Of a stretch of 64,000 bases of DNA, positions 1 through 64,000 are shown piece by piece (position 1 is the stretch's first letter; the number at the start of each line of letters is the position of its first letter). The stretch spans positions 28,396,001 to 28,460,000 of the forward strand of contig NC_092354.1 of assembly GCF_963676685.1 (NCBI RefSeq), in the 5' to 3' direction. The notes under the pieces are model-generated. The model ran no database searches, had not been told where the DNA came from, and was given only the letters and a program-made list of their open reading frames with translations. Source of the stretch: Mytilus edulis (taxonomy: Eukaryota). Both the position numbers and the translations under genes were made by a program.

Positions 1-604
1 TATGGCGTTGCCGTAAACCTTAGCCAGAAAATATGGTTGGTTTACACTCTTCGCCCAAATCTGTTCCACTTTATTCTTAGCTGAAAATATAAATGCATTC
101 CAGATTATCTAAAATATAATAATATTTTTTTTCAAAGCCATAGGTATTGTTATTCTATTAGCAAATTTATCTATCATTATCAATATTATACACAGCAATA
201 ACACTTAATATGATTGATCTTTTCATGATTAAGGCACTTTGTTTTTATATCTTAATTGTGTTACATTATGACAATTCAGAACTTTTTAGCTTACTTTATT
301 CATTGCTGAAAAGTCATATTTCAACACATAATTGCTTATATCTACATCATTTGGTCTTTGGTTGAAAGTGTTTTCATTGGCAATCATTTTTTTTATATTT
401 AGATTAAACTGTTGGTTTGTCCCCTTGAATGGTTTTTAACTAGTATTTTTTAGGCCCTTTATAGCTTGCTGTTTGGTGAACCAAGGCTCCATGTTGAAGC
501 CATACATTGATCAATAATAGTTTTTTCTTTTACAAAGCATGACTTGGATAGAGAGTTATCTCATTGGCATTAATACCACATATTCTTATATCTATCAACA
601 TATG

Positions 605-2460
605 TTTAGCTCACCTAGCCTAAAAGGCCATGTGAGCTTTTCTCATCACTTGGCGTCCGTCGTCGTTAACAATTTTTCAAACATCTTCTCCTCTGAAACT
701 ACTGAAAGGATTTGGATGAAACTTAGCATGATTGTTCCTTCGAGTATCCTGCACAAAGTGTGTGCTTCGATTTTTGATCCGTCAAAAACATGGCCGCTGT
801 TACTTTAAATAGAACATAAGGGTCAAATGCAGTTTTTGGCTTATATCTCAAAAACCAAAGCATTTAGAGCAAAACTGACATAGGGTAAAATGTTCATTAG
901 CTCAAGATCTATCAGCCCTGAAATTTGCAGATGAATCAAACAAACCATTGTTGGGTTGCTGCCACTTAATTGGTAATTTTAAGGAAATTTTGCAGTTTTT
1001 GGTCATTATCTTGAATATTATTATAGATAAAGATAAACTGTAAACAGCAAAAATGATCAGCAAAGTAAGATCTACAAATAAGTTAATATGACCAAAATTG
1101 TCAATTGACCCCTTGAGGGGTTATTGTCCTTTAATAACAATTTTTCACAATTTGTTCATCATACTTGCTAACTTTAAAAAATCTTCTCCTCTGAAACTAC
1201 TGAATGGATTTGGATGAAACTTAGCATGATTGTTCCTTAGATTATCCTGCACAAAGTGTGTGCTTTGATTTTTGATCCGTCAAAAAACATGGCCGCCGTT
1301 ACTTAAAATATAACATAGGGGTCAAATGTAGTTTTTGGCTTATATCTCAAAAACCAAAGCAATTAGAGCAAATCTGACATGGGGTAAAAATGTTCATTAG
1401 GTCAATATCTATTAGCCCTGAAATTTTCAGATGAATCAAACAAACCATTGTTGGGTTGCTGCCACTTAATTGGTAATTTTAAGGAAATTTTGCAGTTTTT
1501 GGTCATTATCTTGAATATTATTATAGATAAAGATAAACTGTAAACAGCAAAAATGATCAGCAAAGTAAGATCTACAAATAAGTTAATATGACCAAAATTG
1601 TCAATTGACCCCTTAAGGGGTTATTGTCCTTAAATGACAATTTTTCACAATTTGTTCATCATATTTGCTAACTTTAAAAAATCTTCTCCTCTGAAACTAC
1701 TGAATGGATTTGGATGAAACTTCGCATGATTGTTCCTTCGAGTATCCTGCACAAAGTGTGTGCTTCGATTTTTGATCCGTCAAAAAACATGGCCGCCGTT
1801 ACTTAAAATATAACATAGGGGTCAAATGTAGTTTTTGGCTTATATCTCAAAAACCAAAGCATTTAGAGCAAATCTGACATGGGGTAAAAATGTTCATTAG
1901 GTCAATATCTATTAGCCCTGAAATTTTCAGATGAATCAAACAAACCATTGTTGGGTTGCTGTCACTTAATTGGTAATTTCAAGGAAATATTGCAGTTTTT
2001 GGTCATTATCTTGAATATTATTATAGATAAAGATAAACTGTAAACAGCAAAAATGATCAGCTAAGTAAGATCTACAAATAAGTTAATATGACCAAAATTG
2101 TCAATTGACCCCTTAAGTGGTTATTGTCCTTTAATGACAATTTTTCAAAATTTGTTCATCATGTTGACTTACTTTAAAAAATCTTCTCCTCTGAAACTGC
2201 TGTATCAATTTCAGCCAAACTTAGGCTAAATGAGTTTCAGAGTATCTAGTATAAATTTTATATTTCATTTCCTTGTATGTCAAGAAACATAGCTCCTATG
2301 GCTAAATAGAACATAGGAGAAAATGATTTTTTTTTGCTTTTGAAGAAAATAGGACGATTCAAAGAACATTTAAATAAATTGAAAAGCCAAAATAATCATT
2401 GATGAGAGATTAAACTAAAAAAATCAGGTGAGCGATTCAGGCTCTTGAGAGCCTCTTGTT
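605..2460 (+). mobile_element. Non-autonomous Helentron/HINE (DINE/pearl-like) element with internal ~500-bp tandem repeats
   Basis: T-run then subTIR AGCTCACCT (608-616), which also forms a 5' stem with GTGAGCT. Short CGTC-type microsatellite follows. Repeat units start TCTTCTCCTCTGAAACT at 684, 1182, 1682 and 2182. Inverted subTIR AGGTGAGC at 2426, 3' hairpin AGGCTC-TTGA-GAGCCT (2439-2454), then TTGTT. Confidence 0.85.
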
Positions 2461-5400
2461 ATATTCTATTTTCTTTTTTACATAGCCAAATTATTGATAA
2501 CTCCTTTGAATCTCAAAATTCAATTAGTTTTAGTATATGTATGAACTTAAATGTTAACAATGTTATGATAATGAAGTAATATTCAAAGGATAATAAAATA
2601 TAAAAGATCAACCGCTGCATTTAAGAAGGAGGAATTTTCATGGTGAAAGAAGCAAACCTTTTTGCACATCAATCTCTGTTTCTGTTAGCATGGTTAGGTC
2701 AGTTGAGTCTGAAGGAACAAGAAAATAATAAGATAAATATAAATTATTTTGCAATCTAAAAGTGAAATATTCGTCTTTAATTATGTACATATTTTTTTTA
2801 ATAAGGGGAGATAATTTGGCTGTCTTATCATATTTACTGTAAAAACACTGCAATTACATGTACACTAAGCAATGAACAAATAACATTGAAAATTCATGGA
2901 ATTGCAGAATATGATTTGAATATATGAAAACAGATAAAGATCTCTACTGATACTTCATTGAGGAGAATAACTTTTGTGTTATTTGGTAAGAATTAGAATA
3001 TAAGGTTATTAGCTTTCAATCTTGTTCTTAAAGTATTTATCACTCTACAACTTTGTTAAATAATAAATCCATTCTATATCCAGATATCTATCATTCCAAT
3101 TTGTTTACAAAATCAAAATTTCAGATGCTTTGTTGTATTTACAGATAAATTCTCTAAGAAAATCAAGACACACAGGCAGAGCAGCACTCTCATACAATTT
3201 CTATTGTGCAAAAAGTAATGTGGTCTTTGAAACATTAAGCATTTGATATATGACATTTATCTAAGAAATTGTGATTTCATTTCATCAATTGTGGGAAGCT
3301 CATTGTTTGTTCTTTGTTTAAGGACATTTAAAAATTTTAAACACTCACCTTCTAATGTTACATTTGATGATCCAACTTGATCTGTAAAATGTATTCATGC
3401 TATTATTTCTGTTACATTACCAACAATTTTGATTATCCTTGTTCATATCAATAGTAAATCACAACTACAACAACACATATTATTATACTTCACGTTAAAA
3501 TGCCATATTTTGATTGGCTAAGACAAGGGTGTCAATTTACTCTATCACATGGCTGAGCGGGTGACAATTTTTTTTAATGTTTCCCTCTCGTCTAGACCTA
3601 TCAGAAATCGACAACACTGTCTATATGTAGTGTCTGTAGTTAAATACTGTCTGTTTGTACTGCTGTGGTTATTAGTCTTTCAGATCATAGGTATAAAAAA
3701 AAAATTGACTGATCCAGAAACCATTCTCTTGACATATATATGATGAGGCAGTTTCATATACATCCATGTGGTGTTCATTATATATATATACATGAATAAA
3801 ACTTTTTTTCATGGACATTTAGTACAACAATGATAAGCCATTTACTAGACCAAAGCATTTTTACTGGTCTTTTAGAACTTTTGGAATCACTGGAAATTAT
3901 AAACAAAAACAAAATTTTAATGCATACTTTGATCACTTGCTGATATAGGTAGGCCTGTTCTGCTACTTACAACAATGTGCTTATCAGTGCTCCCTTTTCC
4001 CTTTGATTTCTTGCAAGCATTAAACATTTCTTCTAAAATGTCTCTTTTTTCTCATTTATATTTGTTTTCTGAAATAATAAAAAAAAAAAAGATTTGATAG
4101 ACTGGTGTACAGAAATTGGAATAAAACAAATTATTCAAATATGTAATTAAAAGGCTCTTTGAATAGACCTATCATAGCCAATAATATTTGTTTTGATAAA
4201 GTCCTCATAATTTTATGTAAAGACATTACAAATAATTGTAATAGACCACTAACACAAGTCATTTTTAACAAAGACAAATTACAAATTTAAATTTGTATGT
4301 CCATGTTGTCACTGGAGGGGCAATTAAGGATTTCAGATCCAATCGTATATGGTAATATTCTTTACAAAGCATAAAAATGTCAGTATTCGCCTCAAAAGCA
4401 AACTAAACCTTTAACCAGACTTATTATTCGTGTTGTTTATTCTTTAGTTTTCTATGTTGTGTTATGTGTACTATTGTATTTTTGTTTGTCTTTTTCATTT
4501 TTAGCCTTGGCGTTGTCAGTTTTTTTTTTAGATTTATGAGTTTGACTGTCCCTTTGGTATCTTTCGTCCCTCTTTTTAGGGACTCTGCGATTTTTTAAAA
4601 GTGAAATACATATACAAAAAGCATGTATTTGAAATATAAAGATGGTAGAAATATAATATAATAATCCACACATGAAGTCACGTCAGAAAAAAAACATCTA
4701 ACTATACCTAAACCTAACTAACTTTCAGGTATAGAGGTTTCTCAGAAAAGTGCCTGTGACCATCCACCAGAACTTGTGGTGCTCTCATGTTCAGTTCTTT
4801 GTTAATTTCTATATATGCAAGTGTATTGACAACATAAAACTATGTAATTGATATTTTCAAGTTTGTTAACAATGCACCTTAGGAAAAGAAATTTGCACTT
4901 ATTTTCTATTTCATTTTTTTACGAAGTTTTTATCTATCAAAATAAATCTAATACTAGATGATGTATACCTTCTCTTATTGTTGGGATATATAGAGCCTTT
5001 CTGTTGTTGGGATATATAGAGCCTTTCTGTAAGCTGTTTCTGTAAATTTTTCAATGGAGTCACGTGTTATGACATCCATCAACCTTAGAGATCCTTCAAT
5101 ATTTTAAACATATGTCCTGTTCAATTCAGTGTTCAATAAATGAAATATGATTTGACCATTAAATAAACAGTTGTATAAAATTGTATACATTACATGTTAT
5201 ATCTGTTTTCAAATTTCAATAACAATTTTAAATAACACTTTAACATTCATCATATATCAAAGTACACTTAGACTTTTTTTAAATGAAAGAACAGTTGTAT
5301 TTTTCACCCAAATGAGGACAAATATTTCTGTTTTTTACATGACACCAAATGACAAAGAAACGCAGTAATGGTTTCGGTTCTAAAGGAAATAAATCAAATT

Positions 5401-6534
5401 CATGTACATGCAATAAAAAAAAATTTGCCACTGAAAACTGAAAAGTAAGAACTACTAAAATTGTGGAAATTGAACTTATTATTCAGTCACCGGATACAAC
5501 AGATAGAAATTTTAAAAAGAAAATCTTCTGAATAGGCCACCCAGGCTGTACATCAAATGTTTTTTCTTCAACAGGTATTTCTACAAAAAATGCATGAAAA
5601 AAATGAATATAACATCATCTTTCCATATTTATAAATAGCTCATTTACCTTTACAAATCACTTGCTGCCTACTTTTCTTACTCTTTGGAAGGTAAACCACC
5701 AACAAAGAGGGATCTCCATCCTCCACCCAATTCTGCACTTTCAAAAATATTTCAACACATTCTTTAAAACACCATTTTTTCAGATGATTTGTTTAAAACA
5801 TTGACATGATTAATGAAGCAGCAATTTCAAAAGCATTCATCTATGAATTTGTGTAGCTGACACTTAAGTTCTTCCATTACCACATTCCGTTATTACTGTA
5901 TATAATAAAATGCATTGAACATGGACAATTGAAATAAAAGTATAAAATATAGAGTTTTTAAAATCTATGTATATAATAACAGGCTTGGGTATACAATAAT
6001 GTCATAAAAACCTATGAAATGAAATAAGCAATTGGTAGTTTACATTTAAGAATTAAGGCTGTCATTCCGTAAATTATAAATAAAAGAGCATCAAGATGAT
6101 CATACAATGGATTATAACATAAGAAGTGATACCTTTTCTACTCTAATCAGCCATTCCAGTACATTTCTGACAGCTGGGGATGGATGGGGAGATTTTTTTT
6201 ATACGAACCAGAAAAAAAATCATGAAAAACTACCTATCAGATGTAGTTTCATTTACCTTGAAAACTTTACTGCTGCAAAACTCTTTTTGCCTACGTGTCA
6301 GATGATTTTTGTACACACCTCACAAGGAAATCCATCCCCTTTATATGTCTACACGCTACACGTTGTTGGGTTTAATTTCAATTGGATATTTTATAATTAT
6401 AGTAAAGTATATTTTTTGATAATTAAGTCCTTGATTTTTTTTATTGGTTTAATCAATACATATTTTATCATGAAAAAAGCTAGTACATACAGTCGTCTAC
6501 CGAGGTCCATATGTAAGTTTGCCCTCTCCAACTG

Positions 6535-7166
6535 TTTTTGTCTCGCCTAGACGGAGTCAAAGAGAGAGACATAGGTATGCTGTTTCCGGCGTCGGCGACG
6601 GCGTCAACAATGTATTAGTTTGTGATTAGCTCAGTTTTATGGGGAACCACTAGTGGTATGTCAATGATAATTGGTATGCAGATGTTTTACCATTGCCATG
6701 AAGATTATTTGGCTCCGCCCCCTCAGTCATGGTCTATTGACTTTGAATAGTTTGCTTACTTTACATGTATTACCATTGCCACATCTCATTGCCATGGAGA
6801 TTTTTTGGCTCCGCACCCTCAGTCATGGTCTATTGACGTTGAATGGTTTGCTTACTTTACATGTATTACTTTGTGATTAGGTCAGTTTATGGAGATCCAC
6901 TTGTGGTACATCAGTGATAATTGGTATGCGGATGTATTAGCATTGTCACATCTCATTGCCATGGAGATTATTTGGCTCCGCCCCCTCAGTCATGGTCTAT
7001 TGACTTTGATTGGTTTGCTTACATTACATGTATTAGTTTGTGATTAGGTCAATTTTTGGGGATCCACTTGTGGTAGGTCAAGGATATTTGGTTTGCAATT
7101 TTATTAGCATTAATTGGCACAATTCATTGCCAAAATTACAAAAAGGCGAGACATCTCTCTGTGATA
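6535..7166 (+). mobile_element. Helentron/HINE-type non-autonomous element
   Basis: T-run plus subTIR TGTCTCGCCT (6539-6548) and inverted AGGCGAGACA (7144-7153). CGGCGT microsatellite and three internal repeats containing TTGGCTCCGC-CCCTCAGTCATGGTCTATTGAC. Confidence 0.75.
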
Positions 7167-7480
7167 ATAGTTATCAAAGGTACCAGGATTATAATTTAGT
7201 ACGCCAGACGCCAAACAAGTATAAAGTTGAAGAGCATTGAGGATCCAAAATTCCAAAAAGTTGTGCCAAATACTGCTAAGGTAATCTATACCTGGGATAA
7301 GAAAATCCTTAGTTTTTCGAAAATTCAAAGTTTTGTAAACGGAAAATTTAAAATATGACCACATTATTGATATTCATGACTGGGCTGGTGATACCCTCGG
7401 GGACGAAACGTCCACCGGCAGTGGTATCGACCCAGTGGTGTAAATAGTTATCAAAGTTACCAGGATTATAATTGAGTACG
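7167..7480 (-). repeat. Retrozyme-family repeat copy with the main hammerhead deleted
   Basis: Reverse-complement match to the 38.9-40.1 kb unit. ACGCCAGACG is joined directly to CCAAACAAG at ~7210, so the CTGATGA/GAAA core is missing. Confidence 0.8.
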
Positions 7481-7653
7481 TCTACAGTTTATTAACTGAC
7501 GTTTCTGAGATCTTTTACCAGGTCAATATTGTAGCCTTCCAACTCTTCTGTTGTTTCAAGTTCCTGAAAAATTATATGAACTGCAGTGGCTGGCTATATA
7601 TAGCTAGGAGATTAATATTGATGAGCTCGAGTAGGAAATTAGCTTGTTTTTTA

Positions 7654-8440
7654 GGGGACGACCATTTGATATTCTTGGGGGGGGGGGGGGGGGGGGGGGG
7701 GACAGGAGGATTTTGAAAATAACTAACCTAGCCTTGATAATCACTAAAATAAATGGTTTGTTCTTCGGTAGTCTGAAAATAAATTACCTGACTTTCAATG
7801 TATTCAAAATAAATAACTCAACAGGTATATAGCTTCTTGGGCCTTCAGCGGTTCAAAAACCCTTCAAAAATTGTTTTGTCTCGATCCGCTCGGCCAATTA
7901 TGTTTGACAAATCTTTTGAAAGAGGCTAGGTAAAACCAACTTTTAATAGTACTATGTATGTATACAATACATGTACATATGTATATTGGTTGGGAATATA
8001 TATTATTGGTTCATTTCGTGAAGAAAAGTATAAACTACTTAATCTAATTATACCAATTGTCTTTTATAATATACTATGTATTTGTGTTTCGTTTGTCCTC
8101 TTTACACAAGAATGTGTCTGAGGTTATGAATAAAATCTTGAATCTTAAAATTTCTGCAGGGGATAATGCTTAGTTCTGATAAAATGGTACACAATAACTT
8201 GACTACACATGTATTATTCATAATTAACAAATATTTTAAAAATTGTATGTTTTCGAATATCATAAATATAGTTGTGAAAATGAATAATCAGTCCCTGGCT
8301 TTAATGAAAATGAAAAATCTTGCTTCGATAGTGCAGAAAATGAATAATCTGTCCTCTCAGTTTACAAAAATAAATAACCGATCAAAAACAAATCCTCAAC
8401 CCTCCCACCCACCACACCAAAATATCAAATGGTCGTCCCC
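7654..8440. mobile_element. Tourist-like (PIF/Harbinger-type) MITE
   Basis: TIR GGGGACGACCATTTGATATT with inverted copy AATATCAAATGGTCGTCCCC. TTA on both flanks (7651-7653, 8441-8443). Subterminal AAAATRAAT repeats; non-coding. Confidence 0.85.
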
Positions 8441-9738
8441 TTATCTGTAGTTTTAACTTTTTCATACGACCGCAAAAATGGAAAATTTGAAAATACGGAT
8501 CTGTACTTCAAGTGAATATGCTGGGTCAAAAGGATAGCTGGCTGTGGAGTATGTGTATCTGGATAATAGTATAGTGCAAAATTATATGAATGTATTTAGT
8601 TTTGTACTTCCTGTGTGTGATGTGGTATATAGTGATATACTACATGTACCATATTTGCAATTTCGTAGGAATCTTAAGTGGTTAATATATTTTCCAAGTA
8701 TCCTTGTTTGAATTGCAGAACATAGAAGATTCGTTTATTCAATCAGTGCATACATGTAATAAAAGCATTTTGGTGATGAGCTGAATTAAACTAATGCAGC
8801 CTAATGACGTGAATAGTAAAGATAATGATCGTTTGTTAAAAAGTGAAGAAACGTTTTTATTGCTTGTTTTAAAATGACCTGTTTCTTTCAGACATATGTT
8901 TGTGGTGGTAGGTACTTTGATAATAAACATACAAATAAAATAAATTAAACATTACACTGTTTTCTATTTCTACATCGTCAATTGAGAACGTATGATCTAG
9001 TATTGTGTCATATTTCTCTTTTTGATTGGTTAATATACATGTACTACTCTTATCAACACAAATACAATATACTGTATGTCGGAAAGATGAGCAATTTTAT
9101 TTTCGATATCATCCTTCAAACACATATAATCCTATATTTTATCGTATACTTTTTTTTACCTTGTTTTTACATAATAAATAAGTCACGAAAAAACATAAAA
9201 ATAATAAAATCGTATGATTATGTGGAACTAAAAAGTCGATTCATGAAGTGCTTGTGATTGACGGAACACTAAGCATATGACAAGAGGAGGAAATAGGATG
9301 TTGCTATAGAGCTTCCTACACCAGGATTGATTGATTGTTAGTTGCTTAACGCTCAGTGGGAAATATTTCATGCGTATTCATTGATTGATTGATGGTTGCT
9401 TATCGTCCAGTGGCAAATATTTCATGCATATTCAGGGCGAGAACAAGTTCACAATAAATACTATAGGTAGGTCTTGTCATATTATAGGCCATAAGGGATG
9501 ATGGTCTTGGAAAATTTCTATTTTCAAATTTGGTCAAAACATTATCATTTTTTACTGCACCGCAAGTGAAAACACTTACGTGTCACAGATATAAAAGTAT
9601 CTTAAGATCGATGTAGGATAAAAAATTTAAATCAAATAGTTTGGGAGTGGGGGGGGGGGGGGGGGGTTAAAATTCTGCAAGTTTTGTATATCTAAAATCG
9701 ATTTTTACATATATCCCTATAGGTAAATAAATTTTTTT

Positions 9739-10125
9739 GGCGTAAAAAATTATAATCCTGGTACTTTCTTTTGATAACTATTTCCACCACTGGGTCGATG
9801 CCACTGCTGGTGGACGTTTCGTCCCCGAGGGTATCACAAGCCCAGTAGTCAGCACTTCGGTGCTGACATGAATATCAATTATATGGTCATTTTTATAAAT
9901 TTTCTGTTTATAAAACTTTGAATTTTTCAAAAAACTAAGGATTTTCTTACCCCAGGAGAAGATTACATTAGCCGTATTTGGCAAAACTTTTTGGAATTTT
10001 GGGTCCTCAATGCTCTTCAACCTTGTATGTATTTGGCTTTTTTAACTATTTTGATCTGAGCGTCACTGATGAGTCTTATGTAGACGAAACGCGCGTCTGG
10101 CGTATAAAATTATAATCCTGGTACT
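9739..10125 (+). repeat. Retrozyme-family monomer copy
   Basis: About one unit of the ~356-bp family, with terminal redundancy (ATTATAATCCTGGTACT at both ends). Confidence 0.85.
10060..10103 (+). ncRNA. Type I hammerhead ribozyme
   Basis: GCGTCA-CTGATGA-GTCT(TATGT)AGAC-GAAA-CGCGC-GTC-TGGCGT: conserved core, stem II, palindromic stem III, GUC cleavage triplet, stem I. Confidence 0.85.
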
Positions 10126-10503
10126 ATTTCCCAAATTAAGTTAAGAAAAGTGGGGGTGGTCAGTGAAAAAACTATGTGAATTAAGTTTTTTATCCTACAT
10201 TGAACTTTTGATATCGTCCCTTAGTAAAAACTATTTTATTTTTATAGTTAAGAGGACTGCATTATTTTTGGCATCATTCCCAATCCATTTTGAGTATTAA
10301 AACTATTTACATTGTTTTAAAATATCAAAATCATTCTTTCTTTTCTAATGCTGTATACACTCTATGTTTACACATATAGAAATCACATACAAAGTTTTAT
10401 TCTATTAGAGGCTGTAAACTACTTTTATATTTAATGCATTTGATTTTTGTAAATTCCAGTAAAACATAATTTGCCTTCTTCATTTGTGTTTTTTTTTTTA
10501 TAG

Positions 10504-12969
10504 TTAAACTGAACAGAACAGATGAATATGTTCTCAGTCTTCAAAGATATTACAGTATTGGGTAGGTCAAAAATAAGCAGTACATTTCAAGGCCACCTAA
10601 TGTACCTAAATCAGACCATTATTTTTCTAAATTGCATATTAGTTTACATTTATCCTGCAATCAGTCAACTATTGTACAAATAACAGATACACAAAGAAAG
10701 TTTTGCTTTATTTGTACTTATGCAACAGGAAACCCACAAAAAACTGATCTAAGGACATTCAGATCCTGCTCCACATGTGGCACTCTTACAAAATGGATGT
10801 TACTCATTTTAGTACTAACCCAGAGTTAAATCTAATTTGTTTGGTAATGAACTTTCAAAGATAAAAGAAAAGAACAGCATCAGTATTACAACAATATCAT
10901 TAAAAATCAGATTGAAAATATAGAATATTGACCAAGCATTATGATTGACAGATTATTCCAATTGTACATTCCATTTCCTTTTATAGTGATTCCATTGTTT
11001 GATCAAAGTGTTTATAAATGTTCATATATATTTATTTTTAATAATGTCAGTCTTCAATTTCAGAAATGAACAATTAGATGACAAGTTCAAGGAAGAAAAG
11101 GAAAGGTGATTACGAAACTTTAAGAAATTGTCATAATCTCTTTTTTGTCAGCATGCCTTTTTTACAACCTGGAATGATGCATATTAAGAGCATTTATCTA
11201 TAGTATCATTTTAAATTTAAAACAGAAGTGAAAGTTACATTCTGATCTATGTCATTCTTTAAAAAAAAGTTTAAGAGATATGAAATTAGTTAACATGATG
11301 TTCTAAAATTAATTGTGACCTTATCTAAATACCTTATGTATGTTTTAACATGTATGAACATTGGAATACACACATATTACACTGGGAAAGCTACACTTTT
11401 GTGCAAATATTCTGAATTGTATACACCTATTGTCTACAGTTTTTACCCAGTATAAAGTACATACATGAAAAATAAGGCTTGTTTTTCTGAGTGTTACTAC
11501 TGACTTGTGATCTCATGAGCAGAGTTTAACCTTGAAATATCATGAAAGGACTGTTTATTATGTTATTAAAATAACTAAACATTTTGATGAATAATTTTTT
11601 TTATTTAAATATCTTTACAGACTAGAGAAAACCTTATCAGCATTTGAAAAAAAAGAACAAGACCTCTAGATTACATCAAACTGATGAAAACTTCAACAAG
11701 GATCTAAAGATTGTGAAAGAAAAACAAAAGAAATTTCAACTTGTAACCCTTAAAAAACATGTTTCAGAGAGGCACTATTTACTATGCTTATTGCGCAAAT
11801 ATTCAAGTAAGCAAAATTTTATCAGCCTTAGAACGAAGGGAAGGGAATTCAAAACTTCTTTTATGTGAGCATGCTCAACCCTGTGATGCTTTTTCATTTA
11901 TCTACAAATAATGTCCATGTATGAAATTTAAGTTTTATTTTTCTGTAAATCTACAGATCAGATCAACCAGAAATTTTTATTTTGCAGACTTTTCCTGTAT
12001 TATAGCACTTTTTATTTCATACTTGCCTTTGAGCTAACATATTTTTTTTGGAAAACGACAATTTAGGAAAATTGATATAACATTTTTCTCAATACAAAGA
12101 ATTAAAACACATCATAACGTCCTTGAATTTAGTATCAACAATAATGTTACCAGGTATTTATTGTGTGATTGATTCTTTTAAAATCCATTGGTCTTCAACT
12201 TCCATCTAAAATTAATGCATATACTGACAATGGCATTTTTTTAAAATTTAACATTGTTTCTTGTTGACATCAAATTCCTCTATAAAAGACGTGTTAGCAC
12301 TATATACTTATCTCATATATAAAACACCAGTAATATTGTACATTTTATTCATATTTCAGAAGGACAGGCTGTTTTCATCAAACTTTCAAAACAGTTAAAG
12401 TGTATTTCAAAGAAAATTCACAAATCCATTGCAGCTTACAACCTGATTGGGGATTCATCTGATGGTTTGCCAGAGGCGATTAAATTTGATACTGTCAAGG
12501 ACGTGGAAAGTGACATCTATAACTGCATGGTAGATTTAGAGGTTGTATCAGAGATACCAAACACGATTAAACAGGAAATCTTCAACTGAAATGCCTGATT
12601 GATCGAGCCATTGAAGAGCAAACATTGCTCAAGCGAGAAATGAGGTCTGTCACTAGTTGGTACAAACACCAGTACCAACTAGTGAAAGTAAAACTAGGGG
12701 AACATCTAACTGCAGGAGAAACTGCATTCTTAATAAAAGAAGGAATGTATTATGAGATGGGTTTAATAAGATTAAACAGTCAGTTTTCAGAGTACATTGG
12801 GGAACTGCCTGTTGAATCTCAGTTGACTGACCACATATTAAATGATAACTATGACAGGATGCAACAGATGTTGAAAGAAATGGCTGTAAAGGAGGAGATT
12901 GCAGTTGAGGACATTGAATGTGATGATGAGGGAGAAATTAGTGATGAAGAAGACTTGGAGGACCTTTGA
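10504..12969 (+). pseudogene. Decayed spliced gene, probably the C-terminal part of a KDZ (Kyakuja-Dileera-Zisupton)-type transposase
   Basis: Phase-compatible AG/GT exons at ~10504-10561, 11063-11104, 11621-11806 and 12360-12969. They give ...ERHYLLCLLRKYS|KGQAVFIKLSKQLKCISKKIHKSIAAYN...IPNTIKQEI...DRAIEEQTLLKREM... and an acidic tail. Frameshifts at the A-run ~11647 and at ~12580. Family call rests on remembered motif similarity only. Confidence 0.5.
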
Positions 12970-15703
12970 AAAACTGTCTTTAATTCTATTAGTGTTCCTT
13001 TTGGGCATAATAATTTAGATTTTATAATAAAATAACTGTGATTTTCTTAGTTTCAATGTAATTAAACAAAAAACCAGCTTTAAACAATAAGAAAATGCAA
13101 AAGTTTACTAAAGTATGCAAAGTCTGTTGGATGATTCCTAACCAATCTTCAAAGAATTTCTTCAACTTTTTAATCTAAATTAAAAATTCTTATTGAACAT
13201 CTAAAACATTGGAATTTATTTTTGAAATTGATTATATAAAATTTCATTTTGGAATCTACACAAGTATTTCTTTAAACAACTGTTGGTTAACATTATTTAT
13301 AAGTACTCCAAATAATAGGCTAAAATTGTTTTATGTTAGTTTTTGTTTCTCATGATTAAACAAATAATATTCAACACTTTTTTTGTATTTGGAATATTTT
13401 GATTAATAAATATTTGCATAACAAAAATTAAAAAATATATGCATGTTCTGTGGACTTTTAATTTAGTCTAAATAATATCTTACTAAAGTTATTATTTGGC
13501 TATTAAATTTTTTTTTTGAATTCTTTAGGATATCACGTGCTCAAAATGTATTCATGGTATATATATTTCAAAGATATTATGATTTTGAAAATTAATCTTC
13601 AATTAAATCTATAGAAATGTGATTAAAAGCAATAGTTTCTAAATATCATAATATGATATAAAAGATAAATTTCATTTCATTTTTCCAAAAGAAATAAAAT
13701 GAAGAAAAAAGATAACTATTCTGAATATTTCTAAAAAATCTGACTTTATGGGATACAAAAAAAGTTACGATACATACTCATTTCAAGCCCTCAAATTACA
13801 AAATTGAGGTTCCTTTTCTAAATCATCAATGGAACTGAGGACAAGTGAATCTTGATAACCTTATTGTTAAAAGATTTGTTGTTTTTAGTATATTTTTCAA
13901 TTTGTATTTTGTATGTACAGCACCAATAAAGAAGCTGACTTTTTTTTATACTATACAACAATAAAGATTAGCTAATTATGTTCAAGAATATTGGGCATTT
14001 CCAAGCGAAATAACACAACTTTATAAGAAATTATTATAAAAACTCTGACAGTTTTAAATTGCTAACCGAGATATATTTTTTGTATGACACATGATATCTT
14101 GTATGTGCATGTAAATTAAGTCTTCATAATTTTGGTAAATTGATATAACCTCAGTTTTGAATGTATCTGTGTTCTTCTATTGTTCATTTTTAGTGGAAAT
14201 ATATCATGGTTAATCAAATTCATACCCAAAATTTCATTTTGATGATTCCTTTTTCCGTATCATCAATTCACTTAAAATTGGATAGAACTTTCAATAACAA
14301 TTACCACTTTTTAATTCTAAATTATTTAAGCGGGCAAAACTATTATAGACTACCTTTCTATTATGTCGATCCATTTGTATACTGTATATACCACATCTGT
14401 CGAACCAAGGTTTGGAGTTTGCATTTCAAAATGCACTTGACGACAGAAACATTAATATAAAATATTTTTTTCTTGACAATTAGAATGTTTCATCATACTA
14501 TGATTTTTTTAAAGCATGAACCAATAGTCAAAAGTACAATAACAACAATAGAAACATAGGGAAAAAATTTATAAATGTTATTTTTAAATGGCTATTGACA
14601 ACAGTAAACGCTAAATTAAAAATTTAAAAAAAAAAATGAAATATTTGAATATACTTCCCAAATTTCACATGCTATCGAATTTTTTTTATCACATTTAAGG
14701 TATAAAGATATATAAAAACTTATAACTGTCTTCCTTTTAAAATCAATGAAAACTATTTTTAAGATTTATAAATGACGTATCAAGTGTTCTGATAAATGTA
14801 AAAAAAATAAATGTCCTTCATTCTTGTGTATGTAATCTAAAGAGTTTCATAACATTGTATTGGTTGAAAAGATTAAATTGCTAATGATGTAGTGTAAGTG
14901 TCAGTAGATAAATTTAGAACTAAAAAAAATCGACTCAGAACACATCAACTGATTGGTATACTTTTTGTTGTATATATATTCTGCAACTACTGTTATAGTA
15001 GTCTCAGATATGTTGTTGCTTGTATTTTCTTGTACCACCAGCTGAATTTTATATTCTTTACTGCAATACATATTGATTAATGAAAATAAGAGTTTAAGGT
15101 TATTGTATTGAAAAAATACTTTTGTTAAAGAGAGATGGAGAGAAACTGCATCATATTTGTTCTTGTTGGATGCATAATAGTTTTTTTTATTCAATGAATC
15201 TTTATGTAAAACAATGTAAACTGTATATATAGATTAAATGTACAAACTATTAAATATATTTACTTACATCATAACCCGTGTCTGTTTTCAAAACTACAAC
15301 TAACACAATGCTTCATCATTGGTAGGTCCCATCTGATTTGCAGCCATTCTGTCAAACAAAAGATTTAGATCAGAAATCGTATATCAATGACAATATGTTT
15401 TGTATATTCCCTATAAAGTGTGAAAAACACTTTCTCTAATTTTTGTGCTATTTTCACATTTCCTGACCGGTGTGAGAAAAATATTTCTCCTCACTAGTGA
15501 AAAATCTGTTCTCGGCAAATGATTAGTCGAAATTTGATTATGACGTCTAAATGTTTTGTTTTCTTCTGAGTTTTCCTATTGTGACGTCATGAAAAAAGGC
15601 GACAATGCCTGATGACGTCGCATATAAAGAAAACAAGTTTCTGAAAATTTTTGAAAAAGAAGGATAAAAATCATTAGAGAAACAGATTCCGACATTATAA
15701 CTC

Positions 15704-15824
15704 GTGTATTACGATATTTCTCCACTCTCGACAGTTAAATTTTAGTTATTTAAAGAGCTCGGCAAGCCTCGCGCTTTAAATAATAAAATTTAACTGTCTC
15801 GAGTGGAGAAATATCGTAATACAC
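15704..15824. repeat. Long near-perfect inverted repeat (foldback element core)
   Basis: GTGTATTACGATATTTCTCCACTC...TTATTTAAAG pairs with CTTTAAATAA...GAGTGGAGAAATATCGTAATACAC around the GCTCGGCAAGCCTCGC centre. Confidence 0.85.
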
Positions 15825-16764
15825 TTGTTGCAGTGTAGGAATCTATATTTACAATGCAATTTATTAAGATGTGGTATATGATTGCCATTAAAATAACTCC
15901 CCAAATTATAAAGATGTGGTATATGATTGCCATTAAAATAACTCCCCACAAGAGAGAAATAACAACTATAGGGCACAAAAATTTGCTCAGCACAATGTTG
16001 TGTGCAACTTCTTGTTCATATTATAAGATAAAAAATAATGCTCATATTATAATATAAAAATTAATCAAGTTTCAACTATTCAAAAAGATTTATAAATTAA
16101 TTTTATTCCATTTTTACAGAAGAAAACAACATCAGGGAGTAGAACTAAGGCTGTAATTATTGGATTACAGCACTTTTCTTATTCAATTAACAAGTATATT
16201 GAAAAGTAATGAAAAACAGTACGAAACAGTTCAACATTGGGCCTCGACCCATCCAAATGAACAAATGTTTGACACAAAACCAAGTTTTCCAGGAGATGGT
16301 GCATATTTTATTTCCTAATGGGAAAAACTTTAAAGGAAAACTCCACAGGATTGAGTATTTCCTTGGAAACTATAAGGGTGAAGGGGCAGTCTTTACACAG
16401 TTGGTTGAATATGGAAAAGACAAACCACACTTGTATTTACACACAAAAGAAAAGGTATGAGTAAACCAAATTATGGATCACTATATGTTGCATTGTTTTT
16501 ACATGTGTGATGAAAAGGTTTTGTCGCATATTAAGCAGAATATCATACATCAACACTTTTAGAAAATAAAGGGATATTTAGTAAATGTACTTACAAAATG
16601 CATAGAAAAAATACAAATTATCAATAAACAGGGCTTTTATTTCTGTTCAACTTGTCTGTCAATGAAGCGTCTTCAACAATGAACAAATCATTCATATCCT
16701 ACTATGAGATCAATATGGCCCCTAGCGTCGACTTTTAGACCACTATAAAAAAATGTTTTTTTTT

Positions 16765-17165
16765 AGCTCATGTTTCCTTAAAAAAATGTCAGCTTTAGCC
16801 ATTTCTACTCGGCATCCATTGTCATCCCTCATAAACTATTTTAAAAATCTCTTCTGAAAGTATTGAAATAATTCTAACCAAACTTTAGCTGAATGATTCT
16901 TAGGGTATCTAGAATTAAGTTTATGTTTTATTTTCTGTTTCTTCTAAAAACATGGCTGCAATGGCAAAAAATAGAACAAATGGGTGAAGTGCAGTTTTTG
17001 GCTTATGTCTAAAAAACTAAAGCATGAAGAGAAATCTGACAAGGAGTTAAAGTGACACATTCACCAAAAGTTGTGGAGGGATCTCTTAAGGAGTTATTGC
17101 CCTTTAAATACAATTTTACACAATTTGTTCATCATGTTTGCCAAAAAATGAAAGTGAGTGACATA
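16765..17165 (+). mobile_element. Degenerate short relative of the 605-2460 HINE family
   Basis: TTTTAGCTCA start; shares TCTTCTGAAA, AAAACATGGC, GCAGTTTTTGGCTTAT and ATTTGTTCATCAT blocks with 605-2460. Confidence 0.6.
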
Positions 17166-17665
17166 GAATTAAAACTAATAAAAAGTACAAATATTCATTA
17201 TGGTGTGATCTTTTTAATTTGTATGCCAAATTAGAATTTTGACCCCAATTCCATGGTTTACTGAATATGGATAAAAGTGCAATTGGGTTACTGTGTAGTG
17301 TGGTTCTTGGTTGACTAAATTACCACACATGGAAATAATAATCATCCAACTTGGAAACAGTCAATATTAATGGAGGCTTCTGGAAACCTAAAAGCCTAAA
17401 AATGTGGCACACAGTACATATTTTGCCTAAATTGTAATTAGTGAAACTGGACTTCAGATTTTAAAGGTGCATGTAGTATTATTATTCATATATATGTAGT
17501 ATTTATAATAAATTTTTTATTGCAGATACCTATATTTGAGGTCCAATCTGCTTCTGACAGTCAAGACAGTGATATAGAACTACCAGCACTATCAACTTCA
17601 AGGAACTCCCCTCAAAATGCCACTCCATCTTCGTTGCAGACTTACCAATTGCAATATACCACTAT

Positions 17666-17800
17666 GACCCCACCAGCAAGTAACCAATATAGCATGTTGA
17701 CCCCACCAGCAAGTAACCAATATAGCACGTTGAACCCACCAGCAAGTAACCAATATAGCACGTTGACCCCACCAGCAAGTAACCAATATAGCACGTTGAC
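17666..17800 (+). repeat. 33-bp minisatellite, ~4 copies (TPPASNQYSTL in frame)
   Basis: Tandem ACCCCACCAGCAAGTAACCAATATAGCACGTTG. Confidence 0.95.
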
Positions 17801-18329
17801 CACGCAAGCCAGTACACGTGTCTCTCCTGCAGACTAAATACAGCTAGATACACCAACTGTCAGCGTATCGAAAGTCTTCATGCTCAGGTCAATTACCGCA
17901 GTTAGTATATTTCTAAATTCACAGCATGTCTGTCTCATAAATATTTTTTATATATGAGTGAGCTATGTTGTGTTTTCAGATTCATCACTCAACAACTTCC
18001 AAACACTAAATTCTTTTATACATAGTTGAAAATTTCCGTTCTATTTTTCTCTAGAACTACATACACGATCTTTCTGGAATTTAGTATCAATGCTAGAAAT
18101 GTGTTCTATACCATGTAAAATTTTAAGATTCATTACTTAACATGTGAAATGAACGCTACTTAGTAACTTATCTGTGATTTCTGAAATGTGGTATAAAGGT
18201 TAATATGAGTGAGCCATATATGATTTCAGTTTCGTCACTTAATAACTTCCTGTTAGCTGTATACTTTTTATGAGGGGTATCATTATTATTTTACATAGAA
18301 TAAACTATAGGTACTGTGATCAGAGCTCA

Positions 18330-18960
18330 CAAAATTATACCCCTGCTTCTTGCAAAGTTGATGTTTTGGTATTGGAAACTCTAAAAATCAATTTAATCAG
18401 AAACCAAATAGGAGGTGCACAATGGTATTATATGATTAAGAATCTCCAAAAGTTTCATTAAATAATGATTAGCAGTTTAGGAGAAGTTGTTCATACAAAA
18501 TGAGTATCCCAATTATATGGCAATGGTAAAAATCCATGTTTTTGAAATAAAAACTAAAAAAAATAATCTTGAACAAAAACAAAATAGGAGGTGCATGATA
18601 GCATTATATCATAAAAAATCTTCGGAAAGTTTCATTAAATTATAATAAGTGATTTAGGAGGAGTTGGTGATACAACATGGGTACCCCAAGGTTTTGTCAA
18701 TTGAAAAGTCCATGTTTTTTAAATGGAAATCCCAAAAATGATTTTGAACAAATACAAAATAGGTGCACAATTGCGTTATATCATAAAACAATCTGGGAAA
18801 GTTTCATTAAATTATAATCCGTGGTTTAGAAGGATACAACATGGATGCCCCTTTTTCATGGCAATAGCTAAGTCCCATGTTTTTTCAAATAGAAACTCAA
18901 AAAATGATTTTCACAAAAACAAAATAGGAGGTGCACAATGGCATTTCCTAATAATTTCCA
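18330..18960. repeat. Degenerate tandem repeat (~165-180-bp units)
   Basis: AAATAGG(AGG)TGCA and AAAGTTTCATTAAA recur at ~18406, 18582, 18757 and 18922. Confidence 0.6.
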
Positions 18961-19899
18961 GGTGACCATATTTCTATACCCCAGTCACCCTTGGGGTTTG
19001 TTGTAAAAAAAAATACAATGTCCATAAGAGGGTTGGTTTAAGAAAAAAGTAATCAAAGGTACCAGGATTATAATATTTGAAGAATCTGTTCAGTTTGTTT
19101 TAATTTGAAAATCTATTATCGTGAAAGCTTAAATCAAAAAGTGATTTAAATGATGTAGCAAAAGTTAACAGTATTATTAAATCAGAAATATTTGTTATGA
19201 TGTTTATATGTGTTGCTTACAAGATATAATCTTGTAAAATTAATAATTTTTCTGACAGATACCTTCTGTACCTTTTCCTCAAACTGGAAATGTTGATAAT
19301 AAATAAACTCACCATAAATAACAGGACTAAATTGAGGATAAAATATTAATATTCATAAAAAGTCTTTAGGTTAGGGTTGGTATTTTTTACCAATGCTTAA
19401 TATTAGGCTGTTTAATGTAGTTGGAGCTCGTTTTCAGCATTAGCACTTGATCCCGATTCGCCATGGAAACACATCGCCCTTGTAGGCACTCCGAGGTGGG
19501 TGGATGACAAGAATAGTGAATCTTTCTCCTTTCATATGGCACAACAAAACAAACCCTCTAAATCAGATTTAATACATAAGAAAAGAAAATGTGATGATTC
19601 AGAGCCCTGTTGGGAAGATTACAGTTAGCCCAGATTTATTGAAATAAAATGAACAAACAAATTCAAAGCGTTGCTGGTTCTGTAAAAAAAGTTTCATAAA
19701 ATGAGATCTGGCAATTCGTTGGTTGAAAGTTCCAACATAAGTCAATCAACAAATTTACTTACAATGACTACAATTACACACTTTCCTGTTTCTGCCATAA
19801 ACATAAAATTATGTTTCCTCATAACAGTTTGAACAGCTGTAAGGGGATCGTCAATACCTTGGTGACCTTACCGTGGAAGAAATCGGTGAGGAACTTTCA

Positions 19900-20278
19900 A
19901 GCCAAGGTGTAACTAATGTTATTGAAATGAAATGAGGTCAAGGTCAAGTGAAAACTGTCTGACGGACATGAGGACATTGCAAGGTACGCACATACCAAAA
20001 ATAGTATCCCTTTTACTTATAATAAGAGAGAATTCAACATTACAAAAAATCTGAATTTTTTTTTCAAGTGGTCACTGAACCATGGAGATGAGGTCAAGGA
20101 CATTGGACATGTGACTGACGGAAACTTCGTAACATGAGGCATCTGTATACAAAGTATGAAGCATCCAGGTCTTCCATCTTCTAAAATATAAAGCTTTTAA
20201 GAAGTTAGCTAACGCCGCCGCCGGATCACTATCCCTATGTCGAGCTTTCTGCAACAAAAGTTGCAGGCTCGACAAAAA
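19900..20278 (-). mobile_element. HINE-type element fragment (5' end on minus strand)
   Basis: Ends CGCCGCCGCCGG...TGTCGAGC-(TGCAAC/GTTGCA hairpin)-GCTCGACAAAAA. Internal ATGAGGTCAAGG repeats. Confidence 0.65.
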
Positions 20279-20619
20279 CTAATAACGAAAAATAATTTAA
20301 CATATATATGGAGAAAACTTAATCCAAATACTAGTCTATTCATATTGGGGTTTTTTTTCAGAATGAAGAAGTATTTTTTTCTCAAGTGTATTTTGTAATT
20401 ATTTCTTGAAAATAATAAATTTGTCTCCAGAACAATGTATATTATACCCATTTAAGTTTTTTTAGTTGATGTTCATATATATAAATGACAGAATATATAT
20501 ATTTCTTTTCAATATTTTAATTCACATTTCTATATAATATACATATATTATACAGATATTTACATTACATTTCATAGCACTGAATATAAGACATTTAAAT
20601 GTTAAAATCTGTGTTCGGG

Positions 20620-21590
20620 CAACCCTAGGTTTTTTTGTCTTTGGGGGTAATGGCATGGTTTAGTCATACTGAGTACTTGTCACAGTTTTTTTTTCTTTTT
20701 CTTCAGTCAATCTAGACTTGTCACTGTCTTTCATAAGTTTATAAAAAGACGATCTTTTTGATCAGCTGATTTTGTAAACAGTATCCAAACAGCGGCTGTA
20801 TAGTGCTCGTCTTCAGTCGACAAACTCCAGATTGACTAGTTCTTGGAGAATTTTCACAAGTTCTTGTATGCTTCTTGGTTTCCAGTTAACAGCCATTTTG
20901 AACACATGATATATTGATTCACAATTGTTATTTGTCCATAAAATCAACAAGTTGAAGCTGATAACGTGATTTTAATACATATTCGTACAACCGCTCTTAA
21001 AGTTTTTGAAAGTAAGTGTCGAAATTTTGGTAAGAGACATTTATGTTTGCTGCTTCTTCATTTAACTCATCGTGATATTGGGCTGCGATAAGTCCAGTAG
21101 CATCGAAAATTTAATTTAATACTTAGTAGCGTTCTTTGTCGTTGAAACCAATTTGATTTTTCAGGTGGTCGGACACATGATCATTAATGTGTTTTGTACA
21201 TAAAAGTCTTGTTGCGTTTGGAAAGACGCTATCTGATGCTTTAGTCAGACCACCTTCGTCGTCACTACTAACATGTATCTATCTACTGTTAATGGTTTCT
21301 TGCAAGCGTGCATTAATGTGTGACAGGAAAGTATGATCCTTCCCAATGGGTTGATGAAAATTGGATGACCACCAGTTTTCTTGCGCTCAACTTCATTCTT
21401 TTTGTAGACAAAGTTAGTACAAATACTGGCCCGAGGTTGAATGTTCTGTCGATGCCTAGAACCCCACCTGACAGAGGAGTAAAATCAGCTTCCGTGTAAA
21501 CTGTCTTGTACATATGTATCAGTGCAAAATGACAAGTTGTCCGTACAACTTGAGTTATATTTACGGCATCTCGATTATCAAAATGCAAAT
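20620..21590 (-). pseudogene. Mutator/MULE-type DDE transposase remnant
   Basis: Minus-strand translation gives motifs in the correct order: VLGIDRTFNLGPVFV (first D), SSDDEGGLTKASDSVFPNATRLLCTKH (second D plus CxxH) and WTNNNCESIYHVFKMAVNWKPRS (E, W codon at 20936-20938). Interrupted by stops and frameshifts. Confidence 0.8.
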
Positions 21591-22231
21591 CCTTACTTCC
21601 AAAGGAGAAAATCTGTATGAAATTAGGATCCAGAAAATTTGACAGATAGCATGCTTTAGTTTTTCTTTATTCATCTTTTTTCTGTAGATTTGGGTCTTTT
21701 CAGTATGTATGTTATTACCAACGAAATTGCATTGTAAATGCATTGCTATCAGCTGCTTTGTATTATCTGACTATCAAATTCATTATTCCATTTTTTCTCT
21801 CATTAAAGTATATCGACGGAAACTTTGTCTGATTTCAAAATATAAACTTTAATTAATATGTTGAATATCGTTCGCTGTGTTATAGTCCCTTTGTGCTGAT
21901 GCAGCGTAAAACAAGCACCAGTCAGCACATTATGCAGTATCAAATTTGTATGTTCTTATTAAAGTATGTGAATAATAGTAGAAGTTGGCGGCTTCGATAG
22001 CACAACTACAAACGACGTGTCTTTAACATCTGCTGCATCTTTTTTTGACTTCCGGTTTGAATGGCTGACCACGGTTTTCCAGAGCTCCCGGAATAACACA
22101 ACAATTTATAGTTATGTACAAGTGTGAAAGTCACTCCAACCATTTAAATAATAATCAAAACGTTAATTAACATCTAGAAACTGTCAGATAATCTTTAGAG
22201 AACAAAATACAGAAGTTTTATACTTTGCAAT

Positions 22232-23458
22232 ATGAGTAATCAAAACAGTGAAAATCCGGACAATGACAAGATGGCCGGCTCCTATGTCTCGGCACTGAAA
22301 CAAAACAACAACAACTTTTCCAAAGATAATGCAGAACCTGACGCTGAATATTTCAACATCAAGCCTGTATTTATTCTTTAATCAGACATTTTCGGTAGCT
22401 CAAAACCAGATAAAAACAACTACCTAACACACACAGAACTGTTTAGATGTATTGACCTCACAATACCAGCTAGCCATCTAAACGGGCTTCAGAGGGTAAT
22501 TGGAGGCGTCTGGCGCATCTACCCAGACAATGAGGAAGACAGGAATACACTTGTGGTTAATTCAATTACAGTAAGGAAAAAACGCATTGAGGTATACCCT
22601 AGAAACCCAAGATATGTAGAAAAAGAGAGTCCAACTACTGTGAGAATAAGGATGAAAAATATACCACTGTCCGCCGATGATGGCCAATTGTTAAGATACC
22701 TGCAAAACTGGCACCTCAACATACTCAATTATCACAGAGAAAGATTAAGGATCGATGGGTTTATGACAAACTGTCAAACAGGTGACAGAATTTTTCATTG
22801 CGAACCCTTTCCACACACAATTCCAAGAAACGTAAAAATTGGCAAGTACCGTGGCCTCATATTATATAAAGGACAAATAAATGAGAACAACACAGACATT
22901 GAATGCTCCAAATGCTTGCAAAAAGGTCACAAAAAAACAAACTGTAGCAATGATTGGAAATGCAAGACATGTGGTGAAAACGGACACATCTCAAAGAACT
23001 GCATTTCTGAATTTGATAAAAACAGTCAAATTGCCTCAGAGGATTCAACAGAAGAGTCAGATGAAGGAAGTGAAAATGAATCGGAGAAAGATGAGGAGAT
23101 TGTTACATCTCAATCGACTGAAAATCTCTCACATACTGATGATACTCCACAGAATAAAGAAACCAGTAATATTACCGAACTTACCAAAGATACCAGCAAA
23201 GTAGATGTACCAACACAAAACATATCTAAGTCGGAGTCAGAGGCACCCATAGAACAGTCCCCTGAACAAAATCCCCCAAAAAAAAAGAAAAAGAAAAAAG
23301 TAACCAAATCCCAGGAAACAGCTCACGGTCCACTGGACAAATATCTTGAAACAACCCCGCAGCAAAAAACAGCAAAACGATCTGCAACCACACCAACCGA
23401 CACTTTGCATGACCGAGATATTGGCTCAACAAAACCAAGGACATCCGAAAACTCGTAA
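22232..23458 (+). pseudogene. ORF1 (gag-like RNA-binding protein with two CCHC zinc knuckles), one premature stop
   Basis: ATG at 22232 is in frame with the 22553-23458 ORF; single TAA at 22379-22381. Motifs GLQRVIGGVWRIYP, CSKCLQKGHKKTNC and CKTCGENGHISKNC; acidic and Lys-run tail. Confidence 0.9.
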
Positions 23459-23480
23459 CAATTACAATTAAAACACAACC

Positions 23481-24891
23481 ATGAATAATTGTAAATATTG
23501 TATTATATTTTTTACTTGTTTGTCTATTTTTCTTTTTATGCAAAAAAAAAATACAAAAAAAAATAAGTCAAAGTGTGATATAATTCTAGATTATATATAC
23601 CTTGAAATTAGTAATAAAATAAATATTAATCATGTGAATGAAAATGTAAATATATGTAATGAACTGTGTATAATATTGTATATTACGGAAAAGAACGATC
23701 TTCAAATAACCCCATTCCTCAAACCAATGAATAAATGTTTCTGCTCTCAATATGCGATCCATTACACAAGAGATGAGAACAAGTCAAGTTGTGATAAAAC
23801 AATCACTAAAACAGCCTTCCCTGTTTATGAAAAATACATACGAAAAATTGTATTGATAATCAAATTTATTAAGACGCTAATAATACATAATCAAAATACA
23901 ATAAACATATTAAATAAATATATTTTTGAACTGTTTATAGAAAATAGAATAGCTGTCAGAAATAAAAATAAAATAGATCCAACAAACTTAAAGTTTATAA
24001 AGAAGCTATCCTTGATAGATATCATTTCATTAATCCACATATATCTGAATTCAATTTTTCTGTTTATCTCGCTAACTATCCGCAACAACTTCTCAATGAT
24101 ACATCCTTGCTTTATAACAAATTATCCGTCCATTTTAATCCTTATAATAGTAGAACATATTCATAGTCCTATTTTACATCATGTAAACAACATTTGGATA
24201 TCACTTGTAATCCACACATCAGGAATATTTCAAATGCCCAATTTAATCCACAATATAAAAATCTTTTGTCAATCCATCGCAAGTCAATTACATGTATCAC
24301 CATCTAACATGTTCCTCTGTAAAAAAAATGCTAGTACTGATTCTGTATGTTCTGCAAACAATAACTACTCCAATTGTTTCCGTAAATACTGTAAACATGG
24401 TAAACGCCTACATCATGTACATAGTCCTACAATCTCATTATACTGTTAGATTAACAAACCTACAAATAAATAACAATGAAATTATTATACATGATACAAA
24501 AAAAATATATCTGCTTTTTTTTTATTATATATTTATAGTCTCAAATTATGGCAAAAAAGCAATAGTAAAATCTAATGTATGGAGACAATTAAATGAAAAT
24601 ATGTGTTTAAATACATGTATGAATGCTTATATATATTTGTGTTGTTATGTCTCATTTTCTTCCATGAACATTGTGAAGTATGTGCACATATTTTGTTTAC
24701 CAGTACTGTATATATTTAAATCACAAATAATCATGTACATGTACAAATGTTTTTATAGTATACTGTGTAACTTTAAAACCAAACATTTAATGAAAGTACT
24801 TTGTGAATATGATGTGAAACAAATATGTCTCCTTGTAAATGTAGTTTTGATATCAACTACACATATAAACTCTAAATTAAACAATGGGTGA
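23481..24891 (+). CDS. Putative third ORF of the Tx1 element: 322-aa and 199-aa overlapping frames, hydrophobic and Cys-rich, function unknown
   Basis: ATG lies 22 nt after the ORF1 stop; 969 nt stay open in very AT-rich DNA. The second frame overlaps across an A-run (~24321-24328) and stops 8 nt into ORF2 (ATGGGTGA). Confidence 0.5.
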
Positions 24892-27800
24892 AAATCTTCA
24901 TATAATATCAATAAACTGTCAAGGTTTAGGCCAAAAAAACAAAAGAGAAAGATTACAATTATGGACAAAAAATCAAAAATGTAACATTCTTTTCATTCAA
25001 GAGTCACATTTTATAGAAAATATTGAACAAACAATAAATAAAGAGTTTGATGGCAAAATGTTTCATAGTTATGGTAACACACAATCAAGAGGTGTTTCAA
25101 TCTTTGTCAAAAACAATTTAAAATGTAAAACAATAAACGAAATAAAAGATAATGAAGGTAGAATAATTTTGATAAACAGAGAAAAAAATGACAATATTTT
25201 TACTCTAATAAATGTTTATGCTCCAAATCTACACAAAAATAGAAACAAATTTTTCAAAAAGGTTCAAAATATGATTGAAAACAAGCGTTTGGGTATCCTT
25301 ATATTAGGAGGTGATATGAACGAAACTCTCTCAATTAATGATAGAAAAACTAATATCATCCCAAGAAACTACAAACCAGTAAATAGCTTAAAAAAACTAA
25401 TAAAGAAAAATAACTTAACAGATATATGGAGAGAACTTAATCCAAATACTAGTCAATTCACATGGAGAAGGAAAAATGAAACAAACATAGCGAGCAGAAT
25501 TGACTTCTTCTTGATTAGTCCCGATATAAGACCGCATGTTATAAAAGCAGATATTAGACCTGCAATGATCTCATACACTGATCACCAAGCCATTTCTTTA
25601 CAAGTTAGACAAAATTCAGAAGAAAGAGGCAGGGGTTTCTTTAAAATTAACAATAGTATACTTAAAGAGCAAAAATATATTGACCTAATAAATGATTTAA
25701 TCAAAAATTATAAAGTACAAATACTCACCAAAAATTTAAAAACACTCTGGGATATGTTTAAATCAGAGCTAAGAACTGCAACTCTTACTTACTGCAAACA
25801 AAGATCATCTGAAAATAAAAATGATATAAAAAATTTAGAAATAAAATTAAGAAAACTAAATGAGAAAACAAATGCAAGCCAAATTATAAAAAACATTGAA
25901 AATGAACTTGAACACCTCTATTTAAATAAAGTTAAAGGTGCACAAATAAATTACGCTGTTAAATGTAGATACTAAACTCATTGCTTATGCAATAGCCCAG
26001 CGCTTAAAACCAATACTGCTGAAAATAATTCATGGAGATCAAAATGGGTATATCAAAAATAGATATATTGGTTTTAATATACGCCAAATCCAAGACATTA
26101 TAGACTATGCTGAAACTTTTAACATAGATGGTGCATTACTATTTATTGATTTTTCAAAAGCTTTTGATTCGCTTGAATGGGACTTTATGTATGAAGCCCT
26201 TATAAAATTTGGTCTACCAAACTCTTTTATTAAATGGGTTAAAACATTATATAAGAATATTAAAGGCTGCATGCTAAATAATGGGTGGATTTCAGAAACT
26301 TACAATGTATCTCGCGGGATACGTCAAGGCTGTCCGTGCAGCTCTCTAATTTTCACAAGTCTGCCTGTCCAGAATAATGTCAATTTATGTGAATTGTTTT
26401 TTATGAATATTGGTTACATTTATTGTTTCGTTATCTGATAGTTATCAAAGGTATCAGGATTATAAGTTAGTACGCCAGACGCGCGTTTCGTCTACATTAG
26501 ACTCATCAGTGTCGCTCATGTCAAAATATTTATTAAGCCAAACAAGTACGAAGTTGAAGAGCATTGAGGATCCAAGCAGTAGAAATTCTTGCATGCAAAA
26601 TAAGACAAGATACTGGTATTAAGGGATTTCAAATAAAATTAGATTCCAAAACACATAGTCTGAAAATCTCACAATTAGCCAATGACACAACTCTTTTTTT
26701 TTAAATGCAAGCAAGAAATTAGCTATGCTCTGAATATTATTGAAATATTTGGAACGCTCTCAGGTCTTAAACTCAACCGATCGAAAACAGAAGGAATATG
26801 GCTAGGCAGACTAAAAAGCTGTAAAGATAAATATGAAGACATTAACTGGAATAAAGAACCTATTAAAAGCCTAGGTGTATACTTTGGACTTAATAAAAAT
26901 GAATGTGACAAATTAAATACTGAAAAAATTCTAAGAAAGTCTCAAGATACAATCAATAGCTGGAACAGAAGAAATCTCACAATGATAGGTAGAATAACAG
27001 TAATTAAATCTCTCATCTTACCAAATTTAACTTTCTTGGCATCAGTAACAACCATTTCCAAAGAATTTTTAAATGAATTTAAAAAATTGATTTACAACTT
27101 CATCTGGGGTAATAAAAAAGAAAAAGTTAAAAGAATCACGCTATGTAAAGATTACTTGGAAGGAGGCCTTAAAATGATCAACATTGATGATTTTTTATCA
27201 GCTATACAATTATCCTAGGTCAAACGTTTAACATCAACACAATTTGCAAACTGGAAAGTCATTCCCCTTTTCTTTTTCAATAAATTTGGAGAAAACTTTT
27301 CTTTATTTAACATGAATCCAGGTAGCATAAAAGCAATCCCAAAACTCAGTAAAACAATCCCTCTTTTCTATTTAGAAATAGTGAAAAGTTGGTTTAAGAT
27401 AAAAAAAAATATCTCTGAAATAAAAACCAACAGTACAAATTGTATTAATATAAGACAACAATACATATGGGGCAATAAACATATAAAATTTCAAAACAAA
27501 TGTTTAATATTCTCACATTGGATAACCAATGGAATACTATTTATTAATGATATAATAGATGAAGCAGGAAATATATCACAAAAGGCAGTATTAGATAAAT
27601 TGACCCTCAAATCCAACTGGATATCAGAACTATCGAGAATAAGAGCTGCAATACAAAAAAAATGGCAAATGATAATGAAATCAGATAACTCGCGCAATAC
27701 TCAAGTTAAAACAGATAAAAGGCTATACTTAAAAACACAAAATAATACAAAATTGATCAGAATTGAAAACCTTCCATCAAAAGAAATTTATAAAAGTATT

Positions 27801-28379
27801 AGCTCATGTTATATACTGGAAAAACACCAATTGGCTTTCTTAAATGGAAAACACAATTAGAATTAGATTCATCAAGCCATTTGTACAAAATGCTGAACTT
27901 TATATTCAATAGTTTACAAGTAAACACACTAAAAATATTCAGATGGAAGTTACTTCATTATATACTTCCTTGTAAACAACTATTGTACACCTGGCATCTG
28001 AAAAATGATGACCAGTGCCATATTTGAAACCAATTAGAAAACTATGAACATTTTTTCATTTCATGCAAATACTTTAAAAAACTTTTGGAAAAAGGTCAAA
28101 ATACTCCTTGATAAAATAAAAATGGGAACACACATAATCACCTTCAAAAATCTAATACTAGGCTACAAAATATATGATAAAAATTATTATGACATTAATC
28201 TATTTCTCACTGTAATATTATTCTCTATTCATAAATCTACATATGCATCAGAGTATAAACTAAACAATGTTGATGTCTATAGAATATTTAAAACAGAATT
28301 TAAACAACATTATGAAAACATGAAACTTCTTGATAAAACAACAAGCAGATTTTTGAATGATGTTTATAAAAAAATATAA
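24884..28379 (+). pseudogene. ORF2 (APE endonuclease + reverse transcriptase + C-terminal zinc-binding region), disrupted
   Basis: Endonuclease motifs SINCQGL, IQESH, NVYAPN, GGDMN, SRIDFF, TDH. Deletion at ~25950 joins KGAQI to ITLLNVDTK. RT motifs IDFSKAFDSLEW and RGIRQGCP. Insertion at 26355-26575. Catalytic motif reads LAND instead of xADD (~26676-26687). Downstream frameshifts and stops. Confidence 0.95.
26472..26515 (-). ncRNA. Type I hammerhead ribozyme in a retrozyme fragment inserted in ORF2
   Basis: Reverse complement reads GCGACA-CTGATGA-GTCT(AATGT)AGAC-GAAA-CGCGC-GTC-TGGCGT. Confidence 0.75.
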
Positions 28380-30689
28380 GAACCAAAATGTATTATTGCG
28401 CATGATCATTCTTCTGTATTACTATATATATCATGTAGAAAAACTCAAATGTAAACAAATGTATTATTTTAAGATGTTTAATGTGACGCATGGTCAATGT
28501 TTACCTGTAGGACATGATTTTTGACCCGTACTGTCTACGGTCTAATTACTAGAAAATATCTAATATTTTAGGATAAAAAAAAATCCTTCTTGATCAATTT
28601 ATCATAAATCATGGGAATATAACAAAACTCACATTTAGAAATACTCAATTTAGATCCTTTGTTCATGAAATCATTCCACGTGTTATCCTTCAATCATTCG
28701 ATCATCTCAATTTTCACGAGATTATGCCGATCAAGGTTAAGGGTCAATGATTAAATTATAACCAACATCGGATAATGAATAGTACAACTTCCGTATTTAC
28801 GTTACATTATGATGACCTCCACAGAACTAAGAACTCAGACAAATTGTTAAAATCAATGTATTGTATTTATAATAACTAATCATAATTAATATATATATAT
28901 ATACCTATAAATTTACTGTATAATCTCCCTGGTTAAACAGTAACTAATTCACAGGGATACCCGGCTGAATGCTGTGAGTCGAGTAATTTGTTAAACAGCA
29001 AAGAAATGTGCAATAAAAGATTTATCGTTTAAAAAAAAAAAAAAAAAAAAAACATCTGCTGCATCGTCCATTTCTATATCTGCTTTCCCTTGTGTAAATG
29101 TACCTGATGCATGGTTTTTCAAGGTGAATGAATCCTCCTGTCTCAAACAAGTTTAGATATTTAAAATCTGACAGGCCTTCCGGAGGGAAAACCCTAAAGA
29201 CCTAGGTTAAATTGTCTATCTAAATGATTGTAGTATACGCGGTAGAGGTTAATTAACGCGAGTACAATGTCAGCATTTTCCTTTTCCGTTGATGTTTTTT
29301 GTGGCACATCCAAACACAAACCGGGAATAACAGCCTAGAATGTTGCAGACGTAATCAAGTCCTTTCTATAAATAAGGCAGTTTCTGCAAGTCTGTCCGTC
29401 ATGGACCATTTCGGTAATGGCTGGAATTGGCCTTCTAGTCCTTGTGTTAGGAAGTTCAACAGCTGCATTACAGGTAGAGCAGGTAATTTCATTTTAAAAT
29501 ATGATTCTTATACTCTCTTCATGCACGGAAAACATCATGTCTTAGTGTCTCATTTATAGTATCATTTTGTCTCTCACCTAAAAACTTAAGTATAATCGAT
29601 CAAATGTCTCATATGTTTATGGCTCTTTTACAAGATAGGACTTATTCCCAATTCGCTATATTTTTCTGCGTGCCATTTGTACTTCTGCAAATAAATATCG
29701 AGTTGAACATTAAATTAAGGCTTGGCAAAGATTGAGTTTGAATAAAATTATCGATACAAAATGAAAATTAACCTCTTTCAACTGTTTTGGCAATGATGGT
29801 ATACGCCGATGGTCCTCTCGTGTATCGGGTCTTCTGTATCTTTGCTTCCCCTGGTCCTTTCACTTTAGCATTTCTATTGCCAATCCACATCTTAAATTAT
29901 ATAAAAGTATCAAGTAAATAATTAATGTACTTAAAATTTTACCCTTTTTTACTCTTACATTCCCTTATAAAGATGATGTTTCTTATTGTATCATAATAAA
30001 CCACCAACAAAGTATATTTTGTAACTGGAACAAGGCAGATATCTGTGTAGCACTCAGAACAAGACAACCTCTCAGCAACACTCTTAATGGCATCATAACA
30101 GTTTCTGCTGGTGTTTTTCATCCTTCTTTCATATGCCAGCTCCAAGATTTCTTTTTCTCCATTCAGAAAATCAATTCAATTGTTTTTCTGTGACATTCAC
30201 ATTCATAAAAGAAAAAAAATGTCAATGCAGAAAGTTATGTGTTATGTTTGCAGAAATTTAAATTATATTTTAGACAACACAACACGATTTTTTTCGTCTT
30301 TGGCCAAAGTTTATTTATTTCAATTCGAGCTTCACTGGCATCGCCAAACTCTTATTTCAGACTTGCAATAGAAAATAGAAAATGCGCAAACAAGTTTTGA
30401 CATTTTAAATCTGACAGGCCTTCCGGAGGGAAATTTACATTTTGCTGTTGTAAAACAACGTTAATTTGATTGTCTAAGACAGCAACTCGATGCTTAGTTA
30501 CAGACTTCTCTAGATTTTTTCTTATTATTCATAAGACAGACTTCGTAAAAGAGGCTTATTTATCAATTAAAGATTTTAATACAAGAAGAGCTATATGTAT
30601 TATGAGAATAGGTGCTCACTGCCGGTCGGGAGAAGACCAAGTGACCATATTTCTATACGGGTGACATTTATTTGTGTCCTGGCAATATC

Positions 30690-31218
30690 ACAAGAACCAT
30701 TACTGATGAATGGTGAAAGTGAAAATCGTCAATATCAAATTTGACCTCCATTTGGTCATCAGTATCAACATATTAAAATTTGAAAAGCTTAGATTGAATG
30801 GTTCATGAGTAAATACAATAACTTGAATGGAAACTCCATTTTTCAATCTTTCAAGAACCATAACTCCTGAACGGTAAGAGTCAAAATCGTCATTATTGAA
30901 CTTGACCTTCATTTTGTCATCAGTAACAACATATAAAAATTTGGGATGCTTTGGTAGAACAGTTCATGCGTAAATGCACGGACACGACTGGAAACTCCAT
31001 TTTTCAATCTTTCAAGAACCATAACTTCTGAACGGTAAAAGTCAAAATCCTTATTATTGAACTTGACCATCATTAAGTTGTCAGTAACAACATATTTAAA
31101 TTTTAAAAGCTTTGGTTGAACGGTTCATGAGTTAGTGCACGGACAACAATTGATTGCCGCCCGCCGTACATCCCCAAATCAATAACCGACATATTTGTCC
31201 CAAAAATCCGGTTAAAAT
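30690..31218 (-). mobile_element. HINE-type element with ~164-bp tandem units
   Basis: Repeated GGAAACTCCATTTTTCAATCTTTCAAGAACCATAACT. End structure GCCGCCCGCCG...TAACCG...CGGTTAAAA. Confidence 0.65.
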
Positions 31219-31752
31219 GAAAAAGACAAACAGAAAAACAATAGTACACACGAGAATCATCAGATACATAGTAAATTTACGGGTTGGTCCTTTTTATAGA
31301 CTTTTATATATAAGTCTCCAGAGGCGGATTTAAAGGGGGTATGGCCCTCCTTTTCTTTTTGTAGTGTTTGTATCTTTATGTTATTTTTAAAGGAGAAATT
31401 CAATTAAGTATTAAATTTACAGATCTAGCCATTTAATAAAGGGGGAGTTCCCAACCCAGGACAAAAAGGGGGTCCAACCATATGTCCCCATTCAAATGCA
31501 TACATCGGCCAAAAAAGGGAGTTCCAACCACCGAAACACTCCCTCCCCCCTCTTGGATCCGCCAATCCTTTAAAATTGGTTGCTTACATAGGGATTTACT
31601 GAAGCATGACCGGAGAACAATTCGAGTTTACTTTTTGTGTTTCATTTAAGAATGATTGCAAATGCATTCCTGATAGAAGGTACTTTAATTGGGTCTTAAA
31701 TGATTTCACCACCAGACATGGGTATCCTTGTCATGGTTCTCTGTTCAAGAAT

Positions 31753-32292
31753 TCATAACTGACGAATGTCAAGACACGGCAAACATTTCATTCTTAAGTC
31801 TGGAAGTTTTGGAATCCGAATGACCCTATTTTCCTCAGCATACAACAGTGGGGTTGAAACATCTTTCACAGGTACAACACAATTTGGAAAGTTCCTGCTC
31901 CTTTCCACAAAATAACACCTGGAACCAGTATCATAGTCTAGATATCCAAACCAGCTTATAAAGTCAAGATCTTCACCACTACAACCGTAGAAGAGCGAAA
32001 TGAATCCAACACAGTTATTTAACAGCACCTTAGACCCTCTTTCCTTTTGTGTTTCACTCTCAATGGTCGTATTTCGGTAACCACCATGTTCTTGCATGGT
32101 GGAAGGTTGAGATGAGGGGTGAAACAGGTCTTCCCATGAAGTAGGCACGTATGCCGAGTAATTCCACTGGAGAGGCATGACGTGTGACTGGGTTGTGTCG
32201 ACCGGGATATAGACTGCTCTCTACGCACTTGACTGTCTTCTTCAGTGGTTCCAAGAAACCACTATGCTCCAACATGGAGAGTAACCATTGTT
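31753..32292 (-). pseudogene. Frameshifted coding-like fragment, unidentified
   Basis: GC-richer island; overlapping minus ORFs of 141, 71 and 69 aa follow a polypyrimidine+AG acceptor near 32295. Confidence 0.3.
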
Positions 32293-33300
32293 CCTAAAAA
32301 TAAAAAAAATGAAAAAAATATGAAACTTGAAGTCCGGTAGAACTGAAGTATTTCAATTATGTCCGGTCTCTTCCTGTATCATATATATAAACAACAAATT
32401 GACATATCACGTCACAAATAACAATGGAAGTCAAATTATAAGCCAGTTATAAAAATAAACGTGATATCAAACATCTCCTTAGTAAATCAAACTAGGACAC
32501 ACATCTCCTAAGTAAATCACTTATGATTGTCCTAGTAACATCAAGTGGGGACCCACAGGATAGATTTTTACTAAATGGGGACAATAGAAATTTTGAGAAA
32601 ACGTTACTTTCAAGTTTTATTAGTTGATTATATGCTTTTTTCTTGTGCCTTTGAATCAGGGAAGATATAGCAATATACTGACATCTTTGCAATCAATGAT
32701 TGGAGAATTTTAGACTTTTATCTATCTATCTTACTACCAATTATAATTGTGAGTGAACTCATAAAGTGGTATCAAAAATATAATTTGGTGCACTGACACA
32801 AGTAATACGACTGACGCCAGACTAGGACACAACAAGCTTTCATGAACATCTGAAACATTGTCAGTACATAGAAAATAAACTAATTGTATATGGAAATGTC
32901 ATCAACATATTGTTTTCCTTTATCAACAAACCTCAGTATCAGCCGTTGCACTATATAAGTATTTATTGTCAGATTCTTGTTCTATCTCTGTTAATTCGTC
33001 ATCCTGTCCTGTCTCCTCCTGTATCATATATATCATATATATAAACAACAAATTTATATATCACGTCACAAATATCATTGGAAGTCAACTCATAAAGCCA
33101 GTTATACAAATAAACGTGCACGTGATATAAAACGAGTTATCTCCTAAGTAAATCATACTTTGACACACATATGCTTGTCCTAGTAACATCAAGTGGGGAC
33201 ACACATGATAGATTCTTAACATGTGCAAATCTGTCAATCATATGTTTCATTTGAGTCTAACAAAGACACGTGTCAACGAGAATCAGCCAGTGTGAACTAA

Positions 33301-33888
33301 AAGGAGTAGGTCCGGTCCGGTAAGGACCGATTTTGGCCTTAAATTTCAGTTTCATCTGACGAAAGATTTTTACAACTTTTTAAACACTTAAGTGTCTATT
33401 TTATATGATTCAATAAATTTACGTGAAAGATTTTAACTTATTTAGTCATAAAAAAACTATCCGAATAATGCTCAAATATGAAAAATCTACCAAATATGCG
33501 AAAAAATGTCACTTTTCAGATGGTTTTTGTTAGAAACGAAAGTGGCCGTATCCTAGTTCATCCTCTATCTTGACATATGTTATGTATTATCATCAAATAC
33601 AACTTCCATTTCAATATTTTGGATGAACACGAATGCGGCCACTTTCGTTTTACACGGAAACCGTCTTAAATTTAACTAAAATGCTGGAATTGTGAAGATT
33701 TCAGTTATTTAGCATGACTTATTGGTGCTAGTTTCCAATATATGTGCATTCTACTGTCAAAAACAGCCCATATTTATGTAGCAGAACCATTCTACTATTA
33801 AATAAATAACTAAAAGTTTACATTTTGACAATTTTGTAAAACTGCTATATTTTGGGGCCGAAAAGAGGTCTTACTGGACCTACTCCTT
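33301..33888. mobile_element. Non-autonomous DNA transposon (MITE)
   Basis: TIR AAGGAGTAGGTCC with inverted copy GGACCTACTCCTT. Internal inverted AAAGTGGCCG...CGGCCACTTT. TSD degenerate. Confidence 0.75.
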
Positions 33889-35609
33889 TGCACGTTCCAT
33901 TGATAGAAAAGACAAAATGTTTGATTCTTCAATAAAAAAATTAAACATAATGATTATCATATGCATCTAAAACTTGCACATGCAAAAGCATGTAGCTCAT
34001 CCTTTTATAAATCAAATTATCGAACAAGGAGTAAATGATTTGTTAACGAAAGGTTTGAAATAAATACCAGGGCCATTATTCAACTATAAACCTAAGAAGA
34101 CTTAGAATGATTATGCAAAGGTATTTCTGATGAATCGTTTAATGGTTCCTCAACACTGTTGCACAATTAATAGAAAACCTGAATCAGGACAGACTATATG
34201 AAACAACGCTTTTAGAAAATGAACAAAGTTTGGATAGAAATGTTATAGACAAATTGTTTTCAACAAACCGTTCGTCTTTTCTTGCCATATTTCTGTTCTT
34301 CTTTTTCTTTCAATCCTCGTTTATCCTGTATTATATTTGTTAACAACAAATTTACAAGTTAAGTCACAAATAACAATGGAAGTAATTGGAATATTTTCTT
34401 TATGATCTTTTCCTTTTTTCTTAGTTTAATTGAAATAGAACCAAGCATTTTCACAATTAATGCTTAAGAGTCTAAGTTAAATGAAATGGAAAACGTAAAA
34501 AAAAAAAAAAAATTAAGATGGAATACAAAATACACTAAGAAGAACATGAAGTTAAATATAAACGTAGAGACAAATACTTGGAAATCTGAATCATGTTACA
34601 GAATATCTGCAGAAGAGTATTTTAGTTTTGTACCAAACTTGGACAGAAGCTTTTTTATGATCAAAAGCTAGTTTCTAGAATAAAATTTTGTAAAAAAATT
34701 GTACCTGTGTATCTGTATTTTACCTAAACATGGACTTGATTTTTCTTCCAGTTAACATTACAAACAGTCTGCAGTTAAGGTTTTAAAACATTTATTAGAT
34801 TCATAAACTATCTTGGATTTTTATCAAACTTTGACAGAAGCGTTTTACGACGATCCTTTGCGTATCCACTGGAATATTTTTTTGATTTTTTCCCCCATAT
34901 TTGTTGAGCCTGTGATAACAGCAAAAGTAGACGAGACACTGGGTTCCACAGAACCCTTGCACATTTTTGGTCGGTTTTGCACTTAATTTTAAGCGGAATC
35001 TTTGAATATTTAAGAATCAAGGCTTATTTTATTTGAAAACGGTTCACTGGTTAAATGAGTTTATTTTTTAATTCTTTGAAGTGAATAAAACATGTTAGTT
35101 TGCAAATAACAAGATTTGATTAATGGTAAAGCTCTTCAGTTGTTTAGCTTGAAGTTATTTATAGATTTCTGGTTAAAAAGGTTTGGGGTAATTATTTGTG
35201 ACTAAATTTAAGTTTAATTAACGTGTACAAAAGTCAGTCTCAAATGCACACCATGAGCAGTTGGGGAAGATTTCAAATGCAAACACTTTTTAACTTAGTG
35301 ATCTTAGAAACATGAGACATTTTTTTTTGATGATGAATAATCATATGCAGGTACTTTAAAATGTTTACTAAAATTTGTACTTAACTGAATTATTTAATTA
35401 CAGAGAAATGCCATATCCCTTATACGAATTGGTCCTTTTATTCAAATGACTTAGTAATCCTGGTTTTATTATGTATTGGAAACAATCTTGATCCTTTCCA
35501 GTGGTTCCTGAATACTGATGGTGTCACTGTGAAAGCATATTCAGGACAGAACATTTTTCCCTCAGGGGTTTACTTTCTGGTTCTTTTACAGGTTGATTGA
35601 ATATTTAAT

Positions 35610-35870
35610 ATACCATAGAAAAAGATGTGGTGGGATTGCCAATGATACGACACCACAAGAGACAAAATGACACAGAAATTGACAACTAAAGGTCACCATA
35701 CGGCCTTCAACACAAGTAAAGTTGATATTGCATGTGTAGACAGCTATACTACAAAAATGATGTGGTATAATTGCAAATTTATGAGACAACTCTGAAACAG
35801 AGACCAAAATGACACAGACTTCAACGACTATAGATCATGCGCAGCCTTCAACAATGAGCAAAGCTGATAT
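35610..35870 (-). repeat. Two fragments of an abundant interspersed repeat (…CATTGGCAATCATACCACATCTT… family)
   Basis: Reverse complement of blocks seen at 450-600, 60700-60835 and 61840-62255. Confidence 0.65.
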
Positions 35871-36689
35871 CAATTAGTTCGCTTTACAAGTCTACTTACT
35901 GGTCCTGAAATAATTCTCATAAATTCTTGTCTATACATTAGTGGTTCCATGCTTGAAAGGACCAATATATTAAGATTGGGCTAGTAACTTATTGTCTAGG
36001 TGTGTGCCACCTTTATTCATAAATGTTTAACCCCAGGCGTATTTACACGTTTGAGTTTTACTCTTAACACATAATTAATACAGTGATAGTGTGGGATTGT
36101 ACTTAATTTTTGAGTGGAAATATACTGAGAAATTTTAATAGAGGAGCAGATTATTTTTTAATACCAGAACTACCATTATATGACTACGTTTACTGAGTCT
36201 AGGATTGTAAAATTGGTATAGTCAGATCCTTAAATATCTCCAATCAATTATGGTATTCCTGTTGGGAGATTTATTATAATAACGTGGCCATTAGAGCAGT
36301 CTAGACCTTCATTATCAACCGTTGGGAGAAAGATTCCTGGAAGATTCTCATAACTGAATCATGATACATGTAGGTAATGAACCTTAAACAAATCATTTAT
36401 AAACTGGTCATTGTTGGTAGCATAGACCGGTAAAAATAATACCAAATAAAACTTTAAAATATTATAATCTGACACTATAACAGGAAATAAGCCTAAGCCG
36501 AACCCTACCCTAGACATACATATAGCTTTGATGGAAAAGTTGTTTGCTGTAGATATTAAGCTGTTGCTTTATTTCAGTATCTCTACACATTGCGAGACAC
36601 AAATATAACATTGAAATGACAACATAATATTACAGGACTACAATACAAATAAATAGGAGAACATATTAGACAAAGAAACACATGCTTAA

Positions 36690-37035
36690 TATATAACAAA
36701 AGGCATCAAGTTTAAAATTCAATACGCCTAAAACGCGCCTCGTCAACACAAGACTCACCAGTGACGCCAAGATATAAAAGATCGAAAGTGAAAAAAAGTA
36801 CAAAGTTGTACAGCACTGAAGATCAAAAGTTGAAAAAAGGTTGTGCCAAATACGGCGTTGTTTTAATGCTTGGGATAAGAACATCCTTATTATTTAGAAC
36901 AATTAATGCTATTGCAAACAGTAAATTTTATCAAATGAATATGAAAGAGATAAACATAATAAAACTGAAGTATTAAATAATTACAGAAAACTGAACCCAC
37001 ATAATGCTAAGACCAACACAGAATAGACACACCCG
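36690..37035 (-). repeat. Diverged retrozyme-family copy
   Basis: AATACGCC...CGTCAACACAAGACTCACCAGTGACGC...GTTGTGCCAAATACGGC matches the ~356-bp unit with a mutated core. Confidence 0.65.
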
Positions 37036-37039
37036 ACTG

Positions 37040-37320
37040 AAAAGGATTTCCTCAAATGCTGCTGAAAGTTCCAATTTGCTTTGTCGATTGCTCTCACAAC
37101 TGACCAGTTCTTCTCGGAAAGTGATGGTAACGATGGATAATGAGTCTGACAGGCTAAGCGAATAGCATTGATCTTCTAAGTTGCTATCTGTCCTTTTATA
37201 GAAGCTTTCCTTCGAAACACTTTCCTTTTTACATTTTTGTTCATTACATCTTCTATGGAGCAAATATTCCTAAAGAGGTAGACGGTATATCGTCAACAAG
37301 AATCGCCTGCAGATATATTG
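37040..37320 (-). pseudogene. BEN-domain coding remnant
   Basis: Minus frame reads YTVYLFRNICSIEDVMNKNVKRKVFRRKASIKGQIAT*KINAIRLACQTHYPSLPSLSEKNWSVVRAIDKANWNF. This fits the BEN pattern LFR..F..EE....NV.G...K..LD..KI.AIR....YP....W..V.AID; two in-frame stops. Confidence 0.55.
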
Positions 37321-38369
37321 GCATCTTGCAGATGGTTGTCAGGGATCTGGTTGTATGTCGATATCGTAGGTGCTGGTTGAAACAAGTGCAAATTGGTTTT
37401 AACAGAAGAAGTTTTGTTTTGTAAAATTGTTGTCAAACGCAAAGATAAAAACTGTGGGTAAATCACTGGTGTTCTAATGTTGAGAGAAATTGGCGCAATA
37501 AGTTCTTTATCTGGAATGTTGCTCTGGCATCTGGCAGTTCAGTTCAGCGTAGATGACTCTGGCTGATGATGTTGACAATATGTTGCTACTGTTCAATGTT
37601 GTTAGTTTATTTTGAAGATTAAGAAGAGTCATGCTGTTATTTTCAGCCTAAATTATGTCCTGGAGAGGTATTTTTCTGCCATACATTTGTTTGTTCAGTT
37701 CTGTTAATTGGCCGTCCTTGTTAATGGTGCTGAATTTGAACATTTTAGGTGCTACTTGTATTCCAATATTATTAATGCCTTTGCCTTTTAGGCTTCTTAA
37801 AATACCTTTAATTGTTTTGATGGTCTTGGGGTTGCTTAAGAAATTCTGGACTTCAACAATCTATGTTTTTAGCTCTCCGAACTCTTTTCAGGTGGTCTCT
37901 ACCACTAATTCTGCTTTGTTTGTTTAAATGATTCCACAGGAGGGGCTGATGCCAACAACAGTCTACTTTGCCTAGAAGATTTCAGCAAACTACCTTTAAG
38001 TAGTAACTGGTATTTTAAACTTAACTTTCCAGTACGTGTGCATAGCATTGTCCGAGAAAAAAACATTTTCACCTTATCAGACAACAAGGTTGTCAAAAAG
38101 AAGGTACCATCTGAAAAACTTCAGATAACATCAGATACAGTTGTGTATAGTGTTTAAAGAAAAAAAACTAATAGATTCTACTGTTGTATATAATGTATGT
38201 TTAAAGACTAGAAATTGTTGTATATAGTGTTTGACTGTTCGTTTATAATTAAACAAACCATATCAGTATGTATTTTAAACATGTTAATGCTGTATAAGAT
38301 TTTTACATGTATATAACACGTTCTCATCTAAAATTAGAAATTCTCATATGCCACTTCACTTAGACTCCA

Positions 38370-38600
38370 CATGCAACACGACGGGTGCCGCATGTGGAGC
38401 AGGATCTGCTTACCCTTCCGGAGCACCTGAGATCACCCCTAGTTTTTGGTGGGGTTCGTGTTGTTTATTCTTTAGTTTTCTATGTTGTGTCATGTGTACT
38501 ATTGTTTTTCTGTTTGTCTTTTTCATTTTTAGCCATGGCGTTGTCAGTTTGTTTTAGATTTATGAGTTTGACTGTCCCTTTGGTATCTTTCGTCCCTCTT
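38370..38600 (+). repeat. Interspersed repeat (GGAGCAGGATCTGCTTACCCTTCCGGAGCACCTG family)
   Basis: The 3' ~150 bp is nearly identical to 4425-4575. Confidence 0.8.
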
Positions 38601-38929
38601 TTATTTGTGTGTGTAAAAGCTACATCGTTTGACATGACTGATATAATTTGCGTTAAAAAGTCACTGTATAGCATAATTTATATTTGTCTGCTATTTTTTT
38701 GCAAGATTGTTGTTCTTTTTGTGTAACTGCAAAATGCAAACTGCATTATTTTAGCATAATCTGTTTTTATAGGATGCTAGAATGATCTATTTTAAAACTC
38801 TGGAAATAGTTGAGGCGATTAAACCTTCATAAATTACTCAATCTATATTTTTGTAACTTTTTGGAATTTTTGGTCCTCAATGCTCTTCAACTTTGTATAT
38901 GTTTTGGCTTTTTCACTATTTTGATCTGA

Positions 38930-38973
38930 GCGTCACTGATGAGTCTTATGTAGACGAAACGCGCGTCTGGCGT
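38930..38973 (+). ncRNA. Type I hammerhead ribozyme (array copy 1)
   Basis: GCGTCA-CTGATGA-GTCT(TATGT)AGAC-GAAA-CGCGC-GTC-TGGCGT; predicted cleavage after 38967. Confidence 0.88.
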
Positions 38974-39286
38974 ATGAAATTATAATCCTGGTACTTTTGA
39001 TAACTATTTACACCACTGGGTCGATGCCACTGCTGGTGGACGTTTCGTCCCCGATGGTATCACCAGTCCAGTAGTCAGCACTTCGGTGTTGACATGAATA
39101 TCAATTATATGGTCAACTTTGATAAATTTTATGTTTACAAAACTTTGAACTTTTCGAAAAACTAAGTATTTTCTTACCCCAGGAGTAGATTACCTTAGCC
39201 GTATTTGGCACAACTTTTTGGAATTTTTGGTACTCAATGCTCTTCAACTTTGTATATGTTTTGGCTTTTTCACTATTTTGATCTGA

Positions 39287-39330
39287 GCGTCACTGATGAG
39301 TCTTATGTAGACGAAACGCGCGTCTGGCGT
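39287..39330 (+). ncRNA. Type I hammerhead ribozyme (array copy 2)
   Basis: Identical motif; predicted cleavage after 39324. Confidence 0.88.
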
Positions 39331-39642
39331 ATGAAATTATAATCCTGGTACTTTTGATAACTATTTACACCACTGGGTCGATGCCACTGCTGGTGGACGT
39401 TTCGTCCCCGAGGGTATCACCAGCCCAGTAGTCAGCACTTCGGTGTTGACATGAATATCAATTATATGGTCATTTTTATAAATTTTATGTTTACAAAACT
39501 TTGAACTTTTCGAAAAACTAAGTATTTTCTTACCCCAGGAGTAGATTACCTTAGCCGTATTTGGCACAACTTTTTGGAATTTTTGGTCCTCAATGCTCTT
39601 CAACTTTGTATATGTTTTGGCTTTTTCACTATTTTGATCTGA

Positions 39643-39686
39643 GCGTCACTGATGAGTCTTATGTAGACGAAACGCGCGTCTGGCGT
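39643..39686 (+). ncRNA. Type I hammerhead ribozyme (array copy 3)
   Basis: Identical motif; predicted cleavage after 39680. Confidence 0.88.
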
Positions 39687-39998
39687 ATGAAATTATAATC
39701 CTGGTACTTTTGATAACTATTTACACCACTGGGTCGATGCCACTGCTGGTGGACGTTTCGTCCCCGAGGGTATCACCAGCCCAGTAGTCAGCACTTCCGT
39801 GTTGACATGAATATCAATTATATGGTCATTTTTATAAATTTTATGTTTACAAAACTTTGAACTTTTCGAAAAACTAAGGATTTTCTAACCCCAGGAGTAG
39901 ATTACCTTAGCCGTATTTGGCACAACTTTTTGGAATTTTGGGTCCTCAATGCTCTTCAACTTTGTATATGTTTTGGCTTTTTCACTATTTTGATCTGA

Positions 39999-40042
39999 GC
40001 GTCACTGATGAGTCTTATGTAGACGAAACGCGCGTCTGGCGT
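39999..40042 (+). ncRNA. Type I hammerhead ribozyme (array copy 4)
   Basis: Identical motif; predicted cleavage after 40036. Confidence 0.88.
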
Positions 40043-40322
40043 ATGAAATTATAATCCTGGTACTTTTGATAACTATTTGTTAGACTTTTATGCCATTTCC
40101 CTAACATATATATTACATAGCATTAACCAATCTTTATTTGAAATGCATCAGTGAATAGTATGCCAACATCAGTCTTTTTTCTCATACTTCTATTTGTCAG
40201 GTCTCTTTTTTTGCATACCGACATAGAGTATTTTGAAATGTCATTTTATCGATTAATTTCCATATGTCTGCATTCTTCTGGTGTATGCTGAAATGTTACT
40301 CTATCTAATTAATGATATATCT

Positions 40323-40615
40323 CAGGTCAGTATGCTAGCATACCAACCTTGTGTATGCAAAACCTCCAATTCTTTTTGATTATTTTTTTTCCAGGTCTGT
40401 ATGCTAGCATACCAACCTGGTGTATGCTGAACATAATTTTTCTCATAAAATATAAATTCCAGGTCTGTATGCTAGCATACCAACCTGGTGTATGCTGAAC
40501 CTCCATTATTTTTCAGGTCTGTATGCTAGCATACCAACCTGGTGTATGCTGAACCTAGATTATTTTTTTATTTAATTTTAGTTTTTCAGGTCTGTATGCT
40601 AGCATACCAACCTGG
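40323..40615. repeat. Five ~41-bp palindromic direct repeats with variable AT-rich spacers
   Basis: CAGGTCTGTATGCTAGCATACCAACCTGGTGTATGCTGAAC at 40323 (diverged), 40392, 40460, 40514 and 40587 (truncated). Confidence 0.9.
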
Positions 40616-41129
40616 TTTTTATTACTGTTTCTTTTAATTACAGCACTCTTCGACACAACGACTTTGTTTCAGACCAACTTCCATAACTTTATATACGATA
40701 ACATTTTGCCCATCTCTAGTCTGTATATCAGACTGATGCATACGTACACATTTTCTCACAGTAAGTATGCTTGTGATGCGTGTGTTCTTATAACCTTTAT
40801 GTAAGTTAAACTGACTCGATATAATATTTATTGTCATGCATTACCATGTCAATCTTGGTTGAATTAAATTAAATTAATCATAAATATAAATTGAAATTGA
40901 ATGCAACACGTGCTAAATGATTGCGTGAAATTTGGTCTTATATCACCTTATAGACATCATTTTGTCATCTGACCGTGGCAGCATTTCCGTTTTTTTAATG
41001 AAATTCTCCATGATTACTGAACTTAGATATAAATTATAAGAAATGACTGTATGATTTCTTATGTCTATTGTTATAACACCAAAAATGGGTTATAAAGTTA
41101 TCTAGTGAACACAATATTATTATGGCATG

Positions 41130-41803
41130 TATTTATATCTTTATCATGATGATGGGATACTTGGATTTGCAACTTAACAATTACCCCCAAATAACACTGC
41201 CTTGGTAAGCTGCACGTTTCGTATGTTCTATGAAGAAGTGCATCTCGTGTTGGATGAATATTGTCAATTGTTTTTGTCTTTTGCGTGAATAACTGTTTTC
41301 TTAACTCATTCACCATTATATTAGCTGTACTAGACAGATCATACAAAAGCACAACATATCGTTCTATTATTTTTAACACTTTTTTAAATTTCCACTTCAT
41401 TTGGATTCTCAATAACCTGCAGAAATGCGTGACGAAGTGGGACGTTTGTTTGGCGGTGTGTGATGCTTCAAGTTTACAGTCACGTCAGAACGGGGACGTT
41501 AAATCCGATGCTTTGTGTTAAGAGGATAAGGAAACTTGCTAAGATGAGTCTTTGATCGAGTTGTCCAAATAGCAACCAAGCTTGAGAAGGATGCTAGAAA
41601 ATTTGGTTCATCAAGATGAAAGCAGACATCAATGGGCCTTTTACAATGTTGTCATATGTAGGTGTATTTGTAGTCAATTGTGACTTGGAAATAGAAATAA
41701 GGTCTTCTTCAGCTCGACAGTAAAATGCTGGATATAGTGGGGCGTTCGTCTGTCTGTTCGGGATGAAAATGTCACGGAGCTCTTCTAAGGCTTTAAAAAA
41801 CAA
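41130..41803 (-). pseudogene. Fragments of an Academ-like (XPG/PIN-associated) transposase
   Basis: IERYVVLLYDLSSTANIMVNELRKQLFTQKTKTIDNIHPTRDALLH matches the remembered motif ERFV..LY...VNEAR..LF...E.LPPT.DAL..H. Interrupted by a SINE-like piece at ~41430-41515. Confidence 0.55.
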
Positions 41804-42553
41804 ATTTTCTTGTAAACATATTTATTATGTACAGGTTCACATAAATACACTTTCATTACAATATATTACATTGATAATATAAAGACATGTGCATTCTCTA
41901 TCACTAACTATCTTCAATCCTCTCGAATCTCAACATTCATTAACTTTTGGTATTGTGGAGGCCTTCACTACTTTCATAACTTTCTCACGTATAAAAAAGA
42001 AATATCTAAATCCAGGAAAGGACAGTTATTACCGAAAAAACTTAATGTATTTACAGTAAGTTCCTTGGGATAAGCAGTATATTGAGAAATTCTTGATTAT
42101 TTAACGAAAAAAAATCATCATTTGATATAAGTTTACCTTTTATAAAATATAAAATATAAAACAAATTAACTATCAATCTTCTAATTCTCCAACGTGTACA
42201 CGAAAACAGCTTCTATCGTCAAACATTTATAAACAATTGCTGGACGGAAGTAGGTTAAAAGGCAGTTATTCCTATTTCTCCATTCAATAAGACCTACGTT
42301 GAATGCTGTTGAGGAAGTTTATTCTCGTGGTTTATGCACAGTCGGTGGTATGTAGTTCATAACCCTGTCCCGTGATGGATCATCATCTTCAGGTGTTTCG
42401 AAAGTTTGAAAGTCATTGGGTGCGCTCGGCTGACAGGTTCTGGACGTCCTGAACGTCTGGAATTAACCGGAAGTCCAGAAAAACAAAATGGAACTGCGTT
42501 CAGAACGAGTTCCGTGCGTCCCCAAAAAAAAGGTGGTGCAGATAGAATTCAAA

Positions 42554-45500
42554 ATGGCGACCAAAGGAGTTGAAGGGTAAATTTACAACAGTATTTAGCT
42601 TCCAGGGACATCAATAATGAAAAATATTACTCATTTTGAAATCGAATCATCACCTTGTATCACCTACATCATATTGACCTATTTATAAGAGAAAATTTGC
42701 GTTGATTGTGTTAAAAACTTCATTTCTGTCTGACAGCCACTGATCAGCGCCGATCGGACAGCCTTTCCCGTCCTGAAGATGTAAATAATGACGACACTGA
42801 AATTTTAATTTATACTATAGATTGTGTACAACAAAACCCTGTGTACATGTACCACACATTGTTGGATCAAGGACTTCCGAAAAGGGGGAGGGGCATTGAC
42901 TGGCTAAGAAAGGACAGTTCTGGTCATGTTTCAGTGATTTTCTATTTCAATATAAATTTCCTCTCAAAAGGTGGGGCCGGGCCACCCCCTGGATCTGCCT
43001 ATGCCACAACCCCTTTGTCCTTGGGTTACATGCATTGCAGCACTTATTTACACAGGAAGAAATGCAACAAGTGTCTGCCCTTTTTTGCTGGTCAGTGGAC
43101 CAACTCTTCAACCTTAAAAAAGGGGGGTGGGTCATACAAAATAATATATCGTAGCTGATTTTTTCCCCCCAAGAATACTACAGGTTTAAATTTTGTAATG
43201 CAGTCAGACAGTGTTTTATATACGGCCAAATTTTTTTCGGTCGTATATTGGTATAGGTCTGCCGTCGTCTGTCAACATTGGTTTCCGCAGGTTATTTCTT
43301 GGTTTGCCTTGACCGATCCTTTTGATATTTTAACACAATGTTACTTATGACAAAATGCAACCTAAGTTCGAAGATGGGGTCCGTGGCCCCTCCCGTTCCA
43401 GAAATAGGGGCCAAAATTCAAAAATTACTTTTCCATGCATTTTCTATGGTTTCTTATGCCCAATCAACTTGGTAATTTAAACTAATATTAATTATGACTG
43501 AAAAAAAAATCAATCCAAAATTCTTTCAATCCATTAAGGAAGTACTCCAACATGGATAAAGACAAATGAGGCATTCTGAAATGAATGCTCGCAATTACTG
43601 AGAGCTACAATGTATCTCAGGAGGCAAAATAGAATGACCAAAGGCAATTTCTACTAAATTTAGAAGTAACTCTGTCACCACACTTTTTTAGCTAGCCGAG
43701 TTTGGAGCTGTAACTTCATACACTTAATTAGTACATGTAATTAATACATGATGTTGTATAATGCCAAAAAAGAAACTTACTATAATTTAGTTTTTTAGTG
43801 TATTTTGTCATAGACACCAAAGCAATTTTTGTAATTAATGTTTCTTTTACATAGGAAGAAACTAGTATACTGCACGCTCGATGGAGTCAAATACTCTGTT
43901 TATGTAGATCCTATGACGAACCACAATTTGAATTCAACAGGTAAGAAACATTAAAAAGATCCAATTTAAATTTCAGATCAGTGGCATGGTGAGGACCAAT
44001 TTAAAGTGGCCCCTTCCCATTGCAGAAAAAGGGGAGATTACAATTTTGTTATTTTCTGTTGACAGTATACATTTGGATTCTCAAGCATATTGCATACACA
44101 CAACTGCTTATGCTGCTTTCAATTTTCAAAAAATGTTTCTATGTTTGCTAATAGAGGGCATTATCTGATTGAACAGTACTAACTGTTTAGTTTTATGTGT
44201 GTACTGGTATCGGTTGGTATAAAGGAATTTATTTTTAGGAATTGTATGTTGTTGTTGAGTACTTTATTGTTGAAATTTGCATAGTCTGGCACGTTTTTTG
44301 TTTTGCAATAAATAGAAAAAAGAAGGGATATGGGGTAAATGCCAAAGAGACAACCACCAACTCCCCGTCAGTAAACGTGTTAAGTTAAACGACTAGAGAT
44401 CAATGTGCAAGCTTCAGAGAATGGTGAGAGCACTCGGTTGGCACACATCCTCTAGAAGGCCTCTAACAAAAAAGTGTTTACAAGTGGCTAATACTGTCCA
44501 ACATCAGAATTACCTTACAAAAAGGGTAAAAATGAGACAGATACGATTACTAACCAACATTTTCCTGACTTGGGACGAGCGCATAAAAGCTTACAGACAT
44601 GTATTTATAATGTCAATTTTCCTAGTCATAATTTTTTAATACATGTACATCATGTACATGTATGCAAAAGAACGGATATGGCAAAATGTCACAAATACAG
44701 TAAAAAAACACCAAAAAGAGAGTGAGCCGAAACTTGCATTCAGATGTCACTGCGTACATGGCATAATGAGTATTCAAATTTCAGGTCACATCACCATGAC
44801 TATGATGTCAGATCATCATATAGATTATTTAAATTTGAATGACACACCCGTGATCAACATATTTTTGATTTTGGACAGCATATATCAGATTTTGGACAGG
44901 CACGTAAAACATGCATTGTTTCTTGTTTTACAGTGTACATGTACTACATATGTATATGCAACTACATTCCTTCAAACATACTGTTATATATCTAAACACA
45001 TTTTGTACTTGTACATTATTTAAACTAACATTTAATTTTTAAATGGAAAATGTATTTAAATACCTATACATTATATACATGTACTTTATTGTGCTTTAGA
45101 TCCTTTGCTGAAAGCTCAGTCGCAAAAGATAATAATTGATGCTGTGAGGGCTAAAACCAATACAGACGACGACGACACGACAACTGAAAACCAGCAGGAA
45201 GGTAAAAAATGTACATTTCCATAGTGGCAATGTATGGATTTTGTACAGTATTTAAATCCGTTTTAGTTCACTTCAGCCAGTGTGGGCGATGTTCATTGTA
45301 AAATGTTGTAAGTCTGACAGTCTGACAGTTAACTTTCCACATTCTCATCATCTTTTTCTCATGAACTACTTACAGAATTTACAATACTTTGGAAAATTGC
45401 ATTTAGTTTTTTTTTCAAGTACAAATATAAAGTTAACTTGAAACAAACCATGCAAATATATAGTACCTAATAGATTTTGTCCCTTTGGTTCAGTTAAAAA

Positions 45501-48044
45501 TTCCAATATGGGCTCCAGTGGACCAAAAGTAGCTCTTGGGATGATGTAAAAAGGTCCAATTCAGTCTATAATGCCGGATGTGGGATTCAGGCTCCTAGTT
45601 GCTTCTATTTTACATCTTTTGAGGAATATCAACTAATTATGATTTTCTAGGTCACAAGTGCAAGGTCAATAAGGGCATTGCAACTTTTGTGTATCATTGT
45701 ATGCCAAGGGGATGCTCCTCTTTATACGGCCCTTTGTTTACTCATGCACATGTATATTGATTTGTTTTCTTGTTAAATGTATAATATTATTTGTCTTACT
45801 TTTTAGAAAACAGTAATAGAGCAACTCTCACTTTTTGCGATGTGTGTAGTCAGGGAGTTGAGAGAGGTGTCAGACATGTTTGCCCAGATGTTGAACAAAG
45901 TCCAGATGGTAAGACATAATGAAATAACATTGTTTCATGAAAATTTCAAATGCTCAGATCTCACAGCCTGAACAATACATGAAATGTAATTTACAAGAAG
46001 TACATGTATATGATGGAAAATGAAGGGATACAGGGTATATGCAGCTTGCATCAAGATTGTAATATGATGAAAAAAGACATGCAGGGAGCTCCAACTTTTT
46101 GTCCTACGATTTTTAGCTCACCTCACGAAGTGAGGGGGGCTTATGTGATACCCTCGGCGTCGGCATCGGCGTCGGCGTCCGGTTAACATTTTTGGTTAAA
46201 GTCCATTCCTGCTTACTGACAACCCCCACCTCAACTATATTGGTATGTATGATGCACCTAGAGATGCTAAGCACTATGCATGCTTCGGGTGCTGGCTGTG
46301 ACCTATATTTTACGCTTGAACGACTCGGTTAAGATTTTTGGTTAAAGTCCATTCCCGCTTACTGACAACCCCCGTCTCAACTATAGTGGTATGTATGATG
46401 CACCTAGAGATGCTATGCACAATGCATGCTTCGGATGCTGGCCGTGACCTATATTTTACGAATGAACGATTCAGTTAAGATTTTTGGTTTAAGTCCCCCA
46501 CATCAATTATATTTGTATGTATGATGCACCTAGGGATGCTAAGCACAATGCATGCTTCGGATGCTGGATGTGACCTAGATTTTACGGTTGAATGATTACA
46601 TGTTATAGAGTCAAAATAGTTAACGAGGTGAGCTTTGTAATCGTTGATTACCTATGTTTTAAAATCTGTGCGTCTTTCGTATCTTGAAAAGAAAAAGTTC
46701 AAGATCACTTCTTAAAAACATGGAATTTCAGTTTATGACCTGGGATGTTGTGGGATTGGTGAGCCCCGTTCGAAACCGTCGGTTGGTAGGATTGTCAAAT
46801 TCAAAACATTTGTAATTTTCTAACACTGTGGGTCTTTTTTCAAAACGTTTTTCTCAAAGATTTTTTTTTGAAGACCTTCCATCATGTTTCTTTGATCAAG
46901 TGGATTGTTATTTGTATAACTGAAGTCCGCCTGTGTGTGTGTGTGTCCCTCCATCCAAACAACCAACTGTTAACGCTCTCATGCTAACATTTCTGAATGG
47001 AATTTGATCCAGTTTTCACAAAAGGCTTTTGTTTTGAATTCGAAAATGAGTGTCGTTTGACAATTTTTGTTGGGAGTTAATGCCCTTTGAATTTTAGATT
47101 ATGTGAACAATTCCCTGGTTAGCTTTCTCACACTTATATTTCTTAATGAATTTTGTCAAAATTTTCACAAAATGTTTTTTTTATTATGAAGCCAATGATG
47201 TACCTCAGTCAAGTTTGAAAATCAGTGCTGTATGACAATTTAAGACAATCAAATAAACCTGATAGTTCTTCCTTAAATTAGATTTAAAGATTTTGGAATC
47301 TGTTGATGCCATATTTATTAACCATCTCATATCTAGCATTTTTGGGGTTTATAAATATAAAATCCTTTTCAGAGTGTACAGTATTCTTTTGTGGTGCAAT
47401 GTCATTAACTTTTAGATCAATATCATGTTTCCATTGCAGATGAATCCAGCAGTAATAAAGAGGATTCAACAGGTACGAATATAATTTGGACAAAAAGTAA
47501 TACGTTACTCCTAATTGAGGAGTATAGGGCAAACAAGAATAAAATGGAAAAGGGCATTTTAAGAAAGAAGGTTGTTTGGGAGAAGATTGCTAAAATGCTC
47601 TGCTCAAAAGGATTTTCTGTTAATGGTGATCAAGTAAATGGAAAGTGGAAAACATTAATGAGGGGGTACAAGAGTGTGAAGGACAATAACAAAAAATCTG
47701 GTGCAGGAAAAAAATCATACGAGTTTGAAGAAGTATTGGATGAACTATTTGAAAATGATCCGATCATTAAACCTGTACTTACCTTAAGCAGCACCGATAA
47801 TAATAAAAAATCTGCCACTGCTACTGATAAACCAGATGATGAAGAAATAGCAACACCAAAACCAGCAAAAAAGCCAAGAAAGACCACCTCTGCAGACATC
47901 GCAGATACCATTAAACAATACTTGCAGGAGTCAAAACAGCATCAGGAAGACACAATAGAAAGACAGGAAAGAATGCATAAGGATCGGATTAACGCCTATA
48001 AAGGAGTTGAAGATGCCCTAAGGAGTTTCCTTGCAAAGAAATAG
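42554..48044 (+). CDS. Harbinger Myb/SANT-like (trihelix) DNA-binding partner protein, 5 exons, ~305 aa
   Basis: Exons 42554-42576, 43855-43940, 45100-45201, 45807-45908 and 47440-48044, all GT/AG, phase-compatible (2,1,1,1) and stop-free. The last exon encodes WTKSNTLLLIEEY...VWEKIAKML...G...QVNGKWKTLMRGYK and a C-terminal coiled coil. Confidence 0.85.
46111..46660 (+). mobile_element. HINE-type element nested in intron 4 of the Harbinger partner gene
   Basis: SubTIR AGCTCACCT (46115-46123) and inverted AGGTGAGCT (46626-46634). CGGCGT microsatellite, 146-bp units at 46189, 46335 and 46481, 3' hairpin GTAATC-GTT-GATTAC. Confidence 0.85.
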
Positions 48045-48603
48045 TAATACATGTATATAAAATTTGAACATGTTCAATTCACTGATTGTCATTGTGTTAC
48101 AGAGTTCATAAAAAATGGGAAAATATTAAAGTATTGAATAATTTCAAATCAACCAATTAAAACAAACATTACAACCGGTCTTTAGAAACTTATGCTTATT
48201 GAATGGCAATTAATTTTTTTTGGGTCATGTTTGCTTAATTCAGAATTCTTAGATAAGAAAAAGGCAGGATCAGAGTTTAATAGTACATGTAACACCGTGA
48301 CTATAAACGGACAGTGCTATTACAGTTGGTCATGTTTTTATTGAAAATTTCCAACCTTTGTACATTATATTTCATATAAATTTTTAGGTGATCGCAAACA
48401 AAGAAATAGAGCTTTATGGACTGTCATACTATATGGTATGCTTTCTTGAAATCTGCAAATAATCAGGTCAAATGCTATGGTGACACAAAACACACACACA
48501 CACAAAGACAGACCAATTCATTTTCAATTGCTTACAATAGTTCGATATTTATGATTTTGGACTGCTTAATGCATTCATTCAAATTTAACATGTATATTTT
48601 CAG

Positions 48604-48752
48604 AATGCAAGATTTGTATGGACAGTGAATCGGATTGCCTAGTTTCACCATGCAACCATTTGGCAATGTGTATGGATTGTGCGAAAATGTTAGATAACTG
48701 TCCAATCTGCCGAAAAGATATTTGCAAAAGACTTAAAATCTTCAGATGTTAA
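48604..48752 (+). CDS. Terminal exon encoding an IAP/MDM2-type C3HC4 RING finger (putative E3 ligase domain)
   Basis: After the TATATTTTCAG acceptor (phase 1): CKICMDSESDCLVSPCNHLAMCMDCAKMLDNCPICRKDICKRLKIFRC*. Spacing C-x2-C-x11-C-x-H-x3-C-x2-C-x6-C-x2-C; no internal stop. Not in the ORF track because it is a short spliced exon. Confidence 0.85.
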
Positions 48753-49167
48753 ACCTTTGTAAATGTTCAAGTGAAACAAGTTTAAATGCATTTAATTTTA
48801 TAACATTTTGATGTTCATATTATTGAGTATAATACTATATAAGTGTCACCTTGTCCGTCCCTGTGTCTGAAAGTTGTTGTTTCTGAATGTTTTTTTTAAC
48901 CTGTGTCACCGAAGGCGAAAGAAGGGCAACTCTGTCTGGCCAAAGACTGATATAGCCTTACCTTGTGTAATCTGTAACTCCAAAAGCATTAATTCGACAT
49001 TCTTAAAAATATGCATAGTTATTGGATAAATATTGAAGATGTACACTTCCTATATTAGGCAGATTCTTAAAATTATTTGTCAAATTTTCATGTATTGAAT
49101 GCAGCCATTTTCTGGAAATATTGTTTTAATTGGTACCTACTGTGTGTAATCTAAATCTGGAACTTTA

Positions 49168-50030
49168 TTCCAAAATCATGATACTTTGCATAGTCATGAG
49201 ATAAATATTGAAGATGTGTACTCTCTTTTTTTGCGTTCTTTCCAAATTAGATGCACATCTTCTTACTAGTTTGGTACTGCGTGACACAGGTTAAGTTTGG
49301 TCTTGTTTTTTTATAGTCCAGTTTCTTATTACATTTTTATTTTTTAAGATTTTAAGGTATAAAATCTTAACTTGTTATGGATATTTTCTTTTACACTTGT
49401 TATACATTTTTATTTTTTAAGATTTTAAGGTATAAAATCTTAATCTAAATTCCAAAATCATGATACTTTGCATAGTCATGAGATAAATATTGAAGATGTG
49501 TACTCTCTTTTTTTGCGTTCTTTCCAAATTAAAAAACAGATGCCAATTTTACTGCGTCTGAATCGCTTTTCTGGATTAACCTTCATCAGGAACGCTCAAG
49601 TTCAAAAAGTAGGAAAGCAAAAAAATCAAATCAAATGGGAGCATTAACACTGAATAGGGCATAAACAGAACAGCCAAAATCAAATTATCCAATTGTTGAA
49701 GTTTAGTCAATATTTTGAAGGTATATTTAGCAGAAACTAAAACAGGTTTTTATTATCTTAATAAACTTTGGTATTTTTGAATGTATTGTCACAAAAGATG
49801 CACATCTTCTTACTAGTTTGGTACTGCGTGACACAGGTTAAGTTTGGTCTTGTTTTTTTATAGTACAGTTTCTTATAACATTTTTATTTTTTAAGATTTT
49901 AAGGTATAAAATCTTAATTTGTTATGGATATTTTCTTTTACACTTGTTATACATTTTTATTTTTTAAGATTTTAAGGTATAAAATCTTAATTTGTTATGG
50001 ATATTTTCTTTTACACTTGTTACATTTTTT
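49168..50030 (+). repeat. Local tandem duplication (~280 bp) with ~73-bp sub-repeats; the second copy carries a ~265-bp insertion
   Basis: TTCCAAAATCATGATACTTTGC...CCAAATT|AGATGCACATC appears at 49168 (uninterrupted) and 49450 (interrupted by 49531-49795). Sub-repeat hairpin TTAAGATTTTA-AGGTA-TAAAATCTTAA. Confidence 0.85.
49554..49595 (-). ncRNA. Degenerate type I hammerhead of a second family
   Basis: Reverse complement reads GCGTTC-CTGATGA-AGGTTAATCCA-GAAA-AGCGA-TTC-AGACGC; stems imperfect. Confidence 0.55.
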
Positions 50031-51453
50031 TTAATTTTTTGAATAAAAATATTGATTTTAAAACAAGTTTTTGTTTCTGTAGCCATATGTATTTTACTTA
50101 CGATAGAAATTTTATGCAATTGCAACAGTTTAGTAGTTCCATTAAAAGAGTCGACAGCTAAAAGAGCAAGGTCACTGTGACTGTTTTTAGAGAGAAAAAA
50201 AGGTTGCTGTGTGATTTTTTATTGCAGACAGATGGAAAATATGGCGTACACATGCCCATCAATTTTTGAGCCAGCAAGTCAAAAGTCAAGGTTACTGTCT
50301 ATGGGGAAACATCTAAAGTGTGTTTCACTTGTTTTGGACAAAGTCGGGAAGAACTATTGGAGTACCTACGGTGTCCATCCACACCTTGGTAGAGGTTAAC
50401 AACTGAGTTAATACCTCGGGTAGGTCAGCATCCAGGCAAAAGTAGGTCACTGTGACATTTTATGCTTTATCAATGATTGGTTAAGTTTTCTGTACGAGTG
50501 TATTTATCAGTAACTATAAGGTGTAGGGCCATGTAACTTGTACACAGATGTATCTGGGATATCCAGACAAAAGTAGGTCACTGTGACCTACTTTTTATGT
50601 TCACTAACTTTTGGTTAAGATTTATGTCTTGAGTCCATGCAACTTTTAGTTGTAGGATTATGTAAACTGGTACACAGATACGTCTGGAGTAGTAGGTAAG
50701 CACCCATGCAAACTACATTCTATGCTTCATCGACTGTTAATTTGGCATCTTTGAAATAGGTGAGGGCAGATCCAGGAATACACCCTAGCCTGAATCTGCA
50801 CCTGATGTTTTATAGTTCAATGTTCCTTTATCTGCCCTATTAGGTTACAGTTTTGAATCACTGTCGTAAACATTTATGGAAGTGGGAGGTTTACCAATTG
50901 CAGCATGCATTGTTTCATGAAAAAGCCTGTTCCAAGTCGGGATATGACAATTTTGTTTGTTGGTTGTTATGAATAGTTCTGTGATTTTTCCAATTAGTTT
51001 TGTAATTCGCCATCTGAAAAATTAAAATACTGTGGGTATAAATTTTCAAACTCAGTTGTTTGTGTTACATTCAGTGACATTTGATTTGTATGTACTTTTT
51101 TTTTCTGGCATCCTTGTCAATGAATGTCTGTGTTCACCTTTTTGTTAGTGTTGAAATATGTAGCATTTGCTCAGGTGCTTTAACTTTTGGGATAAATATA
51201 TCCAGGAACCAAGATCTCGATTTTGTCAGAAAATGTAAACCCAATTCATTGTTGCAGGCTGTATGGTAACCTCTATTTCCAACAAACCAGTTTGCCTGGT
51301 CATTGTTCTTATGAGATATTTAAACTGTGTCTTATTTTATCAATATGGCCTGAAAATCTGCAGAAATATTTAATGAATGGGCAACAATAAATCAATATCA
51401 AATTTAAAGTAAGCTTTTATATAAACACAGTAATAGTCACTTTCATCTGAGCA

Positions 51454-53231
51454 CTAGAGTAGATGTCGTGCAATATTGTCACGTTTCAAAAAACCCTCTG
51501 CCTCTTCATCATTTATTTGAACTATATGTCTATTATTGACAACATCATCATCATCTTGTTGAACTAAGAAGTCGTCAATATTATCATTTGTGAGTATACA
51601 AATATTATGTAAAACACAACAAATCATTATGATCTCAACTGAAGTGTCCAATTTTATAGTCTCCAAGTATTTTAAACGCCTGAATCTGCCCTTGAGTAGT
51701 GCAAATGCTCTTTCTATTACTACACGATTTGAAGAATGATATTGATTGTACTTTTTTTGTTGATCAGTAAGATGTCCATTGTCTCTAAATGGTGTGAGCA
51801 ACCATCTGCGAGTTGGGTAAGCTGCATCTCCTAAAATATGATTTGCCATATTGCACATTCGCAAGCCATTTGTCCACAAGTCTGATTGTTTTAAAACTCT
51901 GGAATCATGAACGCTTCCAGGATATCCAGCGTAAATGTGGGAGAAAAACATATTATGTCTACATACAGCTTGAACTTGGATCGAATGAAACCCTTTACGA
52001 TTAACATACGATTGTGGATGTGAAGATGGTGCTTTAATCCTTATATGGGTTCCATCTACGGCACCAACTATGCCAGGAAACCCATTCCTTTGTTGGAAAG
52101 CATTAACTTCATCCTGCATTTCATGTTGAGTTGGCCAAGAAATAATTTTTTGCTTCAGATTGTTCAGTATTGCAGCAGTTACTCTCTCCCTGCACATTAT
52201 GACTGTTGATTCTGAGACTCCAAATCGATCTGCAATCTTTCTAATAGTATCTAGACTCCCAACATACCATAACGTAATTAATACTTGTTTTTCAACAGTT
52301 ACTACATCACTTCCACCTGTCTGTGTTGGCTGCAATTCAGGACAGTCCCTTAAATAAGTACAAATTCTATCAAATGTTGCACGAGACATCCTGAACATCC
52401 TTCTAAACGACTCTTCGTCATACTGTGGAATAATCTCCTCCACATAGCCATATATCTTAGGACGCAGTTCCGGTTCCCTGCAAAATACAATAAAACATTA
52501 AGTAAGAACCAACCATTTATTCTATTAAACCCAAATAAAAGGTGGGGGGTCTAGTTTTTTCCTAAAAAAATAATTTGATCACTCTGAATTTTCAGAAAAA
52601 AATATTATTTGGTCAGGAAGGTGATGAAGAAAATCTTTTAAATACCATATAAATAATGAAGAAAATCTTTTAAATACCATATAAATAATTTTGACCAAAA
52701 ATATTTTGGTAGACAACGTTAAACAAAACAACAGGAAATTTTTGACTGTCATGTTCATTTTGTATCTGCCAAAAATATTCCCAACTCGGTCATGTCAGTG
52801 GAAAAACCATTGTCCCACCCAGTTAAATATATGTCTAAGCAAAAAATTGTGGAATCCAGGTTTTTGTTAAATCATGTCTTGTACTTTTCCTTAAAAAGTT
52901 TATCGATAGATATCCAGATAAGATAGATAAATATGCTGTTTCATTTTTTAAACATCCAAGATGGGTTTGGTTGAATTCTGTGCAGTATTCATGTACTGAT
53001 TTAATCAGATCACTCTGACTTCACAAATTGATATGGTTGATTCATTTGTATCAGTCATACAACTTATTTTCTACATAAAAACAATATATTGTGCAAAATA
53101 TACCACACACACACGTACATTAAATTGGTCAGCAATGGCAGAATAGGAATAATATCCATAGGATCTTCATATTGGTCGTCTTCATCGTCAATGACGGTCA
53201 ATGCCGCAATAATTGCAACCCCAACCTCCAT
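51454..53231 (-). CDS. PIF/Harbinger DDE transposase (HARBI1-like, DDE_Tnp_4), 2 exons, ~378 aa
   Basis: Exon 1 is 53231-53119 (MEVGVAII...LLTNL, donor GTACGT). Exon 2 is 52477-51454 (acceptor TTTTGCAG, phase 2, in frame). Motifs FRMSRATF, HTH IADRFGVSESTV, GAVDGTHI, NRKGFHS, GYPGSVHDSRV, LGDAAY, RVVIERAFALLKGRFRRL, CCVLHN; catalytic residues intact. Confidence 0.95.
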
Positions 53232-54460
53232 ATTGAATTTGATACATCCGGTTCCGTTCCGTTCGGGTGGCGTATGGAATTGGAACTGACGGAACCTGTT
53301 CGGAACTTGCCAGCCGAGCGCAACCATTGACTCTGTATTTGGAGTAATAATTTTTCAATTCCTTAATATGACTTAGAAATGATATTGTTATTATTCGTTC
53401 TTTCCTGTGTGGATGTTTGAAAAGTGATAACGATTCTAATTTTTTTACAAAACATCACCAAGATTTATTATGGTATGGTCTATAATCTATCCGAAATCCG
53501 AGTCGTCATTTGGCATACTAGTAATATACATTTGAAAATGTCGTTTCTGTCCTTTTGGGTTTTGTCTATTATCAGAGTTGTTTACCAAAGGTGTAATGTT
53601 ATTTCTCTTAAACATGAAACCTTTTCAAGGATACCTTTCAATAAGGACAGGGACATAAGCAATAAAACAATCAGTCCAATCCTTAACAGAAGAACTTTGT
53701 TTTGTATTACCAGCATACCGCCTGTAATGCCAATGGTGTTTTTATTTGTTTGACTGTTGGAATTGTTGCGATGCATAAGGGACAAATCAATATATTCAAA
53801 ATTCCAAATCTTACCCTTAAGCTTTTGACTTATAAATATATCAACCTCTTTAAACCAGGCAACATTTTAGGTTCATTAAAAACTTCAATAACCTCACCTA
53901 CGGCAGCTAATTGAGGTTCATTCTCTTGCAATTCTACATCTGGTTGCAAGGCAACAAAATGAGTTTCATCAACCCTCCGTCTTCTTACTACAGGGACATC
54001 TTCATCAACCTCAACTTGAGGACGCCTTCTCTCATTCCTAACTGGTGCCAGATATCAACTAAGAAACGGCTTCCAGGCTTGGAAGCATGGATTTAAAAAT
54101 GCCATCAGCTCAGAGGAGGCGTTAAAAAGATCTTGTCAATATAATAGTGAGTATTGTTTTATATTTGACAAATTAAATGTATGTTTGGTTTCTCCTATTT
54201 CTGTTTTTTAGGCAAGTGCAAAGAAAATGCAAGCAGCGTGGTCTTTAAAATCTAGGACGAAAATGTATGAAATCCCCTATGTCGCACACCTGGGTTTGTG
54301 TTCATCTTCAACAAAGGACTCTCTTCACACTGAAATCTCCGATAGAATTCTATGAAGATTTTTTTTTAAGTACCTTTTCATCTTTTTGACGTTTGAATAC
54401 ATTATTAATATTTGAAAAACTCATAAATTGGTAATAATCTACCCTTTACTAATCATTTAA

Positions 54461-55012
54461 GGGGGTTCGCGGGTCTAAATCATTTATATAGGATTTCTCT
54501 ATATTTTTCTATAAATGAACTATCTAAAAGTTAATAGAAAAATAAAATAAAAAGTGGGGTCACCGTTCATTTGCGCTCACAATCTGCATTCGAAAGAAGC
54601 ATATATTTTTGTAAAAGTGAGTTTTTTCTGTTGTGAAGTAATAGGAGAAATAAAGTTAATATCGAAATAAAATAAGAAATTTATTACAGAAATCGCTCAA
54701 ATTTTACAATAATTTAGTTTAAGTACAGCTTATGTGGAAATTATATATAAAAATATAGGTCACCGATGAGTTGAAAAAGATATTTCAATTTTAAAGCCAA
54801 AAAATTGCATTTTTCCACCAAAGGGAGATAATTTGGAACTTTTTCAATGATGTATACATTTTAAAAGTCATCCGGGGCCAACAAGAATTGATTTTTTTGA
54901 ATGATTTTTGTACCATATGATAAAGTAACAACTACAAAAGGTAACAAATAAAATTTGTATTGAAAAACAAATGTTTTATTTTTTTCTGAAATTCTTATAC
55001 CCTCGAGCCTCC
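54461..55012. mobile_element. Non-autonomous DNA transposon with TTAA TSD (Kolobok-like)
   Basis: TTAA at 54457-54460 and 55013-55016. Imperfect TIRs GGGGGTTCGCGGGT and (reverse complement) GGAGGCTCGAGGGT. Confidence 0.75.
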
Positions 55013-55164
55013 TTAAGTGTAATTTCATGGACAATGAACATCCCATTTGTCTTTTCTTCAGAACACTGCTCATTTACAAGCCCCCAACATTTGCCTAAGG
55101 AGCAATTTTTGACGGCCTTGCTCAAATACTTTGCGCAATCAGTTTCTTTGTTGAATTAATGATT

Positions 55165-55590
55165 GATATTGATTGTTGGTTGCTTAACGTCCAGCGGCAA
55201 ATATTTCATGCATATTCAGGACGAGAACAAGTTCACAATAAATACAATAGGTATGTTGATACAATAGAGGCCATCTGGGATGATGGTCGGGGAAATTTGG
55301 ACTGCCACTGGAAAATGAGGGTATATTGGATAGGGACAGAAATTTAGCCTTGCAACAGGCCACCTACGGACCCCTCAAAGAGTTGTTGCAAGGGTTCTTA
55401 ACGTGCAAAGAGCGTGGCACTCTCTGTACTCTCTGTTAACGTCCCCCTTCTGACCGGACGTGACTGCGAACTTGATACATCCCGCACAGCCAAACGGACG
55501 CCCCACTTCGGCAAGCGTTTTACTGCCGGTCGGGAGAAGACCAAGTGACCATATTTCTATACCCCAGTCACCCTTGGGGTGTGTTGAATT
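55165..55590 (-). repeat. SINE-like interspersed repeat
   Basis: Related fragments at 9325-9520, 18960-19000, 30620-30660 and 41430-41515 (opposite strand). GATT-microsatellite-like tail. No tRNA-like head seen. Confidence 0.55.
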
Positions 55591-56273
55591 AATGAGACGA
55601 CACATTGAACCAAAAAAAATATGAGCAAAGCTGGGAAAAAATCATTAAAGGCATGAATTGACATCTCAAAACTTGAGGACTTTTGAGGGATTGTAAGAAA
55701 AATTTACTTATACAAGTAAATTTTTGAGAAAACTTAGGGGAGATTATTCAAACATTATTTATTTACTTATATGTGTATATTTTTTGTTTACTTCTTCAAG
55801 TAAATAAAAATAACTTGTGCAAGTAGTACACCTGACTGATATACATGTAGATGATATACCTTTGTTCAGTGCATATCATGAAGAAACCTTTGTGATGTGA
55901 ATATATTGTTCCAGGACTTAACCATCCCAGTTAATGTTTTAAATCCTTGAGTTTAATAAATTTCACATCTTTTGTGTTAGCCTGAATACTTTTAACTTAT
56001 TCATTTGTTATTACAGCTTGCATTAAATAATGCTTTGCAGCTCAGACATAGCTTTTTTTAATTTAATTAAGTTACTTTCCCAATTTCATTTTAATAAGTC
56101 AATATTCAGATTACTCTTAAACTTTAATAAGTCAATATTCAGATTACTCTTAAACTTGCATTCAAATTAATGGTCAACTTGAAAATTGCTAATAAAAGGT
56201 ATCGTGGTTAACATTCAATTTAAGGTGTATTGTTTAGAAATTTATTACAAGATCGTATCCAAAACTGAATATA

Positions 56274-56626
56274 TAGTTATCAAAGGTACCAGGATTATAA
56301 TTTAGTACGCCAGACGCGCGTTTCGTCTACATAAGACTCATCAGTGACGCTCATATCAAAATATTTATAAAGCCAAACAAGTACAAAGTTGAAGAGCATT
56401 GAGGATCCAAAATTCCAAAAAGTTGTGCCAAATACGGCTAAGGTAATCTATGCCTGGAATAAGAAAATCCTTAGTTTTTCAAAAATTTCAAAGTTTGGTA
56501 AACAGGAAATTTATAAAAATGACCACATTATTGATATTCATGTCAACACCGAAGTGTTGACTACTGGGCTGGTGATACCCTCGGGGACGAAACGTCCACC
56601 AGCAGTGGCATCGACCCAGTGGTGTA
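56274..56626 (-). repeat. Retrozyme-family monomer copy
   Basis: Reverse complement of one ~356-bp unit. Confidence 0.85.
56307..56350 (-). ncRNA. Type I hammerhead ribozyme
   Basis: Reverse complement reads GCGTCA-CTGATGA-GTCT(TATGT)AGAC-GAAA-CGCGC-GTC-TGGCGT. Confidence 0.85.
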
Positions 56627-57377
56627 AAAAGTGACCTTCTCCTTTTCTTATCGGATCCTATCGCTTAAAAGATTTTGCATCGCCCATTATACAATCAGAA
56701 ATACTTATCTAAAGACTACTGTATTCTTACACTTAAGTTTAACAATAATCGCTGCTTAACCCTAATCTTATCCTTAGTTTTATTTCAAACCTATCTAACA
56801 TTCAAAACTGTTTCACGGACAACTGTTGTCTTGCATTGTATTTTTACCCACGTCGATTTTAATATTTTTTAACAAGACAGCAGTTCAACAACAGTATATA
56901 AACATCTTCATCCATTTGATAAAACGATGTACAGAGAAACTTTTGCATGGGTACTTTTTCTATTCCATAAATATGTAGTACTGGAATCTTCTTTTAATAT
57001 TTAATGCTATGTTGTTACTTTCAAATCATTGCAATATTAAGGTACCTGTATTTTACAGTACTTGATTTTTTTACTAGAAATTTTAAGTCTATATGTTTTT
57101 GGTTACACCGTCACATTTTCTGCATTCTGAAAGTTTGTCTATTTCAAATTTCTTTAAGTTATGATTTTCAAATATGGAATATTGTTGGTATTATTTCTGT
57201 ACCAAAACTTTAAATACAAATCAAGTACTATAAAATACAGGTACCTAAACTTACAATATGTTTAAAGTGAAGAAATAGTACTAGATATTAAAAGTTTATT
57301 TCCAGTACTACAGATTTTAAGTACAGAAAAAGTACAAATTCAAAAGTAGAAACCTTAACAATAGACAATGGGAAGAT

Positions 57378-58120
57378 TTAATGTTTACCTTCCTTGCTTT
57401 TACACACAGTGTCCACCCTGTTGTACACATGGTTTTTCATTTTGTCCGTTTCTTCCCAATATTTGTGAATAACTCCTTCTGCGAATATTTTCTCCTTTAC
57501 GTGATTTGCTCTCTTGTAATCTAACTTTTTACACATATCCTGAATGAATTGGTTTCCCTTATCATACGGTTTCCATTCGAATCTTCTTTTCTTCACTGTC
57601 TTTTCCTTCCTCAGAACAACTTGGAATAGCACCGCTTGGTGAAACGTGAGCGATTGGTTGAATAGCGAAACATACTTCTGTTTCTTCTGAATAGTCACAG
57701 GAAATTTCACTATTGGTTTCAGCGATGCATTCCTTTGGTGTACTGGTATGTGGTGTCTGGTTTATTGCAATGTATTCCGTGACTGGGATATTTTCCGCCG
57801 AAAGAAGGTCTCTCTCCAACCCAGGAAACACTTCAAAGATTGTAGTGCTAAAGTTGTCTCTGTCAGTTGCATTTGAATGAGTCTTTATGCTCAATGTTGC
57901 ATTGTTCAGACAGCTCTCAATCTCATCTTTTTGAGAAGATTTCAACATGGTTAGATCTTTTCTTATATTTTCCAAAGCTTGGTCATTAGTTTTGTTATAT
58001 AAGTCAATGTCATTCTTTATTTTTTTTCAGTTCAATGTTGTATGTTGCGATGGTAACACCTAACAAGGCTATTTCATTCTGGTTCTGAGATTCATTTTGG
58101 TTTTCATCAACCTCCATGTA
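57378..58120 (-). pseudogene. Frameshifted coding-like region (coiled-coil start), unidentified
   Basis: Overlapping 137-aa and 110-aa minus ORFs with protein-like composition; extends upstream across a homopolymer run at ~58020. Confidence 0.35.
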
Positions 58121-60227
58121 TAATTATAAAAATTTCTTTTTCATTGGAATAATTTTATATAATATTTTAAAAGTGCATTTCATCTGTTTTTATGGTATTT
58201 TCACTTGATAGATATATGTAGCTTCTATGCACTAAAATATTAGTATCTGAGGTTATGGAAACTGCAAAATTAAACCTAGACTGTGGTAATTTGTATTATA
58301 GAATATTTAAAAAATCTGTAATTATCTTAGTGTCTTTCAAAATCTTTGAGTGTTTTAATCTCAGCATTGAGTTAACCTATTTAGTTGAAAATAAAAGTTG
58401 CTATCCTTCTCCACTGGTCTAATCAAGGATGCATATAAAGTCTGTATTTATCTTATAGTAAAACGTGCTTTAAATGTTGACGTATGTTTTGACATAATTT
58501 ATTGGTAATGTAGTTCATGGCACCTTAATGAATACTTTTTTTCTGAAGGTTTGCTACAGATTCTGTTTATGGCTGGTGCACTTGGTAGGCCAATCCAGCA
58601 GTACTCTGAAATAAAGCGATATGGGTATGACATTTGCCTGCAGCCCATGCCCATGCCAAAAAGGGGATAGTGTGTGGATCAAGTTTAAAGCCACTTCAGT
58701 TCAAATGCACCATGTCGCGCCATTGCTAAAAGTAAGAGGTAAGTCTTTCTTTTATAAAATTTAAAAAAATTAAAAGTCCCATGAGTCAAATTAGTCAACC
58801 TCTTCAGACTCCTCTCAACAAATCAACACAGAACCAAAGTGTACGAGTTTTCAGAGCTCCATGAGGTCATTGCTTACACGAGTCGTATGCACAGAATGTG
58901 GAGTTGATAACCTACAATGGAGCATCAATGGAAGTAAACTTTCTCTGCATGGTAGGGTCATCAGACATTTTGGGAATCCCTGCCATTAGTCAAGGGCAAT
59001 CCAGCTGGTAATTTCATGGTGGCAACAGCGATATTCGTTAAAAAATATATAAGTATTTTGGTACATGTCATATGGTCAATCGCTTTGGAACGGACTTGAA
59101 AATATCCCGGTCGTCAAAAGACTATTGTTTTTACAAGAAAAACAAAATTCAGAAGGATAGTTTCTTGACACCAAACAAATACAAGTTTAATTTTACAGAA
59201 GGGGCAGGAAAAGATCTTGCTAGAAGAAAGAAGGAAGATCTGGGAAATCTGGTATTTAGCAACAGCTTTACACTGCCGGGGGTATATCAAGGTAAAACAG
59301 TCAGCTTGATAATAAATCTTCAGTAATATATATTTTTCACTAAAATCAAACACATGATTTATCCCAAAACACATTGCTTCTGATATTCTATATTTGCCTC
59401 TGTCTTATCTTTTACAAGGGATATGAATTAATGAGGTTAGTCAATCTTAGAACAATTTCAAGATTTGAAAAAATATTTGGAATTCATACATTTTTTGAAG
59501 TTTTACTGAAAAGCAGTAGAGTGTTTACTATAACAAGATAATTGAAAGAAGTTTAAAACTCTAAATCACCATTTATTTAAAAAAAAAAATAATTTTCCAA
59601 TCACAACATTAATGTTAATGTCACCTCTGTCATTGTCTTGACTACATGAATTTCTTTTGCAAGTAACTACACAATGTTATTTTAATAAAAAGTGTCAACT
59701 TTGTAGATCTGAAAGAGGAAATGCAAGGAAAAGGAAGAGGTGCCCAATTGTCAGGGGCAGGGGGAAGAAGGGAAAACAAGACAAAGGGAAACGTAAATAT
59801 TGTTTTATTTTATTCATTCATGAAATATTTGCTTATTGTTTAGATTAAAAGATGTTTGGTAATCATTAATGAAAAAGTTTTAAAACAGGTTAACTTAAAA
59901 AGCCATAGGGCAACATCAAGGTCTCCTACAATTGAAAAGTGTTTCAAATATGATTGAGATTTAGTATAAAAAGTTTTATTATAATTGTTTGTGAACACTT
60001 AATTAGGGTTAAGTTATATTAAAGGTAGATATTTACTTTTTACTATAATTTTATCGCAAGTCTTTATTTTGAAGGAAAATGTTAAGCAACTGCACCTATT
60101 TAATTTTAGAATTAGTGAAAGTGAAGAGCCTTTAATGCAGAAAAATGTATTCATCCTTTAACTAGGTTTTGGAAAGTATGGTATTCAGGTTGCTAAACTT
60201 ATTTCTATGATGATTTCAAATTTATTT

Positions 60228-60506
60228 GTTTATGCCCCATTAATGAGCATTATCCATTCCGGTCTGAACGTCTGTTCCTGTGTTCGTATGTCTTTCTCGC
60301 CTCAGGCGAAAGTTTTTTTGTCGACGTAGTTTTTGATGAAGGTGAAATTTAATCAAATTGAAACTTAGTAAACATGTTCCCTATGGTATGTTTTTTTCTG
60401 ATTTTTTAATGCTAAATTAAGAGATTGTATCCCATTTTCACGGCACACAAAACATAGAAAATGATGTACGGATGGGGCATTCGTGTACTTGGGACACATT
60501 CTTGTT
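60228..60506 (+). mobile_element. Short HINE-type element
   Basis: SubTIR ATGCCCCA and inverted TGGGGCAT, 3' hairpin GTGT...ACAC, then TTGTT. Confidence 0.6.
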
Positions 60507-61358
60507 CTTTTAATTATAAATCTGAAAAGTTCTCTCTTTTAAATGGACAAAAACTTCTTAAGTTGCTGAAAGCATTCTAAGGATTTACATGAAGGAAAAT
60601 ACTCCTCATCTGCTTATACTATGTTCATATATAGATACTTGGTTGTACATGAAGAATATTCAATTGGGCTTTGCGATATAATTTTCATTTGAATTATTTT
60701 ACATTGTCATTTCGGGGCCTCTTGTAGCTGACTAAGCGGTAAAGGCTTTTTCTCATTGTCAAAGGTGAGTGTGTCATTTGGTCTCTTGTGGAGAGTTGAC
60801 TCATTGGTAATCATACCACATCTTCTTTTGTATTCGCAATGTTCTAATTTTTCTGACGTCAGACACTCAAATCAATCCATGTGTTCGTAGATAGTAGATG
60901 TTTTTGTGTCCTGTTAAATTGTTCCTTTTAAAATTGTTATACGATGATGACTGATGTACCCATATTTTGACTATTTTATTAATTGTGACTGTTTATTTAA
61001 CGCATCATGTAAATGTAGCGGAATTTGATGAGACTGTTATTAAAGTGAGAGGGTTAGCGCTATAGAACCAGGTTTAATCCACCATTTTCTACATTTGAAA
61101 ATGCCTGTACCAAGTCAGGAATATGACAGTTCTTGTCCATTCGTTTTTGATGCGTTTTGTTTTTTTGATTTTGCCATGTGATTATGGACTTTCCAAATTG
61201 ATTTTCCTCTGAGTGCAGTATTTTTGTGATTTTACTTTTTACATAATTTTCAAAGAGAAAGAAAAAAAGTTGATTTGGAAAATATTTTACAAGCTCAATT
61301 GAAATTAACAATATTGAAAGAGCCATTTCGAAAGCTTATACAAAACTGGGCTCAACGT

Positions 61359-61514
61359 CTTCATCATATATGTCATTCCTAACGAACACTCGAGCAGAAG
61401 ACAGTATTATACACTATCATGAACACTTAGATGTAATGGCTTCATCATGTATGTCATTCCTAACGAACACTCGAGCAGAAGACAGTATTATACACTGTCA
61501 TGAACACTTAGATA
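61359..61514. repeat. 81-bp tandem duplication
   Basis: CTTCATCAT...GAACACTTAGAT at 61359 and 61440. Confidence 0.9.
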
Positions 61515-61839
61515 CAATGGCTAAATGTGAGAAATCAGTAGACGAGGCAAGACAGATAGAAGATGCACGCACGCTGTAATGAACAACAGAAACAACAAGA
61601 TCCCGATCTTGTTTAGGATATACACATTATGGTTATATTGCAGACACAATTTCACCCTATCTCAGATTTGCTCTAAATGCTTAGGTTTCAGAGTTAGAAG
61701 CCAAAATCTACATTTTACCTGCATGTTCTATTTTAAGCCATGGTGGCCATCTCGGTTGGTTGACCGGGTCAAACCACACATTTTTTAAATTAGATACGAC
61801 AATGATGATTTGGGCTAAGTTTGGTTAAATTTTGTCTAT

Positions 61840-62255
61840 CTGATAAGTCAAGCCTTTTTCAACTGATTTTTATAGTTCGTTCTTATGTTGTACTGTAATA
61901 CCATTGTCCAAGGTTAGGGGGAGGGTTTGGATCCCGCGAACATGTTTAACCCCGCCACATTATTTATGTATGTGCCTGTCCCAAGTCAGGAGCCTCAAAT
62001 TAAGTGGTTGTCGTTTGTTTATGTGTTACATATTTGTTTTTCGTTCATTTTGTTTACATAAATAAGGCTGTTAGTTTTCTCGCATGAATTGTTTTACATT
62101 GTCTTATTGGGCCCTTTTATAGCTGACTATATGCGGTATGGGCTTTGCTCATTGTTGAAGGCCGTACGGTGACCTATAATTGTTAATGTTTGTGTCATTT
62201 TTGGTCTTTTCTGGATAGTTGTCTCATTGGCAATCATACCACATCTTTTTTATAT
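61840..62255 (+). repeat. Abundant interspersed repeat, longest copy in the window
   Basis: GGCCCTTTTATAGCTG...TGTTGAAGGCCGTACGGTGACC...CTCATTGGCAATCATACCACATCTT, with related copies at 450-600, 35610-35870 and 60700-60835. Confidence 0.7.
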
Positions 62256-64000
62256 TACTTGTAAATATGAAATTCTCTTTACAGTATGAATTTTTCTCAT
62301 TGTTGGAGATTGTACAGTAGTACCTGTAACTGCTTATACCCATTTCTTATTCCCTTTATTTTGATAAACTCATAGAATATCATATTTACATTGTGCCACA
62401 TCTCCTTATTTTATGCATGACAATAACATGAACAATTGTAATTCAAATCTATATATCAAAGCAAAATGAATTTCACTACTTTCATTCATGCTTCCTTTGG
62501 CAAAATACAAGTTCTAAAATGACACAATATATGTTTATTTATCGACTCTGTTAGGTATTAAAAAAAATGCACAGCTCAGTGTGTCATGATTTGTGGAATT
62601 TGTGCTGAAAACATAGGCATTGATGGTGTTTGAGTAATTCCATCTGTGAAGCTCAACATTAGCTCGTCAGTTGGTGGTGGACAGTTGTAAATCTTTCCTG
62701 CAGGATGAATATCTGTTCAGGAAAACCAATTTCACAAATCAAAACTTTCCTCTAGATTTCTCCTACAATAGTCATCCAGTTTAGTTCTTTTGGTTCAACA
62801 GGACACCGTCCTGATTTTTAATTTTGCAAACCATTCAGTCTCTTGCTTACAAATGGTGCATGAAAATAGGATGGGAATGGAAGTAGACAAGCCTCTTTAA
62901 AGGGGGTTTGTGCCCTGAAAAAAGTTTTATAACATTAGCTTTTTTGAAACTTGTGAAAGACTTGTGCAACACACATACCTAAATAACTATAACATAGGTG
63001 GAGAGCATCATTCATGTCAATGTTTTGTTCCTGTTTACATTGTCATTGATATTTTTCAAGAGAGCCGGAGGCATAGCTCATGAATTCTTGTCATTACAAC
63101 CTAAATTAACATAATTACTGCTAAAATAATTATTAGTATAATATATCTCTTGTAGAAAAAGCATACAATTGTAGTATTAACCAAAAAATGTCAAACAGAT
63201 GATATATAAATTATGGCGTCTTGAATTCACCCCCCCCCCCCCCCCCTTTTTATTCTAAAACGATAATTGCGTTTGCAAACAGACTTTGGTTTACTTACAT
63301 GGCGATTATATAAATAACAGTATATATTTCTTAAAGAAAATCCAGTTTTACCATGAATAGTTTCCTGAACGTAGTCGTTTTCAGTAAAATGTGTCTTGCA
63401 AACAACAGCTGATTGATATGGGCTCTACGATTGCATCGCACGTTGAGCCATGGCGTTGATCCAACTTTTCCTCCTTATCAAGTCATTTAAAAATGCATGT
63501 CCTCCCCTTAAATGACACTCAGGTACACACCAACAAGGACTAGGCATCGTTAATTGTGTGGTTGTTTTGTAGTGTAAAAACGGAAGTTAAGGACGGAACT
63601 GATTAATTTCACTAATAAGAGACAAAAAGAATTTTAGAGACAAACAGCGACAAGAAGATAGGGTGAAGCTATGAAAAAGAAGAATTTCACTGTTAGAAAG
63701 GAAATTATATTGCATGGTTTTGATTCAATAAATTCTTTAAAAGGAAATTGGATTTTTTTTGTTTTGATTGCCAATTTTTAGCGTGTGCTTAAAACATATT
63801 TTTTTTATATCTTATAAAAACTAGACAATCCCTTTCTTAATAAAAACTTATTTTTTTATCTATCAATGTACAGTAATATAAAAAATGTTTTATAACCGCC
63901 CCTACAATAAAAAATAATGCATGTTTTTTTTTTAATATCTATTGGGAGTAAGTTGTTGCAATGATATTTTTTTTATTTATGTATAGTCGCTTTATAGTCT

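Follow-up and report, generated by a model that had tools for sequence, protein, structure and literature searches.

The window, that is, the whole 64,000-nucleotide stretch of the Mytilus edulis genome analysed here, contains a full-length but decayed L1/Tx1-type LINE at 22040..29052 on the plus strand, as identified from its sequence and from Pfam matches to EN, RT and zf-CCHC. The 3′ end carries a poly(A) tail, and a target-site duplication of 14-15 bp lies at about 22026-22039 and 29052-29065. The ORF1 and ORF2 domains, the poly(A) tail and the target-site duplication together point to a non-LTR retrotransposon of the L1/Tx1 group. The features are as follows.

22232..23458, plus strand: ORF1 (zinc knuckle), broken in the window copy by a TAA at 22379-22381
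23481..24891, plus strand: middle frame (candidate “bridge”) of about 469 codons where intact; in the window copy, it is divided into frames of 322 and 199 codons
23573..23600, plus strand: sense RNA hairpin with a bulged A and a 5-nt loop, identified by covariation and model matches, reading as the pseudo-motif CD-I-DY
24459..24490, minus strand: antisense splice acceptor (polypyrimidine + AG), transferred to the window from the L061 joint 4568->5838 (CT..AC)
24884..24891, plus strand: ATGGGTGA overlap, with the ORF2 start codon within the last codons of the middle frame (from the sequence)
24884..28379, plus strand: ORF2 (AP endonuclease, reverse transcriptase), broken in the window copy
25729..25808, minus strand: internal antisense exon of 80 nt within ORF2, followed by a GTGAGT donor at 25728-25723
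28627..28633, minus strand: antisense donor GTGAGT at the end of the 3′UTR exon; at L061 5921, the loose ends of reads correspond to the 3′UTR

ORF1, which ends with the TAA at 23456-23458, contains a Tx1-like CCHC zinc knuckle (PF00098, E 2.5e-04), and ORF2 contains an AP endonuclease (PF03372, E 3.4e-08) and a reverse transcriptase (PF00078, E 1.5e-18). In relatives, both are intact, ORF1 with 418-419 codons (L002, L018 and L020) and ORF2 with 1,260-1,290 codons. In the window copy, ORF1 has its internal stop, and ORF2 is interrupted by stops and frameshifts, has a deletion near 25950 and has gained an insertion at about 26357-26587; this copy is dead. The insertion, of about 230 bp, splits the reverse transcriptase region and includes a hammerhead type I match at 26472-26512 on the minus strand (25.8 bits, E 0.006, under the Rfam gathering score). 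Between L002 and L018, dS is about 1.1 in ORF1 as compared to 0.38 in the 5′ half of ORF2, which suggests either the exchange of ORF1 by recombination or constraint on the synonymous sites of ORF2.

Two sense frames tile the spacer between ORF1 and ORF2, in agreement with the preliminary description: 23481-24449 (322 aa), whose ATG lies 22 nt past the ORF1 stop, and 24259-24891 (199 aa from the ATG at 24292). The stop of the second frame overlaps the ORF2 ATG at 24884 within ATGGGTGA; it is not an extension of ORF2, since a TAA at 24878-24880 closes ORF2's own frame. The view that so long a frame is beyond chance was upheld, as no frame of 322 codons arose in 25,000 spacers simulated with Markov models (orders 0-4, 5,000 each); the longest simulated frame had 201 codons, and one spacer reached 199. 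The loss of one A had been predicted to fuse the two frames, and the 98%-identical copy L002/L061 indeed has a single 472-codon frame, the difference inside the middle ORF being one extra A in the window at about 24321.

A DNA search of the genome yielded 47 matches at 30 loci. One intact ORF, which the preliminary description had proposed to test for in a family consensus, was found as a single frame of 464-472 codons in four of the 30 loci: L002 and L003 (98%), and L018 and L021 (about 70%). These four copies span two subfamilies that are about 70% alike. In a search with the endonuclease, 150 of 1,795 candidates were scored and 60 loci were taken, which lean to young copies because the selection favoured long open ORF2 frames. 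The 60 loci represent 25 ORF2-defined families at 95% identity, with endonuclease regions 41-95% identical between families, and the ORF2 tree was built from elements of the Mytilus edulis genome alone. In 20 of the 25 families, an open frame of 203-476 codons spans 80% or more of the spacer in one or more copies, with its stop between −52 and +38 nt from the ORF2 AUG, although these counts are not independent, because the families have common ancestry. The spacers of these 20 families thus depart from the classic two-ORF plan with a non-coding spacer. The other five families are represented by broken or truncated copies, including L112, whose open spacer frame is fused to ORF2 through a deletion. 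As a control, the longest sense frame measures 30-57 codons in 12 3′UTRs of similar GC content.

The middle frame begins 19-117 nt past ORF1 (19 families). Its stop is located at +8, in an ATGnnTRA overlap, in seven of the 20 representatives, and 34-52 nt upstream of the ORF2 AUG in four, which is looser than strict stop-start coupling. The UGGGA motif (TURBS motif 1) occurs within 120 nt of the ORF2 AUG in none of the 20. In L089-L092, the frame is split into 49-53 codons, a stop, and then 311-329 codons starting 30 nt later; the mid-frame stop is present in all four copies, and the arrangement is a two-step relay to ORF2. We rejected L066-L069 as an active variant with a shortened frame, as L067 and L068 have only an A-run slip in common and no private substitution.

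How is this frame maintained? The sister families are free of frequent stops and frame-breaking indels, the pattern that the preliminary description had named as evidence against the frame. In codon-blind alignments of eight family pairs, 54 of the 66 indels between families are multiples of 3 (19 of 19 for L061-L063). Indels common to at least three copies are in frame in all ten cases, while none of nine is a multiple of 3 in the 3′UTR control. At the L061-L063 divergence, neutral drift is expected to produce about 18 stops, with a minimum of 4 in 5,000 simulations.

The amino acids behave differently from the frame. The maximum-likelihood omega of the middle frame is 0.90 over 2,354 codons (LRT against 1, 1.6; bootstrap 0.74-1.10); the off-frames give 0.99 and ORF2 gives 0.12. 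The bootstrap interval of the middle frame gives no indication of purifying selection on amino acids. The counting method between the two subfamilies gives an omega of 0.74-0.80 because of transition bias. Substitutions are spread over the codon positions as 113/117/109. Among substitutions in common within two groups of 13 and 11 copies, the nonsynonymous:synonymous counts in the spacer are 104:41 and 87:28, versus 21:21 and 18:39 in ORF2; the spacer ratio is that of singletons, unlike both ORF1 and ORF2. Moreover, changes that keep hydrophobicity are not favoured in the middle frame (LRT 0.5, versus 29.3 in ORF2). The frame is under selection and the protein is not; its amino acids drift neutrally.

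An omega near 1 could also arise where purifying and positive selection are combined, as would be the case if the whole 200-480-aa product were a fast-evolving membrane protein (a fusogen, an env-like or an anti-host protein). We regard this as very improbable. The frame is maintained over the long term, each sequence has several hydrophobic windows, and there are small departures from the off-frames (an A bias at the first codon position and a mild Asp/Glu excess), all of which fit a protein. However, an omega of 0.90-0.93 with no class bias and the even spread over codon positions do not. The amino-acid composition tracks that of the off-frames, and the richness in Cys and hydrophobic residues, read earlier as a protein signal, carries less weight, as it equals that of the two off-frames (Cys 4.5% versus 4.1%). 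Across frames of 203-476 codons we found no conserved hydrophobic pattern, and one family's frame is split by a fixed stop. BLAST between distant families aligns only brief segments with low scores, most of them within the first ~50 residues. Neither half of the middle frame matches any Pfam family, and a protein database search gave no hit at E 1e-3 among 6,853 candidates of near lengths only. An ESM Atlas search, with no usable match, and AlphaFold on a 4-sequence alignment, with a mean pLDDT of 29.9, are uninformative either way. The whole-protein explanation is largely contradicted; of the accessory membrane protein suggested earlier, the full-length product is unsupported, and the N-terminal ~25 residues may serve as a signal anchor.

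The N-terminal part of the middle frame contains the block “ECD-I-D-I”, which is a covarying sense RNA hairpin rather than a protein motif. The hairpin lies 113-233 nt downstream of the ORF1 stop. Across ten families, 90% of the cells pair and 8 of the 14 pairs have changes on both sides; none of 500 shuffles matches this, in a control that is generous because the structure was derived from the same sequences and the families are related. G-U pairs are tolerated, a pointer that the hairpin acts on the sense strand. By eye, both alternative frames of a typical hairpin sequence contain stops, so that its reading frame is fixed. A strict hairpin pattern has 37 matches genome-wide versus 0 in the reversed control, and all 30 matches that were fetched lie in these spacers. 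The covariance model locates the hairpin in two large branches of the tree, and finds none in L098-L112 and L118-L120. A second match to the model, at 9104-9157 on the minus strand of the window (35 bits), is preceded by U-rich and A-rich tracts and is perhaps a decayed spacer fragment from another family. A −1 frameshift signal at the A-run ahead of the hairpin was considered by eye; the spacing varies.

Could this N-terminal module alone matter as a protein? The signal anchor and the basic residues would engage SRP, the hairpin would act as a pause, and the RNA would be tethered to the ER or nuclear envelope, with the remaining frame a free bridge. Consistent with this, the N-terminus is more hydrophobic than the remaining frame (mean rank 0.12; Fisher p 2e-6 against shuffled first 90 nt), and most families show a hydrophobic stretch after the first Met, with at least three Lys/Arg behind it in 9 of 19. 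The module forms its own ORF of 49-53 codons in L089-L092 and is doubled in L077-L080. Omega is 0.63 over the first 25 codons (198 codons compared) and 0.79, which is not significant, over the first 50. On the other hand, T is raised at all codon positions of the stretch (0.45/0.53/0.50), and the hydrophobic gain over a same-base shuffle is small (z 0.53, versus 0.17 elsewhere). A 19-residue hydropathy of 1.6 is reached in only 9 of 19 families, and the segments of L082 and L085 include Asp/Glu. As RNA, the U-rich tract is able to pair with the A-rich one (z below −2 in 4 of 17), and the conserved “motif” is the hairpin. The segment is thus hydrophobic but short, and the U-rich tract largely explains its hydrophobicity. 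In the window, the signal-anchor start proposed earlier is a weaker point, with a 19-residue Kyte-Doolittle value of only 1.47, measured in L061, whose N-terminal sequence is identical. FAST-type small fusogens have a short hydrophobic segment followed by basic residues, and the middle frame resembles them in this respect; unlike them, it has no Gly2 in 20 sequences, an N-terminal part of about 5 residues, weak hydrophobicity and no amino-acid constraint. Overall, we consider a role of the module as a protein unlikely, although it deserves more credence than the whole-protein explanation.

The spacer also participates in a spliced antisense RNA. Five runs of raw RNA reads, drawn from two studies by species label and covered to 6-19% each, were placed on two families at low depth (50-154 reads per run). 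In three runs of one study, low-depth reads cover ORF1, the spacer and ORF2, and are mostly sense if the library is of the usual stranded type. On L061, ten reads from two runs skip 1,269 nt with CT..AC ends; on L069, reads in four of four runs (1, 1, 1 and 11) skip 1,629 nt with antisense GT..AG ends. Loose read ends show that the L063/L064 family has the same joint and that the 80-nt ORF2 exon is linked to the 3′UTR. The antisense RNA, seen in three families, runs from the 3′UTR to 80 nt of ORF2 and then to the spacer, where the acceptor at 24459..24490 (minus strand) opens the terminal exon, which runs toward lower coordinates. All donors and acceptors are canonical (GT-AG introns). The recurring string “LKI[DE]N” in the middle frame is this antisense splice acceptor, not a protein motif. 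An antisense protein was rejected, as the longest antisense frame has 76 codons in the window spacer, and the longest ORF in the joined RNA has 54. The spacer was also rejected as a sense intron: it is kept in all copies, and no sense GT-AG joint is listed at this low depth. Non-canonical joints (AA..AT and GT..TA) are probably deleted genomic copies.

The antisense splice sites are conserved. In 9 of 20 families, which all belong to one clade, the ORF2 donor falls in a single alignment column and uses rare Leu/Thr codons; synonymous resampling yields at most five families in 300 draws. Of 17 3′UTRs, 12 have G|GTRAG on the antisense strand and one has it on the sense strand (the null gives a mean of 1.9 and at most 7). 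Acceptor-like sites in the spacers number 26 antisense and 10 sense, a rough comparison, as the strict acceptor rule misses three read-supported spacer acceptors. Host read-through into particular copies is a possible source of the antisense reads, but would leave the conserved splice sites unexplained. In runs X23 and X24 on L061 and in run X23 on L069, the reads lie nearly all on the antisense exons, and the antisense RNA may be dominant in some samples. At L061:2306-2308, many RNA reads stop and continue into differing loose sequences; this copy has no 5′UTR, and its upstream flank is another repeat.

In a test of 11 motifs chosen after the fact, 21 kb of middle frames contain 27 copies of GTAAACA, which we take to be a Fox-like motif (1.27 per kb, versus 0.4 in the flanks, and 2.4-3.6 times the nulls). 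TGACCY is above its nulls, though no denser than in the flanks. An enhancer content of the spacer is thus possible, as a lead only. The spacers of L101, L105, L107, L110, L112 and L118 contain a conserved block of repeated TGACC half-sites, which adjoins GTAAACA in three of the six and reads “VT..T.I.T” in frame; the block is likely a DNA or RNA motif. Rfam gave no match in the spacer in a scan of the element, no tRNA was found, and a metagenome scan with ORF2 yielded a single 1.2-kb contig, which lacks the spacer.

Taken together, the middle ORF probably serves as a translated bridge, by which ribosomes would cross a regulatory spacer and reach ORF2. In-frame indels, the lack of stops where about 18 are expected, the placement of the stop at the AUG of ORF2 and the neutral drift of the amino acids are all consistent with a bridge. 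The preliminary suggestion that the frame stays open so that ribosomes can reach ORF2 agrees with all of the tests, which address the sequence; translation of the middle frame and re-initiation at ORF2 would be the means. First, ribosomes would re-initiate 19-117 nt downstream of ORF1. Second, they would translate the spacer frame and halt at the ORF2 AUG, where some would restart; the protein product would be a by-product. The spacer itself would be retained for roles at the RNA or DNA level: the hairpin, the antisense exon and possibly enhancer-like motifs. A spacer of 0.6-1.4 kb would persist only if it is translatable, because L1 ORF2 needs a completed upstream ORF. The antisense RNA would begin in the element's own 3′UTR and may restrain expression of the element. 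Re-initiation in two steps is usually inefficient when it follows long ORFs, which counts against the bridge. A joint reading, in which a translation-only gene is combined with a signal-anchor/hairpin module that docks the RNA at the ER before ORF2 and with a throttling antisense RNA, strikes us as doubtful.

Alternatively, an IRES in the spacer could drive ORF2, with the frame open for another reason, such as ribosome traffic shielding the RNA from decay or small-RNA processing. IRES predictions exist for long vertebrate L1 spacers, according to the accessible text of PMC5381506, and some stops lie up to 52 nt upstream of the ORF2 AUG. In contrast, the spacer body has no excess structure (mean z −0.29, versus −0.30 for ORF1, in 12 families), and the stops cluster at the ORF2 AUG, most often in an overlap with it, a placement that an IRES does not need. 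We therefore give the IRES the least credence of all the readings considered.

The bridge has partial parallels in known systems. Human L1 is likewise a bicistronic APE/RT LINE, and its ORF2 needs the completion of some upstream ORF, not necessarily ORF1 (PMC4091050, in excerpt), the identity of that ORF being immaterial; termination-reinitiation is credited to Alisch 2006 in the accessible parts of PMC4091050 and PMC5972666. Unlike the human spacer of 63 nt with no ORF, the Mytilus clade has 0.6-1.4 kb of open frame ending at the ORF2 AUG. Long L1 spacers of fish, frog, lizard clade 2 and basal mammals are treated as non-coding in the available portion of PMC5381506; in the megabat L1, the long spacer is inhibitory, and AUG removal lowers retrotransposition further (PMC4072516, in excerpt). 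As excerpted in these two sources, such spacers are similarly often AT-rich, 257-1,032 bp long, accompanied by a short 5′UTR and persistent for unexplained reasons, but they are described as non-coding with a possible IRES, and the excerpts name none of the three features found in the Mytilus clade, namely an open frame, a hairpin and an antisense exon. SART1, also a non-LTR element, has overlapping stop and start codons at ORF2, and its UAAUG stop-start coupling drives ORF2 (review PMC5972666, in part); there ORF1 is coupled directly to ORF2 and a downstream structure is needed, whereas a third, sequence-free frame intervenes in the Mytilus clade. The stop positions of −52 to +38 nt from the AUG resemble the TURBS-type reinitiation of caliciviruses, from which the clade differs in having no UGGGA within 120 nt of the AUG in the 20 representatives. 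Multi-intron antisense transcripts are known from HeT-A and TART, those of HeT-A being non-coding with a 3′UTR promoter (PMC2615633 and PMC1636488, in their accessible parts). The Mytilus RNA is similarly spliced and antisense, with GT-AG introns and no long ORF; unlike the telomeric Drosophila elements, it belongs to a dispersed L1/Tx1-type clade, with splice sites synonymously constrained in ORF2 and present also in the spacer frame. Searches of the open literature gave no description of such a frame, and the accessible portions of PMC5381506, PMC5203782, PMC11203168, PMC5405496 and PMC10294476 make no mention of one; Repbase, Dfam, subscription journals and supplements, which were outside the search, may have it.

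The middle frame is real, clade-wide and unusual, and probably represents translational coupling of the L1 type, not a new membrane protein. Long and conserved, yet probably no protein gene, this ORF is a warning for annotation. Conserved spliced antisense RNA, described for telomeric elements of Drosophila, now extends to an L1/Tx1-type clade that is dispersed. To judge from the accessible text of PMC5381506 and PMC4072516, the translation of ORF2 behind a long L1 spacer has yet to be explained, and the Mytilus clade offers a natural experiment, in which dozens of families keep the frame and not the protein, and which predicts which mutations would kill retrotransposition.

What the first reader, a model, noticed from the sequence alone, without database searches (positions are those of the whole stretch)
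47440..48752. Harbinger partner gene appears to have two alternative last exons: Myb/SANT DNA-binding or RING E3 ligase
Seen: inside the TIR-bounded element, ~560 bp after the Myb stop, there is an intact C3HC4 RING exon with a clean phase-1 acceptor and its own stop. Two upstream phase-1 donors fit it: exon 4 (G|GTAAG, 45908) and an internal donor at the start of the Myb exon (ACAG|GTACGA, 47472), just before the Myb domain. Predicted products are ~153 aa or ~164 aa (shared N-terminus + RING) versus ~305 aa (shared N-terminus + Myb). I see no convincing phase-1 donor near the end of the Myb exon, so a Myb-RING fusion is not favoured. Established: canonical Harbingers encode a DDE transposase plus a Myb/SANT protein, and this RING spacing with a terminal aromatic tail (KIFRC*) is typical of IAP/MDM2-type dimerising E3 ligases. 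Inference: the transposon may encode its own ubiquitin ligase by alternative splicing, either to turn over its transposase/Myb complex or to degrade host silencing factors. I am not aware of this arrangement being described.
Basis: partly seen in the sequence, partly recalled or inferred. Interest (0 to 1): 0.88.

Follow-up and report, generated by a model that had tools for sequence, protein, structure and literature searches.

The report
Mussel Harbinger transposon encodes RING isoform
A jumping gene (Harbinger DNA transposon) in the blue mussel makes two proteins from its helper gene, the usual DNA-binding one and, by alternative splicing, an IAP-like RING ubiquitin-ligase one, and the RING exon has been kept by selection in this transposon lineage.

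Summary
The window is Mytilus edulis chromosome C11. A 10,908-bp PIF/Harbinger element (42418-53325) carries a DDE_Tnp_4 transposase gene, a five-exon Myb/SANT partner gene, and a 149-nt zf-C3HC4_3 RING exon (48604-48752) 556 nt after the Myb stop.

Evidence that the RING exon belongs to the element:
- Three copies of the whole element, 99.8-99.9% identical with unrelated flanks, all carry it.
- A fourth, old and broken copy (transposase 73% aa identity) aligns only at the ends and exons. It keeps the RING exon with the same acceptor, length, stop and tail.
- Between the two lineages the RING exon has pN/pS 0.245 with saturated synonymous sites. That matches the transposase (0.21) and the Myb exon (0.26).

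Evidence for the splice:
- The internal donor at 47472 (CAG|GTAC) is conserved and is the only good phase-1 donor in the Myb exon.
- RefSeq already lists the predicted isoform at all three loci (186/137 aa, named 'BIR7-B-like', 'RNF34-like', 'rififylin-like'). It equals exons 1-4 + 47440-47472 + the RING exon.

I saw no support for the 45908^48604 junction or a Myb-RING fusion. No RNA reads could be examined, and E3 activity and targets are untested. The scan has not noted this on other DNA. New variant of a known kind.

The parts
42418..53325 (.). Complete autonomous PIF/Harbinger element, 10,908 bp
   Evidence: Block shared at 99.88% and 99.8-99.9% with C11:8.30 Mb and C11:23.08 Mb, with unrelated flanks. 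The ends coincide with the inverted repeat found.
42418..42445 (+). Left terminal inverted repeat (GGGTGCGCTCGGCTG...). The window copy is flanked by ATT at 42415-42417.
   Evidence: The terminal ~170 bp are conserved at 74% in divergent copy D.
53298..53325 (-). Right terminal inverted repeat. It is flanked by ATT at 53326-53328 (3-bp target-site duplication in this copy).
   Evidence: 53213-53315 is conserved at 73% in copy D.
42488..42576 (+). Partner gene exon 1. The RefSeq ATG is at 42488. A second ATG at 42554 is the one conserved in copy D. Donor AGG|GTAAAT, phase 2.
43855..43940 (+). Partner gene exon 2 (shared N-terminus)
   Evidence: The peptide is found at residue 31 of both P0001 and P0013. 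Conserved in D with its splice sites. pN/pS 0.225.
45100..45201 (+). Partner gene exon 3 (shared N-terminus, acidic low-complexity tail)
45807..45908 (+). Partner gene exon 4 (shared N-terminus). It holds a conserved C-x2-C-x9-H-x-C motif. Donor ATG|GTAAGA, phase 1.
47440..48047 (+). Composite terminal exon 5. Its first 33 nt (47440-47472) are shared by both isoforms. The rest encodes the Myb_DNA-bind_4 domain and a C-terminal helical tail, with stop TAG at 48045-48047.
   Evidence: pN/pS 0.256 against D.
47470..47478 (+). Internal alternative 5' splice site CAG|GTACGA (last exon base 47472, phase 1)
   Evidence: It is the junction used in RefSeq isoforms P0013, P0011 and P0021. It is the best phase-1 GT in the exon. 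CAG|GTAC is conserved in D although the neighbouring codons differ and 12 nt are inserted just after it.
48125..48161 (+). Two ATTAAA hexamers (48125, 48156), candidate poly(A) signals for the Myb isoform. They lie inside the intron that the RING isoform removes.
   Evidence: This is sequence only; their use is not shown.
48604..48752 (+). RING exon: phase-1 acceptor, 48 codons of IAP-type C3HC4 RING with the tail RLKIFRC, stop TAA
   Evidence: Pfam zf-C3HC4_3 at E 8e-13. It is identical in three copies. Acceptor, length, stop and tail are conserved in D, at 67% aa identity. pN/pS 0.245 with pS 0.91. The best solved relatives are the cIAP2, cIAP1, XIAP and BIRC7 RINGs.
51454..52477 (-). Transposase exon 2 (DDE_Tnp_4), convergent with the partner gene
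   Evidence: pN/pS 0.21 against D.
53119..53231 (-). Transposase exon 1 (ATG 53231, 94 bp inside the right end)
   Evidence: The peptide matches residues 1-37 of RefSeq 'putative nuclease HARBI1' P0172.

Best explanation
This is an autonomous PIF/Harbinger DNA transposon of Mytilus. Its Myb/SANT partner gene ends in a composite terminal exon.

If the transcript runs through exon 5 and is polyadenylated shortly after the TAG, it encodes the canonical Myb-like helper: a shared N-terminus, the trihelix DNA-binding domain and a C-terminal helix.

If the internal 5' splice site at 47472 is used instead, the Myb domain, its basic KKPRK stretch and the C-terminal helix are all removed as intron. The shared ~138-aa (116 aa from the conserved ATG) N-terminal module is then joined to a downstream exon encoding a complete IAP-type RING with the dimer/E2~ubiquitin-contacting tail.

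Shown here:
- The exon lies inside the element in every copy.
- It was present in the common ancestor of two lineages that have since diverged to synonymous saturation.
- It has been kept under purifying selection as strong as that on the transposase.
- Its acceptor and the internal donor are conserved.
- The spliced product is in RefSeq at all three loci.

Inferred: the RING isoform is an active, probably dimeric E3 ligase. It uses the shared N-terminal module to reach the same partner(s) as the Myb isoform (the Myb protein itself, the transposase, or a host factor). Because it lacks the DNA-binding and basic regions, it acts off the transposon ends.

My preferred mechanism, by analogy only, is self-regulation of the transposition complex by ubiquitylation. 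The splice/polyadenylation choice would set the ratio of helper to ligase.
For: - Element boundaries and three 99.8-99.9% copies that all carry the exon.
- Divergent copy D keeps only the TIRs and exons as alignable islands, the RING exon among them.
- Acceptor ttttcag|AATGCAAGAT, 48 codons, the stop and the RLKIFRC tail are conserved, and all eight zinc ligands are kept in D.
- pN/pS: RING 0.245 (pS 0.91, Fisher p 1.8e-11), N-terminal exons 0.27, Myb exon 0.26, transposase 0.21.
- The internal donor is conserved in D and is the only strong phase-1 donor in the exon.
- RefSeq isoforms P0013, P0011 and P0021 equal exons 1-4 + 47440-47472 + the RING exon.
- The Myb domain starts 5 residues after the junction.
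- The RING aligns end to end with the cIAP2, cIAP1, XIAP and BIRC7 RINGs, including the tail phenylalanine at the same distance from CPICR.
- No close host RING exists.
Against: - The RefSeq isoforms are computed models whose transcript support I could not inspect.
- No protein with the RING junction appears among the protein clusters listed outside RefSeq, so the isoform may be rare.
- No AATAAA or ATTAAA follows the RING stop within 750 nt.
- The selection estimate rests on one pairwise comparison of 48 codons, and copy D is itself a dead copy.
- The family is tiny: 3 intact copies, 1 dead copy and 1 fragment, all on one chromosome.
- Other Harbinger families in the same genome show no RING within 1.5 kb of their Myb exon.
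- E3 activity, dimerisation, partners and any effect on transposition are untested.
- The complex prediction of the shared N-terminus with the transposase gave no answer.
Confidence: 0.72

Rival explanations
1. The RING exon is a passenger. A host RING last exon was captured once by an ancestor of this small family, and the cryptic donor at 47472 occasionally splices to it, giving a by-product with no role for the element.
For: Only this clade of Harbingers has the exon. The family has very few copies. The isoform is seen only as RefSeq models. Bivalve genomes are full of similar C-terminal RING exons (57 hits).
Against: A passenger should decay like the introns, which are unalignable between the two lineages. 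Instead the exon has pN/pS 0.245 with nearly every synonymous site changed, equal to the essential genes. It also keeps its acceptor, length, stop, zinc ligands and tail, as well as the internal donor.
Confidence: 0.12
2. The RING isoform is a weapon against the host. The shared N-terminal module binds a host silencing or restriction factor, and the RING marks it for degradation, as viral E3 ligases do.
For: The exon is selectively maintained. The isoform lacks the DNA-binding domain, so its job is not end recognition. Other transposons carry ubiquitin-system enzymes that are thought to protect transposition proteins, for example the Helitron VTD deubiquitinases (PMC9741609).
Against: No host partner is known. 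The N-terminal module matches no known domain. Nothing here separates this reading from self-regulation.
Confidence: 0.2
3. The RING exon is joined to exon 4 (45908^48604), giving a 153-aa protein, or it belongs to an independent third gene of the element with its own promoter.
For: The exon 4 donor is phase 1 and strong (score 8.9), so that junction is frame-compatible.
Against: The 14-member protein cluster and the search with the RING isoform show only the 47472 junction. No 175/153-aa product was found. No ATG-initiated ORF covers the whole RING: the only ATG ORF starts inside it, at 48618.
Confidence: 0.1

Closest known systems
Canonical PIF/Harbinger transposons (e.g. Harbinger3_DR; plant PIF/Pong)
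   Same: It has a DDE_Tnp_4 transposase plus a separate Myb/SANT/trihelix helper gene, TIRs and a 3-bp target duplication in the window copy. The helper is known to import the transposase and to bind the ends (summary of Sinzelle 2008 in PMC9392472).
   Different: The helper gene here has an extra downstream exon and an internal splice donor. Together they replace the Myb domain with a RING E3 domain. I found no paper describing this, and other Harbinger families in the same genome lack it.
IAP-type C-terminal RING E3 ligases (cIAP1/2, XIAP, BIRC7; also the RNF34/rififylin, MUL1 and CGRRF1 class, Pfam zf-C3HC4_3)
   Same: It has the same ligand spacing and the same 12-residue tail after CPICR, with phenylalanine at the position aligned to the cIAP2 tail Phe. 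In BIRC7 and cIAP that tail supports RING dimerisation and E2~Ub contact; this point is from my own knowledge of those structures, not tested here.
   Different: It has no BIR, FYVE or other host-type N-terminal domain. The N-terminus is the transposon helper's own module. Identity is 60% or less to any non-element RING. RefSeq's names ('BIR7-B-like', 'RNF34-like', 'rififylin-like') reflect only the RING.
Drosophila P element and immunoglobulin mu heavy chain (alternative splicing / composite terminal exon)
   Same: One transposon gene yields a full-function protein and a truncated protein that shares its N-terminus (P element). The choice between an internal 5' splice site and an upstream poly(A) site decides the C-terminus (Ig mu). 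Both comparisons come from my own knowledge.
   Different: Here the alternative product gains a new enzymatic domain rather than simply losing one.
Other transposon-borne ubiquitin-system or RING modules: Helitron VTD deubiquitinases, the RAG1 N-terminal RING
   Same: These are mobile-element proteins that act on or through ubiquitin (PMC9741609; PMC1131882 listed).
   Different: Those are domains fused within the main transposition protein, and they are DUBs or a RING in a Transib/RAG lineage. Here it is an E3 RING delivered as a splice isoform of the Harbinger helper.

Membership tests
PIF/Harbinger superfamily of DNA transposons | DDE_Tnp_4 (HARBI1-like) transposase | tested here: met
   PF13359 at E 1.2e-39. 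The 378-aa RefSeq model is 'putative nuclease HARBI1'.
PIF/Harbinger superfamily of DNA transposons | Second gene encoding a Myb/SANT/trihelix protein | tested here: met
   PF13837 Myb_DNA-bind_4 at E 3.6e-13.
PIF/Harbinger superfamily of DNA transposons | Terminal inverted repeats at the limits of the mobile unit | tested here: met
   The inverted repeat coincides with the ends of the block shared by three loci.
PIF/Harbinger superfamily of DNA transposons | 3-bp target-site duplication | tested here: inconclusive
   The window copy has ATT/ATT. The other two copies show CTA/TAA and CAT/ACA, which are not perfect repeats.
PIF/Harbinger superfamily of DNA transposons | Evidence of mobility | tested here: met
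   Three copies at 99.8-99.9% identity with unrelated flanks and all ORFs intact.
IAP-type RING (Pfam zf-C3HC4_3) E3 ligase domain | C3HC4 ligand set with the family's spacing | tested here: met
   E 8e-13, above the gathering score. The ligands are conserved in copy D.
IAP-type RING (Pfam zf-C3HC4_3) E3 ligase domain | C-terminal tail with a conserved aromatic residue a fixed distance after the last zinc ligand | tested here: met
   The tail Phe aligns with the cIAP2 3EB5 tail Phe. The RLKIFRC tail is identical in D.
IAP-type RING (Pfam zf-C3HC4_3) E3 ligase domain | Ubiquitin-ligase activity with an E2 | not testable with these tools
   Needs an in vitro ubiquitylation assay.
Inhibitor-of-apoptosis (BIR-containing) protein family | At least one BIR domain | tested here: not met
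   Pfam finds only the RING in the 186-aa isoform. It is therefore not an IAP despite the RefSeq name.
Alternative last exon through a composite terminal exon | Internal 5' splice site, a downstream acceptor in a compatible phase, and a poly(A) signal inside the optional intron | tested here: met
   Donor score 8.0, phase 1. The acceptor is phase 1. ATTAAA lies at 48125 and 48156.
Alternative last exon through a composite terminal exon | Both mRNAs observed | tested here: inconclusive
   Both are present as RefSeq isoforms at three loci.

The most novel reading that the evidence does not exclude
A DNA transposon lineage has acquired its own E3 ubiquitin ligase and delivers it as a splice isoform of its DNA-binding helper. 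The ratio of splicing to polyadenylation would then switch the element between a transposition-competent state (Myb helper) and a ubiquitylating state (RING isoform) that degrades either the element's own transposition proteins or a host restriction factor.
Probability: 0.45. Interest if true: 0.8.

Novelty: new variant of a known kind. Interest (0 to 1): 0.66.

Why it matters
Harbinger elements are the textbook two-gene DNA transposons. Their helper has been domesticated many times (NAIF1, the MSANTD genes, plant HDP2/ALP partners). A lineage whose helper gene also yields a selectively maintained RING E3 isoform would be a natural case of a cut-and-paste transposon recruiting the ubiquitin system through RNA processing.

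It is directly testable. There are three intact, nearly identical copies with all ORFs open, a small 164-186-aa protein, and a clear assay: auto-ubiquitylation, plus transposition with and without the isoform.

It also corrects public annotation. Three RefSeq genes named after IAP, RNF34 and rififylin are in fact isoforms of a transposon helper gene. That matters for counts of the expanded IAP/RING repertoire in bivalves.

Tried and rejected
No spliced reads were seen.
The contigs of the 83-86% identical relatives P0002 and P0174 could therefore not be checked for a RING exon.
- Two scans of metagenome contigs, with the Myb exon and with P0002, found no confirmed relative.
The more distant Harbinger families of this genome were therefore checked for a RING only within about 1.5 kb of their Myb exons, using loci already held. 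None had one.
- Complex prediction of the transposase with the shared N-terminal module returned 'no answer'. That is neither for nor against binding.
- The ESM Atlas look-up of the N-terminal module gave only sub-threshold leads. Pfam finds no domain there.
- The joined spliced model was never built or searched by me. The exons were searched and checked one by one by reference, and the spliced proteins used (P0013, P0021, P0011) are database records returned by the tools.
- Rejected: a one-off capture in this copy only, since the exon is present in all copies and in the divergent lineage.
- Rejected: near-identity to a host IAP exon (57% or less in the genome, 60% or less in the library).
- Rejected: a Myb-RING fusion, since there is no usable phase-1 donor near the exon end and no such protein on record.
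- Locus E (C11:35.95 Mb) is not a host source gene. It is a ~600-bp fragment of the D-type element with a zinc-ligand Cys changed to Phe.
Full report
**Where we are.** The window is Mytilus edulis chromosome C11:28,396,001-28,460,000 (species from the records). The finding sits inside a long element that also holds a DDE_Tnp_4 ORF on the minus strand at 51454-52443.

**The observation**
- Reading 45000-49500 shows the exon as described. After a pyrimidine-rich acceptor (tatattttcag|AA, exon start 48604) there are 48 codons and a TAA at 48750-48752.
- The peptide matches Pfam zf-C3HC4_3 at E 8e-13, above the gathering score.
- The preceding large exon (47440-48047) matches Myb_DNA-bind_4 at E 3.6e-13.
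- With a crude 5' splice-site matrix, the 47472 site scores 8.0, within the range of the four constitutive donors (7.0-11.1). Every other phase-1 GT in the exon scores 5.0 or less, and the one nearest the end scores -6.1.

**The element**
- An inverted repeat at 42411-42445 / 53298-53332 marks the ends.
- BLAST of the window against 30-kb stretches around the two other perfect RING hits on the same chromosome shows one block, 42418-53325 (10,908 bp). It is shared at 99.88% with C11:8.30 Mb and at 99.8-99.9% with C11:23.08 Mb, and similarity stops exactly at the repeat ends.
- All three copies have intact Myb, RING and transposase frames.
- The window copy is flanked by ATT on both sides. The other two copies lack a perfect 3-bp duplication, which I leave unexplained.
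- The two genes converge. The partner gene starts 71 bp (RefSeq ATG 42488) or 137 bp (ATG 42554) inside the left end. The transposase starts 94 bp inside the right end (ATG 53231; exon 1 53231-53119, exon 2 52477-51454).

**Is the RING exon a real part of the family?**
- A fourth copy, D, lies at C11:6.737-6.743 Mb in the same gene order. Its transposase is 73% identical in protein but has stops and a frameshift, and its Myb exon has one frameshift.
- At DNA level, D aligns with the window element only in islands: both ends, exon 2, the Myb exon, the RING exon and the transposase, at 70-77% identity (exon 1 lies within the left-end island). Everything between is unalignable. A more sensitive local alignment also finds exons 3 and 4, in order.
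- In D the RING exon keeps the acceptor (ttttcag|AATGCAAGAT), the 48-codon length, the TAA, all eight zinc ligands and the tail RLKIFRC.
- A fifth locus, E (C11:35.95 Mb), is a ~600-bp fragment of the D type, 97% identical to D. It has three amino-acid changes, including loss of a zinc-ligand Cys.

| Region (window vs D) | pN/pS | Further figures |
|---|---|---|
| RING exon | 0.245 | 23.7 of 26.0 synonymous sites changed (pS 0.91); 26.3 of 118 non-synonymous sites changed (pN 0.22); Fisher p 1.8e-11 |
| N-terminal exons 2-4 | 0.27 | |
| Myb exon | 0.256 | |
| Transposase | 0.21 | |

These are Nei-Gojobori counts. The RING exon has therefore been constrained as protein-coding sequence to the same degree as the genes the element cannot do without, over a divergence that erased the introns.

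**How it is spliced**
- All constitutive splice sites are conserved in D. So is the internal donor: CAG|GTAC is retained although the codons before it differ and 12 nt are inserted right after it.
- Public records independently contain the product. The 90% cluster of the Myb protein (P0001, 327 aa, XP_071139839/40) also holds two 186-aa proteins: XP_071139842.1, 'baculoviral IAP repeat-containing protein 7-B-like isoform X3', and XP_071139330.1, 'E3 ubiquitin-protein ligase RNF34-like isoform X3'.
- The third locus has a 137-aa 'rififylin-like isoform X2' (P0021).
- Checked exon by exon, without joining anything myself, the peptides of exons 2, 3 and 4, of 47442-47471 and of the RING exon sit at residues 31, 60, 94, 128 and 139 of P0013. 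One split codon lies between each pair, and the last is G|AA = Glu.
- The Myb domain begins 5 residues after it.
- No record shows the 45908^48604 product.
- Two ATTAAA hexamers lie 78 and 109 nt after the Myb stop, inside the optional intron. The layout is thus that of a composite terminal exon, where splicing competes with polyadenylation.
- The upstream ATG that RefSeq uses is TTG in D, and an in-frame TAA follows it there.

**What kind of RING**
- The closest solved chains are the RINGs of cIAP2 (3EB5, E 2e-10), cIAP1, XIAP and BIRC7. The alignment runs to the tail phenylalanine.
- The isoform has no BIR or other host domain, so it is not an IAP.
- The nearest non-element RINGs are 57% identical in this genome and at most 60% among 1.84 billion representatives. 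Those I inspected had unrelated N-termini. A recent capture from an extant host gene is therefore excluded, and the donor cannot be named.

**How wide**
- Other Harbinger families in this genome (transposase about 50% identical, Myb about 30%) show no RING motif within about 1.5 kb of their Myb exon. None of the 57 RING hits lies beside them.
- The exon therefore characterises one clade, the window type plus the D type.
- Relatives at 83-86% identity exist in other assemblies (P0002, P0174), but their DNA could not be fetched.

**Mechanism**
- Shown: the anatomy, the conservation and the annotated isoform.
- Inferred: the RING isoform is an E3 ligase that keeps the helper's N-terminal module. 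That module contains a conserved C-x2-C-x9-H-x-C motif in exon 4. The isoform loses DNA binding, the basic stretch and the C-terminal helix.
- In the known system, the helper binds the transposase N-terminus, imports the transposase and recruits it to the ends (PMC9392472, summarising Sinzelle 2008).
- I think the most likely role is regulation of the element's own transposition complex by ubiquitylation. Action on a host factor is the main alternative. Nothing here separates the two.
- A complex prediction of the N-terminal module with the transposase gave no verdict.

**Novelty**
- Full-text searches found no paper on a Harbinger with a RING or E3 function.
- The nearest precedents are Helitron-encoded deubiquitinases (PMC9741609) and the RING of RAG1.
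- The isoform itself is already in RefSeq, under names that hide its transposon origin. I file it as a new variant of a known kind.

**Limits**
- No reads were examined.
- Selection was measured on one lineage pair.
- The family is small and confined to one chromosome.
- Function is untested.

Noticed in passing
G000 C11: 6.74, 8.30, 23.08, 28.44 (window) and 35.95 Mb: All five copies or fragments of this Harbinger clade lie on chromosome C11. A large share of the other Harbinger transposase hits are on C11 too. This may be local hopping or a bias of the search.
   Followed up: no
window 42415-42417 / 53326-53328; L031/L035 and L032/L036 flanks: Only the window copy has a perfect 3-bp duplication (ATT). 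The other two near-identical copies show CTA/TAA and CAT/ACA. The right flanks of the window copy and of copy B share ATTGAC, and the window flanks form a near-palindrome (AGTCATT...ATTGACT). This suggests a preferred palindromic target.
   Followed up: partly
window 38855-40078 and 56270-56632; also about 1.7 kb upstream of the copy at C11:8.30 Mb: The same ~356-bp tandem repeat (noted by another reader as a hammerhead array) lies near two of the three element copies, and in inverted orientation on both sides of the window copy.
   Followed up: no
window 42488-42554: The upstream ATG that RefSeq uses for the partner gene is not conserved in the divergent copy, which has TTG followed by an in-frame TAA there. 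The second ATG at 42554 and its context GAATTCAAAATGGCG are conserved.
   Followed up: partly
window 45830-45885 (exon 4): A C-x2-C-x9-H-x-C motif (TFCDVC...GVxHxCPD) in the shared N-terminal module is conserved between the two lineages. It may be a small zinc-binding unit. It has no Pfam match.
   Followed up: no
window 49445-49869: The copy at C11:23.08 Mb lacks about 425 bp that the window copy has here. The region holds internal direct repeats, so this is probably a repeat-number difference.
   Followed up: no
window 46180-46609 (intron 4): Two adjacent ~146-bp-offset direct repeats, 84% alike, lie inside intron 4 of the partner gene and are present in all three copies. They may be a nested short repeat element.
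   Followed up: no
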